Source of the DNA: Bacteroidales bacterium
Lineage (GTDB): Bacteria; Bacteroidota; Bacteroidia; Bacteroidales; UBA932
NCBI GenBank assembly: GCA_017519185.1
Contig: JAFWSX010000006.1
Coordinates: 96,084-160,083 of the forward strand
Reading direction: 5' to 3'
DNA length: 64,000 bases
The notes beneath the pieces were generated by a model. It did not search any database and was not told the DNA's origin. It worked only from the letters and a program-made list of their open reading frames with translations. The position numbers and the translations under genes were made by a program. This document shows positions 1 to 64,000 of this stretch, in pieces (the first letter of the stretch is position 1; each line of letters starts with the position of its first letter).

Positions 1-432
1 CAACATATCCTGGGGATTGACAACCACACCTTTGTTCTTGGTGTCCGGCCTGAGAGCCGTTACAGAACCGGTAAGGTCGCTCTTCTTGACGGTACCGTAA
101 CCGATGACCACTACTTCGTCGAGGAATTCTGCGTCCTCTGCGAGAGTAACGGTTGCGGGTACGTCAGAAGCCTTGAAGGTCTGGGTGGAGTAGCCGATGC
201 AGCGGAATTCCACTATTGCATCAGCAGAGCTCACCGTCAGGCTGTAATTGCCGTCGAGGTCGGTCGAGGTGCCGTTGGTAGTACCCTGCTCGAGTACCGT
301 GGCGCCGATGACGGGACCTAACGCGTCGACAATCACACCCTTAACCTCGTATTTGCCGCTTTGGGCAAATACGCTTGCGGACAGCACAGCTGACGCCGTG
401 AAAGCCGCGAGGATGGTTAGGATTCTTTTCAT
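1..432 (-). CDS. SusC/RagA-type TonB-dependent outer-membrane receptor, N-terminal 144 codons only (gene continues past the window start)
   Basis: Hand translation of the minus strand from ATG 430-432 gives MKRILTILAAFTASAVLSASVFAQSGKYEVKGVIVDALGPVIGATVLEQGTTNGTSTDLDGNYSL...DEVVVIGYGTVKKSDLTGSV. That is a signal peptide, a carboxypeptidase-regulatory-like domain and the SusC-type GYGT.KK.DLTGSV box. It is open at the window edge and not on the ORF track. Confidence 0.85.
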   Translation of the reverse strand, partial: MKRILTILAAFTASAVLSASVFAQSGKYEVKGVIVDALGPVIGATVLEQGTTNGTSTDLDGNYSLTVSSADAIVEFRCIGYSTQTFKASDVPATVTLAEDAEFLDEVVVIGYGTVKKSDLTGSVTALRPDTKNKGVVVNPQDML

Positions 433-439
433 ACAATGT

Positions 440-1768
440 TTATTTGGTTTGTTTGGTATTTATGATTCTTACGGCCAGGGCACCGAGGCAGAGCAATACT
501 CCTGCAGAGAGGAGCATCATTGCCTGGTTGCCGCCGAGAACTTTCAGGAGGAGGCCGCCGAGTGCAGCGGCTATTATCTGCGGCAGGCAGATAGTACAGT
601 TGAACAGACCCAGATATGTTCCCATATGGGATGTTCCCTGCAGCGAGTTGGTCAGCAGGGTGAAGGGCAGGGCGAGCATTGCAGCCCAGGCGGCACCCAC
701 GAGCAGGTAGCTGACGAAGAGAGCATACTGGTTATGCAGGAACGCAGCGCTTGCGAATCCGACTGCACCGATGAGCAGGCTCACCACATAGGCAGTCTTG
801 ACATTCTTGAACTTCGGGATCATAATTGCCCAAAGTATCGAGCCGACGGCCTGCACGGCGAAGAGGACCCCGACCCAGTTGCCGGCGGCCTGATAACCTG
901 CGGAAGCGGTGTCGGTGGTGCCCCAGCAGTTTGCTGCTATCGCACCGTTGGTGTAGGTCCACATAAAGAGGAAGGCAGACCAGCAGAAGAACTGCACGAG
1001 TCCCACGGTCCAGAAGGTCTTGGGCGCTTTGGCAAGCAACTTTATGAAGCCCTGCTTCTCATCTGTCTCATCTTCGGCGGTTCCGTTGTACAGCCGGTAT
1101 TCCTCAGGGTTGTACTCCTTGACTTTTGCGAAGGTATAGAGCACGCAGGCAATGAGGATGGCTGCTCCGACATAGAAACTCCATACTACTGAAGGAGGTA
1201 TTACGCCTTTGGGGGCGGTGTTGGCAATCCCGATCCAGGTGAAGAAGATGGGGAGGAGGTAGCCTACGAGCGAGCCGGCGTTGCACAGCAGGCTCTGGAT
1301 GCTGTAGGCACGGGTCTTCTGCTCCTCGTTCACCATATCGCCGACCATCATCTTGAAAGGCTGCATCGCCACGTTGATTGATGTGTCGAGGAAGATGAGG
1401 GAGAAGAGGCCGAACCACATCGCTCCGTTGAGTCCGAGCAGCAGCCGGGTGGAGAAGTTGAGGCTTCCGGCGTTAGGCAGGAATGCCATCACGAGCACAG
1501 CTACGATAGCGCCCACCAGAAGGTAGGGCTTGCGGCGGCCGAGACGGCACCAGGTCTTGTCGGACCATTTGCCGATGAGTGGTTGAACTATCATTCCCAT
1601 CAGAGGGGGAAGTATCCAGAAAAAGCTCAGCTGGTGCGGGTCTGCACCGAGCGTGGCGAAAATGCGCGATATGTTTGCGCTCTGAAGCGCATAGGCGATC
1701 TGGACGCCGAAGAATCCGAAACTCAGATTCCACAGTTGCGCGGTTGACAGTGAGGGTTTGGTGGCCAT
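440..1768 (-). CDS. MFS sugar:cation symporter (GPH/SLC45-like, maltose/sucrose-carrier-like)
   Basis: 442-aa polytopic ORF. It has the loop motif GKWSDKTWCRLGRRKPY typical of sugar MFS carriers. It stops 7 bp before the SusC-like start codon on the same strand. Confidence 0.85.
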   Translation of the reverse strand: MATKPSLSTAQLWNLSFGFFGVQIAYALQSANISRIFATLGADPHQLSFFWILPPLMGMIVQPLIGKWSDKTWCRLGRRKPYLLVGAIVAVLVMAFLPNAGSLNFSTRLLLGLNGAMWFGLFSLIFLDTSINVAMQPFKMMVGDMVNEEQKTRAYSIQSLLCNAGSLVGYLLPIFFTWIGIANTAPKGVIPPSVVWSFYVGAAILIACVLYTFAKVKEYNPEEYRLYNGTAEDETDEKQGFIKLLAKAPKTFWTVGLVQFFCWSAFLFMWTYTNGAIAANCWGTTDTASAGYQAAGNWVGVLFAVQAVGSILWAIMIPKFKNVKTAYVVSLLIGAVGFASAAFLHNQYALFVSYLLVGAAWAAMLALPFTLLTNSLQGTSHMGTYLGLFNCTICLPQIIAAALGGLLLKVLGGNQAMMLLSAGVLLCLGALAVRIINTKQTK

Positions 1769-1882
1769 CAGATTAGTGTTATAACAAAAACTAAATTACA
1801 ATCCTTTCCGATGTCTTACACGCGCGCGCGATGGAATTCGGAGAAAATCAGGACGAATTTGCAGTTTTGATGGATGAATTTT

Positions 1883-1890
1883 TATATTTG
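1883..1890 (+). promoter_or_regulatory. Bacteroidetes -7 box TATATTTG
   Basis: Matches TAnnTTTG, 20 nt upstream of ATG 1911. Confidence 0.45.
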
Positions 1891-1910
1891 TACGACAGAA
1901 TTAGGTAAAA

Positions 1911-2663
1911 ATGGGAGGTCTTTCAAGAAAGACAGCATTCTGGCTGGTAATGGTCTTTACTGCGCTGCACGCGTTGACCTGTATCGCCTGCCGTGCGATG
2001 GGGGCGGAGGATACTCAGGCTCTGACCTTGCTCACACTGGCTATGGTTTTCATACTCTGCAACCAGAGCGGACTCAAGATATACTTCACTCTTGTGGCGC
2101 TGGTGATGATCAATGTGATGGCCTATCTCATAGGCAACGCCCTTCCCACCATGCTCATTCCGCTTATGGGTGAGAGCATGTGGGTATATGCCATCTCGAC
2201 TTCGTTTACTACCCTGGTACTTGGACTCATCCTCCTGTTGATGATACATTTTCTTTCGCGCAGTCCTCTCTTTGCCAATATGATGAAGGATCCCGTTCAG
2301 CCGGAAGCCTCACCCAAAGAATACAGACAGCGCTGGATCGTACGTTCAGGTGACCGTATCGTACCGGTCCCGACGGAGCAGATTGCCTGTTTCTATTCCA
2401 AGGACAAGTGCAACTACCTGCTCACTGATGACGGTGAACGCTACATCGTTGATTCCACAATGGATGAAATAATGAAAGGGCTGGATCCTGAGCGTTTCTT
2501 CCGCATCAACCGCAGCTGCATCCCCGCCCTGGCATCAATCGAAAGTGCCGTGGTCAGCTCCGGCCGCTACAAGGTGGAGGTAAAGCCCCAGCCGGATGAC
2601 GTTTCGACCCTTGTCACCCGTTCTCGCGAAGAAGAGTTCCTTCGCTGGCTCGAGAAAGCATAA
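1911..2663 (+). CDS. Membrane-anchored LytTR-domain DNA-binding protein (about 4 TM helices, no receiver domain)
   Basis: 250 aa. The N-terminal half is hydrophobic helices (AFWLVMVFTALHALTCIAC, IYFTLVALVMINVMAYLIG, VYAISTSFTTLVLGLILLLMIHFL). The C-terminal part, IVPVPTEQIACFYSKDKCNYLLTDDGERYIVDSTMDEIMKGLDPERFFRINRSCI, is a LytTR fold signature. Confidence 0.85.
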   Translation: MGGLSRKTAFWLVMVFTALHALTCIACRAMGAEDTQALTLLTLAMVFILCNQSGLKIYFTLVALVMINVMAYLIGNALPTMLIPLMGESMWVYAISTSFTTLVLGLILLLMIHFLSRSPLFANMMKDPVQPEASPKEYRQRWIVRSGDRIVPVPTEQIACFYSKDKCNYLLTDDGERYIVDSTMDEIMKGLDPERFFRINRSCIPALASIESAVVSSGRYKVEVKPQPDDVSTLVTRSREEEFLRWLEKA

Positions 2664-2670
2664 AAATACC

Positions 2671-2678
2671 TACATTTG
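2671..2678 (+). promoter_or_regulatory. -7 box TACATTTG
   Basis: Matches TAnnTTTG, 22 nt upstream of the cysS ATG. Confidence 0.5.
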
Positions 2679-2700
2679 CAATTCGTAAAACCTTTTAGCA

Positions 2701-4173
2701 ATGGCGCGAGAAATCTACCTGTACAACACGCTGACAAGAACCAAGCAACTGTTTGTCCCCATCAATCCCGGTCACGTGGGCATCTATGTCTGCGGCCCGA
2801 CTGTCTATGGCGACGCCCATCTCGGCCACGCGCGCCCCGGCATCACCTATGACGTGCTGGTGCGCCTGTTCCGCTATCTCGGCTACAAGGTGCGCTATGT
2901 TCGCAACATCACTGATGTAGGCCATCTGGAGCACGATGCTGACGAAGGTGAGGACAAGATTGCTAAGAAGGCTCGTCTGGAGCAGCTCGAGCCTATGGAA
3001 GTGGTGCAGTACTACACTCTCCGCTATCAGGCTGCGATGACGAAGCTCGGAGTGCAGCCCCCGTCAATCGAGCCCCGTGCCTCAGGTCACATTATCGAGC
3101 AGATAGAGCTGGTGAAGCAGATCCTGGATGCCGGCTACGCTTATGTCAGCAATGGTTCGGTTTACTTCGACGTTGAGAAATACAACAAAGACCACCGTTA
3201 TGGCGTGCTTTCAGGCCGCACCATCGACGAGATGATAGCAAACACCCGCGAACTTGACGGCCAGAGCGACAAACACAGCAGCTATGATTTCGCGCTTTGG
3301 AAGAAAGCGGCTCCTGAGCACATAATGCACTGGCCTTCTCCCTGGAGCGAAGGTTTTCCGGGTTGGCATCTTGAGTGCTCTGCAATGAGTGCAAAATATC
3401 TCGGCGAGGAATTCGACATCCACGGCGGCGGAATGGACCTTATGTTTCCGCACCACGAGTGCGAACTGGCCCAGAACACGGCTTCACGAGGCAAAGGTGG
3501 CGTTCACTACTGGATCCACAACAATATGATCACCATCAACGGGCAGAAGATGGGCAAGTCCTACGGCAACTTCATCACACTCGACGAGTTGTTCAACGGC
3601 ACACATCCCATCCTGAAGCAGGCCTACAGCCCTATGACCGTGCGTTTCTTTATTCTCCAGGCTCACTACCGCGGCACTCTCGACTTCAGTAACGAGGCTT
3701 TGCAGGCCGCTGAGAAGGGTTTGAAGAGACTTATGCAGGCGGCTGCAGAAGTAGAAGGCCTGAAGGTTGATGATGTTCCGGCTTCTGAGGAGATCTCCAA
3801 GATCAGGGAGAATGTCTACGAGGCTCTCTGCGACGACCTTAACACCCCCATCGCGCTGTCGAACCTGTTCGAGGCTGTCCGCATCGTCAATACCGTGGCT
3901 GACGGCAAGATGAAGATTTGCGCTGCCGACAGGGATATCCTGAAAGAACTCCTGAAGACCGTGGTCGGTGACGTGCTGGGCCTTGTCGACGAGAGGGAGC
4001 AGGGCGGCAACGAGAAGGTGATCGACGGTCTGATGGATATGATCCTTGCCTATCGAAAGGAAGCCAAGATGGCCAAGGACTGGGCTAAGAGCGACCAGAT
4101 CCGCGACGCGCTCGGAGCGCTTGGCATTGAGGTCAAGGATACAAAGGACGGAAGCACCTGGTCGCTGAAATAG
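2701..4173 (+). CDS. cysS: Cysteine--tRNA ligase
   Basis: 490 aa with class I aaRS HIGH (HLGHARP) and KMSKS (KMGKSYGN) motifs. It has the CysRS-typical [19 protein letters not shown] zinc site. Confidence 0.96.
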
Positions 4174-4175
4174 CG

Positions 4176-5555
4176 TCAGGCAAGGCTGCAGAGCAGAGTG
4201 GCGCTCGTGCAGTCAAGTACTTTCACGTTTACATAATCGCCGGCTTTGAGGTCGGAAGCCTTGAACACGCAGGACTTGTTCTGCGATGTGCGGCCGACCA
4301 TATCCTTGTCGGAACGTTTGGAGGGGCCTTCGATGAGAACCTCGAACACTTTGCCGATGTCGCGGCGGTTGCTTTCGAGCGACAGTGTGTTCTGCAGGGC
4401 GATGATTTCGTTCAGACGGGCTGTCTTCACTTCCGGGGGAACGTCATCCGGAAAATGCCTTGCAGCCTTGGTGCCCGGTCTTTCGGAATACTGGAACATG
4501 AATGCTGCGTCGAAGCCGACTTCCCTGAAAAGGCTCAGGGTGTCCTGATGGTCTGCTTCGGTCTCACCGCAGAAACCGGCGATGACGTCTGTAGTTATGG
4601 AGCAGTCAGGAATGATGCGGCGGATGGATGCGATGCGCTCCAGATACCATTCGCGCGTGTGCTTGCGGTTCATCTTCTCGAGCATCGCGTTGCTGCCTGA
4701 CTGGACGGGCAGGTGGATGTGGCGGCAAATGTTTTTGTGAGCTGCCATTGCATACAGCACCTCGTCGCTCATATCCTTGGGATGGGAAGTAGAGAAACGG
4801 ACTCTCAGTGAAGGGTCGATAAGTGCAACCTGTTCCAGCAGGGCCGCAAAGTTCATCGGCTGTTCGGAGCCGGGAGCTCCCTTCCAGTTGTAGGAATCCA
4901 CATTCTGACCAAGCAGGCTTATCTCCCTATAACCGTTGGCGAACAGTTCGCGGGCTTCGTGGAGTATGGTCTGCGGGTCGCGGCTGCGCTCAGCACCCCT
5001 TGTATAGGGTACTACGCAGTAGGAGCAGACGTTGTTGCACCCCCTCATTATGGATATGTACGCACTGACGGCATTCCTGTCCATACGGACCGGGGAGATG
5101 TCTGCGTAGGTCTCTTCGTGTGAAAGGATGGTGTTTATCTGTTTGCCGTCGGCAGTGACTGCGGCTATCAGCCTGGGAAGGTCACGGTATGCATCCGGTC
5201 CAGCCACGAGATCCACCACGGGATGGGCGAGCAGCTTTTCCTTGAGCCTCTCAGCCATACAGCCGAGAACGCCTACCACAAGTCCGGGATTTTTCTTCTT
5301 TTCCAGGCGGAACACTTCAAGGCGGCCGAGTATCCTCTGCTCGGCATTGTCTCTTATCGCGCAGGTGTTGATGAGCACGAGGGCTGCGTCATCAATCTTG
5401 TCGCAGAGAGCATATCCGGCCTTTTGGAGAATGGACAGCACTACTTCGCTGTCATTGACGTTCATCTGGCAGCCATAGGTCTCGATGTAGACCTGCAGAC
5501 GCTTGGGGTCGAAGATCGCTCTTACCGACTGGTATTCATTTTGCATTAACGGCAT
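4176..5555 (-). CDS. miaB: tRNA-2-methylthio-N6-dimethylallyladenosine synthase
   Basis: YIETYGCQMNVNDSE N-terminal cluster, radical-SAM CNNVCSYCVVPYTRG and a C-terminal TRAM domain. The track ORF extends to 5621. I chose ATG 5553-5555 (MPLMQNEYQ) because the extension runs through the divergent promoter. Confidence 0.93.
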   Translation of the reverse strand: MPLMQNEYQSVRAIFDPKRLQVYIETYGCQMNVNDSEVVLSILQKAGYALCDKIDDAALVLINTCAIRDNAEQRILGRLEVFRLEKKKNPGLVVGVLGCMAERLKEKLLAHPVVDLVAGPDAYRDLPRLIAAVTADGKQINTILSHEETYADISPVRMDRNAVSAYISIMRGCNNVCSYCVVPYTRGAERSRDPQTILHEARELFANGYREISLLGQNVDSYNWKGAPGSEQPMNFAALLEQVALIDPSLRVRFSTSHPKDMSDEVLYAMAAHKNICRHIHLPVQSGSNAMLEKMNRKHTREWYLERIASIRRIIPDCSITTDVIAGFCGETEADHQDTLSLFREVGFDAAFMFQYSERPGTKAARHFPDDVPPEVKTARLNEIIALQNTLSLESNRRDIGKVFEVLIEGPSKRSDKDMVGRTSQNKSCVFKASDLKAGDYVNVKVLDCTSATLLCSLA

Positions 5556-5572
5556 TCTATTAATTGTGACTG

Positions 5573-5580
5573 CAAAGATA
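5573..5580 (-). promoter_or_regulatory. -7 box TATCTTTG (minus strand) for miaB
   Basis: Left arm of the 5571-5598 palindrome, 17 nt upstream of the miaB ATG. Confidence 0.45.
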
Positions 5581-5588
5581 GTTTTTTC

Positions 5589-5596
5589 TATCTTTG
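5589..5596 (+). promoter_or_regulatory. -7 box TATCTTTG for the lipoprotein-SPOR-rpoN string
   Basis: Right arm of the same palindrome, 9 nt upstream of ATG 5606. Confidence 0.45.
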
Positions 5597-5605
5597 CACA
5601 AAGAT

Positions 5606-6109
5606 ATGAAAATGAGAACATCCCTGAAGAGAATGCTTGTGCTGGCCTTAACGGCGGCAGTCCTCTGCAGTTGCGCGGACTACAGCAAGATTGTCTTCAG
5701 CGATTTCCGTGTCTCGTCCATCGATTCTCTGAAATACAGTCTGACTGACATGAGAGCCATCGTGAACTCGTCGCTGTCTGTCGACAATCCTTATTTCGCA
5801 ATGACATTCAAGGATTTTGCGGCGGATATAGTTACTCAGGAAGGAGAGGCTGTCGCCGAGATAAGGATGGATGAAGGTGTCGAACTGGACATCGCAGCCA
5901 AAGCAAAAACAGAGCTTGAAGCTCCACTCAGGGTGCATGTCCCCAATCCCCTGAAGCTGCTCGCACTAGGACCGGATGCCCTCGGTGCATTGAGCGGAGA
6001 AGGCTATCTGGTCAACTACAGCCTTGCAGTTTCAAGAGGAGGAAAGTTTCATAAGATCAAGAAGAACAATGTTCCTCTGAACTCTTTCATAAAGTCTCAA
6101 GAAGAATGA
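5606..6109 (+). CDS. Hypothetical lipoprotein (possibly LEA_2/NDR1-HIN1-like beta-sandwich)
   Basis: MKMRTSLKRMLVLALTAAVLCSC is a signal peptide plus lipobox Cys. The track start at 5594 is a TTG. The ATGA overlap with the next gene suggests coupling. Confidence 0.7.
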   Translation: MKMRTSLKRMLVLALTAAVLCSCADYSKIVFSDFRVSSIDSLKYSLTDMRAIVNSSLSVDNPYFAMTFKDFAADIVTQEGEAVAEIRMDEGVELDIAAKAKTELEAPLRVHVPNPLKLLALGPDALGALSGEGYLVNYSLAVSRGGKFHKIKKNNVPLNSFIKSQEE

Positions 6110-6594
6110 AAAAGTTAATCATAATGGCTGTCCTGGCTTGTATGTCACTGTTCCACGCAGCGGCACAGGATGACCTTACTGCCGTCAGGGAGTCTGCTCT
6201 GGACTCAACCCTGTATGGTAAAAATGTCTTTACTGTCATAAGCCAGAGCCGGTCAGGTCAGGGCAAGATAACCATCGACCAGCCCAGTTCCCTGGTTTCG
6301 GCAATGGCAAGACACAAGACCAGCAACGCATCCAAGCAGATGAACGGCTACCGTGTGAGGATTTTCTTCGACAACAGCCGTAATGCCAGGGCGGTTTCCG
6401 AGCAGGTGGCCGGTTCTTTCTCGGCGATATATCCCAATGTGGCGGTATACCGTGAATATGAAAACCCGTATTTCAAGGTCACTGTGGGTAATTTCCGCAC
6501 TAAAGCCGATGCGACAAGGTTCCTCAACAATATCAAAGGTCAGTTCCCGTCAGGCTTCATAGTACGGGAAAGAATCACATATCCCAGCTTCTGA
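6106..6594 (+). CDS. SPOR-domain (septal peptidoglycan-binding) protein
   Basis: Signal peptide, then GYRVRIFFDNSRNARAVSEQ...YENPYFKVTVGNFRTKADATRFLNNIKGQFPSGFIV, the classical SPOR repeat pattern. Confidence 0.85.
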   Translation: MKKLIIMAVLACMSLFHAAAQDDLTAVRESALDSTLYGKNVFTVISQSRSGQGKITIDQPSSLVSAMARHKTSNASKQMNGYRVRIFFDNSRNARAVSEQVAGSFSAIYPNVAVYREYENPYFKVTVGNFRTKADATRFLNNIKGQFPSGFIVRERITYPSF

Positions 6595-6599
6595 CAGAT

Positions 6600-8018
6600 A
6601 TGGAAATGATCAAACAGTCTTTGCAGCAGAAGCAGGTCCAGAAGCTTTCTCCTCTCCAGATACAGACGATAAAGCTTTTGGAATTGCCTACCCTGGAGCT
6701 GGAGCAGAGGATCCAGAAGGAGCTCGAAGAAAACCCCGTGCTTGACGAGGTTAACGACGAGAACCCCGAGGAGGATGACGGCCTTCCCAAGAAGGTGTCG
6801 CTCAGCGACTATCCGGCAGACGACCAGACTCCCTCCTATAAGACCTATGTCAACAACCAGGGCAAGGATCTCAAACCGCAGTACAACACTTTTTCTGTCA
6901 AGGAGAGTTTCCATCAGAATCTCGAGTCCCAGCTCGGCTACTGTCATCTGACACCCAGAGCCCGCCAGATCGCCTCATTCATCATTGGAATGATCGATGA
7001 TGACGGCTATCTGCGCCGCGACCTTGAGTCACTTGCTGACGATATCTCGTTCCGTCTCAACATCGAGACAGATGTCAACGAGCTCGAAGACCTTCTGAGC
7101 ATAATTCAGGAGTTCGACCCTGTCGGTGTGGGAGCGAGGGACCTGCGCGAGTGCCTGCTGCTTCAGATCAAGGCTAAAACACACGACCAGGCTCAGCAGG
7201 ATGCCCAGGAAATCCTTGAGAACCACTTTGAGGAATTCACCAAGAAGCATTACTCGAAGATCCTCGCCAAGATGAAGATCAGCGAAGACAGGCTCAAAAA
7301 GGCGATTGAAGAGATAGTCCATCTGAATCCCCGTCCCGGAGGCCAGATCGACGACTCGTACAGCGAGCAGGCCCAGCAGGTGGTGCCTGATTTCGTCCTT
7401 GAACTGAAAGACGGCAAACCTGTTATGTCGATGCCCCGTTTCAATGTCCCCGAACTCAGGGTGAACAAGCGCTATGCCGACATCCTTATGGATTCCGCCT
7501 CCAAGTCTACAAAAGAAGGCAAGGAAGCAGTGACTTTCGTCAAGCAGAAACTGGATTCTGCCAAATGGTTCATCGAGGCGATCAAACAGAGGCAGCGCAC
7601 GCTCCAGAACACGATGAACGCCATAATCGAGTTCCAGTATGATTTCTTCATCGACGGCGACGAGACCAAGCTGAAGCCGATGGTCCTCAAGAATATAGCT
7701 GAGCGTACAGGGCTTGACATTTCTACAATTTCTCGTGTTGTGAACTGCAAATACATCCAGACACATTTCGGAATCTACCCCCTGAAGTATTTCTTCTCCG
7801 AAGGACTGATGACAGAAAGCGGTGAGGAAGTGTCTACCCGCGAGATAAAGAAGATCCTTACTGAAAGTATCGAGGCAGAAGACAAGTCCAAACCTCTGAC
7901 CGACGAGGAACTTGTGACCGTCCTCACGGAAAAAGGCTACAAGGTTGCCCGAAGGACCGTGGCCAAGTACAGGGAGCAGCTGAACATCCCCATAGCGCGC
8001 CTCCGCAAAGAGATATAA
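6600..8018 (+). CDS. rpoN: RNA polymerase sigma-54 factor
   Basis: 472 aa with an N-terminal Gln/Leu-rich activator-interaction region and a C-terminal RpoN box ARRTVAKYREQLNIP. Confidence 0.96.
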   Translation: MEMIKQSLQQKQVQKLSPLQIQTIKLLELPTLELEQRIQKELEENPVLDEVNDENPEEDDGLPKKVSLSDYPADDQTPSYKTYVNNQGKDLKPQYNTFSVKESFHQNLESQLGYCHLTPRARQIASFIIGMIDDDGYLRRDLESLADDISFRLNIETDVNELEDLLSIIQEFDPVGVGARDLRECLLLQIKAKTHDQAQQDAQEILENHFEEFTKKHYSKILAKMKISEDRLKKAIEEIVHLNPRPGGQIDDSYSEQAQQVVPDFVLELKDGKPVMSMPRFNVPELRVNKRYADILMDSASKSTKEGKEAVTFVKQKLDSAKWFIEAIKQRQRTLQNTMNAIIEFQYDFFIDGDETKLKPMVLKNIAERTGLDISTISRVVNCKYIQTHFGIYPLKYFFSEGLMTESGEEVSTREIKKILTESIEAEDKSKPLTDEELVTVLTEKGYKVARRTVAKYREQLNIPIARLRKEI

Positions 8019-8019
8019 A

Positions 8020-8060
8020 AATTCCGGCCAAGCAGATGCTGAAGCCGGAATTTCTTTTTT
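8020..8060. terminator. Bidirectional intrinsic terminator between rpoN and the acyl-CoA ligase gene
   Basis: 9-bp stem AATTCCGGC / GCCGGAATT. It is flanked by an A-run upstream and TTTCTTTTTT downstream. Confidence 0.75.
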
Positions 8061-8075
8061 ATATGTTGGTTTAGG

Positions 8076-9719
8076 CTATTTATACATAAATCTCTTGATG
8101 CTCATCTTCGGAGTCTTGGCGAAAGGTTCGCTGACCAGTTCAACTTTGGCAATCTGGCTGTAGCCTGGAAGTACGCGGTTGGTGGCAACCCTGATCTTCT
8201 CGGGGATTCCCGATACGGCCTCTGAATCGAGGGCATCCTTCTTGATGGCGTCCTGGTCGAGATAGACGAGTGCCACTATCTTGCCGCTGCGGTCCACTAC
8301 AACGCTCTCGGCGACGTAAGGCTGGTTGTTGATGATGGCCTCGAGTTCTTCAGGATAGATGTTCTGGCCGTTTGCACTCAGGATCATGCTCTTGCTGCGA
8401 CCCTTGATGAAGATGTTGCCGTCCTTGTCCATTATGCCGAGGTCTCCGGTGCGGAGGAATCCGTCCTCGGTGAAGGCATTGGCCGATGCTTCTGGATTCT
8501 TGAAATATCCGATGCAGATGTTCTCGCCTTTGGCCTGGATTTCACCGGCAATGTGCTGGGGGTCTTCCGAGTCGATGCGGACCGTAGCGCAGTCTACGGC
8601 TTTGCCGCAGGAACCGGCGACATATTTGGTCCAGTGCTCATATGCAAGCAGAGGGCAGGCTTCTGTCATACCATATCCTACCAGATAAGGGAATTTGATC
8701 CGCTTGAAGAGTTTCTCGACCTCGGGGTTGAGGGCAGCACCGCCCATTATGAACTCCTGAACGTTGCCGCCAAAAGCAGCAACCATACCGTCTTTGACTT
8801 TTTTGTAGATGATGTTGTTCAGTCCAGGGATCTTGGTGAGGACCTTGACGACGGGCTTGTCGAGGGTGGGTTTCACCTTGCTCTTGTAGATCTTCTCCAT
8901 CACGAGGGGAACAGTGATGAGCAGATAGGGTTTCACCTCGGCAAAAGCCTTGAGCAGGGTGGCGGGAGTCGGAGCCTTTCCAAGCCAGTAGATGCCTGTG
9001 CCGTTGCAGAGAGGATAGATGAACTCGATCACCAGGCCGTACATATGTGCCATCGGGAGCATCGAAACCATCTTGTCTCCTGCGGGTACGTGCCTTTGGC
9101 TGTAGTCGACGTTGGCGCTGAAGTTCCGGTAGGTGAGCATAACACCCTTGGGATCTCCTGTTGAACCGGAAGTGTAGCTGATGGTCGACAGGTTGTCCCA
9201 GTTGTCGGTAGGAAAAACGACGTTGTCGGGGCCGTAGCCGCCTTTCCATTTTGCTTCGAAGAGGGCGTCCATAGTCTCGTATGCCTTTCTGGTCTTTTCG
9301 TCTTTTGCCCAGAGACAGCTCCAGTTGTCTACGTCGATCGCGATGCGCAGCTGCGGCATCTTGTCGAGTTTCATCTTTTTCCACTTGGCTTCGTTGGTGA
9401 AGAGGGCGATGCTCTCAGAATGGTCAACGAGGAAAGAGGCACTTTCAGGAGTGAAGTCAGCCAGCAGGGGCACTATTACAGTCTCATAGGTGTTGACGGC
9501 CATATAGACCATACCCCAGCGTGCGCCGTTGCCGGAATAGAGGGCGATTTTCTCGCCTTTCTTGAATCCGAGTGCGTCAAATGCAAGATGGAACTTCTCA
9601 ATCTGGGTGGCCATCTGGCCATAAGTGAAAGATTCGCCGCCGATTGTGTTCAGCGCGACCTTGTTCCAGTATTTGCGGGTTGCGTCCTGGAGCCTTTGAA
9701 GATAGTGGGGATATGCCAT
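8076..9719 (-). CDS. AMP-dependent long-chain fatty acid--CoA ligase family protein
   Basis: AMP-binding signature ISYTSGSTGDPKGVML, plus GYGMTE and the C-terminal GDLG...G.I.I.GR motifs. The start was moved to ATG 9717-9719 (MAYPHYLQ). Confidence 0.9.
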   Translation of the reverse strand: MAYPHYLQRLQDATRKYWNKVALNTIGGESFTYGQMATQIEKFHLAFDALGFKKGEKIALYSGNGARWGMVYMAVNTYETVIVPLLADFTPESASFLVDHSESIALFTNEAKWKKMKLDKMPQLRIAIDVDNWSCLWAKDEKTRKAYETMDALFEAKWKGGYGPDNVVFPTDNWDNLSTISYTSGSTGDPKGVMLTYRNFSANVDYSQRHVPAGDKMVSMLPMAHMYGLVIEFIYPLCNGTGIYWLGKAPTPATLLKAFAEVKPYLLITVPLVMEKIYKSKVKPTLDKPVVKVLTKIPGLNNIIYKKVKDGMVAAFGGNVQEFIMGGAALNPEVEKLFKRIKFPYLVGYGMTEACPLLAYEHWTKYVAGSCGKAVDCATVRIDSEDPQHIAGEIQAKGENICIGYFKNPEASANAFTEDGFLRTGDLGIMDKDGNIFIKGRSKSMILSANGQNIYPEELEAIINNQPYVAESVVVDRSGKIVALVYLDQDAIKKDALDSEAVSGIPEKIRVATNRVLPGYSQIAKVELVSEPFAKTPKMSIKRFMYK

Positions 9720-9747
9720 GATTCTTTTTTTTTCGATATTGTGGCGG

Positions 9748-9755
9748 CAAATGTA
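9748..9755 (-). promoter_or_regulatory. -7 box TACATTTG (minus strand) for the acyl-CoA ligase gene
   Basis: Matches TAnnTTTG, 28 nt upstream of ATG 9719. Confidence 0.45.
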
Positions 9756-9825
9756 CCGGAGCATATACTATAAATAAAATAAATGTGATTAATGTGGCCT
9801 ATATTTGACGAAAAAGAGTAATTGA

Positions 9826-9887
9826 GTGACAAAAAGTCTATATTTGTGACAAAAATCAAGAAAGGCGAATTTCGTCACAACGTCACA
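9826..9887. promoter_or_regulatory. GTGAC-core repeat array (candidate operator)
   Basis: GTGACAAAAA occurs at 9826-9835 and 9846-9855, an exact 20-bp period. GTCACA occurs at 9874-9879 and 9882-9887, which is TGTGAC on the other strand. Confidence 0.4.
9839..9846 (+). promoter_or_regulatory. -7 box TATATTTG for the LytTR-yfhO unit
   Basis: Matches TAnnTTTG, 57 nt upstream of ATG 9904. A second copy, CTATATTTG, lies at 9799-9807. Confidence 0.45.
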
Positions 9888-9903
9888 CGACAGTACGGCA
9901 AGC

Positions 9904-10737
9904 ATGAAACCTAACAACCGTCTACTTGGCAAATACAGCAGTCAGCTATGGTATATCATACTGATTCCCTTGTTTTTCCTGGTATTTGTGATAGCCTACA
10001 ATCCTTTCAACATTGAAAGCAGCGAGCTCAGCCGCTACCCTGCGGTCTGGTCCGTGGAAAGCGGGCGATACCAGTTCAATATCGCTATGATAATGTGCAT
10101 CATATTGATGGTGCTGGTACTGTCCAGGACACTGCTTTACATATTGCGAAAGAGTCTGAGCAAGGACGGTGGAAATTACTTCGTCTGGATTTCCGGCGAG
10201 TTTCTCACTATGGCGCTTTTCACGGCATTGTACGTGTCGCTGATCACAAAAGGCGCCCTTTCTTATTTCAATGCGCTGCTTTATTCATTCATCTATCTTC
10301 TGGCAGTCTTGGTATATCCATATCTGGTGATTACTTTGTCCCAACTGCTCAAGTCAGCAAGTGCTTCGAAGGCTGCCGTCGTGGACGATACGGGAACCCG
10401 TATGCGCTTCTATGATGACAAGCACACGCTTAAGTTCGTAATCGCTGCTTCTGCCGTCCTCTATATAGAAGCGCAGGAAAATTATGTGCGCATCTACTAT
10501 ATTGACGCCGATCAGGTGAAAAGTTATCAGCTGAGGGCGACTATGAAGAAACTTGAAGAGAGCCTGTCGTCGAACGGACTAGTCCGTTGCCATCGATCTT
10601 ACTTCGTCAATCCCAAGCATATCCACGCCTTGCGCAAAGACAAGGATAATTATATTTACGCTGAAATCGACGACCTCGCGCATACTACGATTCCCATCAG
10701 CAAAAAGTATTACGACGAGGTGAGCGATCAGCTTTGA
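9904..10737 (+). CDS. Membrane-anchored LytTR-domain DNA-binding protein (about 4 TM helices, no receiver domain)
   Basis: 277 aa with four hydrophobic helices. The LytTR signature follows: VLYIEAQENYVRIYYIDADQVKSYQLRATMKKLEESLSSNGLVRCHRSYFVNPKHI. Confidence 0.85.
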   Translation: MKPNNRLLGKYSSQLWYIILIPLFFLVFVIAYNPFNIESSELSRYPAVWSVESGRYQFNIAMIMCIILMVLVLSRTLLYILRKSLSKDGGNYFVWISGEFLTMALFTALYVSLITKGALSYFNALLYSFIYLLAVLVYPYLVITLSQLLKSASASKAAVVDDTGTRMRFYDDKHTLKFVIAASAVLYIEAQENYVRIYYIDADQVKSYQLRATMKKLEESLSSNGLVRCHRSYFVNPKHIHALRKDKDNYIYAEIDDLAHTTIPISKKYYDEVSDQL

Positions 10738-10745
10738 TAATGATG

Positions 10746-10753
10746 TATATTTG
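10746..10753 (+). promoter_or_regulatory. -7 box TATATTTG directly before yfhO-like ATG
   Basis: Matches TAnnTTTG, only 5 nt upstream of ATG 10759. Confidence 0.35.
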
Positions 10754-10758
10754 CAATC

Positions 10759-13254
10759 ATGCTTAGAAAAATATTGCCCGATGTCATTGCCATAGTGGCA
10801 TTTGTCATCATATCTTTCGTCTACTTCTCACCTGCAGTCTTCCAGGGCCGCGTCCTTGCTGGAGATGACCACGTGGGAATGATCGGAGCCAACCAGGATG
10901 TAGTCGACTACAGAGATGCGACAGGAATATCTTCCCGCTGGACCAATTCCATATTCAGCGGCATGCCCAACTACCAGATGGCACCAAGCTATGATTCCCA
11001 GTTGCCTCTGAAGTTTATGGGAAAGGTCTACCATCTGTTCCTGCCGACCTACGTGTGGTATCTTTTCGTTCTTCTTCTGGGCTTCTACATAATGATGAGA
11101 GTTCTCGGCATGTCCGTTCTTCTTTCTGCGATGGGTGCCGTCATCTGGGCGTTTTCGTCATATTTCCTCATAATCATCGGTGCAGGGCACATCTGGAAGG
11201 TGACGGTGCTGGCATACGTTCCCCCGACCATAGCGGGCATTCTGCTTACATATCGGGGTAAATATCTTGTCGGAGGTCTTCTGGCCGCATTCTTCGCCGC
11301 ACTGCAGATATGCGCCAACCATATCCAGATGACTTACTATTTCCTTATCGTCATATTATTGCTTCTCGTTGCAGAAGCTGTGATGGCTGTTCGTGAAAAG
11401 CAGTTTCCGCGGTTCCTGAAAGCCACAGGAGTCTTGGCTATAGCCGCAATACTGGCAGTAGGGGTGAACATCTCTAACCTCTACCACACCTATGAGTACA
11501 GCAAGGAAAGTATGCGTAACGGAAGCGAACTGGTGAAGTCCGACAGCGAAAACCAGACTTCAGACGGTCTCGACAGGGATTATATCACTCAGTGGAGCTA
11601 TGGCGTCGGCGAGACCTTCTCTCTGCTGGTTCCGGATGTCAAGGGCGGCTCTTCCAGCATTCCTTTGAACAACCATAAGGCCGCCATCAGGAAGATTCCG
11701 GCTAACAACCGCCAGTATGTCGGACAGTTCGGCTCCTATTGGGGTGAGCAGCCTGGTACATCGGGCCCTGTGTATGTGGGTGCATTCGTTCTGTTCCTCT
11801 TCGTGCTAGGAATCTTCATAGTCAAGGGACCTGTGAAATGGGCTCTCGTGATAGCTACCGTATTGTCGATACTTCTCAGCTGGGGACATAACTTCATGTG
11901 GTTCACCAATCTGTTCATCGACCATTTCCCCCTCTACAGCAAGTTCAGGACGGTTTCATCGATACTCGTGATCGCTGAATTCACTATACCTTTCCTGGCC
12001 GTACTGGCCCTGAAGCAGATCATAGACGATCCGACGGTCATCAAGCGCCGCAAGGCAGCCTTCTGGGGCAGCGCCGCCCTGACCGGCGGTCTGGCTCTGC
12101 TGTTTGCCGTGATGCCCAGGCTATTCTTCCCGAGCTATGTTTCAAGTGCGGAACTGTCAGCTCTCAATACGCTCGACGAGCAGTCCCGGCTTATGCTGAC
12201 AGGCCTGATGGAAGATGTGCGTGTTTCGATTTTCACTGCCGATGCCTGGCGCAGTTTCGCAATAGTGGCAGTTGGAGTGGCTCTCCTGATGCTTTTCCGT
12301 GCAGGCAAGCTCAAGGCTAACGTTACAGTAGCCCTCTGTGCGGTTCTTTGTTTCGTGGATCTCTGGAGTGTCGACAAACGCTACCTCAACGACAGCCATT
12401 TCATTACTCCCAAGGCTTTGAACAAAGTGGCTGAGAAATCTCCGGCCGACGAGTATATTCTCCGTGATAACGACCCTGATTACCGCGTGCTGAACCTTTC
12501 GGCAAATGTATTCAATGACAACACGACGTCATACTGGCACAAGAGCATAGGCGGCTACAGTGCAGTGAAGCTCCGCCGTTATCAGGAAATGATCGAGGAG
12601 CATATCACTCCTGAAATAATGACCCTCTACGACGAGGTCGGCAAGACGAACGGTGATCTGGGCGCTATAGACGTCGCCAAGCTGCCTGTCCTCAATATGC
12701 TCAACACCCGCTATATAGAGTTCCCTCTATCCAGCGGGGAGACAATGCCGCTGCCCAACCCGAATGCGCTTGGAAACGGATGGTTTGTGGACAAGGTGAT
12801 TCCGGTGGAGGACGCCAATGCGGAGATCAGTCTGCTGCACGAAATCAATCCTGGCGAAGTGGCAGTGGTGGACAAGTCGTTCATCGACGCGGTCGGCAAC
12901 GGGGGAGCGGAAGGTACGGTCACATTGACCGAGTATGCCCCGAACAGACTGGTGTATGAAACCAGCAGTGCAAGAGCGGGCACAGTGGTGTTCTCAGAGG
13001 TCTACTACCCTTCGTGGCAGGCGTTCATAGACGGCAATGAAGTTAAAGTCGGCCGAGCTGACTATATCCTCAGAGCCCTTGCAGTTCCCGCCGGACAGCA
13101 TAAGGTGGAATTCGTGTTCGACCCTGTTTCACTGAAACGCACGGAACGGTTTGCCGGAATGTCTTTCGGCATTATGGTGGCAGCTGCATTGGTGATTCTC
13201 GGAAGCGCAGCCGGACGCTATTTGAAGAGAAGGCGCACTGCGAACCAGGCGTGA
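10759..13254 (+). CDS. YfhO-family polytopic membrane protein (GT-C-type extracytoplasmic glycosyltransferase-like)
   Basis: 831 aa. The N-terminal ~450 aa hold many TM helices, followed by a large soluble domain and a final TM helix. This is the size and layout of the bacterial YfhO family. Confidence 0.8.
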   Translation: MLRKILPDVIAIVAFVIISFVYFSPAVFQGRVLAGDDHVGMIGANQDVVDYRDATGISSRWTNSIFSGMPNYQMAPSYDSQLPLKFMGKVYHLFLPTYVWYLFVLLLGFYIMMRVLGMSVLLSAMGAVIWAFSSYFLIIIGAGHIWKVTVLAYVPPTIAGILLTYRGKYLVGGLLAAFFAALQICANHIQMTYYFLIVILLLLVAEAVMAVREKQFPRFLKATGVLAIAAILAVGVNISNLYHTYEYSKESMRNGSELVKSDSENQTSDGLDRDYITQWSYGVGETFSLLVPDVKGGSSSIPLNNHKAAIRKIPANNRQYVGQFGSYWGEQPGTSGPVYVGAFVLFLFVLGIFIVKGPVKWALVIATVLSILLSWGHNFMWFTNLFIDHFPLYSKFRTVSSILVIAEFTIPFLAVLALKQIIDDPTVIKRRKAAFWGSAALTGGLALLFAVMPRLFFPSYVSSAELSALNTLDEQSRLMLTGLMEDVRVSIFTADAWRSFAIVAVGVALLMLFRAGKLKANVTVALCAVLCFVDLWSVDKRYLNDSHFITPKALNKVAEKSPADEYILRDNDPDYRVLNLSANVFNDNTTSYWHKSIGGYSAVKLRRYQEMIEEHITPEIMTLYDEVGKTNGDLGAIDVAKLPVLNMLNTRYIEFPLSSGETMPLPNPNALGNGWFVDKVIPVEDANAEISLLHEINPGEVAVVDKSFIDAVGNGGAEGTVTLTEYAPNRLVYETSSARAGTVVFSEVYYPSWQAFIDGNEVKVGRADYILRALAVPAGQHKVEFVFDPVSLKRTERFAGMSFGIMVAAALVILGSAAGRYLKRRRTANQA

Positions 13255-13952
13255 TGCATCAGAGTGCTCGGCAGGCCATAATATTTGCGCATGATTGCGA
13301 ATCGCTCCTTGAGTGAAGCCTTCCGGTTGTCTATGGTTACTCCGCTGCCGTCTTCAAGGTAGTCCGCAACTATAAGGTGAGTGTTGTGAAGCGTTTCAGC
13401 TTTCTTCATTACTCGGATGCACCAGTCTACATCTGCTGAAAAACGGTATTTCGTGTCATAGGGCTCTGCAAGGTCCCTGCGTGCGTAGAAAGCCTGGTGG
13501 CAAACCAGCATTCCGTTCTTGAAACTCTTCCAGTCGAGATGTTCAGGCGGGCTAAGCCTGCGCATTCCGTAGATTTCGCCAACCATATTGGTAAGAGCAG
13601 TGTTTCCGTAAATCACTCCGGGAAGTTTGTCCAGTTTCTGCACCTGGTCTGCTATCTGCTCCAGCGTAGTATCCTCGTGGAAGCGGTCACCTGCGTTCAT
13701 AAACAGCACATAGTCGCCTGTCGCCAGCCTGAGGCCCTTGTTCATCGCATCGTAGAGCCCCTTGTCAGGCTCGCTGACAAGGATGTCGACCTTGCCCCGG
13801 TAACGGCCTATGATTTCCATTGTGGAGTCCTTGGATGCACCGTCGATTATGATGTATTCCTTGTCGGTCCAACTCTGGCCGATGACGCTCCTCAGGGTGC
13901 GCTCTATCGTCGCAGCCGCATTGTAGCAGATTGTTATTACGGAGAATTTCAT
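13218..13952 (-). CDS. Glycosyltransferase family 2
   Basis: MKFSVITICYNAAATIERTLRSV...IIIDGASKDST...D.GLYDAMNKG is the GT2 (GT-A) nucleotide-sugar binding pattern. It has an ATGA overlap with the upstream GT4 gene. Confidence 0.9.
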   Translation of the reverse strand: MKFSVITICYNAAATIERTLRSVIGQSWTDKEYIIIDGASKDSTMEIIGRYRGKVDILVSEPDKGLYDAMNKGLRLATGDYVLFMNAGDRFHEDTTLEQIADQVQKLDKLPGVIYGNTALTNMVGEIYGMRRLSPPEHLDWKSFKNGMLVCHQAFYARRDLAEPYDTKYRFSADVDWCIRVMKKAETLHNTHLIVADYLEDGSGVTIDNRKASLKERFAIMRKYYGLPSTLMHHAWFAVRLLFK

Positions 13953-15181
13953 TTGAAGAGGGATATGTATTGCTGTGCCACTACTTTTTCTGAATAGCAG
14001 CTTACTGCTTTTTCACGGGCGTTGTGGCACAGGGCCTGGTAGTCCGCTTCGTTCAGAACCCAGTTGATTCCTCGGGCAAGGTCGTCGGCAGATTTGTATC
14101 TGGCCACATATCCGTTCGACAGATGGTCTATCATCTCAGGTATGCCGCCTATTTCGAAACCTACGCAAGGAACCCCGCAGGAAAGGGATTCCATTATCGT
14201 GTTGGGCAGATTTTCCTGAAGGGAGGGAGTTACGAACACGTCTGCCGCATTGTAGAAATCTGCGAGCGAACTGCCTCCGCCGACATAGCCCAGAGCGTGG
14301 GAGGGCAGGGCAAGTGTGGAGCCAAGCGCCTCTCCGTTCTTTCCGAGTATCAAGACTTCCATATCGTCGGCAGAGTTTTCCCTGAGAATCCTGCAGCAGT
14401 CCTGGAAGTACTTCATTCCCTTGCGGATGTCGGTGGTTTTGACGGAGCAGAACAAGATCAGTTTCTTGTCGGAAGGAAGGCCCAGCCTGTGCCTGGCTTC
14501 AGCCTTGTCCGAAGGAGCATAGGTCGCAGTGTCTATCGGGTTCGGGATGGAGACAACTTTGTGTCCCTCTGCAATCCTGCTCTTGCCGCAGAGGCCGGCC
14601 AGCCACTTGCTGCAGCCGACGAACGTAATGTCAGCCCGTTCGAGAATCCCGGCTTTCCGGTCGTAAGTGTCGCGGGCCAGGTCGCGGAAGCCCCGTTTCG
14701 GCAGCAGAGGGCAGTCGTGGCACTCTGCATTGTAGCGAATGCAGTTGTCGGCGTGATGGCATATGCCGGTGAACGGCCACATGTCGTGCATTGTCCAGAT
14801 GATCGGCTTCCCGCTGGCAACGATCTTTTCGAGTCCGTTGAGAGAGATAAACCCCTGGTTGATCCAGTGGAGATGGATTATGTCAGCTTTGCGGAATGCC
14901 TTTGTCCTTGTTATGTCGATGCCGGAATTGGCTATGTCCACATAGAATAGGTTGTCACGGCTGAAACCGTTGGCAGCCCAGATAGACGCCCGCTCTCTCA
15001 GGAAACACCATTTCTTGCGGATGGCACCGCCCACCGGAATAACTCCTTCGCCGCCGCCTTCCAGGTTGCGGACCATCATCCGGGCGTCCACCCCTTCGTT
15101 GCGGAGGGCCTTGAGAATGCGGCCGCAGGCTATGGCGGCGCCACCGGTTGTCTCGGAAGTATTTACAAGCAGGACGTTCAT
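13949..15181 (-). CDS. Glycosyltransferase family 4
   Basis: 410 aa. The N-terminus VLLVNTSETTGGAAIA and the C-terminal E(x7)E-type region (PSLQENLPNTIMESLSCGVP) are typical of GT-B/GT4. Confidence 0.88.
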   Translation of the reverse strand: MNVLLVNTSETTGGAAIACGRILKALRNEGVDARMMVRNLEGGGEGVIPVGGAIRKKWCFLRERASIWAANGFSRDNLFYVDIANSGIDITRTKAFRKADIIHLHWINQGFISLNGLEKIVASGKPIIWTMHDMWPFTGICHHADNCIRYNAECHDCPLLPKRGFRDLARDTYDRKAGILERADITFVGCSKWLAGLCGKSRIAEGHKVVSIPNPIDTATYAPSDKAEARHRLGLPSDKKLILFCSVKTTDIRKGMKYFQDCCRILRENSADDMEVLILGKNGEALGSTLALPSHALGYVGGGSSLADFYNAADVFVTPSLQENLPNTIMESLSCGVPCVGFEIGGIPEMIDHLSNGYVARYKSADDLARGINWVLNEADYQALCHNAREKAVSCYSEKVVAQQYISLFK

Positions 15182-15226
15182 TGCAGCACGTTGTCATACG
15201 AAGATAGCAATAATCCTTAAATTGTT

Positions 15227-15234
15227 TAAATTTG
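15227..15234 (+). promoter_or_regulatory. -7 box TAAATTTG before the flippase gene
   Basis: Matches TAnnTTTG, 6 nt upstream of ATG 15241. Confidence 0.35.
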
Positions 15235-15240
15235 TATGCT

Positions 15241-16683
15241 ATGGCTGGATCGGAACTGAAGACAAAGACTATCAGGGGACTCTTCTGGGGAGGCTTCAAC
15301 AGCGGTATGAAGCAGGTCATCAGTGCGCTGATCGGCATTGTCCTGCTGAGCAGGCTGACTCCGGGCGATTATGGCCTTGTCGGGATGCTTGCCATCTTCA
15401 CCGGTATCGCCAGCACGTTGCAGGAGGGAGGCTTCACCTCGGCTCTCGCCAACCGCAAGGAATTCAGCCACGATGACTTCAATGCAGTATTCTGGTTCAA
15501 CAACATCATAAGCATACTGATGTATGTGGTGCTGTGGTTCTGTGCCCCGTTCATCGCAGATTTCTACGACCAGCCCGAACTGGTAAGGATTTCCAGGGTT
15601 CTTTTCCTGGCCTTTGTGTTCAATGGTCTCTCGCTGTCTTTCAATGCCTATCTGTTCCGTTTCCTGATGGTGCGGGAGAAGGCGGCCATAGAGATTGTTT
15701 CCAGCATCATTGCCGGTCTTGCAGCCATTTTCCTCGCCATTAAGGGATACGGCTACTGGGCCCTGGTGGTAAATACGGTGCTGATGAGTTTCATCGCGTC
15801 GCTGTTGAGGATAATAATCGTACCGTGGCATCCGAGCTTCAAGCTGAATTTCCGTCCCGTGTGGGAGATGTTCGGCTTCAGCTTCAAGCTGGTCATAGCG
15901 TCGTTTGTCACCCAACTGCAGAACAACATCTTCTCGGTCGTGCTGGGCAGAGCTTACACTGAGAGGGAGGTTGGCTTCTACTCCCAGGGCAACAAATGGA
16001 CCGTTATGGGGCAGACTATGATATCCGGCACTGTCAATAGTGTGGCCCAGCCGACGATTGCAAGAGTCGCGGAAGATTCCGAAAGGAGTCTGAAGGTGTT
16101 CCGCAAGTTTATGAGACTGACTGCATGCCTGGTGTGTCCGGCTATGCTGGGACTTGCATTCATCTCGCCGCAGCTCATCTATATCATCAACCCAGAGTTT
16201 ATGCCGAGCGTTGCGGTTATGCAGTTTTGCAGTCTTGGCTGCATAGCCCTGTCTCTGTCAAATATGTATTCCCAGATGAACATCGCTCACGGACGCAGCG
16301 ACCTTAATCTGCTTATTACAGTTCTCGGCGCCGCGCTACAGATTGCGATGGCTTTTGTGGTGTACAGATACGGAATAAACGTGATCGCCCTGACAATAGC
16401 TGTGTGCAACTTCGTGATACTTGCAGCCTGGCATCTGATCAGCGGCCGGCACGTCGGATATACTGTCCTTATGCTGCTCAAGGATGTGCTGCCATATGCG
16501 GGGCTTGCGACCCTTGTGATCATCGTGGCATTTTTTGCTACGAAATTCATATTCAACGCCGCTGTTCTTCTTTTTGCAAAAATCGTCGTTGTGGCAGTGC
16601 TCTATATCGTAGCATTGAAGATTCTTGACTCGGCCATCTATCGTGAGGCGAGGGTTTTCATCAAGAGACACTGGCGCCGTTAG
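15241..16683 (+). CDS. MOP-superfamily (Wzx-like) oligosaccharide flippase
   Basis: About 480 aa with 12-14 TM helices and the N-terminal pattern KTIRGLFWGGFNSGMKQVISALIGIVLLSRLLTP-like. The track start at 15232 is a TTG; the first ATG is at 15241. Confidence 0.82.
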   Translation: MAGSELKTKTIRGLFWGGFNSGMKQVISALIGIVLLSRLTPGDYGLVGMLAIFTGIASTLQEGGFTSALANRKEFSHDDFNAVFWFNNIISILMYVVLWFCAPFIADFYDQPELVRISRVLFLAFVFNGLSLSFNAYLFRFLMVREKAAIEIVSSIIAGLAAIFLAIKGYGYWALVVNTVLMSFIASLLRIIIVPWHPSFKLNFRPVWEMFGFSFKLVIASFVTQLQNNIFSVVLGRAYTEREVGFYSQGNKWTVMGQTMISGTVNSVAQPTIARVAEDSERSLKVFRKFMRLTACLVCPAMLGLAFISPQLIYIINPEFMPSVAVMQFCSLGCIALSLSNMYSQMNIAHGRSDLNLLITVLGAALQIAMAFVVYRYGINVIALTIAVCNFVILAAWHLISGRHVGYTVLMLLKDVLPYAGLATLVIIVAFFATKFIFNAAVLLFAKIVVVAVLYIVALKILDSAIYREARVFIKRHWRR

Positions 16684-17068
16684 CTCCTATGTGATATTGC
16701 CGCAGCTGCCTGCGGAGTTCCTTCTCCCTGCCCCCGCATAGGGAATTCAGCATAGCGTGGAATTCCGGGCCGTGGTTAAGCTGCTTCAGATGGCAGAGTT
16801 CGTGGAGAATCACATAGTCCCTCAATTCTTCGGGCAGACGCATCAGCTGCATGTTGAGGTTTATGTTGCCCTTTGTGCTGCAGCTTCCCCAGTTGGACAC
16901 ATTGTTCTTTATGAAGACCTTGTTGTATGCAAATCCGTGCTCGGCAGCCAGAGTGGCAAGCCGAGGAATAAGCCACGCCTTAGCCTCGGCCCTAAGGGTC
17001 TCGTCAGGAACAGCTTTGCGCCTTCTCCGGCGGAATCGGCGCAGCGGGGTGAAGATGCGGATTATCAC
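16661..17068 (-). CDS. DUF45/YgjP-like (M48/WLM-type) zinc metallopeptidase, short form
   Basis: Carries WGSCS...INLNMQLMRLP...YVILHELCHL (HExxH). GTG start with a GTGA overlap on the stop of the upstream GT2 gene. At 135 aa it looks shorter than my recollection of ~230 aa for the family. Confidence 0.7.
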   Translation of the reverse strand: MIIRIFTPLRRFRRRRRKAVPDETLRAEAKAWLIPRLATLAAEHGFAYNKVFIKNNVSNWGSCSTKGNINLNMQLMRLPEELRDYVILHELCHLKQLNHGPEFHAMLNSLCGGREKELRRQLRQYHIGANGASVS

Positions 17069-18075
17069 TTGAAGCGAAGCTGGTCGAAAGTCAGTTTCTT
17101 GCCGCTGAGGAAGAATTTGAACAGGATGCTGCCGCGAAGGTGGCCGATGTCATTGAATTCCTCTGAGAAAACGGAGTGGTCCTCGACTTTCTTGAGTTTG
17201 CGGTAGTCCCGGTGGGCGCGGAAGACGGCCTTGCAGGATTCCCATCTGAAAGTGACCAGATAGACCATTGCTGAGCAGAAGTCCAGTACCTTGCGTGTGG
17301 TGATTATGCTCCAACGTACGTTGCCCGGCAGATTCTTATAGAGCATCAGGAGGTTGTTGCGGTAGTTGTAATACAACTTCTGGGGGGCGTTGTTGGGAAG
17401 GGTGCCGCCGCCGACGTGGTAAACCTTGGCCTGAGGAACAGCCCACACCTGGAAGCCCAGCAACTTGGCGCGCCAGCAGAAATCAATCTCCTCCATATGG
17501 GCGAAGAACACATCGTCCAGCCCTCCGAGGTGGTGATACAGTGACGAGCGCACAACCATGCAGGCTCCGGTCGCCCAGAAAATCTCTTCTTCTTCGTCGT
17601 ACTGCCCGTGGTCCTTCTCAATGTTGCTCAGGATACGGCCGCGGCAGAAAGGATAGCCGAAGTGGTCGATGAAGCCGCCGCAGGCTCCGGCATATTCGAA
17701 AGTGTCCCTGGCTGCCTCTGACAGGATTTTCGGCTGGCAGATTCCGGCGTCAGGGTTGTCCTCCATAAAGTTGATGAGGGTTTCGGCCCAGCCGGGAGTC
17801 ACTTCAACGTCGGAATTGAGCAGTATGTAGTAGTCAGCCTCAATCTCCCTGAATGCGCGGTTATAGCCTTCGGTGAATCCGTAATTACGGTCGAACTCTA
17901 TCAGCTGCACATTCGGATGCTCGGCTTTAAGCCACTCGACTGAACCGTCTGTCGAACCGTTGTCGGCCACCACGAGGAAGAAATTCTCCTTCGGGGTGCA
18001 GGCCTCCAACACAGGCAGGAACCGCTTCATGAAATGCAGTCCGTTCCAGTTGAGTATGACTATCGCCGTATCCAT
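17065..18075 (-). CDS. Glycosyltransferase family 2 (rhamnosyl/galactosyl-transferase-like)
   Basis: AIVILNWNGLHFMKRFLPVL...VVADNGSTDGS...LLNSDVEV is the GT2 pattern. 336 aa. Confidence 0.9.
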   Translation of the reverse strand: MDTAIVILNWNGLHFMKRFLPVLEACTPKENFFLVVADNGSTDGSVEWLKAEHPNVQLIEFDRNYGFTEGYNRAFREIEADYYILLNSDVEVTPGWAETLINFMEDNPDAGICQPKILSEAARDTFEYAGACGGFIDHFGYPFCRGRILSNIEKDHGQYDEEEEIFWATGACMVVRSSLYHHLGGLDDVFFAHMEEIDFCWRAKLLGFQVWAVPQAKVYHVGGGTLPNNAPQKLYYNYRNNLLMLYKNLPGNVRWSIITTRKVLDFCSAMVYLVTFRWESCKAVFRAHRDYRKLKKVEDHSVFSEEFNDIGHLRGSILFKFFLSGKKLTFDQLRFK

Positions 18076-18106
18076 AGAGAATACAAATTTATAAGTTTTT
18101 TGGCAA

Positions 18107-19405
18107 TCAAAGAATTTCAGGCAGAATAAACAGGCGGTTGCTGTTGGACCCCTTCAGAAGGATGGTCTTGCCTTTGAGCGGGTGCGAGCCAAGATAGTCG
18201 CGCAGGGCCTCGGCGCTGTCGAAGAACTTGGCGCAGGAGGCTTCAGGCACCTGTGAGGAAGCAGCCTTGAACTCGCCCCTGCCCACCAGGAAGATCTCAC
18301 TGGTAATTGAGCAGGCTTTGCGCAATACGTCGGCGTGCGCCTGCAGCGAGAACTCTCCCAGTTCATACATGTCTCCCAGAATCAGGACTTTCTCCTTGAA
18401 GTCCGTCGCCGCGAAGTTTTCGAGCGATGTGAGCATGCTGGTGTGGTTGGCATTGTATGCATCGACAATAAGGGTGTTTGACTGCGTAGTAACCATCTGG
18501 GAGCGGTTGTTGGAAGGCACGTAAGCTTCTATTGCAGCTACCGCGGCATCTTCTTCAACTTCGAAATGCCTTGCCACGCAAAGGGCTGCGAGCACGTTGT
18601 CTGCATTGTATGCTCCTACCAGTCTGGTCCGGATCACCCGGCCGTCCGGCATACCGATGCGGAGGAACGGTTCCTGGACGTTGGCAGGCAGTATCTTCAC
18701 TCCCTGGAACCTGGCCCCATATGCTATTTTGACAAGTTTGTCACGCTTGTCCACCATGCCGCAGATGTCGCTGCTGTCCGCATTGTAGAAAACTGTCCCT
18801 GACGTGGCGTTCAGAAAATCGTAAAGCTCGCCCTTGGTTTTCTTGACACCTTCGAAAGACCCGAACCCCTCGAGGTGTGCGCGTCCGACATTAGTGATGA
18901 GTCCGCAGGTAGGAAGGGCAATTGATACGGAAGATGCTATCTCCCAGGGATGGCTTGCTCCCATCTCCACGATTGCAATCTGGTGATCTTCGTTCAGCCC
19001 AAGCAGGGTGAGAGGAACTCCGATGTGGTTGTTAAGGTTGCCCTTTGTGCAGAGAGTTCTGTATTTTGCACCGAGAACGGCGTTTACAAGCTCCTTGGTG
19101 GTTGTCTTGCCGTTTGTTCCGGTTATGCCGACCACAGGTATCTCGAAATGGAGACGATGTATCCTGGCCAGCTGCTGGAGTGCCTGCAGGGTATCTTGCA
19201 CCTTGACAAAACGGTCGTCAGCACCTTCCGGCGTTCTTTCGACCACTGCATATGCGGCTCCCTGCTCGAGGGCAGCTGCAGCGAAGTCGTTGCCGTCGAA
19301 GTTTTCTCCTTTCAGAGCAAAGAATACAGAGCCTGGAACAATGCGTCGGGTATCCGTGCAGACCTTGCGTCCGCACTCCTGAAAAATGTCATACAAATCT
19401 TTCAT
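18107..19405 (-). CDS. murF: UDP-N-acetylmuramoyl-tripeptide--D-alanyl-D-alanine ligase
   Basis: Mur ligase P-loop GITGTNGKTTTKEL. Length (432 aa) and the C-terminal domain pattern fit MurF. Confidence 0.93.
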   Translation of the reverse strand: MKDLYDIFQECGRKVCTDTRRIVPGSVFFALKGENFDGNDFAAAALEQGAAYAVVERTPEGADDRFVKVQDTLQALQQLARIHRLHFEIPVVGITGTNGKTTTKELVNAVLGAKYRTLCTKGNLNNHIGVPLTLLGLNEDHQIAIVEMGASHPWEIASSVSIALPTCGLITNVGRAHLEGFGSFEGVKKTKGELYDFLNATSGTVFYNADSSDICGMVDKRDKLVKIAYGARFQGVKILPANVQEPFLRIGMPDGRVIRTRLVGAYNADNVLAALCVARHFEVEEDAAVAAIEAYVPSNNRSQMVTTQSNTLIVDAYNANHTSMLTSLENFAATDFKEKVLILGDMYELGEFSLQAHADVLRKACSITSEIFLVGRGEFKAASSQVPEASCAKFFDSAEALRDYLGSHPLKGKTILLKGSNSNRLFILPEIL

Positions 19406-19408
19406 CGT

Positions 19409-19843
19409 CTATTTAGTGCCAGTTGAACCAAATCCGCCCGCACCGCGGCTGCTTTCGTCGAGCTGGTCGACTTCTTCCCATTCCACGTGTTCGTGGCGGG
19501 CTATCACCATCTGGGCTATCCTCTCTCCGGGTTCTATGGTAAACGGATCTTTAGAGAGGTTGACGAGCAGCACGCATACTTCGCCGCGGTAGTCCGAGTC
19601 GATGGTGCCGGGGCTGTTGGTGACGCTCAGGCCGTGCTTGGCTGCCAGCCCGCTTCTCGGGCGAATCTGGGCTTCGTAGCCTTCAGGAAGCTGGATGTAC
19701 AGTCCTGTCGGAATCATCGTGCGCTCCAGCATACCGAGTGTCACAGGCTCCTCGATGTTGGCCTTCAGGTCCACTCCGGCGGAATAGGGTGTTGCATAGG
19801 CCGGAGAAGGGTATCTTGATTTGTTGACGATCTTAACTTTCAT
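19409..19843 (-). CDS. dut: dUTP diphosphatase
   Basis: [28 protein letters not shown]...[10 protein letters not shown]...RIAQMV are dUTPase motifs 1-5. The track ORF is N-terminally over-extended to 19999. ATG 19841-19843 gives 144 aa. Confidence 0.94.
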
Positions 19844-21338
19844 ATGTCGGGTTGTTTGATGCGTTAAGTTTGCGGCGGCGGTAGAACAGTATGCTGACCA
19901 CCACGGGAACCATATAGCAGAGCAGAAGCAAGGTCTGGACTCCGAGTTTGGGCCAGAGCGACAGCTCAGGCACGAACAGCGATACGAAGTAGATGCCAAG
20001 GCCGAGAAGTATGCACAAGCCTATCTGCACCCAGTTATAGGGTATGGGGTAGTATTTGTTTCCCAGCCACAGGGAGATCGCCATCATTACGACGTAGCTG
20101 GCAACGTGTCCCCAGGCCGCAGCGTAATAGCTGAAGCGGGGCATGAATATTATGTTGATGGCGAGTGTGACTACAAGACCGGCAAGAGTGATCCATACGG
20201 CATAGCCGGTCTTGCCACTCAGCTTGTACCACATGCTTATATTGAACTGCATTCCCAGCAGCACATAGGCCATAAGCATTATGGGCGTTATGGAGAGGCC
20301 TTCGCGGAAGTTGCGGCCGAGGATGAGACCGATCTCGTCGAGATAGAGCGTTACCACCAGGAAACCGAACATGCAGAAGGCCACGAAATAGCTCATCACC
20401 TGTGCGTAAAGAGCCTTGTTGTCCTTGTCTTTCTCCCTCTGGAAAAAGAAAGGCTCAGCCGCATAGCGGAACATCTGCACGAACAGGGACATAATGACTG
20501 CGATCTTCACGCCGGCCTGATATACTCCAAGGTCGGCACGCCACAACTCAGGATCAGCGTTGAGGAAGCGCATCAGAATCCTGTCCATAAAGTCGTTCAG
20601 CACTCCGGGCAGGCCTGCTATCATCAAGGGGAGAGAATAGATTAGCAGTGAGCGGGTCAATTCCTTGTCAAGACGGAACCTGAGGCGGAAGATTTCCGGA
20701 ATAAGCAGTATCAGGCACAGCAGACAGCTTATGAGGATTGCGAATATTGCATAGGTATAATCAGGCACAGGACTCACGAAAGTGAGCATCCAGCTGTCCG
20801 GATGGGCTGCCGCAAACTTCGGGAAGCGAAGGTAAAGCAGCAGGTTCACTCCCAGTTCGGTAAGTATCTTGAGGGTTTTTATGATAGCGAACTTGACTGC
20901 CTTGTGCTCATAACGCAACCTGGCGAATATTATGGCAGTGATGGTGTCTATCCACAGGATGAGGCCCACATACTTTATGACACGGCCGTTGCCTTCATAT
21001 CCGAGGGCGGTGGAGATGCCGCCGGAGAAGGTGGAACAGCAGATGTAGAACAGCGCGCACAGCACAAAGACAATCGAGAAGGCAGTGGAGAAGACCTTTG
21101 AGGAATTGTTGATTTCCTTGATGGTAGCATATCGGAAACAGCCAGTCTCAAGACCCAGCGCCAGGACTACCTGCAGGATGGCAATGTAAGATAGGAATTC
21201 AGTGACGACACCGTAATCGGAACGGCTGAGTATCGCCGTATATACGGGAACCAGCATAAAGTTGACGACACGGGCCAGAATGGTGCTCAGACCATATATG
21301 GCGGTTTCGCCTGCCAGTTGTTTCAACGGATTTGCCAT
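19833..21338 (-). CDS. MOP-superfamily polysaccharide/lipid-linked oligosaccharide flippase
   Basis: About 500-aa polytopic protein starting [34 protein letters not shown], the Wzx/MurJ-like N-terminal pattern. Its 3' end overlaps the dut start by 11 bp. Confidence 0.82.
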
Positions 21339-21359
21339 CTCGGAGTCAAGAATACCATA

Positions 21360-21367
21360 CAAAAATA
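21360..21367 (-). promoter_or_regulatory. -7 box TATTTTTG (minus strand) for the flippase-dut-murF string
   Basis: Matches TAnnTTTG, 21 nt upstream of ATG 21338. Confidence 0.4.
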
Positions 21368-21378
21368 GGAAAAATGGC

Positions 21379-21386
21379 TAAATTTG
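21379..21386 (+). promoter_or_regulatory. -7 box TAAATTTG for the cyclophilin gene
   Basis: Matches TAnnTTTG, 20 nt upstream of ATG 21407. Confidence 0.45.
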
Positions 21387-21406
21387 CCCTGCAAATAATA
21401 AACATT

Positions 21407-22063
21407 ATGAAACGAGTACTCGCATTATCACTGATCGTAACTATGGCACTTTTATTCAGCGGTTGCAAGAATGGCAACAAGACTCCGAAAGATATCACTG
21501 CCGACCAGCCGTCTTTCTCACAGGGTGAAGTCGCAGAACCCGAAGAAATCGCAGAAGAGCCTGTCTTCAAGATTTCAACATCAATGGGTGACATCGTAAT
21601 CAAACTCTATAAGGAAACCCCTCTTCATCGCGACAATTTCGTCAAACTCGCCCGCAGCGGTTACTATGACGGTATGCTGTTCCACCGCGTCATCAAGAAC
21701 TTCATGATCCAGGGCGGTGACCCCTTCACCAAGCAGGAAGGCAAGGAAGCCCAGTATGGCACAGGCGGTCCTAACTACACCATTCCCGCCGAGATCGTTC
21801 CCGGCAAAACCCATAAGAAAGGAGCGCTTGCTGCAGCCCGTCGTGGAGACAACGTGAATCCTGAGAAGGCATCTTCAGGTTCGCAGTTCTATCTTGTCCA
21901 GAGCGAGGAAGGCTGCAAGCACCTCGACGGAGAATACACTATCTTCGGTGAAACGATTTCCGGACTTGACGTTATCGACAAAATCGCCTCTGTAGCCACC
22001 AACAACCGCAATCTTCCCCTTGAGCCTGTAAAAATTATTTCAGTAAAAGAAGTGAAAGAATAA
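21407..22063 (+). CDS. Cyclophilin-type peptidyl-prolyl cis-trans isomerase, lipoprotein
   Basis: MKRVLALSLIVTMALLFSGC lipobox, then FHRVIKNFMIQGGDP and the GSQFYL cyclophilin signature. Confidence 0.92.
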   Translation: MKRVLALSLIVTMALLFSGCKNGNKTPKDITADQPSFSQGEVAEPEEIAEEPVFKISTSMGDIVIKLYKETPLHRDNFVKLARSGYYDGMLFHRVIKNFMIQGGDPFTKQEGKEAQYGTGGPNYTIPAEIVPGKTHKKGALAAARRGDNVNPEKASSGSQFYLVQSEEGCKHLDGEYTIFGETISGLDVIDKIASVATNNRNLPLEPVKIISVKEVKE

Positions 22064-22067
22064 ATTG

Positions 22068-22083
22068 TGGCACGCCTATTGCT
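22068..22083 (+). promoter_or_regulatory. Candidate sigma-54 (-24/-12) promoter TGGCACGCCTATTGCT
   Basis: Matches TGGCACG-N4-TTGCW at every specified position. GG is at 22069-22070 and GC at 22081-22082. It starts 5 nt after the cyclophilin stop codon. Confidence 0.5.
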
Positions 22084-22093
22084 TTAACCTAAA

Positions 22094-22170
22094 TCGAGTT
22101 TTTCATAGGTTAAGTTTTTAGGTTAAAAATAATAACGGCCGTTTCCCAAAGGAACGGCCGTTATTATTTT
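22094..22170 (+). ncRNA. Candidate sigma-54-dependent small RNA (~75 nt)
   Basis: The predicted TSS is ~12 nt after the GC element. The AU-rich 5' part holds two AGGUUAA copies. It ends at the 13-bp-stem terminator. No CDS lies on this strand. Confidence 0.3.
22131..22170. terminator. Bidirectional intrinsic terminator (cyclophilin / pepD convergent pair)
   Basis: Perfect 13-bp stem AATAACGGCCGTT / AACGGCCGTTATT with a 9-nt loop. T-runs follow on both strands. Confidence 0.85.
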
Positions 22171-22184
22171 GTGCTATTCCGAAG

Positions 22185-23648
22185 TTATTTCTTCGGGGCG
22201 TCATTCAAGACAGCCACGATGAAATCCCAGAACTTGGCAACGCTCGACACGAGTACCCTCTCGTCGGGAGAGTGGGGTGAGCAGAGGGTCGGTCCGCACG
22301 ATACCATATCCCATTTCGGATATTTGGCACCCAGGATGCCGCACTCCAGGCCGGCGTGTACGGCCATTACTTCGGGTTCCCTGCCGTAAAGTCTCTTGTA
22401 GACCTTCTTCATCTCGGCCAGTATGGCTGAGTCCATGTTGGGTTTCCAGCCTGAGTATGCTCCAGAGAATGTTACTTTTGCTCCTGCAAGTTCGAAGACG
22501 TTGCGCATCTGTTCAGCCATGTCCATCTTTGAACTGTCGATGGAGCTGCGGATGAGGCTGCTGACAGTGAATACGCCGTTTTCTGTCTTGACTATGGCAA
22601 GGTTGCCGGAGGTTTCAACCATACCGGGCATATCGAGGCTCATCCTTGTGACTTCGTTGGTGCAGGCAGAAATCGCCTTGATCATCTTCAGCGCCACGTT
22701 GCCGGCAATGACTGTGTCCGCTTTCGCTTTCTTTGCAAAAATCTCGACGGCGGGATCGATCTTGCCCATCTCGTTCTTCACTTCTGAAAGTACGCGTGAA
22801 ACTGCTATGTCCACTGCGACGGCTTCAGCCTCAGGAACAGCTACGACGGCCACGCACTCTCGGGGGATGGCGTTGCGAAGGTTGCCGCCCTCGATGCAGG
22901 CCAGTTTGCCATTGTGGCTACGGAGCAGAGGCAGAAGCACTCTTGCCATTATCTTGTTGGCGTTGCCGCGGCCTTCGTTGATTTCCATTCCTGAATGGCC
23001 TCCGCGAAGCCCCTTGACAGTTACCTCATAAGCCACATATCCGGCAGGCAGGGCCTCTTCCTTGTATCTGCGGGTTACTGTGACATCCACTCCGCCGGCG
23101 CATCCGACATACAGTTCACCTTCGGTCTCGGAATCCATATTGATGAGGATTTCTCCTTTCAGCACGCCAGGGGCGAGTTTGAATGCTCCGGTCATTCCGG
23201 TTTCTTCATCCACGGTGAAAAGGGCTTCGATGGGGCCGTGTTGAATGTCCTTGGCCTCAAGGATAGCCATAGCGGTGGCTACGCCCATTCCATTGTCAGC
23301 TCCAAGAGTGGTGCCTGTGGCATATACCCACTGCTCACCGTCCTTCTCGACTATGCGGGGAGTGATCGGGTCCTTTTTGAAATCGTGCACGACATCGTTG
23401 TTCTTCTGGGGTACCATATCCATATGGCCCTGCAGGATGATGCCCTTGCGGTCTTCCATTCCGGGAGTGGCGGGTTTGCGGATGATTATGTTGCCCATCG
23501 GGTCCTTGATGGTCTCCAGGCCCAGGTCCTTGCCGAACTTCTCAAGGAAGGCAGAGACTTGCTCTTCGTGTTTCGAGGGTCTGGGAATGCGAGTGAGAGC
23601 GTAGAAGTTTTTCCACACTCTCTCGGGGTTAAGATGTGATATATCCAT
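22185..23648 (-). CDS. pepD: Aminoacyl-histidine (Xaa-His) dipeptidase, M20C
   Basis: 487 aa. The N-terminus is LNPERVWKNFYALTRIPRPSKHEEQV. It also has HMDMV, GADNGMG and DEETGMTGA metal-ligand motifs. Confidence 0.93.
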   Translation of the reverse strand: MDISHLNPERVWKNFYALTRIPRPSKHEEQVSAFLEKFGKDLGLETIKDPMGNIIIRKPATPGMEDRKGIILQGHMDMVPQKNNDVVHDFKKDPITPRIVEKDGEQWVYATGTTLGADNGMGVATAMAILEAKDIQHGPIEALFTVDEETGMTGAFKLAPGVLKGEILINMDSETEGELYVGCAGGVDVTVTRRYKEEALPAGYVAYEVTVKGLRGGHSGMEINEGRGNANKIMARVLLPLLRSHNGKLACIEGGNLRNAIPRECVAVVAVPEAEAVAVDIAVSRVLSEVKNEMGKIDPAVEIFAKKAKADTVIAGNVALKMIKAISACTNEVTRMSLDMPGMVETSGNLAIVKTENGVFTVSSLIRSSIDSSKMDMAEQMRNVFELAGAKVTFSGAYSGWKPNMDSAILAEMKKVYKRLYGREPEVMAVHAGLECGILGAKYPKWDMVSCGPTLCSPHSPDERVLVSSVAKFWDFIVAVLNDAPKK

Positions 23649-23652
23649 AATT

Positions 23653-24744
23653 CTATTTTAAAACTGAGTTCAAAGGGAATGAAACTGTCTGTCCGAACTG
23701 GTAGATGGGAACGCGTGTCTGGAGCAGCATCTGGCTGCCGTCCATAATGCGGGCGGTGGCGATGACCGGCACCCTGTAGTATACAGTGCTGGACGGAATC
23801 AGTTTGGAAGAAGCTATGCCTGCAGTGGAGACTGAAGGAGCCTTGTCAAAAGCCAGTTCAAGCACGATGGGGCGGCCTGAAACGTCATTGGCGGGCAGCA
23901 GGCCTTCGGTCTCGGAGAGCCTGAAAGCAACATACATCTGCTGCTTCGAAGATGCATTGGATGCAGTCGGGACAACATCGAAATTCATTGTCTGGACTGA
24001 TGTCGTGCTGGTTCCGTAGAACAGGCTCATATATTCCTGCTCAAGCCTGGTGATTTCGGCGATGGCCGCCTGCATTGCTTCTCCGCTGTATGTCGCATCG
24101 GTGTCACCGGTGATTATCTGCATACGGCTTCGGCGAAGGTCGAAAATAGTGTTGGCAGTTTCCTGGGCTTTCTTTTCGAGCGATTTCTCCACTACCTGGC
24201 TCTGAGAGACTGCAACCCTCTGGAAACCTTCGGCAGTGTTGACCGTCTTGTAGAGGGTAGTTGTTGCGCTGGTAAGGTTTCCTTCTACGTCCTTGCCTGC
24301 AAAAACGTCATTGTTGGCTATAGACGGGAATCTCCAGGCTTCGGGCTTGCCGGTGTAACTGTCGGAAGCCACTATAAGTCCCTGTGAGCACAACTGCAGG
24401 AAGTTGGCGGCAGCTGTTCCGCGGCCAGAAAGGTTGAGCGCAATCCTGGTCGCAGGATCGGCCTCGAGATAGGGCGCCATGTCGATGGACTTCAGAGTGT
24501 AGGTCACGGCGTCTTCGGTACGTGCCTCGGAGCCCATATATTTCTGCGCGAACTGAGCATAGGGACCTGCTACGAAGTTTTCTTTCTCGGCAGTCACTGT
24601 CAGCATTATCGAAGTGGAAGGCAGTGAATAGAGCACTACGCCTGAAGGCTGCTCCTGTCCGGCCTCGAGCATCTGGGCGTTCGCTGTCTGCAGGCAGGCA
24701 AACAGGCAGAACGATGCGAAAAGGATTTTAGTCAAATGTTTCAT
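23653..24744 (-). CDS. DUF4831-family secreted protein
   Basis: Signal peptide MKHLTKILFASFCLFACLQTANAQ. The C-terminal pattern is YYRVPVIATARI...IYQFGQTVSFPLN. The start was set to ATG 24742-24744 to avoid overlap with the upstream gene. Confidence 0.75.
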   Translation of the reverse strand: MKHLTKILFASFCLFACLQTANAQMLEAGQEQPSGVVLYSLPSTSIMLTVTAEKENFVAGPYAQFAQKYMGSEARTEDAVTYTLKSIDMAPYLEADPATRIALNLSGRGTAAANFLQLCSQGLIVASDSYTGKPEAWRFPSIANNDVFAGKDVEGNLTSATTTLYKTVNTAEGFQRVAVSQSQVVEKSLEKKAQETANTIFDLRRSRMQIITGDTDATYSGEAMQAAIAEITRLEQEYMSLFYGTSTTSVQTMNFDVVPTASNASSKQQMYVAFRLSETEGLLPANDVSGRPIVLELAFDKAPSVSTAGIASSKLIPSSTVYYRVPVIATARIMDGSQMLLQTRVPIYQFGQTVSFPLNSVLK

Positions 24745-24748
24745 ATCG

Positions 24749-25672
24749 TTATTGTTTGTTTTTTTCATAATTCCAAATATTCTTCCACCTGCGGTGGCTC
24801 CAGAGCCAGTTGGCCCTGTCATCTCTGATGTCACGCTCCAGAAGCGAGGCGAAGGCCTTCGTTATCTCTCCGGGCTGTGTCGCGCGGGCATCTTCGCATA
24901 TCGTCTCGCAGTTTATCACATACCGGCTTCGGCCTGAGCGGTTGATGCCGATGTATGCAACAGGCATGCCTGTCCTCCTTGCTATGGCCTCAGCCCCGGT
25001 GACCCACTCGGTACGAAGGCCGAGAAAGTCTGTCTCCAAGCCACCCTTGCCTTCGGGGCACTGGTCTGCGATGAAGAAATAGACCTTCCGCTCGTTCCTG
25101 TGCTCCAGCGCATAACGAAGAAAACTGCCCGACGAAACCAGATTCTTCCGTTTGAAACGGTGAAAACTGCGCAGATGCAGGAACAGTTCCTCGCTCAGGC
25201 GGTTCGACATCGGGTGGTAGGCACTCACCACGTTGTCATAGCCATAGGTGGCCTCGTCGCTGTAGACCGGAAGGCCGGGTAGCAACTCCCAGTTGCCGGT
25301 GTGTCCGAGCAGGACCGCCACGCTTCCATACTTCTCAAAGAGCCCCTCGAGAGCTTCTCCGCCCGTCACGCTGCATACACCTCTGCGTTTGATGTGCCGG
25401 TAGCTGCGGGTCAGGCTCCAGACAGTCTCGCAGATAATGTCAGCGATATGCTGATAATAGTCTCTCGAAAGAGTTGTCACGCCATCCTCCGTGAGGTCCG
25501 GAAAAGTTCCCGACAGGTTGGTGCGGATCACGCTCATCCGGTATTTCAGGACATCCCCGAGCAGCCAGGCTACGACGCGGGCCAGGACCCGGTGCACGCA
25601 CAGCGGCAGAAGCGACAGGAGCACTGTCGGCAACATCAGAAGATAAACCGCCAGTGTGCGTAAAAACTTCAT
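24749..25672 (-). CDS. Lipid A biosynthesis (LpxL/HtrB-like) lysophospholipid acyltransferase family protein
   Basis: N-terminal TM helix, an H(x)4E box (LLGHTGNWELLP) and 307 aa, typical for late acyltransferases. Confidence 0.82.
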   Translation of the reverse strand: MKFLRTLAVYLLMLPTVLLSLLPLCVHRVLARVVAWLLGDVLKYRMSVIRTNLSGTFPDLTEDGVTTLSRDYYQHIADIICETVWSLTRSYRHIKRRGVCSVTGGEALEGLFEKYGSVAVLLGHTGNWELLPGLPVYSDEATYGYDNVVSAYHPMSNRLSEELFLHLRSFHRFKRKNLVSSGSFLRYALEHRNERKVYFFIADQCPEGKGGLETDFLGLRTEWVTGAEAIARRTGMPVAYIGINRSGRSRYVINCETICEDARATQPGEITKAFASLLERDIRDDRANWLWSHRRWKNIWNYEKNKQ

Positions 25673-25724
25673 TCCAGAGGGCTGTTTTACATTTTATGCA
25701 GTTTCAAATTTAATTCAAAAATGC

Positions 25725-25732
25725 TAAATTTG
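25725..25732 (+). promoter_or_regulatory. -7 box TAAATTTG for the POT transporter gene
   Basis: Matches TAnnTTTG, 30 nt upstream of ATG 25763. Confidence 0.45.
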
Positions 25733-25762
25733 TTGTTCGAGTAAGCTAAAACTTAAATTCTT

Positions 25763-27457
25763 ATGTTTAAAGGACATCCTAAAGGCTTGTATGCATTGGC
25801 TCTTGCCAACACAGGCGAACGATTCGGTTATTACACGATGCTTGCCATCTTCATGCTGTTCCTCCAGGCTAAATTCGGATGGGGCGGCTCCCTGGCCAGC
25901 ACGACTTATGCAATTTTCCTGGCAGCAGTTTATTTCTTCCCGGTAGTGGGCGGTATCCTGGCCGACAAGATCGGCTACGGCAAATGCGTCGTGACGGGAA
26001 TCTGCGTAATGTTCCTGGGTTATGTGGCGCTCTCCATCCCCACTGCGGCCAACACTCTCGGTGTTGTGCTGATGCTCGGAGCCCTGCTCTTCATAGCTAT
26101 CGGTACGGGCCTTTTCAAAGGCAACCTGCAGGTGCTTGTGGGCAACCTCTACGATGACCCGAAATATTCTGCCAAGCGTGATTCCGCGTTCAGCCTGTTC
26201 TATATGGCCATAAACATAGGCGCGATGTTCGCTCCTGCTGCGGCAACCGCCATCACCAACAAGTTCCTCAGCAAGGCCGGCCTTATCTACAAGGCCGACA
26301 TCCCTGCGCTGGCCCATCAGTTCCTGAACGGTACAATTTCAGCTGAGAACACAGCCAAGCTGCAGGATCTTGCATCCATGATGCCCGGCAATGCGGCTTC
26401 GATGCCTCTCGACCAGTTCAGCTCATACTACATCGAGCATCTGGCGTCGTCATACAATATGGGATTCGCCATCGCCTGCGTATCTCTGATCGTGTCAATG
26501 CTTATCTACGTGCTCACCCGCAACTGGCACAAACACGTTGATGTCAATGCCAAGCAGGCGGCTGCCAAGGGCAATACCGACATCGTCGAGCTCACCCCGA
26601 AGCAGACCAAAGACCGCATCGTGGCCCTCTGCCTTGTGTTTGCAGTAGTCATATTCTTCTGGATGGCGTTCCACCAGAACGGACAGTCCCTCACCTGGTT
26701 CGCGCGTGATTACACTCAGGACCACGCCGACGGCTGGATAAGGATGGGCTTCAACATATGGGTGCTTGCGCTCATCGCAGCTTCGGTATACACACTGTTC
26801 GGAACCTTCCAGTCTGCGACGCGCAAAGGCAAGTTCATCTGCGGCTGCGTGACGGCTATACTTTGGCTCGGCGCGTACTGGATATACAGAGGAATTCCCA
26901 ATCCCCTCGAGATCCAGCCCCAGCTCTTCCAGCAGTTCAACCCCTTCTATGTAGTTGCCCTGACGCCGGTGTCAATGGCAATCTTCAGTTCGCTTGCCGC
27001 CAAGAAGAGCGAGAAGTATCCCAAGGGTATGGAGCCTTCTGCACCCAAGAAGATCGGCCTCGGAATGTTCGTGGCAGCTATAGGTTATGTGATAATGATG
27101 CTTGCCTCAAGAGGTCAGGCCTCTCCTGCAGAACTGGGCGGCACCGTTTCTCCCGACCCCGTGGTTCCGGCATACCTCATCTCTACCTACCTCGTGCTGA
27201 CTTTCGCCGAGCTGCTGCTCAGCCCTATGGGTATTTCATTCGTCACCAAGGTGGCTCCTCCGAAATACAAAGGCCTTATGATGGGTCTGTGGTTTGCTGC
27301 AACTGCTATCGGCAACTACCTCAGCTCTATTCCCGGACTGCTCTGGAACAAGGTTCCGCTGTGGGCCAACTGGGGTATCCTTATGGCACTCTGCGTCATC
27401 GCGGGAGTCATTATGTTCTCTATGCTCAAGAAGATTGAAGCCGCAACAGAGTCTTAG
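25763..27457 (+). CDS. Proton-dependent oligopeptide transporter (POT/PTR2, DtpT-like)
   Basis: PTR2 signatures GERFGYYTMLAIFMLF and FYMAINIGAMF. 564 aa, polytopic. Confidence 0.92.
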   Translation: MFKGHPKGLYALALANTGERFGYYTMLAIFMLFLQAKFGWGGSLASTTYAIFLAAVYFFPVVGGILADKIGYGKCVVTGICVMFLGYVALSIPTAANTLGVVLMLGALLFIAIGTGLFKGNLQVLVGNLYDDPKYSAKRDSAFSLFYMAINIGAMFAPAAATAITNKFLSKAGLIYKADIPALAHQFLNGTISAENTAKLQDLASMMPGNAASMPLDQFSSYYIEHLASSYNMGFAIACVSLIVSMLIYVLTRNWHKHVDVNAKQAAAKGNTDIVELTPKQTKDRIVALCLVFAVVIFFWMAFHQNGQSLTWFARDYTQDHADGWIRMGFNIWVLALIAASVYTLFGTFQSATRKGKFICGCVTAILWLGAYWIYRGIPNPLEIQPQLFQQFNPFYVVALTPVSMAIFSSLAAKKSEKYPKGMEPSAPKKIGLGMFVAAIGYVIMMLASRGQASPAELGGTVSPDPVVPAYLISTYLVLTFAELLLSPMGISFVTKVAPPKYKGLMMGLWFAATAIGNYLSSIPGLLWNKVPLWANWGILMALCVIAGVIMFSMLKKIEAATES

Positions 27458-27463
27458 TTTTCC

Positions 27464-28531
27464 ATGCGACGTTTCTGGCTTTTCGCGATTCTGTCAGCAG
27501 TCCTGTCGTTCCATTCTCCGGACTTGAGAGCGGAACCGGAAAGTCCGTTCGCATTCCAGGAAACGACTCTGGATTTCGGAAAGATCAAGGAGGCGGACGG
27601 TCCGGTCAGCGGCAGTTTCTATTTTGTCAACCGCTCCTCCAGGCCGGTCCAGATCGATCTTGTGACGACCAGCTGCGGCTGCACTACTGCCGATTATCCC
27701 ACCAGGCCAGTCGAGCCTGGCGAGATATGTGAGCTGGTGGTGCGTTTCAACCCCGCCAATATGTCCGGCAAGGTATACCGCGACGTGACGGTCATCACTC
27801 GTTCGAGCGAAGACCGACTGGTCATCACTGCCGATGTCGAGCCGACACCTGTCGGCCCTGAGCAGATGTACCCTGGCATAGTGGGCGGCGGAATACGTTC
27901 CCGCGACCTGTCATACCGTTTCGGCTACGCAGCGCAGGGACGCAGCCAGTCCCAGAGCATAACCCTCTACAACAACGGCGGCAAGACCGTTCTCCTCAAA
28001 GCTGAAAGCAGCAATCCTAACCTCACTGTCAAGTGCCCGTACTCCCTGAAACCTGGCACTGCCGATGCAATGACAGTGACCTACGACATTCCCGTTTCAG
28101 CTTCCAGCTACGGCGTGACCGACGACACCGTCATCCTCTATGTCGACGGAGTGAAAGCTGAGCACCCCATCCGCCTGAGCGCCATAATGGTCGACGATCT
28201 CGACCGCAACGACAAGAGCGCTCCTTCAATGAGGGTCGACCCGTCATATATCACAGTGAAAGACATCCGCAAGGGCAAGACCGTGCGCAGACATTTCTCC
28301 ATCTACAACGACGGACGCAAAGATCTCTTCATCCGTCACGTGAAGACCTCTGCCGGAGTCACCACGCCTCTCAAGGCCGGCACGAGCGTGCCGCCCGGTA
28401 AAAGCATTACCGTCGATGTCAGGGTAACTGCGCTCAAGCCGTCCTCGACCTCAGATGAGAACATCTATATCATTACCAACGACCCCCAGAGGCCACAGAA
28501 AGAAATAGTCATCAGGACTATAACAAAATAA
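27464..28531 (+). CDS. DUF1573-domain secreted protein (three PapD/ASH-like beta-sandwich repeats)
   Basis: Signal peptide, then DFGKIKEADGPVSGSFYFVNRSSRPVQIDLVTTSCGCTTADYPTRPVEPGE, the DUF1573 CGCT motif. Two further degenerate repeats follow. Confidence 0.8.
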   Translation: MRRFWLFAILSAVLSFHSPDLRAEPESPFAFQETTLDFGKIKEADGPVSGSFYFVNRSSRPVQIDLVTTSCGCTTADYPTRPVEPGEICELVVRFNPANMSGKVYRDVTVITRSSEDRLVITADVEPTPVGPEQMYPGIVGGGIRSRDLSYRFGYAAQGRSQSQSITLYNNGGKTVLLKAESSNPNLTVKCPYSLKPGTADAMTVTYDIPVSASSYGVTDDTVILYVDGVKAEHPIRLSAIMVDDLDRNDKSAPSMRVDPSYITVKDIRKGKTVRRHFSIYNDGRKDLFIRHVKTSAGVTTPLKAGTSVPPGKSITVDVRVTALKPSSTSDENIYIITNDPQRPQKEIVIRTITK

Positions 28532-28547
28532 CCTAAAACTTATACTC

Positions 28548-31184
28548 ATGAAAAAACTTTTCGTAGCTATGATTGCGATGTCGATGATGGTATTGACATC
28601 CTGCAAGAACAATGCTTCAGGCAATTATGAGTACCCGTTCCAGAATCCCAACCTGTCGACGGAGAAGAGGGTGGACAACATCATCTCCCTGCTGACTCCC
28701 GATGAGAAGATCGGACTTATGATGAACGGATCCATTTCGGTGGAGCGCCTCGGCATTCCTGCCTACAACTGGTGGTCAGAAGCCTGCCACGGCATCTGCA
28801 CCAACGGTGCTACCGTTTTCCCTCAGGCCATCGGCCTTGCTGCTACCTTTGACCAGGATATGCAGTATGACATCTACACGATGGTTTCCGACGAGGCCCG
28901 CGCCCACTGGAACATTACCAACCACAACCAGATGGACAAGACAGAGGCTACAGGAGGCATCTGGAACCAGGGACTTTCATTCTGGTGCCCTAACATCAAC
29001 ATCTTCCGTGATCCCCGCTGGGGCCGCGGCCAGGAGACTTACGGCGAGGATCCGTACCTGACAGGCACTATGGGAAGCGCTACGGTAAGAGGTATGCAGG
29101 GCAATGACAAAAGATATCTCAAGACCCATTCTTGTGCAAAGCACTATGCAGTGCACAGCGGTCCTGAGTCAGGCCGTCACCGTGACGACGTCTATGTTTC
29201 AATGCGTGATCTCTGGGAGACATATCTCCCCGCATTCAAGGAGCTTGTGACCGAAGCTGACGTGCAGGAAGTGATGTGCGCATACAACCGCTACGAAGGT
29301 GAACCTTGCTGCGGCAATGACAGGCTTCTTGTCGACATCCTCCGCAACAAGTGGGAATACAAGCATCTCGTGGTTTCTGACTGCGGTGCCATCAACAACT
29401 TCTACACCAAGGGCCAGCACGAAACCCATCCGGATGCTGCCACTGCCAGTGTTGACGGAGTTCTCTCAGGCACCGACATCGAGTGCGGTACCAGCTACAA
29501 GGCGCTCAAGACCGCCCTTGCCGACGGACTCATCAAGGAAAGCGACCTCGACGTCAGCCTGCGCCGCATTTTCACCAGCCGCTTCGAGCTTGGCCTCCAC
29601 GACCCTGAGTCGATGGATCCCTGGGCAAACCTCGGCGCAGAGACTATGAGCAGCCCCGAGCATACGGCAATGGCCCAGAGGGCGGCACGTGAGGCTATGG
29701 TACTCCTCAAGAACGACGGTATCCTTCCTCTCTCAAAGAACACCAAGACCATCGCTGTCGTCGGTCCCAACGCCGACAATGCAGGTATGCAGAACGGTAA
29801 CTACAGCGGTACTCCCACTGCAGAGAACACTCTTTCAATCCTCAACGCTCTCAAGAAAGCTGTTCCGGGTGTGAACATCATCTATGAAAAAGGCTGCGAA
29901 CTTGCCGATCCGTATCTGACTCTTGACCATATGGCCGACCTTAACGGCGGCAAAGGCCTCCACGGTGAATATTTCAATAACACCAATATGTCAGGCACTC
30001 CCGTTGCAACTGCTGACTACACCAACCTCAATCTCCGTACTTCAGGTGACTATCGCTTTGCTCCGGGTGTCGAGATGACCAACTTCTCAGCACGCTACAC
30101 AGGAACCTTCATTGCTGACTTTACCGGTGATATGAACTACAGCATCCGCGGTAACGACACCTGGAAGTTCACTGTCAACGGAAAAACCGTAGCAGAACAG
30201 AAGGAAGCCACCAATATGCGTTATGGCCGCGGCCAGGTTCCGCAGACTTCATTCCCCGTAGTGAAGGGTCGCACATACACTGTAGCCATCGACTATACAA
30301 AGGGCGAGACCGGTACTGCATATTTCGCATTCAACCTCAGCCAGCGCAAGCTTCCCGACTATGACGAGATTGCTGCCAAAGTTGCCGGCGCTGACGTAAT
30401 CATTATGGTAGGCGGCCTCTCTGCACAACTCGAGGGCGAAGAGATGATGGTGACCTATGACGGCTTCTCAGGCGGTGACCGTACCAAGATCGAACTTCCC
30501 GAGCCTCAGGTCAAACTCCTCCAGGCTGTACATTCTACCGGCAAACCGGTCGTATTCGTGAACTGCACAGGCAGCGCCATCGGCTTCGGAGCTATCGAGA
30601 ACCAGTACAATGCTCTTCTCCAGGCCTGGTACGGCGGACAGGCTGCAGGCATCGCTGTGGCTGACATCCTCTTCGGCGACTACAACCCTGCAGGACGTCT
30701 TCCCGTAACATTCTACGCTTCAACCAGCCAGCTTCCCGACTTCAAGGACTACAGCATGGAGAACCGCACTTACCGCTATTTCACCGGCAAACCTCTCTAT
30801 GCGTTCGGATATGGTCTCAGCTATACCAGCTTCACCTATGGCGACGCCAAGCTTTCAAAGAATTCAGTGAAGGCCGGCAAGGGTGTTGACATCACTATCC
30901 CCGTGACCAACTCAGGAAAGCGTGACGGAGACGAAGTAATCCAGGTTTACGTGAAGAGTCTTGACAATCCTGAGGCTCCCATCAAGGCCCTCAAGGGCTT
31001 CAAGCGTGTCAATATCGCTGCCGGTGCAACTGCAAGCGTGAAGATTACTCTCGAGCCCGATGCATTTGCGTACTACAGTGCAGCTATCGATGAACTTGCT
31101 CCGAGAGCCGGCAAATACCAGATCCTCTACGGCAGTTCGTCACGCGACGAAGACCTCAAGGCTCTGGATTTCCAGGTTCTTTGA
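28548..31184 (+). CDS. Glycoside hydrolase family 3 beta-glucosidase/beta-xylosidase with inserted PA14 domain, lipoprotein
   Basis: Lipobox MMVLTSC. GH3 motifs WWSEACHG, GRGQETYGEDPYL, KHYAVHSGPE and VVSDCGAI. A PA14-like insert (GLHGEYFNNTNMSG...) is followed by the C-terminal FnIII-like domain. Confidence 0.93.
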   Translation: MKKLFVAMIAMSMMVLTSCKNNASGNYEYPFQNPNLSTEKRVDNIISLLTPDEKIGLMMNGSISVERLGIPAYNWWSEACHGICTNGATVFPQAIGLAATFDQDMQYDIYTMVSDEARAHWNITNHNQMDKTEATGGIWNQGLSFWCPNINIFRDPRWGRGQETYGEDPYLTGTMGSATVRGMQGNDKRYLKTHSCAKHYAVHSGPESGRHRDDVYVSMRDLWETYLPAFKELVTEADVQEVMCAYNRYEGEPCCGNDRLLVDILRNKWEYKHLVVSDCGAINNFYTKGQHETHPDAATASVDGVLSGTDIECGTSYKALKTALADGLIKESDLDVSLRRIFTSRFELGLHDPESMDPWANLGAETMSSPEHTAMAQRAAREAMVLLKNDGILPLSKNTKTIAVVGPNADNAGMQNGNYSGTPTAENTLSILNALKKAVPGVNIIYEKGCELADPYLTLDHMADLNGGKGLHGEYFNNTNMSGTPVATADYTNLNLRTSGDYRFAPGVEMTNFSARYTGTFIADFTGDMNYSIRGNDTWKFTVNGKTVAEQKEATNMRYGRGQVPQTSFPVVKGRTYTVAIDYTKGETGTAYFAFNLSQRKLPDYDEIAAKVAGADVIIMVGGLSAQLEGEEMMVTYDGFSGGDRTKIELPEPQVKLLQAVHSTGKPVVFVNCTGSAIGFGAIENQYNALLQAWYGGQAAGIAVADILFGDYNPAGRLPVTFYASTSQLPDFKDYSMENRTYRYFTGKPLYAFGYGLSYTSFTYGDAKLSKNSVKAGKGVDITIPVTNSGKRDGDEVIQVYVKSLDNPEAPIKALKGFKRVNIAAGATASVKITLEPDAFAYYSAAIDELAPRAGKYQILYGSSSRDEDLKALDFQVL

Positions 31185-31185
31185 T

Positions 31186-31440
31186 TCAGGAAAGCTTGAG
31201 TGCGTCGATTTCGGCGTACTTGTCGAGGATGGAACGGGCTACCTTGAGCAGTTGCTCTCCCTTCTCTGTAAGGATGAGGGATTTATCGTAACGGATGAAA
31301 AGGGCGCAGCCCAGTTCCTCCTCAAGCTTCGCTATATGGTTGGAAACTGCAGGCTGGCTGATGCCGAGCGACGCTGCGGCTTTGCTGAAGTTGAGGCACT
31401 CGGCGGCTTCGCAGAAAGCTTTGAGACGGTTATCTGTCAT
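31186..31440 (-). CDS. LysR-type winged-HTH domain only (84 aa, no effector-binding domain)
   Basis: LKAFCEAAECLNFSKAAASLGISQPAVSNHIAKLEEELGCALFIR is the LysR N-terminal HTH. The ORF stops after the linker helix, 1 nt from the GH3 stop codon. Confidence 0.7.
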   Translation of the reverse strand: MTDNRLKAFCEAAECLNFSKAAASLGISQPAVSNHIAKLEEELGCALFIRYDKSLILTEKGEQLLKVARSILDKYAEIDALKLS

Positions 31441-31487
31441 AACAGGCCCAAAGTTAGCGATTTATTTGGTAATTAAGATTTAAGTTG

Positions 31488-31495
31488 TATCTTTG
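31488..31495 (+). promoter_or_regulatory. -7 box TATCTTTG for rpsF-rpsR-rplI
   Basis: Matches TAnnTTTG, 54 nt upstream of the rpsF ATG. A TTTG lies ~23 nt further upstream. Confidence 0.5.
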
Positions 31496-31496
31496 C

Positions 31497-31527
31497 AGCC
31501 CCTTTGGAAAAACCGAAGGGGCTTTTT
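31497..31527 (+). promoter_or_regulatory. Leader hairpin plus T-run upstream of rpsF
   Basis: AGCCCCTTTGG-AAAAA-CCGAAGGGGCT forms an 11-bp stem with one G.U pair. It is followed by TTTTA. Confidence 0.5.
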
Positions 31528-31549
31528 AACTAACAAATTATCAAAGAAC

Positions 31550-31918
31550 ATGTTTAACCAGTACGAAACCGTTTTCATCGCAACTCCCGTTTTGTCTGAA
31601 AGCCAGATGAAGGAAGCGGTAGCTAAGTACACCGACCTTATCAAAGGTAACAACGGTGAGGTTGTGTATGAGGAGGATTGGGGCCTGCGCAAGCTCGCTT
31701 ACCCTATCCAGAAGAAGACCACAGGTTTTTACCACTTGATCGAGTTCAAGGCAGAACCTGAATTTATCAACACTTTGGAGACCCAGTACAGGCGTGATGA
31801 GCGCATCATCCGCTTCCAGACTGTGGCTATGGACAAACACGCAGTGGCTTATGCTGAGCGCCGTCGCGCAAAGAAAGCCAACGCAACTGCAGAACAACCA
31901 GCTAATACGGAGGAATAA
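31550..31918 (+). CDS. rpsF: 30S ribosomal protein S6
   Basis: [19 protein letters not shown]...[16 protein letters not shown] is the S6 pattern. The track ORF start at 31493 is an over-extension through the leader. Confidence 0.95.
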
Positions 31919-31921
31919 ACA

Positions 31922-32185
31922 ATGGCACAGGACGATATCAGATATCTCAATCCCCCGACAGTCGAGGTTAGAAAGAAAAAATACTGCCGCTTCAAAAAAG
32001 CCGGTATCAAGTATGTAGATTACAAGGATCCTGAGTTTCTCAAGAAATTCCTCAACGAGCAGGGCAAGATCCTTCCCCGCCGTATCACCGGTACTTCTCT
32101 GAAATTCCAGCGCAAAGTGGCCCAGGCCATCAAGAGGGCTCGCCATCTTGCACTTCTTCCTTATGTTACTGACCTTTTGAAATAG
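31922..32185 (+). CDS. rpsR: 30S ribosomal protein S18
   Basis: [39 protein letters not shown]...[19 protein letters not shown] is the S18 pattern. Confidence 0.96.
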
Positions 32186-32196
32186 GAGGCTGCACT

Positions 32197-32673
32197 ATGG
32201 AAATCATTCTCAAACAAGACATCAAAAACCTCGGTCTGAAAGACGACATCGTAAAGGTTAAGAACGGTTACGCAGCCAATTATCTCATTCCTCAGGGAAT
32301 GGCTATTATGGCTACCCCCTCTGCAAAGAAGGTTCACGCTGAGAATCTCCGTCAGCGCGCCCACAAAGAGGCTAAGCTGGTGGCTGACGCTGAAGCTCTT
32401 GCAGCTAAGCTCGAAGGCCTCACCGTTAAAGTTCCTGCAAAGGTCAGCTCAAACGGCAAGGTGTTCGGTTCAGTAGGCAACATCCAGGTGGCTGAGGCTC
32501 TCGCCGCTATGGGTTACGAAATCGACCGCAAGAACATCGATATGGACGCCATCAAGGAAGTCGGCGTCTATGACGTGGCAGTTAAATGCTACCGAAACGT
32601 GAAAGCCACCCTTAAGGTGGAAGTTGCAGGCGAGGAAGCTGCTGAAGAGTCAGCAGAGGCTAAGGCTGAGTAA
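32197..32673 (+). CDS. rplI: 50S ribosomal protein L9
   Basis: MEIILKQDIKNLGLKDDIVKVKNGYAANYLIPQG is the L9 N-terminal domain. Gene order is S6-S18-L9. Confidence 0.95.
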   Translation: MEIILKQDIKNLGLKDDIVKVKNGYAANYLIPQGMAIMATPSAKKVHAENLRQRAHKEAKLVADAEALAAKLEGLTVKVPAKVSSNGKVFGSVGNIQVAEALAAMGYEIDRKNIDMDAIKEVGVYDVAVKCYRNVKATLKVEVAGEEAAEESAEAKAE

Positions 32674-32705
32674 GCCGTTGGAATCTGTTGAACCATATCA
32701 TACTG

Positions 32706-32740
32706 CTGACCGGGTTCTGACAATCCGGTCAGTTTTTTTT
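32706..32740 (+). terminator. Intrinsic terminator after rplI
   Basis: Stem CTGACCGG / CCGGTCAG followed by T8. Confidence 0.85.
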
Positions 32741-32741
32741 A

Positions 32742-32749
32742 TATATTTG
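32742..32749 (+). promoter_or_regulatory. -7 box TATATTTG for the YitT-like gene
   Basis: Matches TAnnTTTG, 16 nt upstream of ATG 32766. Confidence 0.45.
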
Positions 32750-32765
32750 GAGTGTTGACAGGAGT

Positions 32766-33656
32766 ATGAAGATAAAGATACACGATTCAGTGAAGGACTA
32801 CACCATGATGGTCGTAGGCTGTTTCCTTTATTCTTTCGGCGCTGTGCTTTTCGTCGAGCCTTATGGTTTCGCCCCTGGCGGGACATACGGTCTTGCAATG
32901 GTGTTCCACCATCTGTGGGGATGGAGGACCGAGGTCGCCGCGCTCTGTATGGATATTCCCCTACTCATCATAGGCTCCATAATCCTCGGAGCCAAGTTCG
33001 GCATCAAGACACTCATCTGCACGATCCTGCTGCCGCTGTTCATGCTCCTTGTCCATTCCGTCTACGGATATGACGCCCTGCTGGACCCGGGGCTCACCGA
33101 TTTCACACAGATGCATCAGCAGATGCTGTCGTCAGTGTTCGGCGGCGTGATCTACGGAGTCGGCCTCGGAATGGTCTACCGCACAGGCACAACGACCGGC
33201 GGTTCGGATGTCATCAATATGATAGTGCGTAAATATTTCCACATCTCGATGGGCACCGCATCTATCATTGTCGACGGCCTGATCACGCTGTCGACTGTCC
33301 TTGCTTTCGGCGACTGGGCCCTGCCTATGTATTCCTGGGTGATAATCTTCGTCGCTGCGGTGATCCAGGACCGCGTGATGCAGGGGGCGCCGTCAAAGAC
33401 GCTTATGATCATTACATCGAAGGTCGACGAGGTGCGTGACTATATCATTGAAGAGATGGGGCGTGGCGCCACCTTGATTCCCGGAACGGGGCTTTATGAG
33501 GGCAAGCAGCGTGACATCATCTATGTTGTGGTCAGCGGCCGCGAGGTGATACAGCTCCGCAAGCTGATAGCCGAGATCGACCCGAAGGCCTTCATCAACG
33601 TCATCAACAGTTCTGAGATTCTTGGAGAGGGCTTCAAGAGCATCCACTTCCAGTAG
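32766..33656 (+). CDS. YitT-family membrane protein (DUF161 repeats plus C-terminal DUF2179)
   Basis: 296 aa. It has the GGTYGLAMV and GTTTGGSDVI repeats and a C-terminal soluble domain, GATLIPGTGLYEG...VVSGREV..L..LI.EIDP.AFI. Confidence 0.85.
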   Translation: MKIKIHDSVKDYTMMVVGCFLYSFGAVLFVEPYGFAPGGTYGLAMVFHHLWGWRTEVAALCMDIPLLIIGSIILGAKFGIKTLICTILLPLFMLLVHSVYGYDALLDPGLTDFTQMHQQMLSSVFGGVIYGVGLGMVYRTGTTTGGSDVINMIVRKYFHISMGTASIIVDGLITLSTVLAFGDWALPMYSWVIIFVAAVIQDRVMQGAPSKTLMIITSKVDEVRDYIIEEMGRGATLIPGTGLYEGKQRDIIYVVVSGREVIQLRKLIAEIDPKAFINVINSSEILGEGFKSIHFQ

Positions 33657-33659
33657 GAG

Positions 33660-34679
33660 CTAAGCTTCTTTTACTTTTCCGGCCAGCATACCGCAGGCGG
33701 CGAGGATGTCTTCGCCGCGCGATGCCCTTATCGTGGTTGTGATTCCGGCTTTCATAAGCCTCTGTTCGAAGAGTTCCATAACCTCTGTGGGGCAGGTGCG
33801 CAGTTCGCTGTCCGGAATCTTGTGGAAACGGATGAGATTGACGCGGCAGGGAATGCCTTTCAACAGGGCGATTATGCCGTCGGCGTGGCGCTTGTCGTCG
33901 TTGATTCCGGCAAACATAGTGTACTCGAAACTTACCCGGCGCTGGCCGCTGAAGTCATATTTCCTGATCAGGGCGATAACGTCACGGATGTCGTGTTTGT
34001 GCTGCACGGGCATCAGTTCCTCTCGCTCCCCGGGGAAAGGATTGTGGAGACTGACGGCCAGATGGCATTTTGTGGTGTCCAGGAATTCTTTCAGTTTGTC
34101 GGGAATGCCTATGGTCGAGAGTGTGATGCGCTTCGGACTCCAGGCGAATCCCCATTCGGCCGTAAGGATCTCTATGACCTTGCTTATGTTGTCCCAGTTG
34201 TCAAGTGGCTCTCCCATACCCATAAAAACAGCATTGGTGAGCTCGTCGGCCTCGTCAATGCAGATGAACTGGGACAGGATTTCCGCCACTGTAAGATTAC
34301 CGTGGAAGCCTTGCCTTCCGGTCATGCAGAAATGGCAGCCCATCTTGCATCCGGCCTGGCAGGATACGCAAACCGTTGCCCGTTCTCCGTCGGGAATCAT
34401 CACCGTCTCGACAAATCTGCCTCCGGCGGTGGGGAATGTGTATTTCTTTGTGCCGTCAGTGGAGGTGATGCATCCGGCGGAAGTGCAGGCCCCGACCTTG
34501 CAGGTCAGTGACAGTTTTTCTCTTGCAGCCTTGGAAAGATTGGTCATCTGGGAGATGTCCGTAACCTTCTTTTTGTAAAGCCAGTCGGCCATCTGTTTTG
34601 CCGCAAAACGGGGGAGACCCTGCTCTTTGCACAGGGCTTCAAGCTCCGTCAGATTCATTCCCAGAAGTGCTGTTTCCAT
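33660..34679 (-). CDS. rlmN: 23S rRNA (adenine2503-C2)-methyltransferase / tRNA m2A37 methyltransferase
   Basis: Radical-SAM CQAGCKMGCHFCMTG, NAVFMGMGEPL and the C-terminal DILAACGML Cys. The start was set to ATG 34677-34679 (METALLGMNLTELE). Confidence 0.94.
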   Translation of the reverse strand: METALLGMNLTELEALCKEQGLPRFAAKQMADWLYKKKVTDISQMTNLSKAAREKLSLTCKVGACTSAGCITSTDGTKKYTFPTAGGRFVETVMIPDGERATVCVSCQAGCKMGCHFCMTGRQGFHGNLTVAEILSQFICIDEADELTNAVFMGMGEPLDNWDNISKVIEILTAEWGFAWSPKRITLSTIGIPDKLKEFLDTTKCHLAVSLHNPFPGEREELMPVQHKHDIRDVIALIRKYDFSGQRRVSFEYTMFAGINDDKRHADGIIALLKGIPCRVNLIRFHKIPDSELRTCPTEVMELFEQRLMKAGITTTIRASRGEDILAACGMLAGKVKEA

Positions 34680-34696
34680 GCCAAATATATGTTGTG

Positions 34697-34704
34697 CAAA
34701 AGTA
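34697..34704 (-). promoter_or_regulatory. -7 box TACTTTTG (minus strand) for rlmN
   Basis: Matches TAnnTTTG, 17 nt upstream of ATG 34679. Confidence 0.4.
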
Positions 34705-34714
34705 TGAAAAAGAT

Positions 34715-34722
34715 TAAATTTG
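34715..34722 (+). promoter_or_regulatory. -7 box TAAATTTG for recA
   Basis: Matches TAnnTTTG, 44 nt upstream of ATG 34767. Confidence 0.45.
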
Positions 34723-34766
34723 CCTGACAAACATCAGCGGTTTATTAACTCATAACAATCATTATT

Positions 34767-35795
34767 ATGGCTAAAGAAGAAGTAAACAAGCCGGCCGAAC
34801 CGAATTCGGAGAAGCTCAAGGCTCTGCAGGCCACCATCTCGAAGATCGAGAAGGACTACGGCAAAGGGACAATCATGAAGTTGGGAGATCAGCCTGATTG
34901 TTCAGTTTCTACAATCGCATCGGGCTCTATCGGGCTCGACCACGCACTCGGCATCGGAGGTTATCCCCGCGGCCGTGTCATTGAAATCTACGGACCGGAG
35001 TCAAGCGGTAAGACCACGCTCGCAATCCACGCGATAGCTGAAGCCCAGAAGACCGGAGGCATCGCCGCCATCATCGATGCCGAGCACGCCTTTGACCGCA
35101 CTTATGCCAAGAATCTCGGAGTGAACGTCGACACCCTGCTGATTTCGCAGCCGGACAACGGTGAGCAGGCCCTTGAAATCGCCGACAACCTCATCCGCAG
35201 CGGCGCCATCGACATCATCGTTATCGACTCAGTGGCCGCACTGACACCGAAGGCTGAGATAGAAGGAGAGATGGGCGACAGCAAGGTAGGCCTCCACGCC
35301 CGCCTGATGAGCCAGGCACTCCGCAAGCTCACTGCCAACATTTCCCGCACCAACACCTGCTGCATCTTCATCAACCAGCTCAGGGAGAAGATCGGCGTGA
35401 TGTTCGGCAATCCCGAGACCACAACCGGCGGAAATGCACTGAAGTTCTACGCTTCAGTCCGCATCGACGTCCGCAAGATAGGCCAACTTAAGGACGGCGA
35501 CGACGCCACCGGAAGCCGTACCCGCGTCAAGATCGTCAAGAACAAGATGGCTCCGCCTTTCCGCAAGGCCGAGTTTGACATTGTCTTCGGTGAAGGTATC
35601 TCAAAGATCGGTGAGATCATCGACCTTGGTGTCGAGTTCAACATAATCAACAAGGCAGGCAGCTGGTTCAGCTATGGTGACACCAAGATAGGCCAGGGCC
35701 GTGACGCCGTCAAACAGATACTTCTGGACAACCCTCAGCTCGCAGACGAGATCGAGGCAAAGATCCGTGAAGTCCTTACACAAATCAAAGACTAG
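34767..35795 (+). CDS. recA: Recombinase A
   Basis: Walker [22 protein letters not shown] and the L1/L2 loop regions. 342 aa. Confidence 0.97.
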
Positions 35796-35804
35796 TTTTA
35801 AGAA

Positions 35805-36794
35805 ATGGATATCGTTCTCAGCGGCATACGCCCTACCGGCCATCTTCATCTTGGCAACTACTTCGGGGCGCTGCGCAACTTCGTCAAGATTCAGGAAACA
35901 CACAAGTGCTTCTTTTTCATAGCAGACCTTCATTCCCTCACAACCCATCCGCATCCCGAGGATTTCCACAACGGAGTCCGCATCATCCTGTCGGAGTATC
36001 TGGCCGCAGGTCTCGACCCCGAGAAATGCGCCCTCTATGTGCAGAGTGACGTTCCGGAGGTGTCGGAGTTGTATGTCCTGCTGAATATGCTGGCATACAA
36101 GGGGGAGATGGAACGCACGGCTTCATTCAAGGACAAGGTGCGCCTTCAGCCCGACAATGTCAACACAGGCCTGCTGACCTATCCGGTGCTGATGGCTTCC
36201 GACATCCTCATCCACCGTTCGAAATACGTTCCGGTGGGCAAGGACCAGGAGCAGCACCTGGAGATAGCCCGCCTGCTTGCCCGCCGTTTCAACCATATGT
36301 ACGGCGTGGACGTGTTCCCGGAGCCCCAAGCCTTCAATTTCGGTGATGACCTCATCAAGGTTCCAGGCCTCGACGGAAGCGGAAAGATGGGCAAGAGCGA
36401 AGGGAACGGCGTATACCTTTATGAGGACGACAAGTCCATCACAAAGAAGGTTATGAGAGCCGTCACTGACAGCGGCCCGACAGAGCCGAATTCAAAGAAA
36501 CCTGAAGTAATCGAGAATCTCTTTACCCTGATGAAGCTGGTGAGTGAGCCCGAAACCGTTGCATTCTTCGAAGAGAAATGGAACGACTGCTCGATCCGCT
36601 ACGGCGATATGAAGAAGCAGCTTGCGGCCGACATCTGCAAGACCGTGGCTCCCATCCGCGAGAGAATCGATGCTATATACAATGACACCGACTATCTGCA
36701 CCGCGTGACAGCCCTGGGTCGCGACAAGGCCCGTGCTTCGGCTTCCGCCACCCTGCAGCTTGCCCGCGAGGCGGTCGGTTTCAAACCTTTCTAG
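35805..36794 (+). CDS. trpS: Tryptophan--tRNA ligase
   Basis: SGIRPTGHLHLGNYFGA (HIGH region), KMGKS (KMSKS) and GKDQEQHLE. 329 aa. Confidence 0.95.
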   Translation: MDIVLSGIRPTGHLHLGNYFGALRNFVKIQETHKCFFFIADLHSLTTHPHPEDFHNGVRIILSEYLAAGLDPEKCALYVQSDVPEVSELYVLLNMLAYKGEMERTASFKDKVRLQPDNVNTGLLTYPVLMASDILIHRSKYVPVGKDQEQHLEIARLLARRFNHMYGVDVFPEPQAFNFGDDLIKVPGLDGSGKMGKSEGNGVYLYEDDKSITKKVMRAVTDSGPTEPNSKKPEVIENLFTLMKLVSEPETVAFFEEKWNDCSIRYGDMKKQLAADICKTVAPIRERIDAIYNDTDYLHRVTALGRDKARASASATLQLAREAVGFKPF

Positions 36795-36816
36795 GCTATC
36801 ATAAACACTAAATACT

Positions 36817-38247
36817 ATGGCTGAAACTTCAACAAAAGAATCGAAAGGCTTCTATAAGTTGTCCTGGGGCCAGAGAATCGGCTTCGGTGCCGGAGACATG
36901 GCGCAGAACCTTGTCTACCAGACCATAAGCATCTGGCTGCTCTTCTTTTACACAAATGTCTTCGGGCTCAAGCCCGGCGCAGCTGCCCTGATGTTCCTTA
37001 TCGTCCGCCTCGTGGACGTCCTCTGGGATCCGGTTGTCGGTACCATCGTTGACAAGAAAAATCCCAAGTGGGGCAAATACCGTTCTTGGCTCATACTTGG
37101 CGGTATTCCGCTGGTCGGCCTTGCCATCCTCTGCTTCTGGAACGGTTTCAGCGGCTCTCTGCTGTATGCCTACATCACATATGTGGGTATGTCTATGTGC
37201 TACACTCTTGTGAATGTGCCTTATGGTGCTCTGAATGCTTCGCTTACCCGCGACACCAATGAGATCACCATCCTGACGTCCACCCGTATGTTCATGGCCA
37301 ATCTCGGCGCCCTCTGCGTGAAGTCTCTGCCCCTCATCATCGCCATCTTCGCTCCGAAGGTGCTCGATCCAGCCACCGGCAAGATGACAGCTGTCTACAA
37401 TACTCCTGAAGCGGCTCCCGCCTGGTTCATCACTATGACCATCTTCGCCCTGGCCGGCCTCGCCCTGCTGTTCTTCTGCTTCGCGAAGTGTAAAGAACGT
37501 GTCGTTATGGACGAGAAAGAGTCAGCCAACGTCAAGGTCAGCGACTTGTGGATGGAGTTCGGCCGCAACAAGCCTTTGCGGATAGTTGCCTTCTTCTTCA
37601 TCACTGCCTTTGCAATGATGAGCGTCAGCAACGCTGCAGATGCCTACTTCATGACTTTCAATGTGGGTGCGACTCCGCTTCTCACAACATTGTTCATGTG
37701 GCTTGGTACGATTCCGGCGTTTATATTTATGCCCCTCGTTCCGGCCATCAAGCGCAAGATCGGCAAGAAAGGAATGTTCTACCTCTTCCTTGGCGTTGCG
37801 ATACTCGGTATGATGATGATGTACACGTTCGTGTCCATCCCTGCCACCAAGAGCAACTTCGTGCTGCTCTGCATCGCCCAGTTCGTCAAGTCTACAGGCA
37901 TCATCACTGCTACCGGTTATATGTGGGCTCTCGTGCCTGAGGTTATCTCTTACGGTGAATATACGACCGGCAAGCGCATCGCCGGCATCGTAAATGCTCT
38001 TACAGGCATCTTCTTCAAAGCCGGTATGGCTCTTGGCGGCGTTGTTCCCGGTCTCGTACTCGCGTGGGTAGGTTTCAATGCCGATGCCGCCCAGCAGACT
38101 CCGCTTGCACTCCAGGGTATCCTCTGGCTTGTCTGCGTCATCCCGGCGATCCTGCTCCTCCTTGCCATCTTCATCATCAGCAAGTATGAGCTCAGCGACG
38201 AGCGAATGGACGAGATCAACCGCGAAATCGAAGCCCGTCACGCATAG
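36817..38247 (+). CDS. Glycoside-pentoside-hexuronide (GPH):cation symporter family MFS transporter
   Basis: GFGAGDMAQNLVYQ, and DPVVGTIVDKKNPKWGKYRSW as the GPH D-x-x-x-D/R-x-G-K-x-R-P/S-W loop. 12 TM helices, 476 aa. Confidence 0.9.
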   Translation: MAETSTKESKGFYKLSWGQRIGFGAGDMAQNLVYQTISIWLLFFYTNVFGLKPGAAALMFLIVRLVDVLWDPVVGTIVDKKNPKWGKYRSWLILGGIPLVGLAILCFWNGFSGSLLYAYITYVGMSMCYTLVNVPYGALNASLTRDTNEITILTSTRMFMANLGALCVKSLPLIIAIFAPKVLDPATGKMTAVYNTPEAAPAWFITMTIFALAGLALLFFCFAKCKERVVMDEKESANVKVSDLWMEFGRNKPLRIVAFFFITAFAMMSVSNAADAYFMTFNVGATPLLTTLFMWLGTIPAFIFMPLVPAIKRKIGKKGMFYLFLGVAILGMMMMYTFVSIPATKSNFVLLCIAQFVKSTGIITATGYMWALVPEVISYGEYTTGKRIAGIVNALTGIFFKAGMALGGVVPGLVLAWVGFNADAAQQTPLALQGILWLVCVIPAILLLLAIFIISKYELSDERMDEINREIEARHA

Positions 38248-38274
38248 TCTGCACTAAGGCTCATTCTGATATGA

Positions 38275-38307
38275 CTGCGGACCGCAATCAGCGGCCCGCA
38301 GTTTTTT
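38275..38307 (+). terminator. Intrinsic terminator after the GPH symporter gene
   Basis: Stem CTGCGGACCGC / GCGGCCCGCAG (one mismatch) with a 5-nt loop, followed by T6. Confidence 0.8.
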
Positions 38308-38314
38308 ATGCACG

Positions 38315-38373
38315 CTCTGCACGTTTTGAAAGTCCTCTGCGAGTTTTGAAAGCGCCGGTTTCCCCGTTTTGAG
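38315..38373 (+). promoter_or_regulatory. Tandem direct repeats (candidate activator/operator site)
   Basis: CTCTGCACGTTTTGAAAG lies at 38315-38332 and CTCTGCGAGTTTTGAAAG at 38335-38352, 16/18 identical with an exact 20-bp period. A third half-copy, CGTTTTGAG, at 38365-38373 overlaps the -33 TTTG. Confidence 0.55.
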
Positions 38374-38396
38374 CATAGACAGATAAGGATATGCAG

Positions 38397-38404
38397 TATC
38401 TTTG
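38397..38404 (+). promoter_or_regulatory. -7 box TATCTTTG for the small ORF / lipoprotein unit
   Basis: Matches TAnnTTTG, with TTTG at 38368-38371 in a -33-like position. It is 82 nt upstream of ATG 38487. Confidence 0.5.
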
Positions 38405-38486
38405 AAACCATTACAATTAACTTGCTGATAATCAATTGTTGTTTAACAGAATTCTTAAGTCAGGATAATATATATAAAACAATACT

Positions 38487-38630
38487 ATGGAAAAACGTTA
38501 CAAGGAACTCTATGAAGCGCCGTTGACAGAAGTCGTGGAGCTGAATACGAATGCAGGAATTCTCTCTGCCACAACAGAAGATTACACAATGTCAGGCAAC
38601 AGCTATGACGATTCTGATTTTCACGAGTAG
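38487..38630 (+). CDS. Unannotated 47-aa acidic small protein (hypothetical)
   Basis: Hand translation gives MEKRYKELYEAPLTEVVELNTNAGILSATTEDYTMSGNSYDDSDFHE*. It has no signal peptide and no Cys. It ends 12 nt before the lipoprotein ATG on the same strand, and is below the 60-aa cutoff of the ORF track. Confidence 0.4.
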   Translation: MEKRYKELYEAPLTEVVELNTNAGILSATTEDYTMSGNSYDDSDFHE

Positions 38631-38642
38631 GAGGGCAGCAGT

Positions 38643-41600
38643 ATGAAACAAAGAATTACCATTATTATTGCAGCGTTTGCTTTCTTAGCCCTTGTATCCT
38701 GCACAGATGGGATAGTTTCCAATGTCGATCCTGTGCAATCGGCCAATCCCGAAGGTGGCGTAGTGTTCACAGCCACTACGGAAGGCCCAGCCACGAAAAC
38801 AACTTTATCAGGTGATGATGAGAACGGCTACCAGGTCAACTGGCAGAGCGGAGACATGATTGCCGTAAGAAACTATGTATTCGGAACACCACCTGTAGTA
38901 TTCTACACTACCACCAGCAATACCACCTACGGTGAGTTTACCTACGACAGTGGTGCTGAAGAATTGACAAACCCGCCTTACTATGCCTTTTATCCTGCAG
39001 AATACTGGAGTGAACAAAATGCAGCATATCCTGTAGTCCAGAAACACGTCCCTGGAGCGGTAAAGGCTCCGATGTTTGCCTATAGCGAAACCAATCATCT
39101 CCAGTTCAAGAATATCGGCGGTCTTGTCAGGATTAACCTCAAAACTCCTTTGACAGGAAAAAAGATCAAGAAAATCTATCTCTATTCCACCTCCCAGAGC
39201 TTGAGCGGCACCATTACAAACATAACCTCACTTAACAGCAATCCTACCGCAACTGTTGACAAAAACAGTCCGGCCCAGCATCCTGTGGTATTGGAATGCT
39301 GCAATGAAGGCGTGGAGATAGGTTCCTCTCCTACGCCATTCTACATCGCAGTTCCGGCAAACACCTATACCGAACTCACGATAGGTGTAATCACCGTAGA
39401 CGGCATAAAGCAGACTTACACCCTGAATTCAGACAAGAGCATAGTTGTAGAGAGAAGTGCCATTACCGACATAAACCTTACTTTCAACAAGGATCCTGAA
39501 ATCATCGACCTCAGCGAAAACGGTACGGCCAACACCTATATAGTAAATACTGTGGGCTACTATAAGTTCAAGGCTACCGTAAAGGGTAACGGCGGGCTCG
39601 ACCCTGTCACCGGAACAACGGCCACGGAGATAAACAAGAACGACATCAGCGGAGTAACGGTACTATGGGACCTCAAGCAGAGAGGCAATGTCGTATACCA
39701 CGACGGAAAAATGCAGTCCCATCATATTGTTTACCACGACGGCTACATATATTTCTACAAAAACTATAACCTTGAAGGAAACTCTTATGTGGCCATTTTC
39801 AAGGACAAGGAAGGCGGAACCGACGGAGTCTATGACAAGGGAATAGATGAGATCCTCTGGAGCTGGCTCATCTGGGCGACACAAAATCCTTCCAGCGTGG
39901 TTTACAACGGCAACGAGTTCATGGACCGCAACATCGGCTCTGTTACTACCGGAACTTTCGACGACGGAAAATACACCGCAGGTTTCAGCTATCAGTGGGG
40001 AAGACCTGCCCCGTTCGCGTCTTCATTAGGGCAGGCATATACTCCTTTCAATTACGTCCCTCCAAGAACCTCTGTCTTCTCATTTGAAAACATAGGAAAC
40101 GGAACTACCGTAGACCACGCCACTTCACATCCAGTCACATTCTTCTACCATGGCAGCAGAAGCAACTGGATGCCGGATAATGCAACTTGCATGACCCTTT
40201 GGTCAGATGACGTCAAAACCATTTATGACCCGTCACCAATAGGCTGGAAAGTTCCTTCAAAGGCCCAACTGACCGGAATAACATCTGCAGTGTCCTTCTA
40301 TGGATCCGGTTTTATCGGCCCTGGCAGCAGTTCAGATTTCGGATATGGAAATCCTGGCTCCGTTTTGCTGTGGAGCAGTACCTGTGACGACAGTGACGGT
40401 TTCATTGGAGCCTGGGCTAACGCGTATGGCTCAATGTATAAAAAATATGGAAGTTGGCCTGACGTATATATGATGGCCGGTATGCCTGTCCGTCCTGTAA
40501 GAGACGAGTCAACTATGACCTGGGTCGACCTCAGTGCTTCCGGTACAGCCAACAGCTACATAGTTCCCGGATCCGGCAACTACAAGTTCAAGGCAACTGT
40601 AAGGGGCAACGGCGCTGCAGACCTTGCCGGAGTAAGCAAGAACATCAGCGCATCCGAAATTGCCTCCGCATCTCTGGTTTGGGCTAGCTACGGCACAACA
40701 ACAGCTCCGGGAGAAGCTGAGATGTTGTTCAACGTTCATTATCAGGATGGCTATGTCTATTTCCGTGTTCCCGACACTTTCAGGGCAGGCAATGCTGTGG
40801 TTGCAGTAATGAATGCTTCCAACCAGTATCTGTGGAGCTGGCATCTCTGGTTCACCGATGCAGACATTGAAGGCAAAGCCCAGACATATCCAAGCGGAGC
40901 CCAGATGATGGACCGCAACCTGGGGGCCCTGAGCGCCACCTACAATTCATCCAACACGGCAGACTGGGGGCTTATGTACCAGTGGGGAAGGAAGGAACCG
41001 TTCCTGAACTCCTGGAGCAATCAGTATAGCTCCGGCTATATTTCATCATCCAATGCAGGAACTGTGTACAGGCCGGCCGTTTGGGGAACCAATGAAAGCA
41101 TTGTAACTGCATATCAGGCCAATTCTACCGTTGCTGCGGTAAACAGACTGTCACCTACATATCTTTACAGCAGCTGGTACATAAGCAGTTCTCAGTCTGG
41201 TCAGTTGGAATGGGCTTCTGACATGACGGACAATCTCTGGGCAGAAGACAAGACCATCTTTGACCCTTGCCCTGCCGGGTGGAAGGTTCCGGACAAAGCT
41301 GTCTGGGAAGGTTCCTTCATGACCAGCCTTGCCAATGCAACATTCTCCAACAATGGATTCACCGTTTCCGGCATCAGATACCCCAGCACCGCTGTCAGAC
41401 TGCCTCAATCCATTTACATAAACGGCACCAAATACAACAACGGCGGTCTAATACTTGAGAACCAGTCTGATTACCATGTCTTTCTCTGGGCTTTCAACGG
41501 ACAGTTGCACAAGGAGAAATTCAATTATGAAAACGAAGGGCAATATTCACAGGCTCTCCCTGTAGCACCCGGGGTTTATTCAAATCCTCCGATAAGAAGC

Positions 41601-41729
41601 TCTTTCGTCCAAGAGTATGACTTTTCTATAGCATATACTGCGTGGCGACAGGATGCAGGAATGCCAAGTCACTCTACATCTTATTTCTATAGGACCAGAG
41701 CCGGCGCCGTACGCTGCGTTCGGGAATAA
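38643..41729 (+). CDS. Large surface lipoprotein: fimbrillin(Mfa)-like N-terminal region plus two tandem ~340-aa modules, each ending in a FISUMP-like (Fibrobacter succinogenes major paralogous, lectin-like) domain
   Basis: Lipobox AFLALVSC. The N-terminal VVFTATTEG..TKTTL...VNWQSGDMIAV pattern matches Bacteroidales fimbrillin-like proteins. The repeated motif sets are GTAN(T/S)YIV...YKFKATV(K/R)GNG, LWSW(L/H)(I/L)W, MDRN(I/L)G, YQWGR, DP(S/C)P(I/A)GWKVP and VR(P/C)VR(D)E. Confidence 0.85.
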   Translation: MKQRITIIIAAFAFLALVSCTDGIVSNVDPVQSANPEGGVVFTATTEGPATKTTLSGDDENGYQVNWQSGDMIAVRNYVFGTPPVVFYTTTSNTTYGEFTYDSGAEELTNPPYYAFYPAEYWSEQNAAYPVVQKHVPGAVKAPMFAYSETNHLQFKNIGGLVRINLKTPLTGKKIKKIYLYSTSQSLSGTITNITSLNSNPTATVDKNSPAQHPVVLECCNEGVEIGSSPTPFYIAVPANTYTELTIGVITVDGIKQTYTLNSDKSIVVERSAITDINLTFNKDPEIIDLSENGTANTYIVNTVGYYKFKATVKGNGGLDPVTGTTATEINKNDISGVTVLWDLKQRGNVVYHDGKMQSHHIVYHDGYIYFYKNYNLEGNSYVAIFKDKEGGTDGVYDKGIDEILWSWLIWATQNPSSVVYNGNEFMDRNIGSVTTGTFDDGKYTAGFSYQWGRPAPFASSLGQAYTPFNYVPPRTSVFSFENIGNGTTVDHATSHPVTFFYHGSRSNWMPDNATCMTLWSDDVKTIYDPSPIGWKVPSKAQLTGITSAVSFYGSGFIGPGSSSDFGYGNPGSVLLWSSTCDDSDGFIGAWANAYGSMYKKYGSWPDVYMMAGMPVRPVRDESTMTWVDLSASGTANSYIVPGSGNYKFKATVRGNGAADLAGVSKNISASEIASASLVWASYGTTTAPGEAEMLFNVHYQDGYVYFRVPDTFRAGNAVVAVMNASNQYLWSWHLWFTDADIEGKAQTYPSGAQMMDRNLGALSATYNSSNTADWGLMYQWGRKEPFLNSWSNQYSSGYISSSNAGTVYRPAVWGTNESIVTAYQANSTVAAVNRLSPTYLYSSWYISSSQSGQLEWASDMTDNLWAEDKTIFDPCPAGWKVPDKAVWEGSFMTSLANATFSNNGFTVSGIRYPSTAVRLPQSIYINGTKYNNGGLILENQSDYHVFLWAFNGQLHKEKFNYENEGQYSQALPVAPGVYSNPPIRSSFVQEYDFSIAYTAWRQDAGMPSHSTSYFYRTRAGAVRCVRE
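39501..41726 (+). repeat. Internal tandem duplication inside the lipoprotein gene (module 1 39501-40520, module 2 40521-41726)
   Basis: GACCTCAGCGAAAACGGTACGGCCAACACCTATATAGT at ~39507 matches GACCTCAGTGCTTCCGGTACAGCCAACAGCTACATAGT at ~40527. The offset is exactly 1020 bp (340 codons), and the protein motifs repeat in the same order. Confidence 0.8.
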
Positions 41730-41743
41730 AAAGAGAAAAAGGA

Positions 41744-41751
41744 TATCTTTG
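41744..41751 (+). promoter_or_regulatory. -7 box TATCTTTG immediately before the TM-AraC gene
   Basis: Matches TAnnTTTG, 5 nt upstream of ATG 41757. Confidence 0.35.
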
Positions 41752-41756
41752 CAGGT

Positions 41757-43418
41757 ATGAAGCGTTCCGTCCTCATACTTCTTGCTATCCTCGCCGCGGC
41801 GTGCCAAAGTCCAGGTGTTGTGGACCCGTCCAGTCACGACGGTTATGAGTTCCACAAGATGTACGTCGAGCTGCTGCCGGACCTAAACGTACCGCGCAGC
41901 GGGCATAAGCTGGCTTATGTCGGCGGAGAACTGACGGTGATAGGGGGGCACACGACTGGTTTCATTCCCACGTCCACGGCCGAGTACTACAGCGATGGAG
42001 AGTGGCATCTTGTGAACACTCTGTACCCGCACGATTGCGGCTTCTGCGTCGTCCTTCCGTCTGAGGAAATCATAGTCGGCGGCGGCTGCGCCGAACCCTT
42101 CGGTATCGGGCAGACATGGGCTGTGGAGAAGTATGACCCCATATCACACAGTTTCTCCCCGCTTCCGATCCTTGACAGCAAACGTGGAGCCAACGTAATG
42201 GCGGCCCGATTTTCCGACGGCCGCATAATAGTGGCAGGCAACTGGTATGCAGAAGATGTGATATCAACCTACTCGCCCGAATCCGGAGGAACGATCCTTC
42301 GGATTCCGACAATAGGGCGTGCCCATCCGCTTATATTGCAGACCTCGCCTGACAATGCTGTTGTCTTGGGTTCTGTAGGCGAGCGGAATGACATCCTGCC
42401 TCCTGTGGCGGACCGTTTGAGTGGAGATTCTTTCGAAGTGCCGCTGTTGCAGGAGTGGGAGGATTGGTTAATCCCGGGGGGGCAGCAGATGAGTCACTTG
42501 TTCATTGGTGACGAGACAGTGGGTGGTTATGCCTGGCTCTTTCCTGCCGCACGCAAGTCAGATGGTCAGCTGGCTCTGATCAAAGTGGTGGGAGAGACAT
42601 TCTCCGTGCTGGAAACCGAGAAACCACTGCTGATGGATAGTCCTTATAGGGAGCCTCTTTCGCTTTATCCCATGCTGCTTGCCGACAGAGATCGGGAATG
42701 CGCCTGGATAATCCGCACTGTCATTGGAACGAGTGATATCTCTGTGACCAAAGTAGATTATGGCGAAGCTCTTCGTGGCGGCAAGGCTCCGGTAAGCGAC
42801 TATCGTGCTGAACTGCCGGACGGCCTGCTTGCTCCGTGTGAGATTTGGGCGACACTCCTGCCCGGAGGCCGCATCGCCGTTGTCGGGGGCCTTACTTCTC
42901 CGGACAACTATAACCCCAGTGCCGCCGCATTCATCCTGCATACGGAGCCGGAACAGCCAAGTGTAATCCAATGGTGGATGATTGTTTGTGCTTTAGTGCT
43001 GCTTGGCGCTGCCGGAGTTTTTCTGGCCTTTCGTTCCGGAAAAGGCAGGAATGGGCGCGAACAGGTGCCGGAGGGCCCGATGGATGAACTTATGAAGCGT
43101 ATTGCGGTTCAGATGGAGGAAAACCATCTGTTCCTGAGGCCGGGTCTGACAAAAGAAGAAGTTGCACTGGCCGTCGGCTCCAATTCCCGCTATGTGTCCG
43201 ACTGCATCAATCTTAAAGCCGGCTGCTCATTCATCGATTTTGTAAACGATTACCGCATCCGGTATGCACAGCGGCTTTTGTATGAGAATCCTGATATGCG
43301 TGTCGGCGAAATCAGCGAAGAATCCGGCTTCTCCAGCGAAGTCACATTCTACCGCAATTTCAAGGCACGCACCGGCCAGACTCCTACAGAGTGGCTGGCT
43401 TCACAAAGCCGTATGTAA
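41757..43418 (+). CDS. Membrane-spanning one-component regulator: lipoprotein-type signal, periplasmic Kelch/beta-propeller-like domain, one TM helix, cytoplasmic AraC-type HTH
   Basis: MKRSVLILLAILAAAC signal with lipobox. Kelch-like repeats include PRSGHKLAYVGGELTVIGGH, IIVGGG and RIIVAGNWY. The TM helix WWMIVCALVLLGAAGVFLAF is at ~42972-43034. The C-terminal AraC signature is YVSDCINLKAGCSFIDFVNDYRIRYAQRLL...ISEESGFSSEVTFYRNFKARTGQTPTEW. Confidence 0.85.
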   Translation: MKRSVLILLAILAAACQSPGVVDPSSHDGYEFHKMYVELLPDLNVPRSGHKLAYVGGELTVIGGHTTGFIPTSTAEYYSDGEWHLVNTLYPHDCGFCVVLPSEEIIVGGGCAEPFGIGQTWAVEKYDPISHSFSPLPILDSKRGANVMAARFSDGRIIVAGNWYAEDVISTYSPESGGTILRIPTIGRAHPLILQTSPDNAVVLGSVGERNDILPPVADRLSGDSFEVPLLQEWEDWLIPGGQQMSHLFIGDETVGGYAWLFPAARKSDGQLALIKVVGETFSVLETEKPLLMDSPYREPLSLYPMLLADRDRECAWIIRTVIGTSDISVTKVDYGEALRGGKAPVSDYRAELPDGLLAPCEIWATLLPGGRIAVVGGLTSPDNYNPSAAAFILHTEPEQPSVIQWWMIVCALVLLGAAGVFLAFRSGKGRNGREQVPEGPMDELMKRIAVQMEENHLFLRPGLTKEEVALAVGSNSRYVSDCINLKAGCSFIDFVNDYRIRYAQRLLYENPDMRVGEISEESGFSSEVTFYRNFKARTGQTPTEWLASQSRM

Positions 43419-43446
43419 GCCGGGCGGCGTTTGATTCTGGCCGGAA

Positions 43447-45024
43447 TCAATAAGTCGTCTTGATGCGCGAGGCTGTCAGTGTTATGTCTCGGTTCGAAGA
43501 AGCCGGGGCAGGATTGCCTTGGAACCTGCGCTGCTCCGGAGCTACGATCGTTATAGTGAGGTCATCTCTGTCGGGGGAGAAGTTGAAGCGGAAGCGTTCC
43601 TGACAACCGTTGTTGAACAATGACAGGTAATAGGCCCCCAACTCATCGGCTCCTGTCCAGGCACACCAGCCCGCAGTTGTCATCGGCGTGGTGTTCATCG
43701 TGTTGGCATAGACGGTCCCGCCGAAAAGCAGGGTTCTGTCCGTGCTGCCCATCTGCCAGTTGTCCAGGCCGAAAGGTATGTTGTGGATGGCTTCGCCTGT
43801 CTCAAGGGTAAGAGTCATATTGCCCTTGGCGTCGAAACGGAAGGAGATTCCGGTGAGTCCGTATGAGTTCTGGTGCATCCTGTAGCGCAGGGTGCGGGAA
43901 CGTTCTGCCGGTGCGGCAGATGGCTCGGGGAACGGCTTCTTCAGGGCATAGGGCTCGATGGCCGCCTGCAGGTCAAAGTTCTTGTTGGGCTTGAGTTTCT
44001 TGTCGCTCATTCCGTCCAGCAGATTGTATATGAGTTGGTTGAATCCGGCTTCATCGCCAATCTGGCCGTTCGATGCCACCACAAGGTCGTATTCAGGGAT
44101 AACCATTATCAGTTGGTTCTGGCCACCGATGGCTCGCCAGGAATTGTGCCGTCCCATCCATATCTGGTATCCGTAGCCCTGTCCGCCGTCATCCTTGTTG
44201 TTTTCCTCTTCGGAAAGACCCGGTCGCTGGAAAATGTGAGGCGTTGTCATACCCTCCACCCATTCGCGGTTCAGCAGTTGCTTGCCTTGCCATACGCCTT
44301 TGTTCTTCAGAAAAATGCCGAACTTGGCCAGGTCCGAAGTCTTGCTGTGCATGCCGCCGTTGCCCATATTGCGGCCGTCCAGGTCCATCTCCCATGTTAC
44401 GTCGCGGATTCCCAGAGGATCCAGCAGGCGCGGTTTCAGGTATTCATACAGAGTAAGGCCGGTCACGCGGGTGATGATTTGTGAGAGCATATGGGAACAG
44501 GTTATATTGTAGGCGAACGATGTGCCCGGTTCGTGGGCGTAGTCCATAGCCAGGAAAGAGCGCACCTGATCGTCACCGGAGCCGGGATACTGTGTGCGGG
44601 CATGACCGGCCGACATCGTCAGAAGGTGTTCCACAGTCAGTCGTTCCAGTTCCGGGGCAGTCTTTTCCGGCATCAGGTCGGGGAAGAAATCCGTTACCTT
44701 GTCGCTCACTTTCAGCAGCCCCTCCTGCACTGCAAAACCGACTGCTGCACCAGTGAAGGTCTTGGTGGCAGAATACATTGCGTGAGGGTACTGCGGGCCA
44801 TAGGGCGCCCACCAGTGCTCGGCCACCACTTTGTCGTGCCTGAGCAGCATCAGTCCGTGGACCTCGTAACCGCCCTCTTCCAGGGCACGGAACCAGTCTG
44901 AAATGGCTTCCGAGCGGATGCCTTCCGCCTCCGGAGTGCTGCGTTGCAAACCGTCGTCATATACCTGTGCTGACAGTCCAAAGGAGATGCAGAGGACTGC
45001 TAAAAGGATAATAGTCTTTTTCAT
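43447..45024 (-). CDS. Serine hydrolase of the beta-lactamase/class C-like (transpeptidase-fold) family, secreted, with C-terminal extra domain
   Basis: Signal peptide, an S-x-x-K active-site motif (YSATKTF), and a ~150-aa C-terminal extension after the hydrolase fold. Confidence 0.85.
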   Translation of the reverse strand: MKKTIILLAVLCISFGLSAQVYDDGLQRSTPEAEGIRSEAISDWFRALEEGGYEVHGLMLLRHDKVVAEHWWAPYGPQYPHAMYSATKTFTGAAVGFAVQEGLLKVSDKVTDFFPDLMPEKTAPELERLTVEHLLTMSAGHARTQYPGSGDDQVRSFLAMDYAHEPGTSFAYNITCSHMLSQIITRVTGLTLYEYLKPRLLDPLGIRDVTWEMDLDGRNMGNGGMHSKTSDLAKFGIFLKNKGVWQGKQLLNREWVEGMTTPHIFQRPGLSEEENNKDDGGQGYGYQIWMGRHNSWRAIGGQNQLIMVIPEYDLVVASNGQIGDEAGFNQLIYNLLDGMSDKKLKPNKNFDLQAAIEPYALKKPFPEPSAAPAERSRTLRYRMHQNSYGLTGISFRFDAKGNMTLTLETGEAIHNIPFGLDNWQMGSTDRTLLFGGTVYANTMNTTPMTTAGWCAWTGADELGAYYLSLFNNGCQERFRFNFSPDRDDLTITIVAPEQRRFQGNPAPASSNRDITLTASRIKTTY

Positions 45025-45055
45025 AGTGCTTGATAGTTTCCAGCTATGAAGTTAT

Positions 45056-45088
45056 GAAAAAAGCAGCGAATAACTTCGCTGCTTTTTT
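45056..45088 (-). terminator. Intrinsic terminator downstream of tRNA-Leu
   Basis: Stem GCAGCGAA / TTCGCTGC with loop TAAC. It is flanked by A7 and T6, so a U-run follows the stem on either strand. Confidence 0.8.
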
Positions 45089-45090
45089 AG

Positions 45091-45175
45091 TGCCCGGAAC
45101 AGGGCTCGAACCTGCACAGACTATTCGTCCACTAGTCCCTGAAACTAGCGCGTCTACCAATTCCGCCATCCGGGC
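45091..45175 (-). tRNA. tRNA-Leu (anticodon CAG)
   Basis: The reverse complement folds as a cloverleaf. Acceptor GCCCGGA/TCCGGGC, anticodon arm CTAGT-TTCAGGG-ACTAG, a long variable arm, T-loop GGTTCGAGCC. No encoded CCA. Confidence 0.92.
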
Positions 45176-45188
45176 TCAGGGCTGGGTG

Positions 45189-45196
45189 CAAATGTA
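45189..45196 (-). promoter_or_regulatory. -7 box TACATTTG (minus strand) for tRNA-Leu
   Basis: Matches TAnnTTTG, 13 nt upstream of the mature tRNA 5' end. Confidence 0.45.
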
Positions 45197-45209
45197 ATAC
45201 AATTTTTCT

Positions 45210-45217
45210 TAAATTTG
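45210..45217 (+). promoter_or_regulatory. -7 box TAAATTTG for the GH2 gene
   Basis: Matches TAnnTTTG, 30 nt upstream of ATG 45248. Confidence 0.45.
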
Positions 45218-45238
45218 CTATTCCACCTGTTAAACTAA

Positions 45239-48403
<3,165 letters not shown>

Positions 48404-48429
48404 AAATTTGGTCTAACGATAAAATTAAT

Positions 48430-48437
48430 TACATTTG
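48430..48437 (+). promoter_or_regulatory. -7 box TACATTTG for tRNA-Asn
   Basis: Matches TAnnTTTG, 19 nt upstream of the tRNA 5' end. Confidence 0.45.
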
Positions 48438-48456
48438 CAGTCCCGAAAGGGAAAAT

Positions 48457-48530
48457 TCCTCTTTAGCTCAGTTGGTTAGAGCACCTGACTGTTAATCAGG
48501 GGGTCCTGGGTTCAAGTCCCCGAAGAGGAG
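48457..48530 (+). tRNA. tRNA-Asn (anticodon GUU)
   Basis: Acceptor TCCTCTT/AAGAGGA, D-arm GCTCAGTTGGTTAGAGC, anticodon arm CCTGA-CTGTTAA-TCAGG, T-loop GGTTCAAGTCC. By hand folding there is one U-C mismatch in the T-stem. Confidence 0.85.
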
Positions 48531-48535
48531 CGCAA

Positions 48536-48571
48536 ACGGGCAAGTCTTATGGCTTGTCCGTTTTGTTTTTT
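48536..48571 (+). terminator. Intrinsic terminator after tRNA-Asn
   Basis: Stem ACGGGCAAG / CTTGTCCGT (one G.U pair) followed by TTTTGTTTTTT. Confidence 0.8.
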
Positions 48572-48987
48572 CAATTAGTTGTCGGCGTTTTACCAGTCTT
48601 CTCGAAAACCATCTCAGCGCCATACTTTTTACCGACCAGTACACCTTTCCGGTAATATAATTCCATCAAATCACCGTCCTCCAGGCTTATTGTCAGTATG
48701 CCGTGACGGTATTTGTATTTTCCGCGGGAATCCCAGCCTGATTCCCATCCTGGATTCGTGTCCACCTCGCCATTTTCGTTTACATACATCGAAGGGTAGG
48801 GTGGCATCACCGACTGTGAGCGCACTATCACTTCACTTCTGGATACGAATATCAACGTAGTGGTTACAGTCATCGTGCCTGCATCGGCAACGAATTCCTC
48901 CCTCTCGTTAGTCCATATCGAGTGATTGAAGACCGGTCTTGCGGCAAGAACGATCATAATAGATGAAAGAAGGCGGATGATATTCAT
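48571..48987 (-). CDS. Hypothetical secreted protein (138 aa)
   Basis: ORF with an N-terminal hydrophobic signal (MNIIRLLSSIMIVLAA). I recognise no motif. The coding call rests on length, the signal peptide and its fit between neighbouring genes. Confidence 0.55.
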   Translation of the reverse strand: MNIIRLLSSIMIVLAARPVFNHSIWTNEREEFVADAGTMTVTTTLIFVSRSEVIVRSQSVMPPYPSMYVNENGEVDTNPGWESGWDSRGKYKYRHGILTISLEDGDLMELYYRKGVLVGKKYGAEMVFEKTGKTPTTN

Positions 48988-49032
48988 CTGTCAAAACTTT
49001 TTTATATCTATAAAGTTAACGTATAAAAATCG

Positions 49033-49040
49033 TATTTTTG
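49033..49040 (+). promoter_or_regulatory. -7 box TATTTTTG for lemA
   Basis: Matches TAnnTTTG, 23 nt upstream of ATG 49064. Confidence 0.4.
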
Positions 49041-49063
49041 TTAAAACAATTATACTTAAAACT

Positions 49064-49627
49064 ATGGTAACAATCATTATCATCGCCATCATAGTACTGC
49101 TCGTACTGTGGGTGATTTCAGTCCAGAACAAACTCGTCAAGCTCGATGAGTTTGCCAACAATGCTCTCAAGCAGATCAATGTCCAGCAGATGACTCGTTT
49201 TGACTCGCTGAAGACAATGATCAACGCTGCCCGTGAATATGCAAAGGACGTCGAGTCAAAGACGATCATCGAAGCCATAGAAGCCCGCCGTCCGGTGCAG
49301 TCTGCCAATCCTACACCGGAACAAATCAATCAGAATGAAGCTTTGCTGGGTCAGGCTTTGCACAACTTCAATGTAGTAGTCGAGCGCTATCCCGAGCTCA
49401 AGTCGATGGACCTGTATAAGAACGCTCAGAATGAATACAGCAAGAACGAGGACCAGGTCCGCGTCTCACGTATGACATTCAACGATGCTGTGACCAAGTT
49501 CAACATGCAGACCCGTATGTTCCCCGGCAGCGTAGTGGCAAGGATGCTGGGTTTTGCTCCCAAGCAGTACCTTGAGGAGGACAGTTCAAAGGCCGACATT
49601 CCTGACATTTTCCCTGACAAGCAATAA
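49064..49627 (+). CDS. lemA: LemA-family membrane protein
   Basis: N-terminal TM helix MVTIIIIAIIVLLVLWVISVQNKLV, then the LemA pattern (..RYPELKS...Y..N...LE..E..I...R..FN.AV..FN......FP..). The track ORF start at 48926 is an over-extension. Confidence 0.88.
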   Translation: MVTIIIIAIIVLLVLWVISVQNKLVKLDEFANNALKQINVQQMTRFDSLKTMINAAREYAKDVESKTIIEAIEARRPVQSANPTPEQINQNEALLGQALHNFNVVVERYPELKSMDLYKNAQNEYSKNEDQVRVSRMTFNDAVTKFNMQTRMFPGSVVARMLGFAPKQYLEEDSSKADIPDIFPDKQ

Positions 49628-49628
49628 C

Positions 49629-51353
49629 ATGCGACAAATATTTGCCTTCTTTCTGGCCCTGTCCCTGACAAGCGCCCTGGCTTTCCCGTCGTATTCGCAG
49701 GAGATTAGGGATATCGAGACTACCGTCAGCCTGTATCCTGACGGCAGCGCTCAGGTCGTGCAGAAATGGGACGTCACCGTGGTTGACGGCACGGAGTGGT
49801 ATATACCGATATCAAACCCCGGCAAAAGCTATATCCACGATTTCCGCGTGTTCGAAAATGGCATCGAATATGCGAATGACGGCCGCAACTGGAATTCGAA
49901 CCGTTCGCTCTCAGCCAAGACCAGGCGCTGCGGAATAGTGGAGAAGAGAGGAGGCGATATAGAACTTTGCTGGGGTCAGGGTGAATACGGTGACCATGTC
50001 TATACCATATCATATATTATTGACAATCTGGTGCAGTCGTATGAGGAATGCGACGGCTTCCACTGGCATTTCCTCAACGATGAATGGTCGGCTGAACCCG
50101 ACCACGCCTCTATAAAGATTGTCAATGAAACAGGTAAGGACACCTGGTATTGGAATGACCAGGATTCCTCCAATGTCCGTTTCTGGGGATTCGGCATGGT
50201 CGGAGATTCCTGGCTTGAGGATGGGACTATCTGTTTCGAGTCAACTGAACCTTTCCGCTACAACAGTTTCTTTTCCGCTCTTGTAGGATTTGACAAGGGT
50301 ATGTTCTCTCCTGCTGTTGAGGGTGACGGAACGTTTGAGCAGCTGAAGGAGGAGGCGATGAAAGGCAGCGACTATGATGACGGGACCATGTCGAGGGGAG
50401 ATAAGATCTTCATGGCCATTTTCCTGCTCATTTGCCTGGCCATACCGCTGCTCATTGTAGGCTTGGTTGTGTTCAAAATCATAAGGAGACTGTACCGTAA
50501 GGTCTCAGGACGCCGCTATGACAAGAAGATTTTCGGAAAGGACAAGATAGACGGCTGGTGGAGGGATATCCCTCTCGAAGGCAGCCCTACAGCGTTGTAC
50601 AGTCTGCTCCAGTCGGGAGATTTCCTTAAACCCGACAAGAACAAGATGTTTTCGGATCTTGTGAGCGCCTATTTCCTGAAGTGGATACAAGATGGTTTGA
50701 TTGCGGTGGAAAAGGATCCCAAGAAACAGGACCGGGTCAACCTGCGTTTCGTCAAGGATGCCGCTGAGGCAGGATCTGAGGATGTAATGGAGAATACGGT
50801 GTACTGTGCTGCCCTTGCAGCAGCAGGAGACAACCGCATCCTGGAGGCCAACGAGTTCAAGAACTGGTCTTTCAAAAACGACAAGATCGTGGCCGGATGG
50901 CCGGAGGTTGCACAATCATCCGGAAGCGCCGTCTGGAAGAGTGCAACACAGGAAGACCGTTGCCACGCAGTGGAATTCAAGAACTTCCTCAATGATTTTA
51001 CACTTGCATCTGAACACGAGGCCCCTGCAGTCGGGCTGTGGAAGCAATATCTGGTTATGGCAGCTGCTCTCGGCGTTGCTGAGCAGGTTTCCAGAAATTT
51101 CGAGAAACTGTTCCCGAAGGTAATGGAGGAATATGCGCGCCAGACCAATATGCTTGATCCTGCAACGACCTATTATGTCCTGCGCAGCTTGAACCGGTCA
51201 TCGTCGGCGATGATGTCTTCTGCGATGGAGCGTCAGGCAATGCGCGCGGCCAAGGCTGCTGCTGCCAGAAGGGCTTCAGGCGGAGGCGGCTCGATATCAT
51301 TCGGAGGCGGCGGAGGCGGCTTCGGCGGCGGCCACGGCGGTGGTTCGAGATAG
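49629..51353 (+). CDS. DUF2207-domain membrane protein with Gly-rich C-terminal tail
   Basis: Signal peptide MRQIFAFFLALSLTSALAF and a DUF2207-like N-terminal beta-rich domain (YPDGSAQVVQKWDVT...). A single TM helix IFMAIFLLICLAIPLLIVGLVVF and a C-terminal helical domain follow. The tail is GGGGSISFGGGGGGFGGGHGGGSR. The ATG lies 1 nt after the lemA stop. Confidence 0.8.
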   Translation: MRQIFAFFLALSLTSALAFPSYSQEIRDIETTVSLYPDGSAQVVQKWDVTVVDGTEWYIPISNPGKSYIHDFRVFENGIEYANDGRNWNSNRSLSAKTRRCGIVEKRGGDIELCWGQGEYGDHVYTISYIIDNLVQSYEECDGFHWHFLNDEWSAEPDHASIKIVNETGKDTWYWNDQDSSNVRFWGFGMVGDSWLEDGTICFESTEPFRYNSFFSALVGFDKGMFSPAVEGDGTFEQLKEEAMKGSDYDDGTMSRGDKIFMAIFLLICLAIPLLIVGLVVFKIIRRLYRKVSGRRYDKKIFGKDKIDGWWRDIPLEGSPTALYSLLQSGDFLKPDKNKMFSDLVSAYFLKWIQDGLIAVEKDPKKQDRVNLRFVKDAAEAGSEDVMENTVYCAALAAAGDNRILEANEFKNWSFKNDKIVAGWPEVAQSSGSAVWKSATQEDRCHAVEFKNFLNDFTLASEHEAPAVGLWKQYLVMAAALGVAEQVSRNFEKLFPKVMEEYARQTNMLDPATTYYVLRSLNRSSSAMMSSAMERQAMRAAKAAAARRASGGGGSISFGGGGGGFGGGHGGGSR

Positions 51354-51357
51354 TTGA

Positions 51358-51813
51358 CTACCCTTCCAGTATCTGCCCGGCGGCGTTCTTGGTGTCTACC
51401 TTTTCAATGACACGTTCAAGTATGCCGTCTTCAGAGAATATGAATGTACGGCGGAGCGTCCCAAGGACGGTCTTGCCGTACATCTTTTTTTCGCCCCAGG
51501 CACCGAAGCTCTGCAGCATTTCGGTCGAAGTGTCGGCCAGCAGCCTGAACGGAAGTTCATATTTGGCACGGAAGCCTGTGTGGGATTTCGCGGAATCCTT
51601 GCTGACGCCGATGACATTGTAGCCTGCGGCTGTCAGCGCTGCATAGTTGTCGCGGAAACTGCAGGCCTCGGCAGTGCAGCCGGAGGTGTTGTCCTTCGGG
51701 TAAAAGTAAATTATAGTCTTGCGGCCGTTGCCGATGAGGTCCTGCGACCTTACCATGTTGCCGTCCTGGTCCATGACCTCGAAATCCGGCATTCTGTCTC
51801 CGATTTTCAGCAT
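51358..51813 (-). CDS. bcp: Thioredoxin-dependent thiol peroxidase (peroxiredoxin Bcp/PrxQ)
   Basis: MLKIGDRMPDFEVMDQDGN...IIYFYPKDNTSGCTAEACSFRD carries the peroxidatic Cys motif. ATG 51811-51813 gives 151 aa; the track ORF is over-extended. Confidence 0.93.
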   Translation of the reverse strand: MLKIGDRMPDFEVMDQDGNMVRSQDLIGNGRKTIIYFYPKDNTSGCTAEACSFRDNYAALTAAGYNVIGVSKDSAKSHTGFRAKYELPFRLLADTSTEMLQSFGAWGEKKMYGKTVLGTLRRTFIFSEDGILERVIEKVDTKNAAGQILEG

Positions 51814-51833
51814 ATTGAGTTGATTGGTATACA

Positions 51834-51841
51834 CAAATATA
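51834..51841 (-). promoter_or_regulatory. -7 box TATATTTG (minus strand) for bcp
   Basis: Matches TAnnTTTG, 20 nt upstream of ATG 51813. Confidence 0.45.
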
Positions 51842-51867
51842 ATCTTTTGCTTCAGAGTTTTTTTGAT

Positions 51868-51875
51868 TAAATTTG
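51868..51875 (+). promoter_or_regulatory. -7 box TAAATTTG for the phosphatase-oxidoreductase-PmoA-like string
   Basis: Matches TAnnTTTG, 23 nt upstream of ATG 51899. Confidence 0.45.
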
Positions 51876-51898
51876 TTTGAATGATAATTCCCTGCAAA

Positions 51899-53044
51899 AT
51901 GAAAAAAATTCTTAGCACCATCATCCTGCTGGCAATGACATTCCCGGTGTTCGCCCAGGAAATCGAGAAGACCGAGTTCACCGGCTACGTCGGAGAAACT
52001 ACCGTACAGCACCAAGGTTCATACACTCCTGATTTCAAGTATGACGGAAGCAACAGAAAAGTCCGCAACGTCATCCTTCTGATCGGCGACGGAATGGGAC
52101 TTGCCGCAGTCAACGCCGGTATGTATGCCAACGGCGGCGAGCTGACCCTTACCAACCTGCATAACTTCGGATTCGTTCGTACCCAGAGCGATGACAATTT
52201 CACTACAGACTCGGCAGCTTCCGGTACGGCATATGCCACCGGCCAGAAAACGACCAACGGCTTTGTCGGAATGGATCCTGCTAAAAATGCAATACCGAAC
52301 ATCCCTGAAAAGATATCTCCTCTGGGCTTTGCCTGCGGAGTGGTTTCAACTGATGACCTGAACGGAGCTACACCTGCATCATTCTTCGCACATCAGGATT
52401 CCCGCAACAAAACTGATGAGATCTGGGCCGACCTTCCCGCTGCTCACCTCGATTTTGTTTCTGCAGGATCTACAGACGTCTTTGAAAAGCGCCCTGAGGA
52501 GACCAGGACAGCCATCGAAAAGCGCTACACAATGGTCGACCGTCTCAGCGAGGTTGACGGCGCCGCAGCTCCGGTGATGTACCTTCCGCCCAGCGTACAG
52601 CTTGCTGACCGTGGTGACTATCTCCCTGCTACGACACGCAAGGCCATCGAATATCTGTCAAAACAGAGCAAGAAAGGTTTCTTCCTGATGGTGGAAGGTG
52701 CCCGAATAGACAAAGAAGAGCACAGCAACAACACCTACGGATTCGTACGAGAGATGCTTGACTTCGACAAAGCCATAGAGGAAGCCATCCGTTTCGCAGA
52801 AAAAGACGGTCATACCCTTGTCCTCATCAGTGCAGACCACGAGACTGGCGGTGTTGCTCTCCGTGGCGGTGACCCTGAGAAAGGCTTTATCCGCACAGCT
52901 TTCGCCTCTACCGGCCATACGGCCATAACTGTTCCGATATATGCCTATGGCCCGCAGTCCCAGCAGTTCCGCTGCTTCCTCGAGAACAGTGATGTCAGCA
53001 ACCTCATCGTGGAGATTCTGGCAGGCAAGAAATCAAAGAAGTAA
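51899..53044 (+). CDS. Alkaline phosphatase (PhoA family), secreted
   Basis: Signal peptide MKKILSTIILLAMTFPVFAQE, VILLIGDGMG, the active-site DSAASGTAYATGQKT, and the EGARIDKEEH and SADHETGG metal ligands. Confidence 0.92.
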   Translation: MKKILSTIILLAMTFPVFAQEIEKTEFTGYVGETTVQHQGSYTPDFKYDGSNRKVRNVILLIGDGMGLAAVNAGMYANGGELTLTNLHNFGFVRTQSDDNFTTDSAASGTAYATGQKTTNGFVGMDPAKNAIPNIPEKISPLGFACGVVSTDDLNGATPASFFAHQDSRNKTDEIWADLPAAHLDFVSAGSTDVFEKRPEETRTAIEKRYTMVDRLSEVDGAAAPVMYLPPSVQLADRGDYLPATTRKAIEYLSKQSKKGFFLMVEGARIDKEEHSNNTYGFVREMLDFDKAIEEAIRFAEKDGHTLVLISADHETGGVALRGGDPEKGFIRTAFASTGHTAITVPIYAYGPQSQQFRCFLENSDVSNLIVEILAGKKSKK

Positions 53045-53067
53045 TTAACCTACCAAACATAATTGCT

Positions 53068-54417
53068 ATGAACAGACGAGAATTTCTCAAGACTGCCGGT
53101 TTTGCAGCAGCTGGAATGGTTGCGAGCACTCACGGCATGAGCGCGAAAAGCTACAGTCGCATAATGGGTGCCAACGACAGGGTAAATGTCGCCGTGGTCG
53201 GCTACTCAGACCGTTTCAGAGGATCCCTTCTTCCTGCATTCCAGGCCAACTGCCAGAAGCAGAATTTCGACATCATCGGTGTGTCGGATCTTTGGAGGCT
53301 CCGCAGGGAAGATGCTAAGTCCAACCTGGAAACGAAGTTCGGCCACAACATCAGGACTTATGTGAACAACGACCAGATGTATGAAGACAAGGACATTGAT
53401 GCAGTCATCATATCTACAGCCGATTTCCAGCACGCGCGGCACGCAGCCGAGGCTGCCCAGAACGGCAAGGATGCTTATGTCGAGAAACCGTTCGCCGAGA
53501 CTATGGAAGACGCCCGATATGCCAAAGCTGCCATCGAAAAGGCAGGCACCATCGTGCAGATCGGTTCTCAGCGCCGCAGCGCTCCCAACTACCACGCAGC
53601 TAACGATTTTCTGCGTTCAGGCAAGTTCGGCGACATAGTAATGGTTGAAATGACCTGGAATGTCAACCAGCCCGGCCGCTGGCGCCGTCCCACCACCGTT
53701 CCTCTTCTCAAGAAGGAAGACACAGACTGGAACCGTTTCCTTCTGAACCGTCCCCGTCAGGCTTTCGACCCTCGCAAGTATCTTGAGTTCCGTTTGTTCT
53801 GGCCGTTCTCATCGGGTATCCCCGGTCAGTGGATGGCTCACCAGATCGATACAGTCCACTGGTTCACAGGCTACAACTATCCCCGCAGCGTGGCTGCCAA
53901 CGGCGGCATCTACCTCTGGAAGGATGGCCGTACCAACTACGATACGATGACTGCAGTGCTTGACTACGGTCCTGCAGACGATCCTTCAAAGGGTTTCCAG
54001 GTAGTCTACTCTTCTCGCTTTACCAACGCTGCCGGCGGCACCAAGGAGATTTACTACTCCAACGGTGGTGAGCTCAACCTCGACACCAATATGGTAACTT
54101 CAAACGGATATCTGACTGCCCGTGAGGCAAGGACAATGGGCATGGAGGAGTTCAAGCTTGATACGTTCTCACTGTCTGAAGGCATAAAAGTTTCAACGGA
54201 TGCCAACACTGGCGGAGATCCTATGACTACAGCCCATATGCTCAACTGGATGGAGTGTGTCCGCAGCCGCAAGCAGCCTAATGCCAACTATATGGCAGGC
54301 TACAACCATTCGATTGCCTGCATTATGGTAACCGCAGCCCTGCGAACTCACGAATATACTGTCTTCGACCCCGCCACTCAGGAAGTGATGGCCGGAGGAA
54401 AGGTATTCCAATACTGA
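53068..54417 (+). CDS. Tat-exported Gfo/Idh/MocA-family NAD(P)-dependent oxidoreductase
   Basis: Twin-arginine signal [20 protein letters not shown], a Rossmann N-terminus [10 protein letters not shown], and the EKP motif (DAYVEKPFA). Confidence 0.9.
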
Positions 54418-54422
54418 CAGCC

Positions 54423-55442
54423 GTGAAACGATTGCTTATTTTGCTGCCATTGCTGACCCTGCTGGCTTGCAGTGATGGAGGAAAGGCCGATGTTGCCTTT
54501 GTCCGCGATGATGCCGCCAGGAAGGTGGACATCACCATAGACGGGGAGTATTTCACCTCGTACATTTACCCGGTGGATATGGAGAAGCCGGTTCTATGGC
54601 CTATTGTCACGGCTTCAGGGAAAGATATTACCCGAGGCTTCCCGTTCGCTCCCAGAGCCTTCGAGAGTACGGACCATCCGCACCAGGTGGGTCTGTGGTT
54701 CAATTTCGGGAATGTCAACGGGCTAGACTTCTGGAACAACTCATACGCTATCCCGGCTTCACGCAAGGCTTCTTACGGCTCGGTCGTCTTTGACCGGATA
54801 GTTTCTGCAGGCGACGGCCGTCTGGTCACCCTGTCAAACTGGGTCGACTACGAAGGCAATGTGCTTATGACAGAAGAGACTACTTTCGTTTTCGACGGTA
54901 CGAAGGACGAACGTTCTATCGTCAGGACTGCCAGGCTCACTGCAGTGGATCCGGTCGTTTTCAACGAGAGCAAGGAAGGAATGCTTGGCCTCCGTGTCGA
55001 CAGAGCTTTCCAGAAACCCTCTGACAAGCCTGAAAAGTATACTGACGCCAACGGCATAGTGACGGAAGTCGCTACTGTCAACAACGAAGGTGTATGTGGT
55101 GAGTACGTAAACAGTCTCGGTGACAGGGGAGACGATGTTTGGTCGAAACGTGCCGAGTGGACAATGCTCAACGGCACGAAAGACGGTGATGACATATCCA
55201 TCCTGATTATCGATTCCAAGTACAACCCCAACTTCCCTGCCTGGTCCCACGCACGGGGCTATGGTCTGTTTGCAGTCAACAATATGGGCGGCCGCGAGTT
55301 CGACCGTTCACTTCCGGAAGCGGCAGAGTACAGGTTGCAACCCGGTGAAAGGGTTAACTTCATCTATAAGATCATAATCAAGGACCACGGCTTTTTCACA
55401 AGTCAGGAAGCTGAAGCCCGTGCAAGGGAATTCAACAGGTAA
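54423..55442 (+). CDS. PmoA-like / DUF6807-family lipoprotein
   Basis: GTG start. Lipobox LLTLLACS. The central motif [24 protein letters not shown] matches my recollection of the PmoA-family (PF14100-like) proteins that accompany Gfo/Idh/MocA genes. Confidence 0.75.
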
Positions 55443-55446
55443 ATAC

Positions 55447-55454
55447 TATATTTG
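55447..55454 (+). promoter_or_regulatory. -7 box TATATTTG before the HU-like gene
   Basis: Matches TAnnTTTG, 6 nt upstream of ATG 55461. Confidence 0.35.
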
Positions 55455-55460
55455 TAGGCT

Positions 55461-56246
55461 ATGAAAGACGTGGACATCTTTGCCGCCTGCCTCAAGGAGC
55501 TGCTGCTGGAGAACGACACCGTGACCGTTCCCGGCCTCGGCAGCTTCATTACACGGCTTATGCCCGCTTCTTTTTCAGACCGTGGCCGCACCATCAACCC
55601 TCCCTACAGGAAACTGTCTTTCCGCGCCTCGGAACTTGGCGATGCGGATGTCTTTACTGACTGCCTTGCTACCCGTCTGGCCGAGGGCAGCGACCCGGCA
55701 GCCTGGCTGCAGTCCTTTGTCAAGGAGTTCAAGGAAGAACTGGAGAAAACCAAACGCGTTGACCTTGCATCCCTCGGGGCTATGAGGGCTACAGCGCAGA
55801 ACGACTATTTCTTCGTTGCTTCTGACGACCTTGACATCTATCCCGAAGGACTGGGACTCGAGGCCGTGACCATCAAGTCCAGCCAGCCGATGGAGGAAGA
55901 ACCGGTTACTGAGCCGGAGTCTGAGGCCGAACAGGATACTGAAGCAGAACCGGAACCGGAACCCAAGACCGAGCCGGCGCCTGCTCCCGCTGCGGAATCT
56001 ATACACGCACCAGTCCCTGAGGCGCAGCCTGCATCCCAGCCTGTTCAGACTGCCGAGGCTCCCGCTGAAAAGCCCCGCCGCAAGCTGCAATGGTGGGCCA
56101 TCGCGCTCATTGTCCTCGCAGCCGTCATTCTGCTCCTGATACTGTCTGTGATTTTCAAGGACATACTTCCCTGGGGAGAAGCAGTCGACAACTTCATAAA
56201 CCACCTTCTCTATTCCGAGGAGGAACTCCGTATCCTTAATTCCTGA
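55461..56246 (+). CDS. HU-CCDC81-like (bacterial HU-fold) domain protein with acidic Pro/Glu-rich linker and C-terminal TM helix
   Basis: The N-terminus LLLENDTVTVPGLGSFITR...RTINPPYRKLSFR matches the HU_CCDC81_bac pattern. A P/E-rich low-complexity region follows, then the TM helix WWAIALIVLAAVILLLILSVIF. Confidence 0.7.
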   Translation: MKDVDIFAACLKELLLENDTVTVPGLGSFITRLMPASFSDRGRTINPPYRKLSFRASELGDADVFTDCLATRLAEGSDPAAWLQSFVKEFKEELEKTKRVDLASLGAMRATAQNDYFFVASDDLDIYPEGLGLEAVTIKSSQPMEEEPVTEPESEAEQDTEAEPEPEPKTEPAPAPAAESIHAPVPEAQPASQPVQTAEAPAEKPRRKLQWWAIALIVLAAVILLLILSVIFKDILPWGEAVDNFINHLLYSEEELRILNS

Positions 56247-56250
56247 CGCA

Positions 56251-58278
56251 ATGATTGACAGGGCTACGGTCGACAGGATTCTCGACGCCACGCGCATCGA
56301 AGAGGTGATAGGGGATTTCGTTTCCCTGAAGCGGCGCGGTGCGAACTATCTCGGCCTCTGTCCGTTCCACCAGGACAAGAACCCTTCCCTCAGCGTGTCT
56401 TCGACGAAGCAGATATTCAAATGTTTCGCCTGCGGCAAGGCAGGAACTGCGGTCTCATTCATTATGGAGCACGAGAAGCTCTCATACCCTGAAGCCCTCA
56501 AGTACCTTGCTAAGAAATATGGCATTGAAGTAGTCGAGAAGGAGCAGACTCCGGAGGAAATAGCAGCCCGTCTGAAAGGAGAGAGTCTGCTAATAGTCAA
56601 CGAATATGCCCAAAAGCACTACCAGCAGCTGCTGTGGGATGCTGCCCGCACCCATCTTGTAGGCCTCAGCTATTTCAAGGAACGCAAGTTTACCGATGAA
56701 ACAATCAGAAAGTTCGGGCTGGGTTTCGCTCCTGCAGGAGGCAAGTCCTTTGCGGCTACCGCACTGGAGGAAGGTTACAAGGAAGAATATCTTGTCGACA
56801 GCGGACTCTGCATAAAACGTGACGACGGTTCGTTGAGCGACCGTTTCTATGACCGCGTGATGTTTCCCATCCATTCGCTGAGCGGCCGTGTCATAGCTTT
56901 CGGAGGCCGTATCCTGACCAGCGACAAGAGCAAGGCGAAGTACATCAACTCACCGGAGACGGAAGTGTATGTGAAAAACCGCTCCCTCTACGGCATTTAT
57001 TTCGCCAAGTCAGCTATAGCCAACAAAGACTGCTGCCTTCTGGTGGAGGGATATACAGATGTGATCTCGATGCATCAGGCTGGCATTGAGAATGTGGTCG
57101 CCTCTTCCGGCACATCCCTGACCGTTGGCCAGATATCTCTGATAAAGCGATTCACCGACAAGATAATAGTCATCTACGACGGTGATGCAGCCGGCATCAA
57201 GGCTTCCATCCGCGGAATCGACATGATCCTTCAGCAGGGTATGAAGGTGGAGGTTGTTCTTCTGCCGCCAGAGGACGATCCGGATTCCTTTGCCAAGGCT
57301 CATACCCGCGAGGAGATAGAAGAGTTCATAGCATCGAACAAGTGCGACTTCATCACCTTCAAGACAAATCTCCTCCTCAAGGAAATTGACAACGACCCGT
57401 ACAGAAGGTCGCAACTCATAAACGACATCATCGAATCCGTGTCGATGATTCCCGACCAGATTGAACGCAACGTCTACGTCGGCCAGGTAGCCACACGTTT
57501 TGACATAAAGGAAGACTCGATATTCCAGAAGATAAGGCAGCTGCGTACGAGGAGGAATTCGCAGGAACAGGCCCGGAACCGTGTGATGAATTCCGGCCCT
57601 GCAGTATCGCTTCCGGGCGAATATGAGCCCGTCCCGGCTGGATATGAAGACAGTCAACCGGTCGAAACTGTCGAGACCGCTCCTCAGCCGCTCACAGACG
57701 CTTTCCTTGCCGTCAACGAGAAGGAAATAGTCTATTATCTTCTCAAGTTCGGAGAATATCCGCTCTATACAGACAACAGTCTGCATTATGGCAGGAATAT
57801 CAGAGTCGCTGATGTCCCCACTGTCGCCGGGTACATACGCAAGTCTCTTGAAGAGGATGACCTGCAGTTCGAGAATCCGGTCTACAGAAAGATATATGAC
57901 GAGTATTTCTCAAGACCCCGCGAAGAGGACGAGGACTGTGAGGTCGCGCAGGGAAAGATAATCCGTTTCTTCTCCACACACCCGGACCAGAATGTCAGTG
58001 CGACAATGATGGATGTCATATGCGACAACTATCCCATCACTGTCAAGGTCTACCGCGACTCACTCACGCCGGAAGAGCAGATGCTCGGCAAGAATGTCCC
58101 CCGCGCTGTCATCGCCTACCGCATCAAGGTCATTGACCGCCTGTGCGCGGCCACCGTCAAGGAGGTGGACGCCGCCTTCAAGAGAGGAGACGGAGAATCG
58201 TGCAAGGAGAAGATGCGCTTCCTGTCGGCTCTGAATACTGTTAAAAATAATCTTACCAAAGAATTGAATAGGCTGTAA
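56251..58278 (+). CDS. dnaG: DNA primase
   Basis: Zinc finger CPFHQDKNPSLSVS...FKCFACGKAG, the RNA-polymerase core, and Toprim EGYTDVISMHQAG...DGDAAG. Confidence 0.95.
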   Translation: MIDRATVDRILDATRIEEVIGDFVSLKRRGANYLGLCPFHQDKNPSLSVSSTKQIFKCFACGKAGTAVSFIMEHEKLSYPEALKYLAKKYGIEVVEKEQTPEEIAARLKGESLLIVNEYAQKHYQQLLWDAARTHLVGLSYFKERKFTDETIRKFGLGFAPAGGKSFAATALEEGYKEEYLVDSGLCIKRDDGSLSDRFYDRVMFPIHSLSGRVIAFGGRILTSDKSKAKYINSPETEVYVKNRSLYGIYFAKSAIANKDCCLLVEGYTDVISMHQAGIENVVASSGTSLTVGQISLIKRFTDKIIVIYDGDAAGIKASIRGIDMILQQGMKVEVVLLPPEDDPDSFAKAHTREEIEEFIASNKCDFITFKTNLLLKEIDNDPYRRSQLINDIIESVSMIPDQIERNVYVGQVATRFDIKEDSIFQKIRQLRTRRNSQEQARNRVMNSGPAVSLPGEYEPVPAGYEDSQPVETVETAPQPLTDAFLAVNEKEIVYYLLKFGEYPLYTDNSLHYGRNIRVADVPTVAGYIRKSLEEDDLQFENPVYRKIYDEYFSRPREEDEDCEVAQGKIIRFFSTHPDQNVSATMMDVICDNYPITVKVYRDSLTPEEQMLGKNVPRAVIAYRIKVIDRLCAATVKEVDAAFKRGDGESCKEKMRFLSALNTVKNNLTKELNRL

Positions 58279-58283
58279 TTTAC

Positions 58284-58291
58284 TACATTTG
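58284..58291 (+). promoter_or_regulatory. -7 box TACATTTG for metG
   Basis: Matches TAnnTTTG, 28 nt upstream of ATG 58320. Confidence 0.5.
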
Positions 58292-58319
58292 CACACTTCA
58301 AACCAATAAAAACTGAATT

Positions 58320-60380
58320 ATGAGCGATTACAAAAGGATTCTCGTCACAAGCGCGCTGCCGTATGCAAACGGCCCTGTACATATCGGACACCTTGCAGGA
58401 GTGTATGTTCCTGCAGACATATATGTTAGGTATCAGCGAATGCGCGGCCGCGAGGTCCTGTTCGTGTGCGGTTCAGACGAGCACGGCGTGCCCGTTACCC
58501 AGCGTGCCCGCAAAGAGGGCATAACCCCTCAGCAGGTCGTAGACCGCTACCACTCGCTCATCAAGAAGTCTTTCGAAGATTTCGGCATCGGTTTCGACAT
58601 CTATTCACGCACTACTTCGGCCACTCACCACGAGTTTGCCTCTCAATTTTTCCGCAAGCTTTATGACGACGGGAAGCTGATAGAGCGCACGAGCAAGCAG
58701 TATTATGACGAGGAGGTTCAGGAATTCCTGACAGACCGCGATATCGTCGGAGAATGTCCCCACTGCGGAAACCCGGATGCTTACGGCAACCAGTGCGAGA
58801 AATGCGGTCGCGACCTTTCTCCCGAAGAGCTGATCAATCCCAGGAGCAAACGCAGCAAGTCGACACCTGTCCTGCGCGAGACAAAGAACTGGTATCTTCC
58901 CCTCAACGAGTACGAACCGTGGCTTCGCGAATGGATTCTGGAGCAACATAAGGAATGGCGTCCGAATGTCTACGGTCAGTGCAAGAGCTGGCTCGACTCA
59001 GGGCTGCAGCCCCGCGCGATGACCCGCGACCTTGACTGGGGCATTCCGGTTCCGGTGGAAGGTGCCGAAGGCAAGGTGTTGTATGTGTGGTTCGATGCGC
59101 CGATAGGATATATTTCCAATACCAAGGAATTGTGTGAGCGGGAACCCGGCAAGTGGGGCGAATGGCAGAAATGGTGGCAGGACGAAGAGACAAAGCTCGT
59201 GCATTTCATCGGCAAGGACAACATCGTGTTCCACTGCATCATCTTCCCCTCTATGATGAAGGCCCACGGTCAATATATTATGCCTGACAATGTTCCTGCC
59301 AACGAGTTCCTGAACCTTGAGAACGACAAGATATCGACATCCAAGAACTGGGCTGTATGGCTGAACGAATATCTCGAGGATTTCCCCGGAATGCAGGATG
59401 TGCTGCGCTACGTGCTTACAGCAAATGCACCCGAGACGAAGGACAACGACTTTACCTGGAAAGACTTCCAGGCCCGCAACAACAGCGAGCTGGTGGCCAT
59501 TTACGGTAACTTCGTGAACCGCGCTGTGGTTCTTACCCACAAATATTTCGGCGGCAAGGTTCCGGCCGATGCCAAGCCCGAAGCCATCGATGCCGAGACT
59601 CTGGCCCAGCTTCCCCAGATCAAGGCGGCTATTGAAGATTACATTGAGCACTACAAGTTCCGCGAGGCCTTGAAAGAGGCTATGAACCTGGCCCGCATCG
59701 GCAATAAATACATTTCAGACACAGAGCCCTGGAAGGTTGCCAAGACAGACCTCGACCGCACTGCATCAATACTCTACACTTCGTTGCAGATTTGTGCCAA
59801 TCTGGCGATAGCATTCTCTCCTTTCCTGCCTTTCTCATCAGCCAAGCTTCAGCAGATGCTCTGCCTCGACACCCTGTCCTGGGACCAGCTCGGCAATGCA
59901 GGTATATTGCCGGCAGGCCATCAGATTGCACCTGCGCAGTTGATGTTCGCAAAGATAGAGGATGCGCAGATAGATGCCCAGATTGCCAAACTGCAGGCAT
60001 CCAAGGCTGCCCACGAAGCTGCCGCCAAGGTTTCTGCTCCGGCTCCTGCAAAGGCAGAATGCGTATTCGAGGATTTCGAGAAGATGGACATCCGCACTGC
60101 TACCGTCCTCGAGGCTGAGAAAGTGCCCAATACCGACAAGTTGCTCCATCTCAAGATAGATACAGGCCTTGATGTCCGCGAACTGGTGAGCGGCATCGCC
60201 CAGTATTACACTCCTGAAGAGATGATAGGCAAGCAGATCTGCATCCTTGCCAATCTCAAGCCCCGCAAAATCAAAGGCATCGTTTCCCAGGGAATGATCC
60301 TGATGGCCCAGCAGCCGGACGGCAAGATGAGGGTTGTAAGTCCGGAAGAAAGGCTCGACAACGGTGCGACGATAGGATAG
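58320..60380 (+). CDS. metG: Methionine--tRNA ligase (with C-terminal tRNA-binding EMAP/Trbp111-like domain)
   Basis: [14 protein letters not shown] (HIGH), the Zn knuckle CPHCGN...CEKCG, KISTSKN (KMSKS), and a C-terminal OB-fold ...[25 protein letters not shown]. Confidence 0.96.
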
Positions 60381-60393
60381 CGGGGGAGTTCCG

Positions 60394-60843
60394 ATGACCG
60401 AGGAGCAGATCTATAACCGGATGATGGCACTCTGCAGCCGCCGCGAATATTGCAGGAGCGACATAGCGGCCAAGATTGCAGCGCTGTCGGACAGTGTGGA
60501 TGCTGACTCGATGATCTGCAAACTCTGCGAAGAAAGGTTTATAGACGAAAGCAGATACGCCGAGGCGTTTGTAAGGGACAAGAGCAGGCTGCAGGGGTGG
60601 GGTGAGATGAAAATACGCTATGCCTTGCAGCGCAAAGGGCTTGACAAGGCAACTATTTCAGAGGCCCTGGAGCAGCTCGACGGAGATGAACAGTTGGAAA
60701 GACTGGCGAAATTTATGAAGGCTAAGGCACAGACACTGAAGTCCGCTACTCCGGAGGAGAAAAGGACAAAACTGATGCGCTTCGCTGTGTCAAGGGGGTT
60801 CACATACGCCCAGGCAGATGAAGTTTGTAAAAAGATACAATAG
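60394..60843 (+). CDS. recX: Regulatory protein RecX
   Basis: 149 aa of three-helix repeats. ALCSRREYCRSDIAAKI...RYAEAFVRDKSRLQGWGEMKIRYALQRKGL is the RecX pattern. Confidence 0.85.
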   Translation: MTEEQIYNRMMALCSRREYCRSDIAAKIAALSDSVDADSMICKLCEERFIDESRYAEAFVRDKSRLQGWGEMKIRYALQRKGLDKATISEALEQLDGDEQLERLAKFMKAKAQTLKSATPEEKRTKLMRFAVSRGFTYAQADEVCKKIQ

Positions 60844-60848
60844 AACAT

Positions 60849-61929
60849 ATGGTTACCTCAGAACAGCTTAAAGACATTAAACAGCGGTTAGAGACGTTGG
60901 GGAGGTGTCTTTGACATCCCTGCCAAACGAAGCGAACTTGCAAGGCAGCAGGAGCTGACGCTGGCTCCCGATTTCTGGAACGATCCCAAGGCGGCAGAAG
61001 TCACTGTAAAGAAGATTTCCGCCATCAAATTCTGGGTTGACGGCTATGCAAAAGCCTCAAGCCTGATGGACGACTGCAACACTCTCGTTGAATTCGGAGA
61101 GGATGCCGCTGCTGACCTGGATGCGGCCTATGCCCAGCTTGCTTCCCAGGTCGAGAGCCTTGAGATGCGCAATATGCTCAGCGCGGAAGGCGACAACCTC
61201 GGAGCCATCCTAAAGATCAATTCGGGTGCAGGCGGCACTGAAGCCAATGACTGGAGCTCGATGCTGATGCGTATGTATATGCGCTGGGGCGAGCGCAACG
61301 GATATAAGGTTGAGGTGAGCGACCTGCTGGAAGGAGATGAGGCTGGCATAAAATCAGTGACCATAGAGTTCGAAGGAGAGTATGCCTACGGCTACCTGAA
61401 AGCAGAAAACGGCGTCCACCGCCTGGTGCGCATCTCTCCCTACAATGCCCAGGGCAAGCGTCAGACCACCTTCTCAAGCGTGTTCGTCTATCCCCTTGTG
61501 GACGACACCATCCAGATAGAGATCAATCCTTCCGACCTGGAATGGGACACATACCGCAGCAGCGGGGCAGGTGGCCAGAATGTCAACAAGGTGGAAACCG
61601 GTGTGCGCGTGAAGCACATACCCACCGGCATCGTGGTGGAGAACACCGAGACCCGCAGCCAGCTTGACAACCGGCAGAATGCGCTGAGGATACTGAAATC
61701 TCATCTGTATGACCTTGAGCTCAAGAAACGCCAGGAGAAGCAGGCGGAGCTCGAAGGGCAGAAAAAGAAAATAGAATGGGGCAGCCAGATCCGCAGCTAT
61801 GTGCTTCATCCCTACAAGATGGTCAAGGATCTGCGCACCGGTTATGAGACTTCCGACACGCAGGGAGTCCTCGACGGAGATCTTAACGACTTTATGAAGG
61901 TCTATCTTATGAGCAACGGAAACAATTAA
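60849..61929 (+). CDS. prfB: Peptide chain release factor 2, expressed through a +1 programmed ribosomal frameshift at CTT TGA C (60909-60915)
   Basis: Frame 0 reads ATG 60849 ...MVTSEQLKDIKQRLETLGRCL then TGA at 60912-60914. The +1 frame continues DIPAKRSELARQQELTLAPDFWNDPK... into the track ORF 61066-61929, which contains SGAGGQNVNKVETGVR (GGQ) and the RF2-type SPY/SPF region. Confidence 0.93.
60899..60915 (+). promoter_or_regulatory. prfB frameshift cassette: internal SD-like GGGGAGG, 3-nt spacer, CTT TGA C
   Basis: GGGGAGG at 60899-60905, TGT spacer, CTT at 60909-60911, TGA at 60912-60914, C at 60915. This is the same architecture as the E. coli prfB autoregulatory site. Confidence 0.9.
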
Positions 61930-61942
61930 AACCTAAAGATAT

Positions 61943-63556
61943 ATGGAATTCAAATATGCACCTATGTTTCAGCTTGGTCCCGATACCACTGAATACTACT
62001 GCCTGACGAAAGACGGTGTGTCTGTCGGCGAGTTCGAGGGACATAAGATATTGAAAGTGGCTCCCGAAGCCCTGGAAATGCTGGCCAATGCGGCCTTCAG
62101 GGACGTTAACTTCCTGCTCCGCCGTGCCCACAACCAGCAGGTGGCTTCAATCCTTTCCGACCCTGAGGCGAGCGACAATGACAAATACGTTGCCCTGACC
62201 TTCCTTCGCAATGCGGAAGTAGCAGCAAAGGGCAAGCTCCCTTTCTGCCAGGACACAGGAACAGCTATCATCCACGGCGAGAAGGGCCAGCAGGTATGGA
62301 CCGGCTTCTGTGACGAAGAGGCTCTTTCTCGCGGCGTCTACAAGACCTACACCGAGGAGAACCTCCGCTACAGCCAGAACGCTCCGCTGAATATGTATGA
62401 CGAAGTCAACACCAAATGCAACCTTCCCGCACAGATCGACATCGAAGCCGCTGAAGGTATGGAATACCGCTTCCTCTGCGTAGTGAAGGGCGGCGGATCT
62501 GCCAACAAGACATATCTCTACCAGGAGACCAAGGCCCGCATTCAGAATCCCGGAACACTGGTTCCTTTCCTCACAGAAAAGATGCGTACTCTGGGAACTG
62601 CTGCCTGCCCTCCTTACCACATCGCATTCGTAATCGGCGGTACTTCTGCCGAGAAGAATCTTCTCACCGTGAAGCTGGCTTCTACCCATTATTATGACGG
62701 CCTGCCTACCACCGGAGATGAGACCGGCCGTGCTTTCCGCGACGTGGAACTGGAGAAGCAGCTCCTTGAGGAGGCACACAAGATAGGTCTCGGTGCCCAG
62801 TTCGGAGGCAAGGCGTTTGCCCACGACATCCGCGTGGTCCGTCTGCCCCGTCACGGTGCAAGCTGCCCCATCGGCCTCGGCGTAAGCTGCTCGGCAGACC
62901 GTAACATCAAGGCCAAGATCAATGCTGACGGTGTATGGATCGAGAAGATGGACGACAAGCCCGGCGAGCTGATTCCCGAGGAGCTCCGCAATGCCGGTGA
63001 AGGCGGCGGCGTTGTGATAGATCTCAACCAGCCGATGTCCGAAATCTGCAAGACCCTCTCCAAGTATCCTGTTTCTACCCGTGTCAGCCTCAACGGTACA
63101 ATCATCGTGGCCCGCGATATCGCTCACGCGAAGCTGAAAGCCCGTCTGGATGCAGGTGAGGACCTTCCTGGCTATTTCAAGAACCATCCCGTGCTCTATG
63201 CAGGTCCCGCCAAGACTCCTGCCGGAATGCCTTGCGGCTCGATGGGCCCGACTACTGCCAACCGTATGGATCCTTACGTTGATGAATTCCAGGATCACGG
63301 CGGCTCAATGGTGATGATTGCCAAGGGCAACAGGACAAAGGCCGTTACCGACGCCTGCAAGAAACACGGCGGATTCTATCTGGGAAGCATCGGAGGCCCT
63401 GCAGCCGTGCTGTCGATGAACTCCATCAAGAGCATCGAGTGCGTGGAATATCCCGAACTCGGTATGGAGGCCATCTGGCGCATCGAAGTCAAGGATTTCC
63501 CTGCCTTCATCCTCGTGGACGACAAAGGCAACGATTTCTTCGCAGGAAAATTATAG
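61943..63556 (+). CDS. Class I (Fe-S) fumarate hydratase
   Basis: 537 aa. It has [11 protein letters not shown], the C-terminal beta-domain GPTTANRMD and GKGNR. It is a single-chain FumA/FumB type. Confidence 0.93.
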
Positions 63557-63562
63557 TAAGAA

Positions 63563-64000
63563 CTATCCCAGGCTCTGCTGCCATTTCCAGGCAGACTTCA
63601 GAGTCTCTTCCAAAGGACGCTCGGCTTTCCAGCCGAGCTCTTTGTTTGCATAGCTGGTATCAGCCCATACGGCCTCGATGTCACCGGCCCTGCGACCTGC
63701 AATCTTGTAGTTCAGTTTCAAGTTGTTGACCTTTTCGAAAGTCTTGACGATTTCCAGGGTAGACACGCCGCGGCCGGTACCAATGTTGAAGATTTCGTAG
63801 TCAGCCTTGCTGCGGCCTTCGATCATTCGGTTCACTGCCACTACGTGTGCCTTGGCAAGATCTACGACGTCGATGTAGTCGCGTATGCAGGTTCCGTCAG
63901 GTGTGTTGTAGTCATCGCCGAAGATGCTGAGCATCGGGCGTATTCCGGCTGCTGTCTGGGTAACGAAAGGAATCAGGTTGTTCGGCACACCGCGCGGCAA
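63563..64000 (-). CDS. galE: UDP-glucose 4-epimerase, C-terminal 145 codons (gene continues past the window end)
   Basis: ...TPDGTCIRDYIDVVDLAKAHV...IFNIGTGRGVSTLEIV...GRRAGDIEAVWADTS.A...LGWKA is the GalE C-terminal pattern. Confidence 0.9.
   Translation of the reverse strand: MPRGVPNNLIPFVTQTAAGIRPMLSIFGDDYNTPDGTCIRDYIDVVDLAKAHVVAVNRMIEGRSKADYEIFNIGTGRGVSTLEIVKTFEKVNNLKLNYKIAGRRAGDIEAVWADTSYANKELGWKAERPLEETLKSAWKWQQSLG

What the first reader, a model, noticed from the sequence alone, without database searches (positions are those of the whole stretch)
41757..43418. Phosphorelay-free transmembrane AraC regulator with a periplasmic Kelch-like propeller
Reading N to C, the protein has:
- a lipoprotein-type signal (AAAC)
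- ~380 aa with Kelch-like repeat signatures
- one TM helix (~42972-43034)
- a short linker
- a complete AraC/XylS HTH pair

Bacteroides hybrid two-component systems couple a periplasmic beta-propeller sensor to an AraC output through kinase and receiver domains. This protein looks like the same input and output with the whole phosphorelay removed. It would be a ToxR-like design in which a membrane-bound protein must reach its promoter directly. It sits directly behind the lipoprotein gene, has its own -7 box, and the cassette promoter carries AraC-style direct repeats.
Basis: partly seen in the sequence, partly recalled or inferred. Interest (0 to 1): 0.6.

Follow-up and report, generated by a model that had tools for sequence, protein, structure and literature searches.

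The report
Membrane-bound Kelch-sensor AraC regulator
This gene encodes a one-piece membrane sensor and gene switch (propeller outside the membrane, AraC DNA-binding domain inside) from a large, unstudied family of rumen Bacteroidales that most likely turns on its own small operon for a swappable surface adhesin; the general design is already known, but this sensor type and its wiring are not described.

Summary
ORF 41757-43418 (+, 553 aa) has, in order:
- a signal peptide with a lipobox
- a seven-bladed Kelch-type propeller
- one TM helix with positive charges after it
- a 13-residue linker
- a complete AraC/XylS DNA-binding domain

No kinase or receiver domain is present.

The family is large: at least 226 clusters at 50% identity, nearly all with this architecture. 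It is confined to ruminant-gut Bacteroidales MAGs and annotated only as "AraC family regulator".

Comparative evidence supports a local, self-contained circuit:
- **Operator.** Three phased direct repeats (GTTTTGAnAG, 20 and 23 bp apart) lie 25 nt before the cassette promoter. They are conserved in eight loci, are unique in the 2.2-Mb genome, and co-vary with the recognition helices.
- **Internal promoter.** A conserved -7 box ends 5 nt before the regulator's ATG, which suggests a leaderless mRNA.
- **Variable partner.** The upstream lipoprotein, a pilin-fold adhesin here, is exchanged between otherwise conserved cassettes.

The design is not new. V. cholerae TfoS, Bacteroides SusR and a census of transmembrane regulators are precedents. 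The propeller is unrelated to HTCS sensors, and the lipobox is not conserved. The ligand is unknown.

The scan met this family before on other DNA (e1-4224044, e1-4059863).

The parts
38275..38307 (+). Hairpin plus T-run after the upstream MFS transporter gene. It is a likely terminator that insulates the cassette.
   Evidence: Read directly from the sequence: CTGCGGaCCGC-aatca-GCGGcCCGCAG followed by TTTTTT. The pattern scan did not list it because of the mismatch in the stem.
38322..38372 (+). Candidate operator. Three direct repeats have GTTTTGA cores at 38323, 38343 and 38366, giving periods of 20 and 23 bp. The first two are CGTTTTGAAAGTC and GTTTTGAAAG.
   Evidence: Invariant in 8 loci with regulators at least 63% identical (alignment A2). 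It is the only such site in the 2.2-Mb genome. It occurs exactly twice in G249, at that genome's two class-A cassettes, and the reversed control pattern gives 0. It co-varies with the HTH recognition helices.
38397..38404 (+). P1, the cassette promoter -7 box TATCTTTG (Bacteroidetes sigma-ABfr consensus TAnnTTTG).
   Evidence: The box is conserved in the aligned loci and lies 25 nt after the third repeat. The consensus is as quoted in PMC7366714.
38487..38630 (+). Conserved 47-codon small ORF, the first cistron, ending 12 nt before the lipoprotein ATG. It has no signal peptide and an acidic C-terminus.
   Evidence: Homologous small ORFs sit at the same position in many cassettes (alignment A3). 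Y9 and P12 are invariant, with the motif YEAP...V.E....G. A profile search finds 54 clusters, all unnamed or hypothetical. The small ORF also occurs with a GerE regulator instead of the Kelch-AraC protein.
38643..41729 (+). 1028-aa lipoprotein and likely target gene. It has a type V pilin-fold N-terminal domain plus two duplicated C-terminal modules.
   Evidence: Lipobox LVSC. The N-terminal 296 aa were modelled at pLDDT 72. Foldseek hits Bacteroides fimbrial and 'cell adhesion' proteins 3t2l, 3ufi, 3sy6 and Mfa4 at E 1e-6 to 1e-3. No Pfam or NCBIfam hit at E<=1.
41744..41751 (+). P2, an internal -7 box TATCTTTG ending 5 nt before the regulator's ATG. It predicts a leaderless or nearly leaderless regulator mRNA.
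   Evidence: Conserved at 4-6 nt from the start codon in nearly all close homologues. Present in 47 of 78 family loci against 6.9% of control open frames in the own genome.
41757..43418 (+). The regulator gene, 553 aa.
41757..41804 (+). Signal peptide with lipobox (residues 1-16, LAAAC).
   Evidence: A signal-peptide-like core occurs in 235 of 252 homologues, but a lipobox in only 69-120 of 252.
41850..42941 (+). Periplasmic seven-bladed Kelch-type beta-propeller (residues 32-395). This is the presumed sensor.
   Evidence: The invariant residues lie mostly just after the GG doublets and just before the first strands of blades 1-3 (H50, H65, T67, G68, F69, H92, D93, C111, N162, W163, D167).
42969..43037 (+). 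Single transmembrane helix (residues 405-427).
   Evidence: The helix is present in 243 of 252 homologues. Net charge is higher after the helix than before it in 199 of 243.
43077..43409 (+). Cytoplasmic AraC/XylS DNA-binding domain (residues 441-551, seven helices, two HTH motifs), joined to the TM helix by a linker of about 13 residues.
   Evidence: HTH_18 E 2.7e-16 and HTH_AraC E 1.8e-7. PDB sequence hits to Lin2118, the AraC DBD 2k9s and AdpA. Helix pattern in the model.

Best explanation
The protein is a membrane-integrated one-component transcription activator.

**Topology (shown by sequence and model).** The Sec/lipoprotein signal exports the N-terminal seven-bladed Kelch propeller to the periplasm. 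One TM helix anchors the protein in the inner membrane. A linker of about 13 residues holds a complete AraC/XylS DNA-binding domain against the cytoplasmic face.

**Mechanism (inferred).**
1. A low constitutive amount of regulator is made from the internal promoter P2, probably as a leaderless mRNA.
2. A periplasmic ligand binds the conserved top face of the propeller. Because the propeller is highly conserved while the partner lipoproteins are not, the ligand should be common to the whole family.
3. Binding changes the oligomeric state or conformation, as proposed for TfoS.
4. The AraC domains then occupy the three 20/23-bp-phased GTTTTGAnAG repeats, whose last core ends 25 nt before the -7 box of P1.
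5. P1 is activated and transcribes the small ORF, the pilin-fold adhesin lipoprotein and, by read-through, the regulator itself. This gives positive feedback.

**Why target and regulator are adjacent (inferred).** The regulator acts only in cis-proximity on its own cassette. Encoding it in the same transcription unit as its target keeps the operator close to the membrane site where the regulator is inserted.
For: **Domain order and topology.**

**Dedicated architecture.** The propeller alone finds 226 clusters at 50% identity with E<=1e-30, nearly all 520-600 aa long with the propeller at the N-terminus.

**Operator.**
- Invariant across 8 loci even though the genes between it and the regulator differ.
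- One copy in G000.
- Two copies in G249, exactly at its two class-A cassettes.
- A second regulator subfamily (51-55% identity) carries a different conserved element of about 75 bp with 21-bp-phased ATGAGA repeats at the same place.
- Both HTH recognition helices differ consistently between the two operator classes.

**Operator geometry.** The repeats lie upstream of the promoter, and a spacing of about two helical turns matches the motifs predicted for AraC-type HTCS domains in Bacteroides (mean 21 bp, PMC3878776).

**Internal promoter.** The -7 box next to the start codon is conserved: 47 of 78 loci against 6.9% in controls.

**Read-through.** No terminator-like site lies in the 27 nt between the lipoprotein stop codon and the regulator's ATG.

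**Functional precedent.** TfoS has the same layout, is activated by chitin oligosaccharides and works in E. coli (PMC3903286).
Against: - Nothing here is experimental. Binding of this protein to the repeats, the sign of regulation and the transcription start sites are all inferred.
- Operator and regulator are physically linked. Their co-occurrence and co-variation are therefore partly explained by common descent.
- The distance from the third repeat's TTTG to the -7 box is 25 nt.
- No ligand can be named.
- In distant subfamilies (34-42% identity) the regulator is wired differently, lying divergent from or upstream of the exported-protein gene. The downstream-in-operon arrangement is therefore a subfamily trait.
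Confidence: 0.68

Rival explanations
1. Self-monitoring circuit. The propeller does not sense an outside cue. It senses a product of its own cassette in the envelope, either the conserved pilin-fold domain or its export or assembly intermediates, or the small acidic peptide. This would give feedback on adhesin export.
For: - The regulator is strictly adjacent to an exported protein gene across the whole family, in three different gene orders.
- The best Foldseek hit is a Kelch protein that binds a peptide C-terminus (KLHDC10).
- The small ORF products end in acidic-aromatic tails.
Against: - The partner lipoproteins are often unrelated while the propellers stay 60-90% identical. Of 31 locus pairs with regulators at least 80% identical, 21 have non-homologous lipoproteins.
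- Many partners lack the pilin-fold N-terminus and are BACON, beta-helix or DUF1566-like proteins instead.
- The small protein has no signal peptide.
- The small protein also occurs in cassettes without any Kelch-AraC regulator.
Confidence: 0.12
2. Proteolytic release. The membrane form is inactive, and signal-dependent cleavage within or near the TM helix frees a soluble AraC domain that then acts on DNA.
For: - The linker of about 13 residues leaves little reach for a tethered domain.
- Regulated proteolysis is known to control other membrane-bound regulators such as TcpP and CadC (titles and abstracts).
Against: - No protease gene is conserved in the cassettes.
- In the studied cases, TcpP proteolysis inactivates the regulator.
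- TfoS works as a membrane protein (PMC3903286).
- Linker length varies from about 13 to 60 residues across homologues without a conserved cleavage motif.
Confidence: 0.08
3. The protein is a repressor, or it regulates distant genes. The conserved repeats would then be bound by another factor.
For: - Binding has not been demonstrated.
- The own genome has at least three other AraC-type reading frames.
Against: - The repeats lie upstream of the promoter rather than over it.
- The repeat pattern occurs nowhere else in the genome.
- The number of sites equals the number of class-A regulators in G249.
- The operator class follows the regulator's recognition helices.
Confidence: 0.08
4. The propeller is a periplasmic enzyme (for example a mutarotase-like or oxidase-like Kelch protein) fused by chance to a DNA-binding domain, and is not a sensor.
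For: - Galactose oxidases are among the fold matches.
- Several His, Asp and Cys residues are invariant.
Against: - The fusion is stable across at least 226 diverged clusters.
- No free-standing version dominates the hits.
- Identity to galactose oxidase is only 12-15%. I did not check whether its copper ligands are aligned.
Confidence: 0.03

Closest known systems
TfoS of Vibrio cholerae (VC2080), a membrane-bound AraC-type activator of the sRNA gene tfoR (PMC3903286)
   Same: - The layout is identical: signal sequence, large periplasmic domain, one TM helix, cytoplasmic AraC-like HTH.
- There is no phosphorelay.
- It activates a promoter directly in response to a periplasmic ligand.
- Ligand-induced dimerisation has been proposed for it.
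   Different: - The TfoS periplasmic domain is not described as a Kelch propeller, and homology was not tested here.
- TfoS controls an sRNA gene and is not part of an adhesin operon.
- It comes from a different phylum.
- No autoregulatory operon, leaderless internal promoter or swappable partner gene is reported for it.
SusR and SusR-like regulators of Bacteroides (PMC3878776)
   Same: - They are inner-membrane proteins with a periplasmic sensor and a cytoplasmic DNA-binding domain.
- They are kinase-free.
- They activate adjacent genes.
- Their predicted sites are direct repeats.
   Different: - The SusR DNA-binding domain is not AraC-type; the paper says it resembles no known family.
- The sensor is not a propeller.
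- The targets are PULs with SusC/D, and none is present here.
- SusR site spacing is 67-77 bp, against 20-23 bp here.
Bacteroides hybrid two-component systems (HTCS, e.g. BT4663)
   Same: - They have a periplasmic beta-propeller sensor and an AraC-type output.
- Predicted operators are direct repeats about 21 bp apart (PMC3878776).
   Different: - HTCSs have HisKA, HATPase_c and Response_reg domains and a Reg_prop/Y_Y_Y double propeller. None of these is detected here.
- The Kelch propeller is a different repeat family.
ToxR/TcpP/CadC-type transmembrane transcription regulators (census in PMC10269533)
   Same: They are single-pass membrane-bound one-component regulators that bind promoter DNA from the membrane.
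   Different: - The topology is reversed, with an N-terminal cytoplasmic domain.
- The DNA-binding domain is an OmpR-type winged helix rather than a C-terminal AraC double HTH.

Membership tests
AraC/XylS family of transcription regulators | A conserved DNA-binding domain of about 100 aa with two helix-turn-helix motifs (seven helices) | tested here: met
   Pfam HTH_18 at 60.1 bits (cut-off 33.6) covers positions 2-79 of the 80-position model. HTH_AraC scores 31.6 bits (cut-off 26.6). The model has seven helices at 441-551. PDB sequence hits include AraC 2k9s, Lin2118 and AdpA.
Kelch-repeat beta-propellers | Kelch sequence motifs above the curated threshold | tested here: met
   Kelch_6 at 28.3 bits against 25.3, and Kelch_1 at 21.6 against 20.1, both only just above the cut-off. 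phmmer hits consensus-design Kelch proteins at E 3e-11.
Kelch-repeat beta-propellers | Closed propeller fold of four-stranded blades | tested here: met
   The AlphaFold2 model has pLDDT 83 with about 27 strands between 32 and 395. Foldseek hits KLHDC10, galactose oxidase, KLHL12 and KEAP1 at E 2e-10 to 1e-6. This rests on a prediction, not a solved structure.
Transmembrane transcription regulators (TTRs, as defined in PMC10269533) | A DNA-binding domain plus at least one predicted TM region in one protein | tested here: met
   HTH_18 is the commonest DNA-binding domain in that census (16,725 of 50,302). Kelch_1 occurs in only 9 TTRs, and the one example passage shown is a GerE protein.
Hybrid two-component systems (HTCS) | HisKA and HATPase_c kinase core plus a receiver domain between sensor and AraC output | tested here: not met
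   No such Pfam hit at E<=1. Only about 13 residues separate the TM helix from the AraC domain.
Hybrid two-component systems (HTCS) | Reg_prop/Y_Y_Y periplasmic sensor | tested here: not met
   No Reg_prop or Y_Y_Y hit at E<=1.
ToxR-like regulators (ToxR, TcpP, CadC) | N-terminal cytoplasmic OmpR-type winged-helix domain (Trans_reg_C) followed by a TM helix and a C-terminal periplasmic domain | tested here: not met
   The domain order is the reverse and the DNA-binding domain is AraC-type.
TfoS-like membrane AraC regulators | Signal sequence, periplasmic domain, one TM helix and an AraC HTH | tested here: met
   The layout is as described for TfoS in PMC3903286 and was verified here.
TfoS-like membrane AraC regulators | Sequence homology of the periplasmic domain to TfoS | not tested
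Bacterial lipoproteins | Signal peptide ending in a lipobox with an invariant Cys | tested here: met
   LAAAC with Cys16 follows a KR n-region and a hydrophobic core. This is a pattern match only. The Cys is absent from about half or more of homologues. Lipidation itself cannot be tested with these tools.

The most novel reading that the evidence does not exclude
The conserved frame made of operator, P1, the small ORF and, at the far end, the Kelch-TM-AraC gene with its own leaderless promoter acts as a portable expression platform. Rumen Bacteroidales would exchange surface-adhesin genes within this frame by recombination between the conserved flanks. One family-wide periplasmic cue, working through positive feedback, would then switch on whichever adhesin occupies the slot, possibly in a bistable, phase-variation-like manner without DNA inversion.
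Probability: 0.3. Interest if true: 0.65.

Novelty: new variant of a known kind. Interest (0 to 1): 0.48.

Why it matters
Transmembrane one-component regulators are abundant in gut Bacteroidota but almost none has been studied. A census (PMC10269533) states that few are experimentally validated.

This family offers a compact, testable example with four identifiable parts:
- a defined sensor fold
- a predicted operator that is unique in the genome
- a single target operon
- an internal promoter

If the circuit works as proposed, it explains how small-genome rumen Bacteroidales control variable surface adhesins without two-component systems. It would also give a one-protein sensor and promoter pair that could be moved into model Bacteroides as a reporter to find the ligand.

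The decoupling of a conserved regulator frame from a rapidly exchanged adhesin gene is also relevant to how surface diversity is generated in the rumen.

Tried and rejected
1. **HTCS that lost its phosphorelay: rejected as descent.** There is no Reg_prop/Y_Y_Y similarity, and the propeller is dedicated to this architecture. Whether the AraC domain is closest to HTCS outputs was not tested, because the word-indexed search is restricted by length.
2. **Sensor recognises its neighbouring lipoprotein: unlikely.** Regulators that are nearly identical sit next to unrelated lipoproteins.
3. **Small acidic peptide as periplasmic ligand: unlikely.** It has no signal peptide, and it also occurs with a GerE regulator.
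4. **Third repeat as the -33 element: doubtful.** The spacing is 25 nt.
There is no Pfam or NCBIfam hit at E<=1. A 231-aa partner in another locus weakly matches Lcl_C/DUF1566.
6. **Literature searches with "AraC" as a word start** mostly returned arachidonic-acid papers.
8. **The sigma-70-type promoter scan is uninformative** for Bacteroidetes: it found 4 sites against 4.9 expected.
9. **Mapping conservation onto the 3D model** was not possible, because model coordinates are not exposed. The statement that the conserved residues lie on the top face is inferred from general Kelch topology.
Full report

The window holds one long open frame at 41757-43418 on the plus strand, 553 aa.

- **N-terminus.** MKRSVLILLAILAAAC has a basic n-region, a hydrophobic core and an A-A-A-C lipobox.
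- **Sequence matches.** Pfam finds HTH_18 (E 2.7e-16, residues 470-548, nearly the whole model) and HTH_AraC. It also finds Kelch_6 and Kelch_1 just above their curated cut-offs in residues 46-137. NCBIfam finds only the AraC DNA-binding part of many named regulators, all far below their cut-offs.
- **Hydropathy.** There are two hydrophobic segments, residues 3-24 and 400-429. EPEQ lies before the second and RSGKGRNGRE after it, so the C-terminal side is cytoplasmic by the positive-inside rule.
- **Structure prediction.** An AlphaFold2 model built on 28 homologues has mean pLDDT 83. It is all-beta from 32 to 395 (about 27 strands, which I read as seven four-stranded blades). It has a helix at 406-428, a low-confidence linker at 429-438, and seven helices at 441-551.
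- **Fold and sequence search.** Foldseek against the PDB returns Kelch propellers and galactose oxidases at E 2e-10 to 1e-7. A sequence search of the PDB returns Kelch proteins for residues 30-180 and AraC-type domains for 451-549.
- **Missing domains.** No kinase, receiver, Reg_prop or Y_Y_Y domain is detected at E<=1.

**2. The family**

- A word-indexed search returned 528 relatives, essentially all 520-590 aa. The few that carry names are called "AraC family transcriptional regulator", "AraC-like DNA-binding protein" or "helix-turn-helix domain-containing protein".
- The propeller alone (residues 31-399) was scored against 1.84 billion representatives. It finds 226 clusters at 50% identity with E<=1e-30. 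Nearly all have the same total length with the propeller at the N-terminus. The propeller is therefore dedicated to this architecture.
- A scan of species-representative genomes gave 142 loci. The 80 that were listed are almost all MAGs of Bacteroidales or Bacteroidia from ruminants (goat, yak, sheep, deer, buffalo; RUG and RGIG series; some labelled Prevotella or Cryptobacteroides), plus one contig binned as Oscillospiraceae.
- Distribution is patchy. Only the window's own genome, out of 201 genomes sampled evenly across the order, has a match. In the window's own family the count is 7 of 151 genomes, or 3 of 37 genera, with up to four copies per genome. The window's genome (2.2 Mb, 100% complete) has one copy.
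- Of 252 full-length members, 235 have an N-terminal hydrophobic core and 243 have the TM helix. Net charge is higher after the helix in 199 of 243. Only 69 (strict pattern) to 120 (relaxed pattern) have a lipobox cysteine. Export of the propeller is a family trait, but lipidation is not.
- The alignment shows many invariant positions in the propeller: H50, H65, T67, G68, F69, H92, D93, C111, E124, H131, N162, W163, D167 and others. Most lie just after the GG doublets or just before the first strand of blades 1-3. In Kelch propellers these are the B-C and D-A loops that form the top-face binding site.

**3. Surroundings: a conserved cassette**

Gene order in the window:
- A hairpin with a T-run ends the upstream MFS gene (38275-38307).
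- A 239-bp AT-rich gap follows.
- Next is a 47-codon ORF (38487-38630), which ends 12 nt before the lipoprotein ATG.
- Next is the 1028-aa lipoprotein gene (38643-41729).
- After a further 27 nt comes the regulator.
- A convergent beta-lactamase-fold gene closes the unit.

Conservation of this arrangement:
- In homologous loci with regulators at least 51% identical, 17 of the 18 with enough upstream sequence have a lipobox-bearing gene ending 12-114 nt before the regulator.
- The partner lipoproteins are very diverse, from 231 to 1049 aa. Some carry BACON domains, some beta-helix repeats, one a weak Lcl_C/DUF1566 match, and many have no Pfam hit.
- Several partners share an N-terminal domain with the window's protein. 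I modelled that domain (pLDDT 72). It matches Bacteroides type V pilin and "cell adhesion" structures 3t2l, 3ufi and 3sy6, and more weakly Mfa4 and Mfa3.
- The regulator is conserved while its partner is exchanged. Of 31 locus pairs whose regulators are at least 80% identical, only 10 have lipoproteins homologous over half their length.
- The window's regulator is 62-68% identical to six others, none of which has a homologous lipoprotein.
- Conversely, the window's lipoprotein is 72% identical to one in another genus whose regulator is only 41% identical.
- At one chromosomal site (after an EamA gene), different MAGs carry 231-aa, 429-aa or 530-aa lipoproteins in front of similar regulators.
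- GC3 of the lipoprotein (0.53) and the regulator (0.60) is lower than that of the neighbouring genes (0.64-0.71).

The small ORF:
- It is a real conserved family with Y9 and P12 invariant, the motif YEAP...V.E....G, and an acidic-aromatic C-terminus.
- A profile search finds 54 clusters, all unnamed or hypothetical.
- It travels with the lipoprotein. It also occurs in front of a lipoprotein behind a 72-aa GerE-type gene, with no Kelch-AraC gene in the seven genes read downstream.

In distant subfamilies (34-42% identity, including Prevotella MAGs) the regulator lies divergent from, or upstream of, an exported-protein gene.

**4. Cis-elements**

*Operator*
- Upstream of the cassette are three direct repeats with GTTTTGA cores at 38323, 38343 and 38366. 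They are followed 25 nt later by TATCTTTG (38397-38404), a match to the Bacteroidetes -7 consensus TAnnTTTG (consensus as cited in PMC7366714).
- An alignment of eight loci with regulators at least 63% identical shows CGTTTTGAnAGTC, GTTTTGAnAG and the third core. Of the third core, T..TGA is invariant, and the spacing is also invariant.
- In the window's 2.2-Mb genome, GTTTTGA-N13-GTTTTGA occurs once, here. There are 170 single cores in the genome, so a chance pair is expected about 0.01 times.
- In genome G249 the pattern occurs exactly twice, at its two class-A cassettes. The reversed control pattern occurs zero times.
- Regulators of 51-55% identity have, at the same position, a different and nearly invariant element of about 75 bp. 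It contains ATGAGA repeats 21 bp apart.
- Both recognition helices differ consistently between the two classes. Class A has GSNSRY(V/I)SDCIN and SGFSSEVTFYRNFKARTGQTP. Class B has GTN(V/A)xYVRGCI and AGFSSNATFYRNF(T/S)AxTGLSP.
- Direct repeats about two helical turns apart are also what comparative genomics predicted for AraC-type HTCS outputs in Bacteroides (mean 21 bp, PMC3878776).

*Internal promoter*
- A second TATCTTTG lies at 41744-41751 and ends 5 nt before the regulator's ATG. A -7 box at 4-6 nt from the start codon is present in nearly all close homologues.
- Across the family it is present in 47 of 78 loci, against 6.9% of long open frames in the window's genome under the same test.
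- Given the position of this box relative to start sites, the regulator mRNA made from it would be leaderless or nearly so. This is rare in B. thetaiotaomicron, where about 3.7% of 5' UTRs are shorter than 10 nt (PMC7366714).
- No terminator-like site lies in the 27 nt between the lipoprotein stop codon and the regulator's ATG, so read-through from P1 is possible.

**5. Mechanism**

*Shown by sequence and model*
- An exported propeller, one TM helix and a short linker.
- A complete cytoplasmic AraC domain and no phosphorelay.

*Inferred from comparison*
- The protein binds the phased repeats of its own cassette and activates P1.
- It is kept at a basal level by P2 and is amplified by read-through from P1.

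*Inferred by analogy with TfoS (PMC3903286)*
- Ligand binding in the periplasm changes the oligomeric state or conformation so that the AraC domains can occupy adjacent repeats.

The propeller is highly conserved while the partner is replaced. This argues for a ligand common to the family rather than recognition of the neighbouring lipoprotein.

Placing the regulator gene in the same unit as its only target would keep the operator near the membrane site where the protein is inserted. This last point is speculation.

**6. Comparison with known systems**

- The layout equals that of TfoS of V. cholerae, which has been studied experimentally.
- SusR is the Bacteroides precedent for a kinase-free membrane regulator.
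- The census of Demey et al. lists 50,302 transmembrane regulators. HTH_18 is the commonest DNA-binding domain (33%). The list includes Bacteroides proteins with Reg_prop,Y_Y_Y,HTH_18 or TPR_12,HTH_18 and no kinase domains.
- In the same census, Kelch_1 occurs in only 9 regulators, and the one example passage shown is a GerE protein.
- I found no paper describing a Kelch-TM-AraC regulator.

The finding is therefore a new variant of a known kind. It is not an HTCS derivative by any test made here, and it is ToxR-like only in principle.

**7. Relation to earlier scan notes**

The scan met the same family on other DNA:
- e1-4224044: a rumen Prevotella regulator upstream of a secreted-protein operon.
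- e1-4059863 and e1-4059870: a divergent Kelch/AraC regulator.
- e1-5193573: a related cassette with a TPR-TM-AraC regulator, a pilin-fold adhesin and a micro-peptide.

I reached my conclusions on this window before reading those notes, and they agree. The pointer to TfoS came from e1-3160285, and I checked it in the paper.

**8. Limits**

- No binding, topology or ligand experiment exists.
- Operator and regulator are linked, so their co-variation is not independent evidence in the statistical sense.

Noticed in passing
window 38487-38630; also L004 5922-6080, L033 253-396, L110 7001-7129: This is a conserved small-protein family of 40-52 aa with the motif YEAP...V.E....G(V/I)(I/L).(A/S)S and an acidic-aromatic C-terminus. 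It has no signal peptide. It is always the first cistron, ending 0-12 nt before a surface lipoprotein gene. A profile search finds 54 clusters, all unnamed.
   Followed up: partly
L113 192-2117 and L114 174-2099: The same pair of small ORF and lipoprotein sits behind a 72-aa GerE/LuxR-type HTH gene instead of in front of a Kelch-AraC gene. The adhesin module therefore appears to be served by alternative regulators.
   Followed up: no
L004 5790-5875; L041, L042, L045, L047, L048, L049 (coordinates): Cassettes whose regulators are 51-55% identical to the window's share a nearly invariant element of about 75 bp ending in the -7 box: TTCTCA-N15-TGAGAAcAGGATTCCGGtCCATGAGAcAAAtGGTCCGGAGGGTTTTGGaTAtcTTTG. 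It is a second operator class.
   Followed up: partly
own genome, all contigs: About 7% of long open frames (91 of 1314) have a TAnnTTT[GA] box ending 2-9 nt before a possible in-frame start. This hints that leaderless transcripts may be more common here than the 3.7% reported for B. thetaiotaomicron. The test is permissive and was not checked further.
   Followed up: no
window 38643-41729: The lipoprotein's first 296 aa fold like Bacteroides type V pilin and 'cell adhesion' proteins (3t2l, 3ufi, 3sy6).
   Followed up: partly
L002 6533-15461; L110 7001-12075: Cassettes cluster. Two or more regulator-lipoprotein units lie side by side, in tandem or convergent, on the same contig. In some, a BACON-domain lipoprotein precedes a lipoprotein of about 960 aa.
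   Followed up: no
L106 (contig JAFPWF010000030.1): One cassette lies on a 7.9-kb contig binned into an Oscillospiraceae MAG. This is most likely a binning error, given that the genes are Bacteroidales-type.
   Followed up: no
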